A stretch of DNA of 26,346 nucleotides from Candidatus Micrarchaeota archaeon (GCA_043813365.1 JBDRLB010000059.1:1-26346), one strand, 5' to 3'; positions 1 through 26,346 are shown, counted from the first letter of the stretch. Notes: a model not told the origin generated them from the letters alone. Numbers and translations: made by a program.

Positions 1-12
1 ATACAGACAACC

Positions 13-54
13 TCGGCGGCGAAGCTACGGCCCCGTAAGGGGCCTCGCCGCCGA
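13..54. repeat. GC-rich nested hairpin with GTAA tetraloop
   Basis: TCGGCGGCGA(13-22)/TCGCCGCCGA(45-54) encloses GGCCCC-GTAA-GGGGCC (29-44) with a 6-nt bulge. Confidence 0.75.
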
Positions 55-88
55 ATCAATAACGCTCGCGCTGAAGAAAAAGAAATGT

Positions 89-128
89 GCTGATTCATCC
101 GTCGTTTGAAAGCGACGGATTTCTCAGC
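89..128. mobile_element. IS200/IS605(IS607)-like subterminal palindrome, possible element end or remnant
   Basis: GCTGA-TTC-ATCCGTCGTT-TGAA-AGCGACGGAT-TTC-TCAGC; resembles the TTCATCC...AAAG...TTC hairpins of this family; no transposase in the window. Confidence 0.45.
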
Positions 129-150
129 CTAAGGTATTAAACAATGAGAT

Positions 151-516
151 CTAATCCGAGTCAACTATCTTTTTCATCCTTGAGACGAATTCCTCGGCCT
201 TGAAGGGCTTCATGATGTAGTCGCACACCCCCTTGTTTTTCAACTCGCCAAAGCGCTCGTTGCTGATGGGTATGCCGCTTATGAACGCGAACTTTGCGGA
301 GTAGTTGCTTTTGCGGAGGGAATCGTAAATATCCCAGCCGGACATGTCGGGAAGCATGACATCCAATAGCACAAGATGGTATTGCTTTTCCTTAGCCTTG
401 CCCAGCCCCTCTTTCCCATCATTTGCAATATCCGTCTCGATGCCCGCATTCCCCAGTATGAGCCTGACTGCCTCGGCCGTATCCCGGCTGTCCTCAACGT
501 AAAGCACTTTTTTCAT
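151..516 (-). CDS. Single-domain response regulator (CheY-like receiver), 121 aa
   Basis: MKKVLYVED...LLDVMLPDMSG...ISG...KPF: acidic pocket, phospho-Asp, Ser and Lys all present; alternative ATG at 561. Confidence 0.93.
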   Translation of the reverse strand: MKKVLYVEDSRDTAEAVRLILGNAGIETDIANDGKEGLGKAKEKQYHLVLLDVMLPDMSGWDIYDSLRKSNYSAKFAFISGIPISNERFGELKNKGVCDYIMKPFKAEEFVSRMKKIVDSD

Positions 517-596
517 CCAGATGCCCTTTTTTCCAAGCTCAATTGCGTCAGGCGTACCCATACTTTCAGACCTTCTTTTGGATAGGGTAGAATTCG

Positions 597-680
597 TAAT
601 ATTTATAAATACAACCATAATAGGTGTATAAAGATATATAATTTTTATAAAAAGGATATAATAAATATAACGGAGGGCAT
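597..680. promoter_or_regulatory. Very AT-rich divergent promoter region between receiver and UbiA genes
   Basis: Several TATA-like boxes, perfect palindrome TTTTTATAAAAA (642-653), SD GGAGG (672-676) before ATG 683. Confidence 0.65.
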
Positions 681-682
681 AA

Positions 683-1639
683 ATGGCCAACGGCTCAGCA
701 AGCATGCGGAGTTGGTACGGCTCCAGAATTGTAGACAGCCTCGTATCCGAAGTGGATTTTACCTTTCCCTTCAGCAGGCAAGAATTCCATGCACCCTCAT
801 TGTACCAGGATTTCATGTCCTTGACCAAGATCAACAGGACCGGAACTGCGATAACATCGCTTATAGGGGGCATAGGATATGCCACGCAGTTTTCCGGCGA
901 TGCTTCTTTGCTCATGCTCCAAGGCGCGGTTTCGCTTGTTTTCGCATATGTGCCAATATCCATCCTGAATGATATCCTGGACGCGGATGCCGACAGGCTG
1001 AACGAATCTGAAAGGCCGATTGCAAGGGGTGCCCTTTCCCCCATTATGGCGATGGGGATGGCATCAATAGTATTATTCCTAGGGATGTTGGTAACCCTCG
1101 GGTTCGGCACGATGTTCGCTGCATTTTTCCTGGCAGAATTTGCCCTCGGCTTGATTTATTGCTTTTGGGCAAAGAGAATGGGCTCGTTTTCCTATGCGCT
1201 GCTTGGATTCACCCATATCGGATTCCCGTTCATAATGGGCGCATTGCTGGGCGGCGGTTTCTCCGAAAACACACTTCTGGTCGGGGCATACGTCTACCTG
1301 ACAATGTTCCTTTGTATTTCGATAAAGGATTTCAAGGACATCGAAGGCGACAAAAAAACCGGCGTGAGGACCTTCCCACTGATATTTGGCAAGGAAAGGG
1401 CATACCGGATCACAGCAACGGCATTCTTGTTCGCCCCGCTGACTTTCTTCATTCCCTGGATCGCAATGCACCTTTCTGCCGGATTTGTTGCGGCATATTC
1501 GGTTGTGTCCGCGTGGAAACTCAAGAATGCGAAGCTGATGCTAAAAACGCCATCCGCCGAACGTTCCAGGAAAATACTCGACCAGTTCCGCTTTGCGGTG
1601 ATGGGAGAAATGATTGCATGGGGTGTAGCGACAATATGA
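683..1639 (+). CDS. UbiA-family membrane prenyltransferase (DGGGP synthase-like)
   Basis: NDILDADADRLN..RPIARG and KDFKDIEGDKKTGVRTFP Asp-rich motifs, multiple TM helices. Confidence 0.93.
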   Translation: MANGSASMRSWYGSRIVDSLVSEVDFTFPFSRQEFHAPSLYQDFMSLTKINRTGTAITSLIGGIGYATQFSGDASLLMLQGAVSLVFAYVPISILNDILDADADRLNESERPIARGALSPIMAMGMASIVLFLGMLVTLGFGTMFAAFFLAEFALGLIYCFWAKRMGSFSYALLGFTHIGFPFIMGALLGGGFSENTLLVGAYVYLTMFLCISIKDFKDIEGDKKTGVRTFPLIFGKERAYRITATAFLFAPLTFFIPWIAMHLSAGFVAAYSVVSAWKLKNAKLMLKTPSAERSRKILDQFRFAVMGEMIAWGVATI

Positions 1640-1803
1640 GGAAGAATATGGGGCAGATGCAGATAATGGTCAGCCAAGTGCCGGAAAACGGCCATCATGG
1701 CACGAAGTCGGAAAATAAGCGGGGGGCCATTTACGTGCCAGCATACGGAACAAAGGCGGACAATTCCAATGCCAACGCGTTCCAGCTCAAATGGGAGGAT
1801 TGA
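1636..1803 (+). CDS. Putative 55-aa peptide ending ...NAFQLKWED; candidate ComX-like precursor
   Basis: ATGA start/stop overlap with the UbiA gene; MRKNMGQMQIMVSQVPENGHHGTKSENKRGAIYVPAYGTKADNSNANAFQLKWED; fills most of a ~280-bp gap. Confidence 0.45.
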   Translation: MRKNMGQMQIMVSQVPENGHHGTKSENKRGAIYVPAYGTKADNSNANAFQLKWED

Positions 1804-1920
1804 GCATTCCGGCGCGAGTGCCGATACAAATTGCACCGGCATTTTTGGGCTCGGCGGCTTGCTGCCAAATACGGGAAACTATTTAAGGCGCGTCCAGTTA
1901 TCCTTATCAGAGGGATTCTG

Positions 1921-2478
1921 ATGGGCCTAGATTCAGCGCGGAAGATGGTTTTCCTGAAGCAGATACGCGATGAAAACGGGATGCTCGTCGTGTTCGGGAA
2001 GCCCTGCTTCTTCATGCCCGCTAGGATGTTAATTGAAATCCAGGCCGAATTAAGTGCGTCGTTCGGGAAGGAAAAAGTGGGCAAAGCATTCTTCGAGGTG
2101 GGCAGGAGGAGGACGCACAAGGGCGCGCTTTTCTTTTCCGCCTTGAGGGGAGTCAACCGTGCATTTGAAACGCTGCACCTCGGCTCGCCCCTGCTTGAAC
2201 TCGGGGCATTGTCCCTAAGCTCAACAGGCTGGGGGGATTTTACCGTTATGAAATTGGGAAAAAACCGCATTATTGCAAAATGCCCAAACTCCCCCCTTGC
2301 TGCAGCCTATAGGAAGGAAATCGGCTTCTCAAAAGAACCAGTTTGCGGCATCCTTGCGGGAATGATTGCCGGTGCAGCTGAAGTTTGGCAGGGAGGCAGT
2401 TTCAGTGCAAAGGAAACCAGCTGCGCAGCCATGGGAAAAGCAAAGGAATGCGTATTCGAGGTTGTAAAAAAGGGATGA
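1921..2478 (+). CDS. V4R (4-vinyl reductase) domain ligand-binding protein
   Basis: TGWGDF..NSP..PVC..AGMIAG..ETSCAAMG..CVFEV V4R signature; TATA-like TATTTAAG at 1880-1887 supports ATG 1921. Confidence 0.9.
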   Translation: MGLDSARKMVFLKQIRDENGMLVVFGKPCFFMPARMLIEIQAELSASFGKEKVGKAFFEVGRRRTHKGALFFSALRGVNRAFETLHLGSPLLELGALSLSSTGWGDFTVMKLGKNRIIAKCPNSPLAAAYRKEIGFSKEPVCGILAGMIAGAAEVWQGGSFSAKETSCAAMGKAKECVFEVVKKG

Positions 2479-2509
2479 ATCCCCATTTCCAAGGGAATAA
2501 TACATTCCA

Positions 2510-3262
2510 TCAGGATGAATTCTTTACGACGATTCCCTTTCCTTTCTTGATGATGAACTCATGAACGCCGCCCTTATAGTCGCCGCCCCTCAGCTTCACT
2601 ACAGTAACGGTCCGCAGGACATTTTCCTCGCCGAGTATCTGCTGATCCAGAAGGATTATGCCATCGCAGATGAATTCGCTCACCGTATCGCGCGAATACC
2701 ATTCGGAATTCTTAGGCAGCTCGGAAATCAATATGGTGGTGCAGCCGAGCTTCCGGATTTCCTCAAGCATGTAATAGATCATCTGCTTCTTGATCCCATC
2801 ACCCATAGCAATCGGCGGCTGGTGGGTTGTTTTTTTAAGGAACTCAATCATGTCCTCCGGAAGGTTTCTGTAAGATGAGGCGTAAACAGTCATTATGGAA
2901 ACAGAATCGATAACAAGCCTTTTGGCGCCCAATTTCTTCACGTGCTCCTTCAAGTCGTCAAATGCGGCATACAGGTCGCTGGGGTCAAGTCGGATAATCT
3001 CCAATTTGCCATTGGCTGCAAGCTCCCTCACTCCGAGCCCCAGGCGTTCCGCCTGCTCCGTAAGGTAACCGGTACTGGATTCGAAAGTCGCGTATATGCC
3101 GGTTTCGCCCGCCCTCGCGGCTTCTGAAATGAATTGCATTGCCAAAAGCGTCTTGCCGGTCCCGGGTGTGCCGGACACAAGTATTTGGTCTCCTGCATGC
3201 ACGCCGTCCGGTATGATGGAATCAAGCGGCTTGAACCCGACGTTTTTCCTTTGGTGTTCCAT
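2510..3262 (-). CDS. KaiC/RAD55-family single-domain RecA-superfamily ATPase
   Basis: Walker A GTPGTGKT, Walker B LVIDS, DGII and VKLRG motifs; ATG at 3262. Confidence 0.93.
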   Translation of the reverse strand: MEHQRKNVGFKPLDSIIPDGVHAGDQILVSGTPGTGKTLLAMQFISEAARAGETGIYATFESSTGYLTEQAERLGLGVRELAANGKLEIIRLDPSDLYAAFDDLKEHVKKLGAKRLVIDSVSIMTVYASSYRNLPEDMIEFLKKTTHQPPIAMGDGIKKQMIYYMLEEIRKLGCTTILISELPKNSEWYSRDTVSEFICDGIILLDQQILGEENVLRTVTVVKLRGGDYKGGVHEFIIKKGKGIVVKNSS

Positions 3263-3367
3263 GGTAATCCCAGAAAGGTAATGGAGTAATTGCACTTTAT
3301 AATAATTACCCTTTACACTATAAGGTTTATAACTTATGCATATTATTTACTATCGTCGGGTGGGTAA

Positions 3368-3772
3368 ATGGACGAGCTTGATGAGAAAATCCTGAAATTC
3401 CTTAAGGAGGACGCGAGCATGCCCATGACGGACATTGCCAAAAAACTCAAAGTCCCAAAGCCTACTGTTTATGTCCGGCTCAACAAGCTGAAGAAAAGTG
3501 GCATCATAAAAAAATTCACCGTTCTCTTGTCATCTCCTTCCGATAAGATGAATACCGCAGTGATCGACTGCAAGGATTTCCTGATTTCAAAGATGACCTC
3601 CAGAACTTCCGGGAAAATAGTGAAGGAACTGAAGCTGAACACCAAGGTCGAGTTCATCGTGCGCATCTCGGATACGCAGCTTCTCGTAGGATGGAGGGGC
3701 GGGCTTGAACTCCCCCGGCTTCCCGGAGTGGAAAACATAACAGGCGCAGACACTTTATACTGGAAGGACTGA
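3368..3772 (+). CDS. Lrp/AsnC-family HTH transcriptional regulator with divergent C-terminal domain
   Basis: MDELDEKILKFLKEDASMPMTDIAKKL..PTVYVRLNKLKKSGIIKKF. Confidence 0.9.
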   Translation: MDELDEKILKFLKEDASMPMTDIAKKLKVPKPTVYVRLNKLKKSGIIKKFTVLLSSPSDKMNTAVIDCKDFLISKMTSRTSGKIVKELKLNTKVEFIVRISDTQLLVGWRGGLELPRLPGVENITGADTLYWKD

Positions 3773-3797
3773 TCCAGCCAGTCCCGCATATTCGAGG

Positions 3798-5141
3798 TTA
3801 AAAATAATCCGCTATTGATTTCTGGTCCGGTTGTTTTTTTCCGGAGTAAGGTTGTTTTGGATTGCCTTCCGCCCCGTTTATTTTTTTATTTTCTTCAAGC
3901 ACCATATTGGAAGGGAGCTGCAGCTCCCCATAATTGCCGTCGTAGCCTGCCTTCACAACCAGTTTACCTTCGCGGTTTGCAATGATCGCTGCCGCCAGTT
4001 TCTCATGCATCTCCTTCCTAAGTGTTGGTTCATCCGCTTCCAGCAGCAAATTGAACTCGCTTTTGAAAACGGACATCAGCCTCTCCGTTTCCGCATACAC
4101 TTTCCGGCTCATTGCTGGGGAAGAGAAGCAAGATGCGACAAGGTCCTGCAAAGGAAGAAGGGATTTGTAGGGGATTGCATCTTTTGGCTTAAATCCATCC
4201 TCCCTGTCCGCGAGCTCCTCAACACGGCTTAACACACCGATAGTGAGCTTGCCCTTGCATTTCGGGCAAATGCCCTTCAGCTTGAGGGTTTCCTTTGGAT
4301 TGCACGAGAAATTGCAGTTCCTATGGCCGTCATAATGATATTTGCCGTAATTCGGGTCGACTTCAACGGTGAATTTGAAATGCTTCCCGTCCTTTTGCTT
4401 GATTGCATTGATCAGATTTTCAAAATTCAACTCCCTCTCCTCAAACTCGAATGCATTGCATTCCCTCCCGATTCGGTAAGGATGCGGCGAATGGGAATCG
4501 GAATTAGATACAAGCGCATATTTATCTAGCTGCGAAAGCCTCCAGTTCATAATAGGATCGCTGCTCATGCCGGTTTCAAGCGCAAAAATGTGCTTCGCCT
4601 GTTCCTCGTAACCCTCCTCAATGGAATTGAATCCGCTATTCGAGCCGAAAATGGAAAACCAGGGGGTCCAGATGTGCGCAGGGATTATTTCGATTTCCTT
4701 GCTTACCTGCTTGCAGATCTCAACCAGCATTGCGGGGGAAGTGCTGCCGAAAATCGGCCTTCCATCGGATGCGAGCGCACCCATTTTGCTCAAACGGTCG
4801 TTCAGCTGCTCTACGATCTCGAAATCCGGTGCCAGCAGGACATGATGCACCTTCTTCACTCCCTTGGGAGTAGAGATGATTGTTGCAACCTCGTTTTGCA
4901 GAATGAAGTAGACTCCTTTTCTTGACGGATCCTTCAGTTCGAACAGCCCCTTTTTACATTCAGCTTCCTTCAATTTGTATTTCAGTTCCGCGAGCCATTT
5001 GGGATGGGAGAAATCGCCCGTTCCCAGAATTTGCAGCCCTTTCTTGCGGCCGCCCTCCTGCAGATGCTCGAGGTCCATCTGCGGCGAAACCGCCCTGCTG
5101 TATTTGGAGTGCAGATGCAAATCAGCGAAGAAAAGTGGCAT
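3798..5141 (-). CDS. endoQ: Endonuclease Q family (PHP domain + zinc finger)
   Basis: DLHLHSKYS, GTGDF, PAHIWTPWF, SNSDSHS, GKYHYDGHRNC..CPKC; C-terminal PIP-like QKSIADYF. Confidence 0.9.
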   Translation of the reverse strand: MPLFFADLHLHSKYSRAVSPQMDLEHLQEGGRKKGLQILGTGDFSHPKWLAELKYKLKEAECKKGLFELKDPSRKGVYFILQNEVATIISTPKGVKKVHHVLLAPDFEIVEQLNDRLSKMGALASDGRPIFGSTSPAMLVEICKQVSKEIEIIPAHIWTPWFSIFGSNSGFNSIEEGYEEQAKHIFALETGMSSDPIMNWRLSQLDKYALVSNSDSHSPHPYRIGRECNAFEFEERELNFENLINAIKQKDGKHFKFTVEVDPNYGKYHYDGHRNCNFSCNPKETLKLKGICPKCKGKLTIGVLSRVEELADREDGFKPKDAIPYKSLLPLQDLVASCFSSPAMSRKVYAETERLMSVFKSEFNLLLEADEPTLRKEMHEKLAAAIIANREGKLVVKAGYDGNYGELQLPSNMVLEENKKINGAEGNPKQPYSGKKQPDQKSIADYF

Positions 5142-5228
5142 GATTGAAAATAGGCGCTATAAGTTATAAATCCATGAATCTGCCAAAAAATCAGTGGGAA
5201 ATAAAAAAGAAAGGAAAAAAGAAAAAAA

Positions 5229-5516
5229 TCACGCGGAATCCTCAAGTTCCAGCTTGACGCCGCCGACCATGCCCGCGAAGATGTTGTAGATAAAGGCACC
5301 GATGAGACCGCTGATGAAACCTATAATTCCATAAATGATCGGCATAACGATTACTCCTGCAATGCCCAGGGCTGCCAATCCGCCTAGGCCACCCGCCATC
5401 CCTCCTACTACGGCTAGCATAAGGCCTGCGAATAAGCCCACAACAGCCATGATTACCCCGTATATCTTTCCCGCAGACATCGGATCCACTGTTTTCAGGA
5501 CTACCATCTTACCCAT
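5229..5516 (-). CDS. Small Gly-rich two-TM membrane protein (DUF3566-like)
   Basis: VDPMSAGK..two hydrophobic helices..IYN..GGVKLELE. Confidence 0.8.
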   Translation of the reverse strand: MGKMVVLKTVDPMSAGKIYGVIMAVVGLFAGLMLAVVGGMAGGLGGLAALGIAGVIVMPIIYGIIGFISGLIGAFIYNIFAGMVGGVKLELEDSA

Positions 5517-5586
5517 GAAACCACCTCAAAATGCTAAGGCTGGGGCGGTATAAAAAATAAGCAGTTGCCGATGATTGACTAAAAAA

Positions 5587-6726
5587 TTAGGGAAGGAAAT
5601 CCTTGTTCGCGATCTTCTCCGGCAGGTAAGTTTTGGAAATGTACTGCAGGTTCTTGCTGGAAAGCGCCTGGATTTCGGCCTTTATCTTTTTGTCAAGGAA
5701 CTTATCGATCTCCTTTTGCCATTCCTTCGGCTTGAACCAGTCGTACGCCTTCATTTCCTGCGCGCGCTTTATGTCCACTTCCTTCGCCTTGATCGTAACA
5801 GCCTTGAGGTCGTAGTGCTCGATGTCGGAGATGCTCATCCCTAAGAATTTCATTTCCTTGCACCCTAAACGGCCCGATTCATGTGCAAGCGCCATGCTGC
5901 CGTATTTCATCGTGGAGTAAATGTACCATCCGTAAGGGTCGGCATCCGTAAGGCAGTAGATTGGAATTTTCAGCTCTTCCGATAAGCGCTGCAGCAGCCT
6001 TCTCGCGCCCCTTGCGGCCTGGCCTGCTGTTGTCATCAGCAAACACTTGTTCTTCTTCCAGTATTCGTCCTCATTCAACCTGTCAAATATTGCGTTTTTC
6101 TCCGCAACAAGCACATAATCTAGATCGTGATCGATGAATTCGATCTGCTCCACAATGGAAGGGATCGCAAGCCCGCCGGATCCCAGCTTTGCAAGGTCGA
6201 TTATGCTCTCCCGATCACGCACGAAATCCTTGATCCTCATGGTGCCGGCCATCCTTCCTTTCGGCTCCGCCCTCAGGTGGAGCATTTCACGGAAAGTATC
6301 AAGAGCCACCTCGAAATCCACAATTGCAAGGTCGGACTCCTTCTGCTCATCAATCGTATCTTCCCTTGTGCCATGGATCGTTCTCTTCTTCGCGTAGTAA
6401 AGGTCACGAAGCGTTGCAGTCAGATTGTTTTCCAGCAAATCCTTCTTTACATAGCTCGCGACGAGCATCGTCTGCATGAACCTCCTTGCGTGGGAAACGT
6501 TGAAGAGGTACCGTTTTGCAACCTTGTCTCCCAAAACGATTTTCTTGTTCTTCTCGTCAAAGGCGACGTTGCTGCTTCCCCTTACAGGAATGTCGATGTG
6601 GGGATTCTCATTCTTGTCGATTTCATCAATCAGCCCGTCGGCGAATTTGCCGATGCGTTTCAGTATCTCCTCGCGGTTCTTCTCGCGCTTCGCCATCCCC
6701 CCAACGTCCTTTTTTTCCTCGGCCAT
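5587..6726 (-). CDS. top6A: DNA topoisomerase VI subunit A
   Basis: TLRDLYY catalytic Tyr, Toprim AEK and DADPYG, KAEIQAL; start taken at MAEEKK (6726). Confidence 0.97.
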   Translation of the reverse strand: MAEEKKDVGGMAKREKNREEILKRIGKFADGLIDEIDKNENPHIDIPVRGSSNVAFDEKNKKIVLGDKVAKRYLFNVSHARRFMQTMLVASYVKKDLLENNLTATLRDLYYAKKRTIHGTREDTIDEQKESDLAIVDFEVALDTFREMLHLRAEPKGRMAGTMRIKDFVRDRESIIDLAKLGSGGLAIPSIVEQIEFIDHDLDYVLVAEKNAIFDRLNEDEYWKKNKCLLMTTAGQAARGARRLLQRLSEELKIPIYCLTDADPYGWYIYSTMKYGSMALAHESGRLGCKEMKFLGMSISDIEHYDLKAVTIKAKEVDIKRAQEMKAYDWFKPKEWQKEIDKFLDKKIKAEIQALSSKNLQYISKTYLPEKIANKDFLP

Positions 6727-6751
6727 AATTGTCACCAGAAAATACTTGCCC

Positions 6752-8578
6752 CTAATCATCCTTTTCCTCTGCCTTCATGTCCTCATCGACATCGCCTATC
6801 TCCTCCAGCTCCTCCTCCTTCTCTGCAAGCTTTGTGCGCTCTTCGGCTATTTTCCGGAGCTTCTCCTGTATTTTTACCTTTTCAACTCCCTTGATGTCAT
6901 GAAGCGCTTCCGCAACCTCCCCTATGTAACGGAAGAATATCTGCCGCCTTCTTTCCTGGTCCTCGGCTTTCTGCATCGAATGCAGGTACATCGAAATTTC
7001 CCTCGCGGCCTCCATCAATGCGGACCTTATTTCCTCGATGATTTCCTCCTCCTGAGAGATCGCAAGCTTGCCCGTACCAGTATAGGGAACGTAAACGGAA
7101 ACGAAATTGATGAAAAGCGTTATGGGAAGCTCCTCCCATTTACGGAGGTCATAGCGGCCCCAGTCAATGCTCTTTACTGCCTCCATGGTTGCGCAGCTGC
7201 CTGCATCAAAAAGCAGCGGGACTGAATTTGCATACCGAACAACTTCCCCGACCCGGCGGATGCCTACCTTATTCTCCGTTCCTTTTGCCATTGCAGCTGA
7301 TGCCTCGCTCCCGGATTTCCCACCATACGCGATCGCGGCCTCAACCAGGAAGGGTATTCCTCCGCGGAAAACATGCGGTTTCCTCTCCGCGACCTTCATC
7401 ACATCGGGCTGCAATAAATTTTTCAGGCTTTTCTTGAGCTGCTCCTCCCCTATGGGTATCAGCACATCGGTTTCGGGCGCGATCCATTTCACTTTCTGGA
7501 ATGAGAGAACGATCTGCTCCGCTTCTGGCCATTGCAAAGTGGAGGGGGCGCGGTTGAAATCAACAGAAGGGCAAAGCGCCTGCAGTTCCTTGACCTTGTC
7601 GCCGCTTACCCTTGTGAATTCCTGCTGCAGGAAGGATGAAATTTTCCTGTTCTGCGAAACAAGCGCCAGATCCATGAGGTCGCTGGTTGAAATTCCAAGC
7701 GGATGCGGGAGGGAATCCTTCGCTTTGGGAGGGATTTTAGTGCTCGCTCTTGGGAAAACAACAATGTCCTTTGTAGGCTCTATCAAAGTTATCTGCACGT
7801 GCGGATTTGCGAGTGCGGTTCTCCGCAAATACTCGTAAACGGAATATTCGGACCTATTGTAACCGACCTCGGAGAATTCCGCCTCGACCCGCAAGCCGCG
7901 GTAATTTCCGCTGTATTCCTTCTCATTGGCGATGATAGGGGAGTTCTTTTTCACATCAATTGAAACTTCGCACTCGTAAATTTTGTAATTTCCGATGCTC
8001 GTCTTCACTTTGGTGGGCTTGCCGGTGGTGATTTGCGCAAAAAGCGTGGCGCCCTTCGCACCGATCCCCTGCTGCCCCCTCCTCTGCCTCCTTTGGTGGA
8101 ACTTCGTGCCGGAAAGCAGTTCTCCGAGCGCATTGCCCACCTTGGATTTGGGGATGCCGGTGCCGTTATCCTCTACAATGACCTTGAGGTGATCATTTAC
8201 CTCCTGGATTTCAACTTTGATGTCGGGAAGGATTTTTGCATCCTCAGCGGCATCAATGGAATTCGTCACATATTCGTGGATGATTGTTGTAAGCGATCTC
8301 ACTTTGCCCGCATAGCCCAGCATCTGCCGGTTCTTCTTGAAAAACTCCGCAACGGAATATTCCTTGTACTCCTTTGCGAGCTGGTGTTCCAGATCCTCTG
8401 CGGATGGCTCTGAAGTTTTTGACGGCGGTGCAACTTTGGATGGAGCCCCTGAAGCCGCGCCTCCCTTTTCAGCTGGTTTCGCTTGCTCAAGGGGCTTATC
8501 CCTCTCATTCCTGTTGCCTATGAGTTTTGCCGCATTCCTCGCCATTTCGCGTGGATCGGGCTTTTTCAGATCTGCCAT
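6752..8578 (-). CDS. top6B: DNA topoisomerase VI subunit B
   Basis: GHKL motifs HEYVTNSIDA, EDNGTGI, RGQQGIG; transducer RYAN.VPL; ~70-aa low-complexity N-terminal extension. Confidence 0.97.
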   Translation of the reverse strand: MADLKKPDPREMARNAAKLIGNRNERDKPLEQAKPAEKGGAASGAPSKVAPPSKTSEPSAEDLEHQLAKEYKEYSVAEFFKKNRQMLGYAGKVRSLTTIIHEYVTNSIDAAEDAKILPDIKVEIQEVNDHLKVIVEDNGTGIPKSKVGNALGELLSGTKFHQRRQRRGQQGIGAKGATLFAQITTGKPTKVKTSIGNYKIYECEVSIDVKKNSPIIANEKEYSGNYRGLRVEAEFSEVGYNRSEYSVYEYLRRTALANPHVQITLIEPTKDIVVFPRASTKIPPKAKDSLPHPLGISTSDLMDLALVSQNRKISSFLQQEFTRVSGDKVKELQALCPSVDFNRAPSTLQWPEAEQIVLSFQKVKWIAPETDVLIPIGEEQLKKSLKNLLQPDVMKVAERKPHVFRGGIPFLVEAAIAYGGKSGSEASAAMAKGTENKVGIRRVGEVVRYANSVPLLFDAGSCATMEAVKSIDWGRYDLRKWEELPITLFINFVSVYVPYTGTGKLAISQEEEIIEEIRSALMEAAREISMYLHSMQKAEDQERRRQIFFRYIGEVAEALHDIKGVEKVKIQEKLRKIAEERTKLAEKEEELEEIGDVDEDMKAEEKDD

Positions 8579-8602
8579 AAAAAACACCAAAAAAATTTTC
8601 CA

Positions 8603-9118
8603 TTACTGCAACGCGCATTTCCTCTCACGGTTCTTCTTCTCCAAATATGCAAACACTCCCGTGTGCTGCGCACCTTCAAGAAGCCGCAAAACAGCTTCCT
8701 TTGCTAGCTGCAGGTCGTCGTATTCGCCAAGCACTGCAATCTTATTGCCGGAAACTGCAATGAACGCTCCGCTCAACTCCTGGATTATCCTTTTCGACCT
8801 GCCTTCGGAGCCGATCACGCGCCCCTTGTATCTTTCGATCGCTTTCGGGTTGGAAAGCACAATTTCCATGTCGATTATTTCGAGGAAATAGTTATCCCCA
8901 AAAAGCTTATAAGCCTGCTGCGGCAAGAACCCGAAATCCAGCGCCTTCAGCACCTGCGATGCTATCCAGACCGTTCCGCCCTCGCCTTCCAGCTCGAGGT
9001 TGCCCTCCTTGGTTTGCTTGATTTCCACGCTCCCCTTCTGCTGCACGTGCTTCATTATCTTGTCATTATCCTTGTGCAGGAGGTTCAATGTTTTGCCGGA
9101 AACTGAGAGCAATTCCAT
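8603..9118 (-). CDS. KH-domain rRNA-processing protein (Dim2/Pno1/Krr1 family)
   Basis: ALDFGF.P..A..L, KGRVIGSEGRS, G..HTGVFAYL; conserved position upstream of top6B. Confidence 0.9.
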   Translation of the reverse strand: MELLSVSGKTLNLLHKDNDKIMKHVQQKGSVEIKQTKEGNLELEGEGGTVWIASQVLKALDFGFLPQQAYKLFGDNYFLEIIDMEIVLSNPKAIERYKGRVIGSEGRSKRIIQELSGAFIAVSGNKIAVLGEYDDLQLAKEAVLRLLEGAQHTGVFAYLEKKNRERKCALQ

Positions 9119-9255
9119 AAGAATCACGAATGCCTTATGCTAGTGCTGGAGTTAATTTTTCCTCGTATAATTTGAGGGAAAACAGCTTTAAAAGGGCATC
9201 TCTGCCCTCGTGTTTTGGTTTAAATTTTTATCTGTTGCTCAATTAATCGGTAGAA

Positions 9256-10086
9256 ATGTGGGGGAAAATCAGGACGCTGCTTTACGGATTCAGCCAGGTG
9301 ATGCTGCAGAAAAACTGGCTCACGGGCTTGTTGTTTCTGCTAGGAATTGCGGTTAATTCTATCCCTCTGGCAGTAGGCGCCCTTGCAGGCTCATTCGTCG
9401 GGAACCTCACCGCCATTCTTATGAAATGCCCGAAGAAGGAATTTGAAGAGGGGCTGTACGGCTATAATGCAGTCCTTGTAGGAATTGCGGTTTTCCTGTT
9501 TTATGGGATCACCCCATTGAGCATCATTTTTTTGATAATTGGGGCTGTGTTATCAACAATAATCCTGCACATCCACCCGAAACAAAGTTTGCCCGCGTAT
9601 ACGGCGCCGTTTGTCCTCGCAACTTGGTGCATCGAGGCAATTGGAGTCGCATTTGGGGTCCGGCAGGTAGCAGGTTCGGGTGTGCTTGCCCAGACCGACA
9701 TCCTTGCTGCAATTTCAAACGGCTTCGGGCAGGTGATGTTCCAGCAGAACCCAACAACTGGGGCGCTGTTCTTCATCGGAGTGCTGATTTCGAGTCTGTT
9801 GGCGGGAATATTTTCACTTTTAGCATCCGCAGTTGGGGTAATTGCCCCTCTGGTGCTCAATTCGGATTCTAACCGCACCTACGCCGGAATATTCGCCTAC
9901 AATGCGGTGCTTTGCGGGATCGCATTTGCCGGCCACAAATTGGGAAACATCGTCAAGGCGGCGACTGCGGTTGTTCTTTCGATAAGTTTGGTTGCGGCAA
10001 TGATCCAGTTCGGCATTCCAGCACTGACTGCGCCCTTCGTGATTGCGTGCTGGATAGTGATCTTGCTAAGGAATTTATTCAAGTGA
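9256..10086 (+). CDS. Urea transporter (UT/Yut family)
   Basis: Internal duplication GFSQVMLQ..GLYGYNAVL..TAPFV / GFGQVMFQ..GIFAYNAVL..TAPFV. Confidence 0.92.
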   Translation: MWGKIRTLLYGFSQVMLQKNWLTGLLFLLGIAVNSIPLAVGALAGSFVGNLTAILMKCPKKEFEEGLYGYNAVLVGIAVFLFYGITPLSIIFLIIGAVLSTIILHIHPKQSLPAYTAPFVLATWCIEAIGVAFGVRQVAGSGVLAQTDILAAISNGFGQVMFQQNPTTGALFFIGVLISSLLAGIFSLLASAVGVIAPLVLNSDSNRTYAGIFAYNAVLCGIAFAGHKLGNIVKAATAVVLSISLVAAMIQFGIPALTAPFVIACWIVILLRNLFK

Positions 10087-10426
10087 GCGCAAGGCTCGCT
10101 TTGATGGCGTCGTCCACCTTGCGCATTTTTTCAGGCTGCAGCCTTCCGATTTTCCTAATAATTCGGCTCTCAATGGAAATCGTCCTGATTTGATTGCATA
10201 AAATTGTTCCAGCATCCTTCAAGCCGGCTGAATTTTCCTCCAGAAACACAGTCGTAGGGTATTCACGGTCAGGAATTTTCGATGTGATGGGCACGATTAT
10301 TGTGGTGTTGCTGTATTTGTTAGCGGTGTCGTTTTGCACAATGAGGCATGGCCGCGTCTTTCCCTGCTCGGACCCCCGCACCGGCTCCAGGTTTGCCAAA
10401 ACAACATCTCCCCGCAAAATGTTCAC
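10079..10426 (-). CDS. mazF: MazF/PemK-family endoribonuclease toxin
   Basis: RGDVVLANLEPVRGSEQGKTRPCLIVQND..VPITS..QIRTIS..R; GTG start at 10426 just after the antitoxin stop. Confidence 0.95.
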   Translation of the reverse strand: MNILRGDVVLANLEPVRGSEQGKTRPCLIVQNDTANKYSNTTIIVPITSKIPDREYPTTVFLEENSAGLKDAGTILCNQIRTISIESRIIRKIGRLQPEKMRKVDDAIKASLALT

Positions 10427-10427
10427 G

Positions 10428-10691
10428 TTAGAACCCCTTTTCGTCAGCATCAGTTGCTTCCCATTCTGCGTTTACTTCTGCATTCAGGCGGGCGTATTTC
10501 AGGCTGAATTCCTTAATCAACTCTGCTTGGCGCTTCACCCCGCTTTCCTTCTCAATGACTATTCTCTTCCTTTCCATCTTCATCAACAGCCTGTCCCTCG
10601 ACTTGATTCCACCAAGCTCCCTGATTATCTTCGGAATTGTCACCTGCCCCCGTTCACCGACAATGCAAATGCCGCCATACATATCCGCCAC
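10428..10691 (-). CDS. AbrB/MazE-family antitoxin
   Basis: VGERGQVTIPK.IR..GI..D swapped-hairpin motif directly upstream of the toxin; alternative ATG at 10682. Confidence 0.9.
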   Translation of the reverse strand: MADMYGGICIVGERGQVTIPKIIRELGGIKSRDRLLMKMERKRIVIEKESGVKRQAELIKEFSLKYARLNAEVNAEWEATDADEKGF

Positions 10692-10700
10692 CCATTAATT

Positions 10701-10746
10701 TTATCCTACTTTTTGCATACTTATTCCTACTAAATACATATTTAAG
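10701..10746 (-). promoter_or_regulatory. TA promoter with phased direct repeats (putative operator)
   Basis: TCCTACT (10704), GCATACT (10715), TCCTACT (10725), next to a TATA-like element at ~10738-10746. Confidence 0.5.
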
Positions 10747-10831
10747 CATTTCGGAGGGGGTGGTTTCGAGTGCCCCAATATGGAAAACAGCCATTCTGAT
10801 TTAAATCCTAGCTTATTCCTTTTTTACATCT

Positions 10832-12091
10832 ATGTTCCAATTCCAGCCGGAAGAATTCATTGTTGAGGAGATCACCGAAGCAGGGGACGTTCTGGAGCTG
10901 GATAAGCCGTTCCAGAAGCCGGATGAGGAGCTGAGGGATAGGAACCACTATTTCAGCAGGTTCGTGCTGCAGAAGAGGATGTGGACGAGCAACAATGCCA
11001 TAAGGCAGGTTGCTGAAAGGCTGCACATCAATGCGAAGAGGATAAATTTTGCGGGAAACAAGGACCGGAATGCATTCACCACGCAGATGTGCTCCGCTTT
11101 TGCTGTTGAACCGGTTAGAATCCGCAGCCTCAACATCAAGGACATCAAAATCCTCGGCACGTGGCTCTCAAATGAGAAGGCGAAGATGGGCGGCTTGGCC
11201 GGCAACAGGTTCACCATAACATTGACGGGGAAAAACATCGGGGAGAAGGAGTTCAAGGGATTGAGCGCCAAGAAGATCATTGCGAAGATGGAAAAGGGCG
11301 ATTTCACAATCGCCAATTATTTCGGGGAACAGAGGTTCGGGAGTGCGAGGAGGAACACTGCAGAGGTGGGGAAGCTCCTTCTGCAGGGGAAGTTCAAGGA
11401 GGCCGTCCTGAATTATTTGTGCTTCACGGATGAGAACGAGAGGGATGAGGGCGCGCGTGCGTCGAGGAAGCGGCTTGCGAAGGAGATGGATTTCCGCGAA
11501 GCGCTGCACTATTATCCGCATTTCCTGAAAACCGAGAAATTGATGCTCTCGCATCTCGTTCATTCGCCGAATGATTTCCTCGGAGCGTTCCGCAGGCTGC
11601 ATCGCTCCTTGCAACTGCTTTTCATCCACGCCTACCAGAGCGAATTGTTCAATAAGATTTTAGCAGAAAGGGAAAAGAAGAAAAAATTGGGGAAAGCGGC
11701 TGTTGGCGGCCATTATTGCAGAATGAACGCGGTTGGCTTTCCGGATGATGAGAATCCGCTGGAAATAAAGGATAAGAAGGAAGCGAAGGCCGTTGAAAAG
11801 CTGATTGGAAAGGGGGAGGCGGTTTTGCTCGGCAACCTTATTGGCTATTCCTCGAAAATCACGAAGGAGGAGGAAAGTCTGCTCAAAAAGGAGAAAATGA
11901 AAAAAGAGGTATTCCTTTTGAAGAGCATGCCGGAATTGGGCTCGAAAGGAACGCTACGGCCGCTGTTTGTTTTCCTTAAAGGGTTTGAGGCGACGGGAGA
12001 GGGGAAGGCTGTGGACAGGAAAATCCGGCTGCGTTTCTCATTGCCTTCCGGAAGCTATGCGACTGTTGCGTTGAAAGAGATTATAAATTAA
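10832..12091 (+). CDS. truD: tRNA pseudouridine(13) synthase TruD
   Basis: F.VEE, AGNKDRNA.T.Q, GNRF.I, NYFGEQRFG, HAYQS.LFN, F.LPSGSYAT. Confidence 0.97.
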   Translation: MFQFQPEEFIVEEITEAGDVLELDKPFQKPDEELRDRNHYFSRFVLQKRMWTSNNAIRQVAERLHINAKRINFAGNKDRNAFTTQMCSAFAVEPVRIRSLNIKDIKILGTWLSNEKAKMGGLAGNRFTITLTGKNIGEKEFKGLSAKKIIAKMEKGDFTIANYFGEQRFGSARRNTAEVGKLLLQGKFKEAVLNYLCFTDENERDEGARASRKRLAKEMDFREALHYYPHFLKTEKLMLSHLVHSPNDFLGAFRRLHRSLQLLFIHAYQSELFNKILAEREKKKKLGKAAVGGHYCRMNAVGFPDDENPLEIKDKKEAKAVEKLIGKGEAVLLGNLIGYSSKITKEEESLLKKEKMKKEVFLLKSMPELGSKGTLRPLFVFLKGFEATGEGKAVDRKIRLRFSLPSGSYATVALKEIIN

Positions 12092-12120
12092 GCCGGGGAT
12101 AATTTGGGAGTTGATAATGC

Positions 12121-12780
12121 ATGTTGGAGCATAATTTCTGGCACAAGCTCAAAAGGGGCCCGCAGATCATTACGGTGAAGGATGCGGCGATGATAGCAGG
12201 GATGACGGGTTTGCAGAGCGGCGACCATGTGATCGATGCCGGGGCAGGAAGCGGTTATTTGGCGGTTTATTTGGGAAGTGTGGTAGCTCCAAACGGAAGG
12301 GTTGCCACTTACGAAAATAGGGGGGAGTTTGCGGATTTGGCGAAGAAAAATATTGCAAGGGCGGGATTGGACAAGATTGTCGAATTGAAGGAAAAAAACG
12401 CATTCGAGGGGTTCGATGAGAAGGATGTTGATTTAGTTACGCTTGACATGGCGGAAAGCGAGAAGGTGCTGAAGCATGCGAAAGCAGCGGTTAAGCACAA
12501 TGGATGGATCGTGGGCTACATCCCGAATGTGGAGCAGGTGAGCAAATTCGTGATGGAGGCGGAAAGCCTGAAGCTGAAGGTGGAAAGGGTTACCGAGTTT
12601 TACCTGAGGGATTGGAAGATCAGGCCGTATGGGAGCAGGCCTGAAAATCAGGCGATGGTGTTCACAGCATTCCTGGTGTTCTTGAGGAAAATAACGGAGT
12701 CTGATTTTGACAGGGAGAGGGAAGAAAATACGAAGGAAAATAGGCGCGACAGGAGGATAAGGCACAAATTAAGGGCATAA
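12121..12780 (+). CDS. trmI: tRNA (adenine57/58-N1)-methyltransferase TrmI
   Basis: KRGPQII..KD, DAGAGSG, LD, Y.P..EQV, R.W, RP, (F)TAFL. Confidence 0.9.
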   Translation: MLEHNFWHKLKRGPQIITVKDAAMIAGMTGLQSGDHVIDAGAGSGYLAVYLGSVVAPNGRVATYENRGEFADLAKKNIARAGLDKIVELKEKNAFEGFDEKDVDLVTLDMAESEKVLKHAKAAVKHNGWIVGYIPNVEQVSKFVMEAESLKLKVERVTEFYLRDWKIRPYGSRPENQAMVFTAFLVFLRKITESDFDREREENTKENRRDRRIRHKLRA

Positions 12781-12830
12781 AAGGAAGGGATACGTCGATT
12801 TGGGGGAAAAGAAGACCGACTAATTTTGAA

Positions 12831-13367
12831 TTAATTCTTGATGTTCTTGTCGTCATCATCGTCGTAGCCGGTGGTGCCGCGCTTCAGCTTTGAGCGGAGC
12901 TTGCCGAAATCAAGCGATACGACCTCGCTTTCTGGGACTTTTGGTTCGTCTCTTGGCTGTTCGGGCATTGAAGTCGGTGCTTCGGCAGTTTTTTCAGGCA
13001 CGGGCTCCAAAGCGGTTTTTGAAGGCACCTCAACAGGAGGAACAAGTATTTCGTTGTGCTCTGCCGCATCTGCAGGATGCTCGGGTTCGCTGATTTTCGG
13101 CGTTTCAACTTCCGGAACATCAATCGGAGGCGCATCCGCCTTCTTCTTCAGGTCGGAAAAGTCCGGCGAGCCCATTGCGCTCTTTATGTTCGTTATGTCA
13201 TTCTTGCTTTTATTTTCCTTGAAGACCATTCCATAAGTATAGATGAAAATGCCTACTCCGATCAGGGCGAAAAAGAGGGTAAGCATCCAGCTCAGGCTTT
13301 CCTTGTTGAAGTATGAGACAGCTGACAATACCAGCAGGAGAAGGAAAACCGCAACTATCTTCCACAT
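12831..13367 (-). CDS. Hypothetical membrane protein, two N-terminal TM helices and Pro/Glu-rich disordered tail
   Basis: Hydrophobic N-terminus, low-complexity linker, acidic C-terminus. Confidence 0.75.
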   Translation of the reverse strand: MWKIVAVFLLLLVLSAVSYFNKESLSWMLTLFFALIGVGIFIYTYGMVFKENKSKNDITNIKSAMGSPDFSDLKKKADAPPIDVPEVETPKISEPEHPADAAEHNEILVPPVEVPSKTALEPVPEKTAEAPTSMPEQPRDEPKVPESEVVSLDFGKLRSKLKRGTTGYDDDDDKNIKN

Positions 13368-13404
13368 ATCTACCGCAGCAATTAGATTCGGGTGCTTAAA
13401 AAAC

Positions 13405-14016
13405 TTACTCTAAGAGGTATTTTGCCGCCTCTCCCAAGTTGCTTACGCGGATTATGCGGATTCCCCTTGAAAGCTCGGGTTCGTCCTTAATCTGCTGCTT
13501 GCTGGAAACTAAAAATACGCCCCGGCCGGTTTCCATTGCAGCGATAATTTTCTCCTCTATGCCGCCTACATCCGCGAGTTCGCCTTTTTCATTGAGAGTG
13601 GCGCTAATGGCTACATTCTTCCTGAAGGTTTTCCCGGTTTGGAGGGCGATGATCCCTACCGCGAACATGCCGCCTGCTGATTCGCCGGATATTTTCCGGT
13701 TGTCGCCCCCGCCGTTCACCTGCAGCACCAAATCCAGCCTGCCCGTTTGAACCCCCATATGCTCATTGGCAAAAAAACGCGCCTTCCGCAGCGCATTCTC
13801 AACATCATCGCTGAAATCCGCATTCCCGATATTGACAAGGGTGCGGCCCTCCCCCTTCAAATAGAACATCTCGAACTCAACCATGCTGCCCTTGCCATCC
13901 TCGTTGAGGGCGGGCGCAAAAAAAACCACGTGCCGGAAGGATGGGATGGAATAATACCCCAATGAAAAGGCGATGGTTGCGGCTAGGAAAAAAACCACGC
14001 CGGATGCAAATCTCAT
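13405..14016 (-). CDS. Membrane-anchored/secreted S16 (Lon proteolytic domain) serine protease
   Basis: N-terminal hydrophobic segment; ISGESAG catalytic Ser and VGGIEEK catalytic Lys; no AAA+ domain. Confidence 0.85.
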   Translation of the reverse strand: MRFASGVVFFLAATIAFSLGYYSIPSFRHVVFFAPALNEDGKGSMVEFEMFYLKGEGRTLVNIGNADFSDDVENALRKARFFANEHMGVQTGRLDLVLQVNGGGDNRKISGESAGGMFAVGIIALQTGKTFRKNVAISATLNEKGELADVGGIEEKIIAAMETGRGVFLVSSKQQIKDEPELSRGIRIIRVSNLGEAAKYLLE

Positions 14017-14046
14017 GGAAACCAGTACGCAGAATAAAATAAAAAA

Positions 14047-14257
14047 TGCCTAGGGGGGGATGTGCTCCCGCCCTGCACCGTTTTTCTTTGGCGCGGTGCC
14101 ATCGCACCTTTCTTTTTTAAAGAAAGGGGCAAGGCGAGTTGAACCCTCGACTTCTAGATGCCACGAGTGCCTTGTTTTAGATCATCGCCATGATGGCTCA
14201 GAACTCGTAAGGAACTCCTTATGAGTCTAGCACTCTACCAAGCTGAGTTACCTAGGC
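14047..14257 (-). tRNA. tRNA-Met(CAU), elongator type, with two introns (about 14160-14219 and 14062-14138)
   Basis: Spliced: GCCTAGG TA ACTC AGCTTGGTA GAGT G CTAGA CTCATAA TCTAG AAGTC GAGGG TTCAAAT CCCCC CCTAGGC A; upstream TTTTATAT box (14285-14292), downstream T-tract, no encoded CCA. Confidence 0.92.
14160..14219 (-). ncRNA. tRNA-Met anticodon-loop intron (60 nt) with C/D-box-like guide
   Basis: CCTTACGAGTT-CTGA-GCCATCATGGC-GATGA; guide complementary to the anticodon loop. Confidence 0.65.
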
Positions 14258-14358
14258 AAAGGTAATTTTAGTGGGAAACAACCAATATAAAATGGGTGGG
14301 AGGGGCCGGTGGGGCATAATTGCTACATGTTTTTAAACGGGAAAATCGTACCGGTAGC

Positions 14359-15432
14359 ATGGACTGGCTGCTTTCACTTGCATACATGCTGCAGAAGGAC
14401 TATTACCCCATTTTAGTAGTGCTGAGCTTCGTGGCGCTCGCATTCTCCAAGCACCGGAAGACGTTCATGGTTGCATTGGTGGTAGTGCTTTTGCTTACTC
14501 CGACCCTAAAAACCTTTTACCAGGAGGAAAGGCCCGATTCGACAGTTGTTGCAGGAGGATGCGCGGACTCCCGGTTCCCGTCGGATGAGTTCGGCTTCCC
14601 GTCGGGGCATGCGGTGACTTCAATTTTGCTGGCAGCGGCCACCCTGGGGTCATTTGCATTCTTCTTCTTCCTGCCAGTTTCGGTGTTTATCGGATTCTCC
14701 CGCGTTTACCTCGGCTGCCATAGCATCAACCAGGTGATTGCGGGCATATCCCTCGGTTTCCTCATATATTTCATTTTGCAGCGTTTCAATATAGAAGGCA
14801 GGAGGAAGGTCATCAACCTCAAGGATAAATTGAAGAGCACCGAATCTACTGAAATAGGCAGGCAGTTGATACACATCATCGCGGGGTTCGGTTTCATCTG
14901 GCTGCTTTACTGGCTTTCATCTTCTCCGGGAATCGATGCATTTGGTGTTTCACAGGTGGAAATGATCCTGCTAGCTGTCCTGATGTGGGGGCTGATCATA
15001 ATCAATATGAAGATGCTCGGGATGAATATCGGCCCGCTTGAAAGCGTGCTTAAGAAATACGACCGGAAGAACGAGCTGTTCCCGGGAAGGGGGCCGCTTT
15101 TATATCTCGTGGGAGTGCTGCTGATCATTTCATTCTCGAAGGATTATGCGTTCATACCGGGTGCGCTCGCAATTTTCGCTGCTGGCGACGGCTTTTCCAC
15201 CTTGATAGGCAGGAAATACGGAAGGAACACGCTTCCTTGGAACAAGTACAAAACCTGGGAGGGGATGGTGGCGTTCTTCGTGACCGCCTCCATAGCATCC
15301 TACTTCTTCATCGGCACAATAGGCCTCGTTTATTCCGCCTTCCTTGCAGTTGTTGAAACGCTCGATTTCCATGTAGACGACAACCTGCTGATACCGATGT
15401 TCGCGATGGCAATCCATATTTTCCTGGGATGA
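14359..15432 (+). CDS. Fusion of PAP2 lipid phosphatase and dolichol/phytol kinase (SEC59/CTP_transf_1-like)
   Basis: PAP2 motifs KTFYQEERP, PSGH, SRVYLGCH; kinase motifs E.GRQLIH, GDG, KTWEG, DDN. Confidence 0.88.
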   Translation: MDWLLSLAYMLQKDYYPILVVLSFVALAFSKHRKTFMVALVVVLLLTPTLKTFYQEERPDSTVVAGGCADSRFPSDEFGFPSGHAVTSILLAAATLGSFAFFFFLPVSVFIGFSRVYLGCHSINQVIAGISLGFLIYFILQRFNIEGRRKVINLKDKLKSTESTEIGRQLIHIIAGFGFIWLLYWLSSSPGIDAFGVSQVEMILLAVLMWGLIIINMKMLGMNIGPLESVLKKYDRKNELFPGRGPLLYLVGVLLIISFSKDYAFIPGALAIFAAGDGFSTLIGRKYGRNTLPWNKYKTWEGMVAFFVTASIASYFFIGTIGLVYSAFLAVVETLDFHVDDNLLIPMFAMAIHIFLG

Positions 15433-15436
15433 TCAC

Positions 15437-16069
15437 ATGAAGGGAAAAATCATTGTGCTTGAGGGAACCGATGCGGTCGGGAAGAGGACGCAGGCCGGAT
15501 TGCTTGCGGAATCCCTTCGCAGGAAGGGCAGGAAGGTGAAAATCATAAACTTCCCCACGTATGAGAGCACATTCGGCAGGCTGATAAAGGAATACCTGCA
15601 CGGGAACATGGGTTTTGCGCTGCCGCTGGAAATGGTCGCGACCCTTTACGCATTGGATAGGTACCAGTACAAGGATTCGCTCTTTTCCGCGTTGAAATCG
15701 GGAGAAATACTGGTAATGAACAGATACGTCCAGAGCAACCTTTACCAGGCGGCCAAAATTCCCGGCAGGAAAGAGAGGGATAAATTCATCGAGTGGATGC
15801 ATGGCATGGAGTCCCGGCTACCGGCAGCTGACGTTGTTGTATTCCTGAATTTGCCGATTTCCATCTCGGAAAAATTGCTGCTCAGGAGGGGCGATCGGAT
15901 AGATGTGAACGAGAAGGATCGTGATTACCAGGAGAGGGTCCGGAAAATCTACCTTTCGCAGGCGAAAAAGCACCATTGGATGGTTGTGGAATGCGCCAAG
16001 GGAGGCAGAATAAGGAATAAGGACGAGATTGCGTCGGAAATATTGCAAAAAATTCAAAGCAGGATTTAA
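15437..16069 (+). CDS. tmk: Thymidylate kinase
   Basis: IVLEGTDAVGKRTQ P-loop, LYALDR, NRY..SN..YQ. Confidence 0.93.
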   Translation: MKGKIIVLEGTDAVGKRTQAGLLAESLRRKGRKVKIINFPTYESTFGRLIKEYLHGNMGFALPLEMVATLYALDRYQYKDSLFSALKSGEILVMNRYVQSNLYQAAKIPGRKERDKFIEWMHGMESRLPAADVVVFLNLPISISEKLLLRRGDRIDVNEKDRDYQERVRKIYLSQAKKHHWMVVECAKGGRIRNKDEIASEILQKIQSRI

Positions 16070-16113
16070 AGGCGTTAATATTTTCGTTAATCGGGGGGAA
16101 TTTTTCGCTGGAA

Positions 16114-17496
16114 TTAAAGCTTGTGCTTCAAACGCTTCATGGCGCCCTTGGCACCCTTTTCAGTTACCATGAGGGCCTCGTGCGCATAGAATCCCACCCT
16201 CCTTGCAGGAATAAGGAATGCGAAGTGGAGCAGTGCGTTCCCCTTGTAAAGCTGGACATCCTTGAATTCCCTTATCAAAGGAAGGAATGCGAACCCAGCA
16301 AGCAGTCTGAATCCTCCCGAAAGCAGGAATACGAGGGGGATGCCGGAGAAATTCAGGAGGGAGCCGTTCTCAACAAAATACGCGCCAACAATTGCGCCGA
16401 GGAACACCGCGATGCCCTGGGCGAAATTGAAATTCGCGGTGTATTGGGCGGTCTTGTTCTTCAGGGAACCATAGCCGATCGTGTAATTGAAAAGCGCAAG
16501 GTTCAGCCCGCCCCACGCAAAGCCGGAAAAAATCTCAAAAATCAGGATCATGTACGCGCTCTTCGATGTCAGCCAGAGGAAAGGCACGAACGGCACCAGC
16601 AGGCCGCAAACCGAAAGAACGAGCTTGTTTCCGAACTGGTCGATCACCTTCCCCCAATATTTGCTGGAGAGAAGCATAGCAAGCGCGAAGAACGCCTCTA
16701 TAACGGCAAATTGCTCGTAGGTGAAATGCAAATTCCTTATCATGTGCACGGAAAAATAGAAGCCAGCGATCGCAGTGGAGAACATCAGCAGCGAGTAATA
16801 AAGCAGGAAGATGCCGAAGTCGTTGTACTTGATTTCCTTCAGGAAGCCGAAGAGGCCAAGCGAATATTCGTGCGATTTCTGGGGAGGCTCGTCAATTTTC
16901 GATAGGGAGGCGAAGGAAAGCATCCTGAAAATTGAAGCAAATGCGAAGAGGACCGCGAACGCGAGGAAAACATTCGTGCCAAAAAAGTTCAATATCACGC
17001 CGCCGAGCACGATGGAAACGATGGTGGCGCCGCCTCCCACCATGTTCCTGTAGCCGAAATACCTTCCGCGTATTTTTTCCGGGACGAGGTCGGCCATCCA
17101 GCTGGTCCAGACGGGGTTTACCAGCGGGCCCAGGATGGAATAGAGCGAAAAAACAAACAGGAGCATTATTTCGGCGTTCTCCTTGAAGACGTAGGGGACG
17201 GAAAGCAAAAGGAGCAGCGACAGTGACTGCAAGATTACGGCCGCCATTACGAATTTTTTGCGGGTGGGGAATAATTGCGAAGCCCGCAGCCCTATAGGTT
17301 GGCTGAATGCAATTAGCAGCGGAGGCAATGAACGGATAAGCCCGATGGCGGAATTCCCGACTCCCAAGGCTATTGCGAACGGATTTATGAAATAATCCGT
17401 GAAGCCCGCCATAGCATTGAAGAAAGCGCCCTCAATTGTGGAAAATTTCAGGTTCCTGCTGGTGCTCTCGTCCAGTTTAGGTTCGGAACCAGCCAT
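16114..17496 (-). CDS. MFS transporter
   Basis: About 12 TM helices, W.SWMADLVPEKIRGRYFG.R, WGKVIDQFGNK. Confidence 0.92.
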   Translation of the reverse strand: MAGSEPKLDESTSRNLKFSTIEGAFFNAMAGFTDYFINPFAIALGVGNSAIGLIRSLPPLLIAFSQPIGLRASQLFPTRKKFVMAAVILQSLSLLLLLSVPYVFKENAEIMLLFVFSLYSILGPLVNPVWTSWMADLVPEKIRGRYFGYRNMVGGGATIVSIVLGGVILNFFGTNVFLAFAVLFAFASIFRMLSFASLSKIDEPPQKSHEYSLGLFGFLKEIKYNDFGIFLLYYSLLMFSTAIAGFYFSVHMIRNLHFTYEQFAVIEAFFALAMLLSSKYWGKVIDQFGNKLVLSVCGLLVPFVPFLWLTSKSAYMILIFEIFSGFAWGGLNLALFNYTIGYGSLKNKTAQYTANFNFAQGIAVFLGAIVGAYFVENGSLLNFSGIPLVFLLSGGFRLLAGFAFLPLIREFKDVQLYKGNALLHFAFLIPARRVGFYAHEALMVTEKGAKGAMKRLKHKL

Positions 17497-17586
17497 GGCG
17501 ATCAATCTGGGGATGATTTGGGCATATTATAAGCGGGAGTGCGATTTATATTGATATTGAATCAAAAAATAATCCCTCCTTTTATT

Positions 17587-17660
17587 GGGCTCGTAGCTCA
17601 GCTTGGCAGAGCGTTCGGCTCTTAACCGAAATGTCAAGGGTTCAAATCCCTTCGAGCCCG
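17587..17660 (+). tRNA. tRNA-Lys(CUU), intronless
   Basis: GGGCTCG/CGAGCCC acceptor, TTCGG-CTCTTAA-CCGAA anticodon arm, AAGGG-TTCAAAT-CCCTT T arm. Confidence 0.97.
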
Positions 17661-17661
17661 T

Positions 17662-17700
17662 ATCGGCGACGGGGGAACCAAGGTTCCCCCTTGAACCGAT
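17662..17700. repeat. Strong palindrome directly downstream of tRNA-Lys
   Basis: GGGGGAACC-AA-GGTTCCCCC (17671-17690) within ATCGG...CCGAT. Confidence 0.6.
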
Positions 17701-17808
17701 TGTTCGTTCCCCTTCCAACTTTTATTTGCGAATTATATCTCCCTGAAAAAAGTTCTCGCTCCCCCGCAATTTGATGCGCAAATCATAATCTGCTCCTTTC
17801 GTGTGGAA

Positions 17809-19485
17809 TCACAGCTTGTGAAGGCGGGTGGTGGTGAGAAATACCAGCACGATCAGGACAAGCGCAAAAATGAACAGGTAATCGTCGGGCATTCCGGGAA
17901 TGAAGGAGCGCGGGGGTTCGGCAGTGGGTTCAATCGTGGGTTCCTCTGAAGGGATTTCCGACGGCTCGGTAGAAAGCCGGAATGGCTGGCTCACGCGCAA
18001 TGTTTGCGTTTCTATTGCAATCTCCCCCATTACTTCCCCTTCGGGATTCCCCAAACTGAAGACGAATTTTTGCTCGTCCCCAACTAAAATGGTCAGCTCC
18101 TTCTTTTGGGAAGGCACTCCCGGAGCGGAAACCGATATGGTCCCATATGAGAAAACGTTCCCGGTATTCTTCACCCTCACAATGATCGATACCCCATCCG
18201 GGGAGGAGTTGGTGCCAACTTCGGTCACCTGCAGGTCTTCCTTCTCGGAAAAGTCCCCGTTGTCAGATGCCGCAATGGTTCCTTCGGCGTTCTGCCCGAG
18301 GCTGTCCACCCTTACGGGAAATTTGTAATCGTAGCCCGATTCCAGTTTTGGGAGGACGATGCTCCATTCGGCGGTTTTTTCCTCATTCGGGCCGAGCAGC
18401 AGCAGCTTGTCCTCATTGACCCTGTTCTGGCCCTGCACTTTCACTTCCTTCGGCACCGTAAGGGAAAGCGGTATTGCAAGCTGCCTAGGGCCGTTTATGA
18501 CTTTCACCTTCACTGTTTCAAGCGATTTCTCCCCTACAACATTGCTTGGAAGTATGAGCTGCAAATCGAATAGCTTATCGAAATTGCGGACTTTGCTGAA
18601 CTCGACGTCGAACTCGCGCGAGAGCTTGATTTGGGAAACATCCGCACTATACCCCCGCACGGAAATATCTTCCTTGATGTCCCCCTGGTCCAGCCCTTCC
18701 CCGAATTTGATGTGCGTCGCATCCAGCAGGATGGCTTCGTTGAATGTGGGATCGAACGGCACCCACTTGCCATCGATTGCGGCCTCCACGAATGCATGAG
18801 CGCCCCAGTCCTCCCCGGAATAGACATATGAAGCGGAGAATTTTGCCGGGATTCCGACGGAGCGGAGCATTGCAATGAAAAGGTGGGAAAATTCGTCGCA
18901 CGTGCCGGCACGTTCCTTATAAACTACATCGGATGCCTCCACCCTGGAGGTGTAATCCCGGTCATATTGGACGTTATTGTGCACCCACTGCGCAATTGCA
19001 ACCGCCTTCCCCAGGTCATTTTGTATGCCTGCGGTTATCTGCACGGCCCGTTCCCGGATTTCAGGGGTGATTAGCACATACCTGCTCGGCTTCAGAAATT
19101 CCGCAGTTCCAGATGCAGGGGGGAATTCGAATTTGAATCGCAATTGCAATTCTGATGTTTGGGAAAACGTCAAATAGTTGGTGCCGGGCAAGTTGAAAAC
19201 GCGGATCTTGTTGCCGAATGGATCCGTTTCCAGCGATGATGATGGCGAGGAAAGCTCGCTAATGAGCAATTGCGAGGAATAGTCCCCGAATCCGAAGGTT
19301 TTCACCTCCAATTCAGAAACCTGCTGGCCCTGCAGGTCCACCCTCCATACCAAATTCACAGTTGCATCCGCCGACCCGACATATTTTGGCTCGATGCTCG
19401 GAGTGGCCGCAAAAATGGGTAAGATTAATGCAAGGAGGGCGATGAGAAGAGTGGAAGGCGAAATGCCGTGTTTTCTTTTTCCCAT
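17809..19485 (-). CDS. Surface-anchored transglutaminase-like protein with Ig-like domains
   Basis: Signal peptide; GTCDEFSHLF, HAFVE, FDPT Cys-His-Asp triad; VKNTGN CARDB-like motif; Pro/Glu/Thr linker and C-terminal TM. Confidence 0.9.
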   Translation of the reverse strand: MGKRKHGISPSTLLIALLALILPIFAATPSIEPKYVGSADATVNLVWRVDLQGQQVSELEVKTFGFGDYSSQLLISELSSPSSSLETDPFGNKIRVFNLPGTNYLTFSQTSELQLRFKFEFPPASGTAEFLKPSRYVLITPEIRERAVQITAGIQNDLGKAVAIAQWVHNNVQYDRDYTSRVEASDVVYKERAGTCDEFSHLFIAMLRSVGIPAKFSASYVYSGEDWGAHAFVEAAIDGKWVPFDPTFNEAILLDATHIKFGEGLDQGDIKEDISVRGYSADVSQIKLSREFDVEFSKVRNFDKLFDLQLILPSNVVGEKSLETVKVKVINGPRQLAIPLSLTVPKEVKVQGQNRVNEDKLLLLGPNEEKTAEWSIVLPKLESGYDYKFPVRVDSLGQNAEGTIAASDNGDFSEKEDLQVTEVGTNSSPDGVSIIVRVKNTGNVFSYGTISVSAPGVPSQKKELTILVGDEQKFVFSLGNPEGEVMGEIAIETQTLRVSQPFRLSTEPSEIPSEEPTIEPTAEPPRSFIPGMPDDYLFIFALVLIVLVFLTTTRLHKL

Positions 19486-19535
19486 GATTATGATTGGTAA
19501 ATACGGATTAAAACTTTATTGATCTGCTTAACAGA

Positions 19536-20795
19536 TTACCTTATCCAGCCGTAGGCTGCTTTTTTCCCGAGCAGCCCCTCTATTCGGAGCAAGCGGTTGT
19601 ATTTCGCGGTACGCTCACCCCTGGCTGGCGCGCCAAGCTTTATTTGCCTGCATCCGAGCCCCACTGCGAGATCTGCAATGAACGGGTCCTCGGTTTCCCC
19701 TGAGCGGTGCGAAACCATGATGCCCCATTTGCTTCGGAACGACAGGCCTGCAGCGGAAATGCTTTCTGAAAGGGTTCCGATCTGGTTGACTTTCAGGAGG
19801 AGGCAGTTGCCGCATTTTTTTCCAATTGCAGCCTGCAGCCTTATGGGGTTGGTAACAGTAAGGTCGTCAGTGACAATCTGAACCTTCCCATTGAACTTCC
19901 GGTTCAGTTCGGAAAAGCCATCCCAATCGTCCTCGGAGAACGGATCCTCAATGGACACTAACTTGTACTTTTTGGCCAAATCGGAATAGAAATCGACCAT
20001 TTCGCCCGGAGAGCGGCCTTTCCCATCAACGGAATATTTGCCATCCTTGAAAAATTCCGAGGCTGCCGCATCAATTGCCGGCAATATGCGGCGGGAATAG
20101 CCGAGTTCATCAATAGCATCGCAAATCATGTCCAATGCCCCAGCCGTATTTTCAATTGGAGGCGCAAACCCGCCCTCATCCCCAACATTCACGGAGGAGT
20201 TGCCGAATTTTTTCCTGAGGTCTGCCTTCAATGCATGGTAGGTTTCCGCCACCATGACAACCGCTTCGGAAAAGCTCCTTGCGCCAGTTGGGGCGATCAT
20301 GAACTCCTGTATCTTCAGGCTGCCGCCCGCATGCAGCCCGCCGTTGATGATGTTCGCGAAGGGGACTGGCATTGCGATTTTGCGCTTTGCAAGTTTGGAG
20401 ATATGCTGGAACAATTCCTGCCTTTGTGAATGCGCCCCCGCACGGGCGGATGCAAGCGAAACAGCAAGGATCGCATTGGCGCCTAAATTGCTTTTATTTT
20501 CCGTCCCATCCAGTTCAATCATTAATCGGTCTATTTCGCTTTGATTGGAAGGATTCCTGCCAATCAGTTTGGGTGCAATTTTATTGTTGATGTTCTTTAC
20601 TGCAGCCAAAACGCCCTTTCCCATGAATCTCCTGCCGCCATCCCTTTTCTCGAGCGCCTCGTGCGAACCGGTGCTCATCCCCGAGGGGATCATCGCACTT
20701 GCAGTGCTATTGTCTCCAAGAATGATTTCGCACTCTACTGTCGGAGTGCCCCTCGAATCGAGCATTTCCGCTGCGGCAATCCTTTTGATTTTCAT
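19536..20795 (-). CDS. eno: Enolase
   Basis: DSRG.PTVE, PSG.STG..EA.E, GDEGGFAP, LLKVNQIG, SHRSGETED, ERTAKYN. Confidence 0.98.
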   Translation of the reverse strand: MKIKRIAAAEMLDSRGTPTVECEIILGDNSTASAMIPSGMSTGSHEALEKRDGGRRFMGKGVLAAVKNINNKIAPKLIGRNPSNQSEIDRLMIELDGTENKSNLGANAILAVSLASARAGAHSQRQELFQHISKLAKRKIAMPVPFANIINGGLHAGGSLKIQEFMIAPTGARSFSEAVVMVAETYHALKADLRKKFGNSSVNVGDEGGFAPPIENTAGALDMICDAIDELGYSRRILPAIDAAASEFFKDGKYSVDGKGRSPGEMVDFYSDLAKKYKLVSIEDPFSEDDWDGFSELNRKFNGKVQIVTDDLTVTNPIRLQAAIGKKCGNCLLLKVNQIGTLSESISAAGLSFRSKWGIMVSHRSGETEDPFIADLAVGLGCRQIKLGAPARGERTAKYNRLLRIEGLLGKKAAYGWIR

Positions 20796-20806
20796 TTTAT
20801 CTACCC

Positions 20807-21424
20807 CTAAGCGGGCATCAGCCCACCGGCAAGTTTGCTTCCATCGGAAACCCAGCTCTCGATGCTCGTGTACTCATGGATGAAAGAATCAAGCAGCACA
20901 CCGAACGTATCGGGGAAAGCGTATGCAAGAAGGAGGAAAGTGATGAACCCGGATATGACGCCGTAATCGAACCAGCGCATTTCCAGCGGATCCTTTTCCC
21001 TGAAGGGGTTGATGCTCTTGTACCCCTCTTCCGCTATGCCGGTAACTTTCATGAGGTGGGCGAACCTGCTGTACCTCAGGAATACGAGTGCGAAAATGGT
21101 CGCAATGAAGATGTTGAATATTTTGATGAAGAATACGTAAAGGAAAACGGCCATTATGCCTCCTATGAAGAATGCGCCGCGGTAGATGCCCTTCAGACCT
21201 GCGACCATCGCCTTCTCCTTCGTAGTGAGCATCTGCTTCGAAAGGTGCCAGATTTCGTTCGCATCGTGGTCGGAAAAGCCCTCGCTTAAAAGGTAGTATT
21301 TGCAGATGATGTAGTCCTTGCCCTGCATGCGCATCTCCTTCACCGACTTAATCGCCTTCAGGGTCTTTTCGGAAAAGTTCTGGCTTTGCGCAACCGGGGC
21401 CTTCCCTTCCTCATTTGCTGCCAT
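20807..21424 (-). CDS. Hypothetical membrane protein (about 3 TM)
   Basis: ATG-started ORF co-oriented with eno, hydrophobic segments. Confidence 0.75.
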   Translation of the reverse strand: MAANEEGKAPVAQSQNFSEKTLKAIKSVKEMRMQGKDYIICKYYLLSEGFSDHDANEIWHLSKQMLTTKEKAMVAGLKGIYRGAFFIGGIMAVFLYVFFIKIFNIFIATIFALVFLRYSRFAHLMKVTGIAEEGYKSINPFREKDPLEMRWFDYGVISGFITFLLLAYAFPDTFGVLLDSFIHEYTSIESWVSDGSKLAGGLMPA

Positions 21425-21558
21425 ATGGAATAAAAAAACGATTTCAGGTTAAAAGCCTTTCATTATTGCCTCATGCGGCTATCCTGCCCAATCAGCCATG
21501 CGCTTCATACGAAACCACCCCCGGTTGCCGATTTAAACCTGCTTCCCCGAAACATTTC

Positions 21559-22749
21559 ATGCAAAATGATTTCTATGGGGAGCCATTGACGCAGCTTTAC
21601 CGATCCCCGAGGGAGAGGCTGCTGCAGCAGTATGTCGCCAACTCCTCTCTGAAATCGCTCAAAATAGAGATGCAGGGGCCTTCGCCGCCGAACATTTTCG
21701 TCGGAAGGGTCGGCTATCCGGAAGTGTATGTCGGGCCGCTGCTCGGGGCTGATGAGAGCATCAATGCGGAACTGTACGACGACCCCCGGAAATGGTATGG
21801 CCTGCCGCTCGAGGAGATTGTGAAATTCCGCTCGACATTAGTGAGGGGGAAGAAGCTCTCGAACATCAAGAACCGCGAGCTGTACGAGCTTCAGGATTCG
21901 GTGCTCTCCAAAAAATCAGTTGACATGGAGGTGAAGTTCCGGAAAGCGCCTTCCATGAACGTTTACTTCCATAATGTATTCCAGCCGATGGGCCCGACAG
22001 CTGAATATGAGAAGATGCGGCTTACCAGCAACCCCTCGGTCCCGAAGAAAGTGGATTCGCTTATTTACGAGGATGTTACTGCAAGGACCGCATTCTCGGA
22101 ATTGATGAGGGCCGATTTCGATGTTTATTATTTGCAGAAATTGCTTTCCGGCGGGCTGCTTGGGAGGCAGCAAAGCAAAAAGCTTGTTCCAACCAGGTGG
22201 AGCATAACTGCGGCAGATCGCATTGCAGCGGACATCCACATTGAGAAACTCAAGAATTGCAAGGAGGTGCAGGAGATCCAGCTGTACCAGAATGAATACC
22301 TCGCAAACCATTTCGAGGTGCTGCTGCTCCCGGGAAAATGGGAGTTCGAGCAGTTCGAGAATTGGGAAGCGCACGGGCATTACAGGCAGAATAAGGAATG
22401 GTTTTTGGAGCACGAGTATGAGCCATATGAAGGAAGAAGCGATTATGCGGAGAGTGAGGGCGGGGGCTATTATGCGGGGAGGTTTTCCGTTGCGGAATTC
22501 CTGGCTGAAAAATTGAGGAGGCAGGCGCGGGTCGTTGTGATAAGGGAGATAAAGAAGGAGTATGATATTCCGGTCGGGGTTTGGGAGATAAGGGAGAATG
22601 TGAAGCATGCATTCGAGAATCCGCCGGAGAAATTTTCAACTTTGGAGCAGGCGAAAACGGCCTTGCGGGAAAGGCTGCGGAACCCTCCGGAACTCTACTT
22701 TGGGAGAAGCGCCATACTCCCACAGAGGAAAATACGCGACTTCTACTAA
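21559..22749 (+). CDS. nreA: Nre-family archaeal DNA repair protein
   Basis: GPSPPNIFVGRVGYP, KLVPTRWSITA.D, GGYYA.R, PVGVWEIRE, PIP box QRKIRDFY; TTTAAA box (21533-21538) supports ATG 21559. Confidence 0.92.
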   Translation: MQNDFYGEPLTQLYRSPRERLLQQYVANSSLKSLKIEMQGPSPPNIFVGRVGYPEVYVGPLLGADESINAELYDDPRKWYGLPLEEIVKFRSTLVRGKKLSNIKNRELYELQDSVLSKKSVDMEVKFRKAPSMNVYFHNVFQPMGPTAEYEKMRLTSNPSVPKKVDSLIYEDVTARTAFSELMRADFDVYYLQKLLSGGLLGRQQSKKLVPTRWSITAADRIAADIHIEKLKNCKEVQEIQLYQNEYLANHFEVLLLPGKWEFEQFENWEAHGHYRQNKEWFLEHEYEPYEGRSDYAESEGGGYYAGRFSVAEFLAEKLRRQARVVVIREIKKEYDIPVGVWEIRENVKHAFENPPEKFSTLEQAKTALRERLRNPPELYFGRSAILPQRKIRDFY

Positions 22750-22816
22750 AACGTTCCCTCCGGGGCGTGAAAAGACTTAAAAATCTCCTTGCAGAGGTAT
22801 TTGGGGGGTTCAAATT

Positions 22817-23701
22817 ATGCGCATTCTTCCGGTTATTGCGTTGATGCTGATTCTTGGTGTTGTTTTTGCCCATGCGGATATTGCCTACGCCGACACTCCG
22901 AAAGGGCATGTGCAGGTCATCCAGCCAATCAGGGGCACCTTCGAGGAAGGGGGAACGATAGATTTCGGGGTCGTGGGCCCGGGCCAGAAAATTGAAATCG
23001 AGATTGCAAGGAGCAGCAACATTTACGATTTCAACAATGTTGAGGAGATCTGGGACAGGCTGGTGATTGAGGATGACACCCTGCCGCTGCTATGGAAGCC
23101 GGAGTATTCGCTTAAATATGAAGCGAACCCGAAAGCGTTCGTGACCGTTTACCGCGGCGCCGATGAGCAAAGCTACACTTTCCAGATGCACACGCAAAGG
23201 GATTACGGAATTGCCGCAAATTACCCGGTGAAATTCGATGCAAAAGTGCTTGTTTCAAAATATGTCGTGGGGCTGAAGGTTTTAAGCAAGGAAGTCAGTT
23301 CAGGGACCGGGCAGCCGGCTGTTTTCACGCTCGGGATAACGAACAAGGGAGCTGCGAACGATGCGTTCGAAATAGAAGTTGTTTCCGGATTGCCGGAAAG
23401 ATGGTCATACAAGAAGCAGGTTTATGTGCCGCATAATTCCGCAAAGGAAGTGAGGTACGAAGTGATCGCCTCAGAGCAAGTTGACAGCGAGATAACATTC
23501 AGGGTCACATCGCTTTCCTCCATTTCATCCGGTGCCTCCGAGGAGAAGAAAATATTCGCGGAGGACACTGCGACCCTACACACGAGGAGCGGGCTTTTGC
23601 AGGACATGAAATCAGTCGGAAGCGGAGTGATCCTTTTCCCGTACATCGAACAGGCAGTGTATTACCTGCTGGGATTCGTCGCCAACAACCTGATGGGCTG
23701 A
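22817..23701 (+). CDS. Secreted/surface hypothetical protein with Ig-like C-terminal domain
   Basis: Signal peptide MRILPVIALMLILGVVFA, beta-rich, ITNKG..ND.F motif, hydrophobic C-terminus. Confidence 0.8.
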   Translation: MRILPVIALMLILGVVFAHADIAYADTPKGHVQVIQPIRGTFEEGGTIDFGVVGPGQKIEIEIARSSNIYDFNNVEEIWDRLVIEDDTLPLLWKPEYSLKYEANPKAFVTVYRGADEQSYTFQMHTQRDYGIAANYPVKFDAKVLVSKYVVGLKVLSKEVSSGTGQPAVFTLGITNKGAANDAFEIEVVSGLPERWSYKKQVYVPHNSAKEVRYEVIASEQVDSEITFRVTSLSSISSGASEEKKIFAEDTATLHTRSGLLQDMKSVGSGVILFPYIEQAVYYLLGFVANNLMG

Positions 23702-23742
23702 TTTTAGAATAGCGGATACTGGCCATGGCGTGGTTTAATCGT

Positions 23743-24876
23743 TCAGCCAAGCAGCTTCCTGATTTCCCTCATTTTTGCATCCGTCCGGAATCCGGTTGGG
23801 CAGAAGTGCGTTTTTGAGGCTGCAAAGCCCTTCCTTTTCAGCAATGAAACAACATCCTCCGTTTTTGCCGCAATTGTTTTGGTTTTCTTCCCCAAAAAAT
23901 GTATGTCATAGAATGGAACGGGAATCTCATTTTCCGAGAGCAGCAGTTGCAGCATTTTCCCTACTTCAGCAGTGTCCTCAAGCGCCATTTCCAAATTCGC
24001 GTTTATCATTTCCTTAATTACGCGCTCCTCCTGCAATTTTCCAATCCAGAGCGGACCGGCGTAATCCAGTTGGTTGCCGCAATTATCGCATTTCTCAAAC
24101 GGCCTTTTTCCTGTTTTCCGGAAGAGGCATTTATTGCAGTGGCTGATGAAGCCGATATTCCGCAAAGTTGAATCCGCCTTCTCCGCATTCTTTTCGCAGA
24201 ATACGATTGCTTTGATCGAATGCCCTTTGTAGAAGGAGATGATAGGTGTTGCACCGAAATCCTGCTGCACCAGATCAGCTGCAATTTTGCCAACAAGAAT
24301 GCGCAATGCTACCTCATGCGAATACTCGCACCTCAATGGCCTTGCAGCGTAGTGCTTCAAAGTGGGATCGTTCCTTCCGCCTGCTAAATTCGCGAGATCG
24401 GTTCCCGTAATTGACAATATTGCCTTCTTCCTAAGCCTCCTTATCGCATTCTGGAGGTAGAAAACCGGCGTGCCGAAAGGGTCGATTTCAATGAAATCGA
24501 AATGGTCCTTTGAGTTCACGAAGAATTTGTTGAGATCGTCCCCGACAATCACAGAATTTTTCAATTTATTCAATTTAACGTTTTTCCTCAGCACTTTGAT
24601 CGCATCGGGGTTGGCATCAACGAATATCACTTTTTTTACACGGTTCTCCTTCGCATACCTGATTCCCCTTGCTCCCAGAGCGCACATCCCATCAACAATT
24701 ACGGAATCTTCCAGAAAATCGAGGCAGCAGCGCAGTGCTACGGATGAAACGCTCCGGTTGAACTCCATTGCCGGATTGTAGAATACGGGCAAATGGAACG
24801 GATCCTTGTAGGCACCCTCCGGAACCAGCAGTTTCGCGTTCCCTTCCTTAATTTGGATGAATTTGGTTTTTTGCAT
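23743..24876 (-). CDS. trm1: tRNA (guanine26-N2)-dimethyltransferase Trm1
   Basis: VFYNP.MEFNR, G.RGIRY..E, IDPFGTP, TD, CxxC..CxxC, GPLWIG, THF. Confidence 0.96.
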   Translation of the reverse strand: MQKTKFIQIKEGNAKLLVPEGAYKDPFHLPVFYNPAMEFNRSVSSVALRCCLDFLEDSVIVDGMCALGARGIRYAKENRVKKVIFVDANPDAIKVLRKNVKLNKLKNSVIVGDDLNKFFVNSKDHFDFIEIDPFGTPVFYLQNAIRRLRKKAILSITGTDLANLAGGRNDPTLKHYAARPLRCEYSHEVALRILVGKIAADLVQQDFGATPIISFYKGHSIKAIVFCEKNAEKADSTLRNIGFISHCNKCLFRKTGKRPFEKCDNCGNQLDYAGPLWIGKLQEERVIKEMINANLEMALEDTAEVGKMLQLLLSENEIPVPFYDIHFLGKKTKTIAAKTEDVVSLLKRKGFAASKTHFCPTGFRTDAKMREIRKLLG

Positions 24877-24892
24877 AATTATCAGAAAAAAA

Positions 24893-26346
24893 TTATATTT
24901 CGCCGCGTCCGCCTCCCAGCCCCTGTTCCACCGGCGGGATTTCGATGGCAGAGGCATCCTCGCATGCATCGTTCAAAACTGTTGCGGCGTCGGCCGTGGT
25001 GCTTCCGGCTTTGACGGAATCAAAATTCCAATTCTGTTTGTTCCAGTCTGTTTTTGGGACTTCTCCTTTCTTCGCCGTATCCGCCTTTCCGGTGAACGGG
25101 TTTTTCTTGGTCATCATCTGAGAGATTAGGGGACAGGCTGCTGCAGCGAGCTGAATCTTGTAATTGTCCGGGGCTGCACGAGCAACGATAGTCATCGTCG
25201 TGCATGTTGAGAGGTCACCGATTGCGATTGCACTGATTGCGGATGCGATCGAATTGGCGTATTTCGCATATTCTGGATATTTGTATGTCGCGTAAAACGC
25301 TCCAGTAACAACGCCTCCGCCAATCAGATCCGGATTGCAGTTCTTGTCAATGCCCACATGGATTGCACCAAAAAGCTGCTTGCCGAGTGTAAGTGCATGC
25401 ACGTAGCTGATTTGCTTTGTGCATGTGGGAGTGCAGACGGGAGGCGTCGGCTTGCCCAAATAGGCGGGATCGGGCTTGCATACTTCTGCAGTAACCCTTG
25501 GGAAGGGCAATACTGCAGGGATGTCAAAGTTGAGGGGAACGCTGCCAACAAGGCACCCCGGACTTGTTGCTGCATTGCATTGCAAGCCGCATGCTTTTTC
25601 GCATTCTGGTGCGCATGCGCCTGCTGCAAGAGTGCACACTCCCGTACAAGCCGGGATGCAGGCATCATAGCAAAGCCAATACTCGGTCTGGACTTCGGCG
25701 TTAACTGCAGCGAGGCAAGCCTTCCCTGCAATTATCGCGGTTACGAACGTGCTGGGAACCGGAATTGGGAAGAGCTGCTTCTTTGTTGCAACTTGCTCCT
25801 GCGAGGCAAGGGAGGAGGTGGGATCGGAAACGACGCACTTCTTGTATCCCTGCAGGAAATCGCATAATGCAAGGGAGCCGCCGGTAAATGGGGAGTGGGT
25901 ATCGGTTGCCTCCAGATCGCGGGTGCTGCTGCTTTCAGGGCATTGGTCCTTCGGGTCTATGTAATTGAACTGGTACAGCCTTGCTATGCGCGCCTTGTAT
26001 TTCCAGTTCTTGTTGTCATAAGTGTAGGCCTGCACAACGTAAATTTTCGGGTTGCTGTTGTCGCAGCCGTAATTGGAGGCAGTATCCTCAACTTCTATTC
26101 CGGAAGGAAGCTGCGCGTTCTGAACAAGCCGGATCACAGTTGAGAATGTGAATGGCTTTTTGAGAATTTTGCTTGTGAGGTAATTGTCATTCCTCCGGAA
26201 AACAGTTGCAGCTGCAACTTTCTTCGCGGCATCCTTGAATTTATTGAATGCCTGCGATGCAGCCTGCGGGGTGCACCATTTGTAGCTGCAGCAAACGTAA
26301 TCGGAGCATGAAACTGCCCTTCCTCCCTGGTTGTCGATGTTCGGGA
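24893..26346 (-). CDS. C-terminal part of a large Cys-rich, probably surface/secreted protein (5' partial)
   Basis: Frame has no stop from 26137 to the window edge (..QGGRAVSCSDYVCCSYKWCTPQ..); many Cys, Thr/Ala/Pro-rich. Confidence 0.8.
   Translation of the reverse strand, partial: PNIDNQGGRAVSCSDYVCCSYKWCTPQAASQAFNKFKDAAKKVAAATVFRRNDNYLTSKILKKPFTFSTVIRLVQNAQLPSGIEVEDTASNYGCDNSNPKIYVVQAYTYDNKNWKYKARIARLYQFNYIDPKDQCPESSSTRDLEATDTHSPFTGGSLALCDFLQGYKKCVVSDPTSSLASQEQVATKKQLFPIPVPSTFVTAIIAGKACLAAVNAEVQTEYWLCYDACIPACTGVCTLAAGACAPECEKACGLQCNAATSPGCLVGSVPLNFDIPAVLPFPRVTAEVCKPDPAYLGKPTPPVCTPTCTKQISYVHALTLGKQLFGAIHVGIDKNCNPDLIGGGVVTGAFYATYKYPEYAKYANSIASAISAIAIGDLSTCTTMTIVARAAPDNYKIQLAAAACPLISQMMTKKNPFTGKADTAKKGEVPKTDWNKQNWNFDSVKAGSTTADAATVLNDACEDASAIEIPPVEQGLGGGRGEI

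Follow-up and report, generated by a model that had tools for sequence, protein, structure and literature searches.

Why should an enzyme of lipid chemistry be encoded in the midst of signaling and regulatory genes in an archaeon? This question is raised by a 26,346-nt stretch of DNA from a small, uncultured Candidatus Micrarchaeota archaeon (henceforth the window), in which positions 151–3772 hold genes for a receiver (REC), a UbiA-family prenyltransferase, a V4R protein, a KaiC-like ATPase and an Lrp/AsnC-type helix-turn-helix (HTH) regulator, all of them open in the ORF list and in the sequence (table 1). A preliminary description of the locus had named these five genes and arranged them as two divergent pairs; all five are indeed present with Pfam scores above the curated cut-offs, and their identities are established.

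Gene content of the block

The REC and ubiA genes diverge across an AT-rich spacer, as do the genes for the KaiC-like and Lrp-like proteins, and the V4R and KaiC-like genes converge with a stop-to-stop distance of 31 bp. The contig ends 150 bp past REC, which is where the window starts. Full-length alignment to orthologs from the same genus backs the starts of UbiA, V4R, KaiC and Lrp; for V4R, a TTG at 1831 was rejected as the start in favor of 1921, which the ortholog alignment supports.

Table 1. Features of the block, with positions counted from the first nucleotide of the window
Feature	Position	Strand	Basis
REC, stand-alone CheY-like receiver, 121 aa	151–516	-	PF00072
Spacer REC/ubiA, AT-rich, presumed promoters	517–682		sequence
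UbiA-family intramembrane prenyltransferase, 318 aa	683–1639	+	PF01040
55-aa ORF ("peptide"), doubtful gene	1636–1803	+	ORF only
Stand-alone V4R ligand-sensor protein, 185 aa	1921–2478	+	PF02830
Single-domain KaiC-like RecA-superfamily ATPase, 250 aa	2510–3262	-	PF06745
Spacer kaiC-like/lrp-like, presumed promoters/operator	3263–3367		sequence
Lrp/AsnC-type HTH regulator, divergent C-terminal domain, 134 aa	3368–3772	+	HTH_AsnC-type

TATA-like runs occur in both spacers. The REC/ubiA spacer additionally contains small palindromes (635–660) and a pair of arms (595–606 and 661–672), and no repeats were found in the AT-rich spacer between the KaiC-like and Lrp-like genes. No operator-like motif was found to be shared between the two divergent spacers, which have only one 8-mer in common, or across orthologous spacers, and an Rfam scan of positions 1–4000 gave no match. 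The 55-aa ORF, which the preliminary description had counted as a member of the block, begins in an ATGA overlap with the UbiA stop. A Pfam search at E ≤ 1 gave nothing for it, and tblastn gave no match to it within the corresponding block of a second genome of the genus (G005), where the gap between UbiA and V4R is only 96 bp; these searches suggest that it is probably not a conserved gene.

Properties of the encoded proteins

The prenyltransferase scores 111.7 bits against PF01040 (gathering score 34.2), and its best solved relative is the DGGGP synthase of M. jannaschii (6m31, E value 4e-18), followed by chlorophyll synthase. It shares with the former the two Asp-rich motifs (N/D-x3-D-x3-D and D-x2-D-x3-D), here NDILDADAD at residues 96–104 and DFKDIEGD at residues 216–223, and N96, D100, D104, D216, D219 and D223 are invariant across 12 block orthologs. 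In contrast to the DGGGP synthase, however, it remains far below the NCBIfam equivalog cut-offs, none of which is reached (74–110 bits vs. 269–353), and a housekeeping DGGGP synthase was rejected as its identity (PRK12882, 74.3 vs. 296; PRK12883, 66.3 vs. 353). It was likewise rejected as a member of a conserved 16-member clade in the UbiA tree (96% SH-aLRT support); this clade, which is probably housekeeping, holds another UbiA of the same genome, encoded on contig C27, whose best scores are on DGGGP-synthase-like NCBIfam models. None of the 16 V4R-adjacent UbiAs falls inside that clade; they have long branches and form several divergent clades, and the V4R-adjacency label changes 4 times on the tree as opposed to 12 times when it is shuffled, a count to which not one of 500 shuffles came down. 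The enzyme is absent at E ≤ 1e-8 from four of five genomes of the same genus. It is an accessory paralog from the DGGGP-synthase/chlorophyll-synthase branch, in a genome that also encodes a polyprenyl synthase and a GGGP synthase.

The V4R protein matches PF02830 with 39.1–39.4 bits (cut-off 31) and has no XylR_N match in Pfam. Its predicted fold (AF2 model, pLDDT 85.5) has the phenol-sensor domains of MopR, PoxR and DmpR as top Foldseek matches (∼187–191 columns, TM ∼0.73, E value ∼1e-9), and the match spans the whole sensor domain; weaker matches include the palmitate-binding Bet3/TRAPP subunits. C142, E165 and C168 align to MopR residues 155, 178 and 181. E165, C168 and C177 are invariant in 13 homologs, and the six most distant ones have another residue, mostly Asp, in place of C142. 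We take these Cys/Glu/Cys/Cys positions to be a metal (Zn) site as in MopR.

The KaiC-like ATPase scores 152.4 bits against PF06745 (cut-off 26.6). Its match is split in two stretches because of a subfamily insert around residues 128–165 (SYRNLPED...). The nucleotide-binding motifs are established: the protein has both a Walker A (GTPGTGKT) and a Walker B motif (D119), and G31, G34, G36, K37 and D119 are invariant in 22 homologs. In the tree of this family, the protein groups with orthologs from two other genomes (G005 and G016) and from metagenomes in a clade of 13 rows (SH-aLRT support 100%). PDB matches include KaiC (8zn5, E value 4.9e-39) and, over the full length, the single-domain protein PH0284 (2dr3, 4e-15). 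A circadian KaiC was considered and rejected, as the protein has one domain, not two in tandem, and 250 aa and scores 71.8 vs. 546 for TIGR02655 (circ_KaiC) and 112 vs. 408 for PRK09302. The Lrp-like protein has an N-terminal HTH_AsnC-type domain (PF13404, 46.4 bits, cut-off 27), and a C-terminal RAM domain (AsnC_trans_reg) was not detected in Pfam at E ≤ 1. Its AF2 model (pLDDT 77) matches archaeal Lrp/AsnC proteins over the full length in Foldseek, the best being 2ia0 (6.5e-9), but with a TM of only ∼0.4, and the predicted fold after the HTH is strand-helix-strand-strand-strand, without a second helix.

The receiver consists of a REC domain only, which covers the whole protein (PF00072, 67.8 bits, cut-off 30.2). 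The acidic pair E8-D9, D52, S80 and K103, read from the translation, are presumably the phospho-acceptor Asp and its partners by analogy with CheY. The preliminary description had noted that there is no histidine kinase, which holds for the window: its single HATPase_c match (8033–8305) lies inside a 612-aa ORF adjoining Top6A, which we infer to be topoisomerase VI B. It does not hold for the genome, which is 88.6% complete and in which we found one histidine kinase (PAS-HisKA-HATPase_c) on contig C22. This kinase gene is followed by a REC gene whose product is 58% identical to the REC of the window, and these two are the only REC matches in the genome.

Conservation of the block

The preliminary description had made its reading depend on synteny in relatives, and such synteny is clearly present. 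The second genome of the genus that carries the block (G005) has all five genes in the same order and orientation, with identities of 52% for REC, 53% for UbiA, 67% for V4R, 61% for KaiC and 49% for Lrp; there the block lies elsewhere on the chromosome, flanked by eIF2-gamma and unknown ORFs. Metagenome contigs and other families of the class also keep the arrangement in which UbiA and V4R are read toward KaiC and Lrp is read away from it. Among ten metagenome contigs with KaiC orthologs of 53–58% identity, nine have a V4R-family gene, seven have Lrp divergent from KaiC, and four have UbiA in the expected place, and all those that lack UbiA end before its position. We then surveyed 401 sampled genomes of the phylum and collected the neighbors within 1.5 kb on either side of the best 30 V4R loci, in counts based on home-made HMMs that were trained partly on the same loci, with Pfam confirmation of neighboring KaiC, UbiA and V4R in a scanned subset. 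KaiC is present in 25 of these loci, KaiC together with UbiA in 19, a divergent Lrp in 13 and all of these in 10, and five loci have neither KaiC nor UbiA nearby. At one related locus (L090), Lrp is absent upstream of KaiC though 1.07 kb of sequence is present there. Of 30 UbiA loci from the order, 11 have a neighbor of the V4R family and 8 have KaiC within 1.5 kb. Conservation of the block is thus established, and the clustering of these genes is far beyond chance. We found no description of this module in the literature.

In at least five families of the order, the KaiC/V4R/UbiA triad occurs with shuffled order and orientation, and V4R is then always in the middle, co-transcribed with KaiC, UbiA or both. 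Tandem V4R arrays also occur, as do KaiC-V4R pairs without UbiA (L079, L080 and L107), revealing that the sensor-ATPase pair is not in every case tied to prenyl chemistry. Two of six genomes of the genus have the block, and 77 of the 401 sampled genomes of the phylum have a V4R of this type; the distribution is patchy and the block therefore dispensable.

On its ubiA side, the block repeatedly has a two-component gene: REC in this genome and, at the same position, in G005, and a histidine kinase in at least eight related loci (L087, L088, L095, L128, L129, L131, L132 and L133). Of the 30 V4R loci, only two have REC in the block. Seven of these eight kinases are mutually homologous over most of their length, and no TM-like stretch was seen in any of the eight; they are predicted to be soluble, and they occupy the slot that REC has here. 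The synteny and the recurrence of a two-component gene on the ubiA side support the view that these genes are one signaling or regulatory unit around a lipid-type enzyme. To this extent the preliminary description is supported.

A candidate circuit and its alternatives

The closest parallels come from the NtrC-type activators XylR, DmpR, MopR and PoxR (5kbe, 5frw, 6iy8), which likewise combine a V4R-containing sensor with an ATPase and an HTH. In the window, by contrast, these functions are split over three proteins, with the 185-aa V4R protein as sensor only; the ATPase is KaiC-like and of the RecA superfamily rather than a sigma-54 AAA+ ATPase, and the HTH is of the Lrp/AsnC type rather than the Fis type. 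To our knowledge, Archaea have no sigma-54. The ATPase also resembles the archaeal single-domain KaiC-like ATPases, of which PH0284 (2dr3), SSO2452 (2w0m) and PH0186 (2zts) are solved examples: both Walker motifs lie in one domain of ∼250 aa, and the gene adjoins sensor, two-component and HTH genes. Unlike these, the subfamily of the window has the insert and is fixed beside V4R and a prenyltransferase. Makarova, Galperin and Koonin reportedly proposed in mBio in 2017 that archaeal single-domain KaiC-like ATPases are signal-transduction hubs. In Cyanobacteria, the SasA/CikA kinases and the RpaA regulator carry the output of KaiC. There, too, a DNA-binding output and either a histidine kinase or a receiver are coupled with a KaiC-family ATPase, but the protein of the window is single-domain and the output is Lrp-type, not OmpR-type.

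On these grounds we tentatively favor a circuit of separate sensor, ATPase and HTH proteins, with two-component signaling as a further input, that would sense and control the product or substrate of the prenyltransferase. V4R, co-transcribed with UbiA, is in stand-alone form the domain with which MopR, PoxR and DmpR sense small molecules, and it would bind a hydrophobic or aromatic compound of the UbiA reaction, most likely the prenylated product and otherwise the acceptor substrate. Its ligand state would be passed to the convergently encoded ATPase, which, jointly with the Lrp/AsnC-like protein encoded divergently from it, would control transcription at both divergent promoter regions. A specialized isoprenoid compound would in this way be governed by a loop of feedback or induction. 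REC would be a second input, probably phosphorylated by the only histidine kinase of the genome. The physical interactions, ligand, DNA targets and direction of control in this scheme are what we infer, and UbiA as the maker of the ligand and UbiA as a mere regulated target would both fit the sequence data.

Alternatively, the block might be a biosynthetic or handling module in which V4R is a carrier or chaperone that holds a greasy acceptor or product for the membrane-embedded UbiA, the ATPase aids loading, release or assembly, a membrane lipid or cofactor is tailored, and Lrp and REC merely control expression. In the main clade, translation of V4R is coupled to that of UbiA, with overlapping genes in ten loci (L087, L088, L095 and L127–L133), V4R-family and UbiA genes are paired without an adjacent KaiC elsewhere (e.g., on contig C1 of this genome and in G002), and single loci add a geranylgeranyl-reductase-family protein (L071; TIGR02032, 214 bits vs. 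158.8), an O-methyltransferase (L072) or a cis-prenyltransferase (L080). A parallel is found in the bchJ-bchG(-bchP) genes of purple bacteria, where the V4R protein BchJ belongs to a pathway ending in the UbiA-family protein BchG and the geranylgeranyl reductase BchP, with bchJ presumably adjoining bchG in Rhodobacter; the UbiA-V4R-reductase order of L071 is similar, whereas the window is without tetrapyrrole context and without the reductase and has ATPase, HTH and two-component genes instead. A passage of a review (PMC7242693) relates that inactivation of bchJ leads to excretion of divinyl-protochlorophyllide and suggests that BchJ acts as a chaperone in bacteriochlorophyll synthesis. The Bet3/TRAPP matches of V4R also agree with handling, but the structures that V4R matches best are ligand-sensing domains of regulators and not carriers, and the KaiC-V4R pairs without any UbiA count against such a module. 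The block has two-component genes and a DNA-binding regulator as fixed parts, which fits signaling better than simple substrate handling. We also know of no role for a RecA-type ATPase in prenyl transfer, and we consider the handling module rather unlikely.

The fold that V4R shares with the phenol sensors MopR and DmpR, the KaiC-V4R pairs without UbiA and the tandem arrays might also be read as sensing of an unrelated environmental aromatic by V4R, KaiC and Lrp, with the prenyltransferase as one of several targets or a mere neighbor. This is improbable given that UbiA lies beside V4R in 19 of the 30 best V4R loci despite the shuffling of gene order across families, and that V4R-linked UbiAs form their own lineages. 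We consider similarly improbable the sensing of cell density or host contact through a released isoprenoid signal, with UbiA as synthase, V4R as receptor and KaiC, REC and Lrp as transducers. It would account for the adjacency and co-transcription of synthase-like and receptor-like genes, the long branches and divergent clades of V4R-linked UbiAs, the patchy, accessory distribution and the fixed signaling genes. However, we found no gene for export, secretion or signal processing either in the block or in the conserved flanks examined, nothing suggests that the product of UbiA is released, no counterpart of the peptide was found in G005, and intracellular feedback fits the same data equally well.

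Because the same gene block recurs in many relatives, the block appears to be a real and so far uncharacterized control circuit, one that would act on an isoprenoid compound. Should UbiA and V4R, against the odds as we see them, be the synthase and receptor of an archaeal isoprenoid signal by analogy with the logic of LuxI/LuxR, read through the KaiC-like ATPase, two-component proteins and the Lrp-type regulator, no system of cell-cell or host sensing would have been described before it from the DPANN archaea, and the divergent lineages of V4R-linked UbiAs would be different signal "dialects".

Gene content and conservation of the block

The genome containing the window (G000; 1.34 Mb in 78 contigs, 88.6% complete) carries at the start of contig C59 five clear genes within positions 151–3772, all with Pfam scores above the curated cut-offs, that encode a stand-alone CheY-like receiver (REC), a UbiA-family prenyltransferase, a stand-alone V4R protein, a KaiC-like ATPase, and an Lrp-like regulator. 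REC and UbiA, as well as KaiC and Lrp, are divergent pairs, each across an AT-rich spacer, and the V4R and KaiC genes are convergent. The "peptide" gene counted in the preliminary description is doubtful, having neither a family match nor a counterpart in the closest relative. The block is not a compositional island, its GC content of 0.48–0.51 being that of the remaining window.

Coordinates of the block genes and of related features elsewhere (L-numbers, loci or stretches from G000, related genomes, or metagenome contigs)
Feature	Sequence	Coordinates	Strand	Remark
REC	window	151-516	-	Response_reg, 67.8 bits (Pfam)
UbiA	window	683-1639	+	111.7 bits (Pfam)
55-aa ORF	window	1636-1803		doubtful; overlaps UbiA stop
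V4R	window	1921-2478	+	39.1 bits (Pfam)
KaiC-like ATPase	window	2510-3262	-	152.4 bits (Pfam)
Lrp-like (AsnC-type HTH) protein	window	3368-3772	+	46.4 bits (Pfam)
Kinase	L004 (G000, C22)	1477-3315	-	
REC	L004	1118-1480	-	
DUF7504/DUF835 protein	L004	580-1062	-	
V4R-related and UbiA pair	L003 (G000, C1)	827-1693, 1686-2795	-	
DUF7504 protein	L072 (G026)	7368-7904		
DUF7504 protein	L082 (G017)	4891-5433		
Citryl-CoA-lyase-like site	L087	9182-10899		
Citryl-CoA-lyase-like site	L088	4854-6879		
Citryl-CoA-lyase-like site	L095	2168-2911		
Citryl-CoA-lyase-like site	L128	9203-11165		
Citryl-CoA-lyase-like site	L129	9163-9918		
Citryl-CoA-lyase-like site	L131	9068-9877		
V4R-type array	G377:C4	1836-7228		
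V4R-type array	G163:C1	959528-962758		
V4R-type array	G279:C33	5702-7923		

The grouping of these genes proposed in the preliminary description stands, as a neighborhood comparison across Micrarchaeota found the order of the block kept in relatives. Among five other genomes of the same genus, only G005 encodes V4R and KaiC orthologs, and there all five genes have the order and orientation seen in the window (identities of 52% for REC, 53% for UbiA, 67% for V4R, 61% for KaiC, and 49% for Lrp) at a different chromosomal site, after eIF2-gamma; a contig scan of the genomes with alignment A2 returned this locus alone. Scanning metagenomes with a KaiC alignment identified ten contigs with orthologs (53–58% identity). 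Lrp is divergent from KaiC in seven of the ten, a V4R-family gene follows KaiC in nine (the longer, ~370-aa V4R-related type in L089 and L094), and UbiA comes next in four, all contigs without UbiA stopping short of its position. Only L090 is a genuine exception, as no Lrp lies within the 1.07 kb available upstream of its KaiC gene. A metagenome scan with a single V4R protein as the query found no relative.

V4R profile matches are present in 77 of the 401 genomes of the phylum sample, a tally that takes in two unpublished genomes (G240 and G093) used for no further claim. Within 1.5 kb on each side of the 30 best V4R loci of this sample, which include the window and several loci clipped by contig ends, KaiC is found at 25, KaiC and UbiA at 19, Lrp at 13, all three at ten, and neither KaiC nor UbiA at five, as counted with HMMs that were built partly from the same loci and for families that are Pfam-confirmed only in the scanned subsets. 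At the order level and starting from UbiA, a V4R-family neighbor occurs at 11 of 30 UbiA loci and KaiC within 1.5 kb at eight. Because these genomes of 0.4–1.6 Mb each have one to 15 KaiC-family matches, such a gene would by our estimate lie within 1.5 kb by chance in a few percent of cases, and the neighbor counts from metagenome contigs and phylum loci rule out chance clustering of the block genes. Families f19 and f24 show the same block in eight longer stretches, and other families have shuffled triads (KaiC>V4R> <UbiA in G050 and G028, UbiA> <V4R<KaiC in G029, and KaiC>V4R370>UbiA in G017 and G026), in all of which V4R is the middle gene. The four-gene block keeps its order across several Micrarchaeota families; it is real, conserved, and uncharacterized.

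The key paper on KaiC-like hubs is reportedly that of Makarova et al. 2017 (mBio). In the full-text literature we found no description of an association between archaeal KaiC and UbiA prenyltransferases, which the neighborhood tables of Makarova et al. could list. The available part of PMC5847659, which mentions KaiC-like proteins, archaea, and V4R, does not describe the block neighborhood, work mentioning V4R, prenyltransferases, and archaea appears irrelevant by its title and the opening of its abstract, and the main text of PMC12892359, as far as available, mentions neither KaiC nor UbiA nor two-component systems. Within the searchable literature, the block is therefore undescribed.

The UbiA and V4R proteins

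The best solved relative of the window UbiA is the DGGGP synthase of M. jannaschii, followed by chlorophyll synthase, and the Asp-rich motifs are invariant across 12 block UbiA orthologs. That it is the housekeeping DGGGP synthase is excluded by the equivalog scores, a paralog, and the tree: it reaches no NCBIfam equivalog cut-off; among three UbiA paralogs in G000 the copy on contig C27 scores best on DGGGP-synthase-like models; and the C27 copy belongs to a 16-member clade (96% SH-aLRT) from seven families in which no member has a V4R neighbor, all 16 V4R-adjacent UbiAs lying outside it on long branches. V4R adjacency requires four changes on the UbiA tree versus 12 when shuffled, with none of 500 shuffles as low. 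Given its position outside the C27 clade, the window UbiA is an accessory paralog. G000 also encodes a polyprenyl synthase and a GGGP synthase, and mevalonate and ether-lipid genes are encoded by Micrarchaeota orders, according to the available part of PMC12892359.

A second V4R-related and UbiA pair is encoded on contig C1, where a 369-aa protein that matches no Pfam or NCBIfam model overlaps the start of another UbiA paralog. This ~370-aa family sits between KaiC and UbiA in G026, G017, and G028 and adjoins KaiC in G038, L089, and L094. At L071 (G058:C33, 2791–6516), a UbiA–V4R pair lies between two geranylgeranyl-reductase-family (GGR) genes, one of which scores 214 bits on TIGR02032, and KaiC is convergent; bchJ/bchG/bchP make up the same V4R/UbiA/GGR trio. 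In related families, a gene for a citryl-CoA-lyase-like protein (~250–270 aa, citrate-synthase C-terminal domain) directly precedes ubiA on its strand, often beside a class IV aminotransferase-like gene and often with a dihydrolipoamide-dehydrogenase-like gene close by; none of the three adjoins the block in the window.

The AF2 model of V4R (pLDDT 85.5) resembles over its full length the phenol-sensor domains of MopR, PoxR, and DmpR (TM about 0.73, E about 1e-9), with weaker matches to MJ1460, Bet3/TRAPP, and H-NOX. Its residues C142, E165, and C168 align with MopR 155, 178, and 181, and E165, C168, and C177 are invariant among 13 homologs. Complex prediction for KaiC and V4R (alignments A5 and A4) gave no answer (score 0.00 vs. 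a mark of 0.32). Some genomes of the class have tandem arrays of four to eight V4R-type genes.

The ATPase, the regulator, and two-component genes

The KaiC-like ATPase has a single domain with intact Walker A and B motifs and a subfamily insert (SYRNLPED...), falls within a 13-row clade with 100% support, and matches KaiC and the single-domain archaeal proteins PH0284, SSO2452, and PH0186 in the PDB. On the KaiC tree, V4R adjacency does not fall into one clade and requires 11 changes versus a shuffled mean of ~15, a scatter that arises partly because 1.5-kb flanks hide neighbors; we therefore limit the claim of one V4R-linked lineage among KaiC proteins to the 13-row clade. The Lrp-like protein has a clear AsnC-type HTH and no Pfam match to a RAM domain in its C-terminal half, and its model aligns over the full length with archaeal Lrp/AsnC structures.

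The spacers at 517–682 and 3263–3367 have no common repeat beyond one 8-mer, and orthologous spacers reveal no obvious conserved operator-like motif. Scans for promoters and terminators did not rise above background, Rfam gave no match over 1–4000 at E≤0.1, and the sole tRNA of the window (17586–17661) is distant from the block. A sequencing-run search returned four DNA runs with small shares (0.05–0.20) and no RNA run among the matches listed. At the contig end, just downstream of the REC stop, positions 1–150 contain two GC-rich hairpin-forming inverted repeats (~14–53 and ~96–121), the one nearer the stop (~96–121) being followed by a T-rich run on the REC strand; this nearer repeat could be a terminator-like element or have broken the assembly. 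On the other side, 3798–8590 encodes a TIGR00375-family protein (197 bits, short of the 326.6 cut-off), a Gly-rich, DUF3566-like membrane protein of 95 aa, and the A subunit and presumed B subunit of topoisomerase VI; metagenome contig L086 has Top6A (73% identity) ~6 kb from the Lrp gene.

As the preliminary description had it, the window encodes no histidine kinase, its sole HATPase_c match being an ORF adjoining Top6A that we infer to be Top6B. A search of the whole genome did find a single HisKA–HATPase_c kinase, on contig C22. This PAS-rich protein (three PAS domains, HisKA, HATPase_c) is followed by the second of the two receivers in G000, 58% identical to the window REC, and then by a DUF7504/DUF835 protein; DUF7504 proteins are also encoded near KaiC–V4R–UbiA loci in G026 and G017. 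On the side of ubiA, the block is flanked by a histidine kinase gene in L087, L088, L095, L128, L129, L132, and L133, and in L131 by genes for two PAS kinases, one REC, and one CHASE4 kinase; L127 and L130 have no kinase on this side. Seven ubiA-side kinases are mutually homologous along most of their length, the L095 kinase matches one of the others only and at its C-terminal end only, the short ones have no TM-like stretch, and tblastn with these kinases found no match in G000. From the kinases and receivers on the ubiA side, the block has a recurrent fifth member in the form of a two-component gene, which encodes a REC in the genus of G000 and a kinase in other relatives.

A candidate split circuit and its alternatives

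In bacterial MopR, DmpR, and XylR, a single polypeptide carries the V4R sensor together with an ATPase and an HTH; in the block, the same three functions fall to separate adjoining genes of other families, beside a prenyltransferase. Because these separate genes are fixed beside a prenyltransferase, we read the block, with slightly less than even confidence, as a split sensor–ATPase–HTH circuit around UbiA, the interactions of which we infer throughout. The ligand of V4R would be the product of UbiA, with which it is co-transcribed, or failing that the UbiA substrate; V4R would in turn control the state of the KaiC-like ATPase; transcriptional output would pass through the Lrp-like protein; and a second signal would enter through REC, or through the kinase in relatives.

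A lipid-tailoring module in which V4R serves UbiA as a BchJ-like carrier is a possible but rather unlikely reading, supported by the overlap of UbiA and V4R genes, by the GGR, methyltransferase, and cis-prenyltransferase neighbors at other loci, and by the chaperone role suggested for BchJ in the available part of PMC7242693. The released isoprenoid signal proposed in the preliminary description seems to us quite improbable, and we are similarly doubtful that V4R senses an unrelated aromatic compound.

To our knowledge, almost nothing is known about archaeal control of isoprenoid and membrane-lipid chemistry or about the roles of most KaiC-like ATPases and stand-alone V4R proteins. As a split circuit, the block offers a concrete and testable candidate with one each of an enzyme, a candidate ligand sensor, an ATPase, a DNA-binding protein, and a phospho-relay input, and because it is conserved across Micrarchaeota, recombinant proteins allow its dissection although these archaea are uncultured. 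The block also suggests that archaea rebuilt the sensor–ATPase–HTH logic of bacterial regulators of the XylR/DmpR type from separate, nonhomologous parts.
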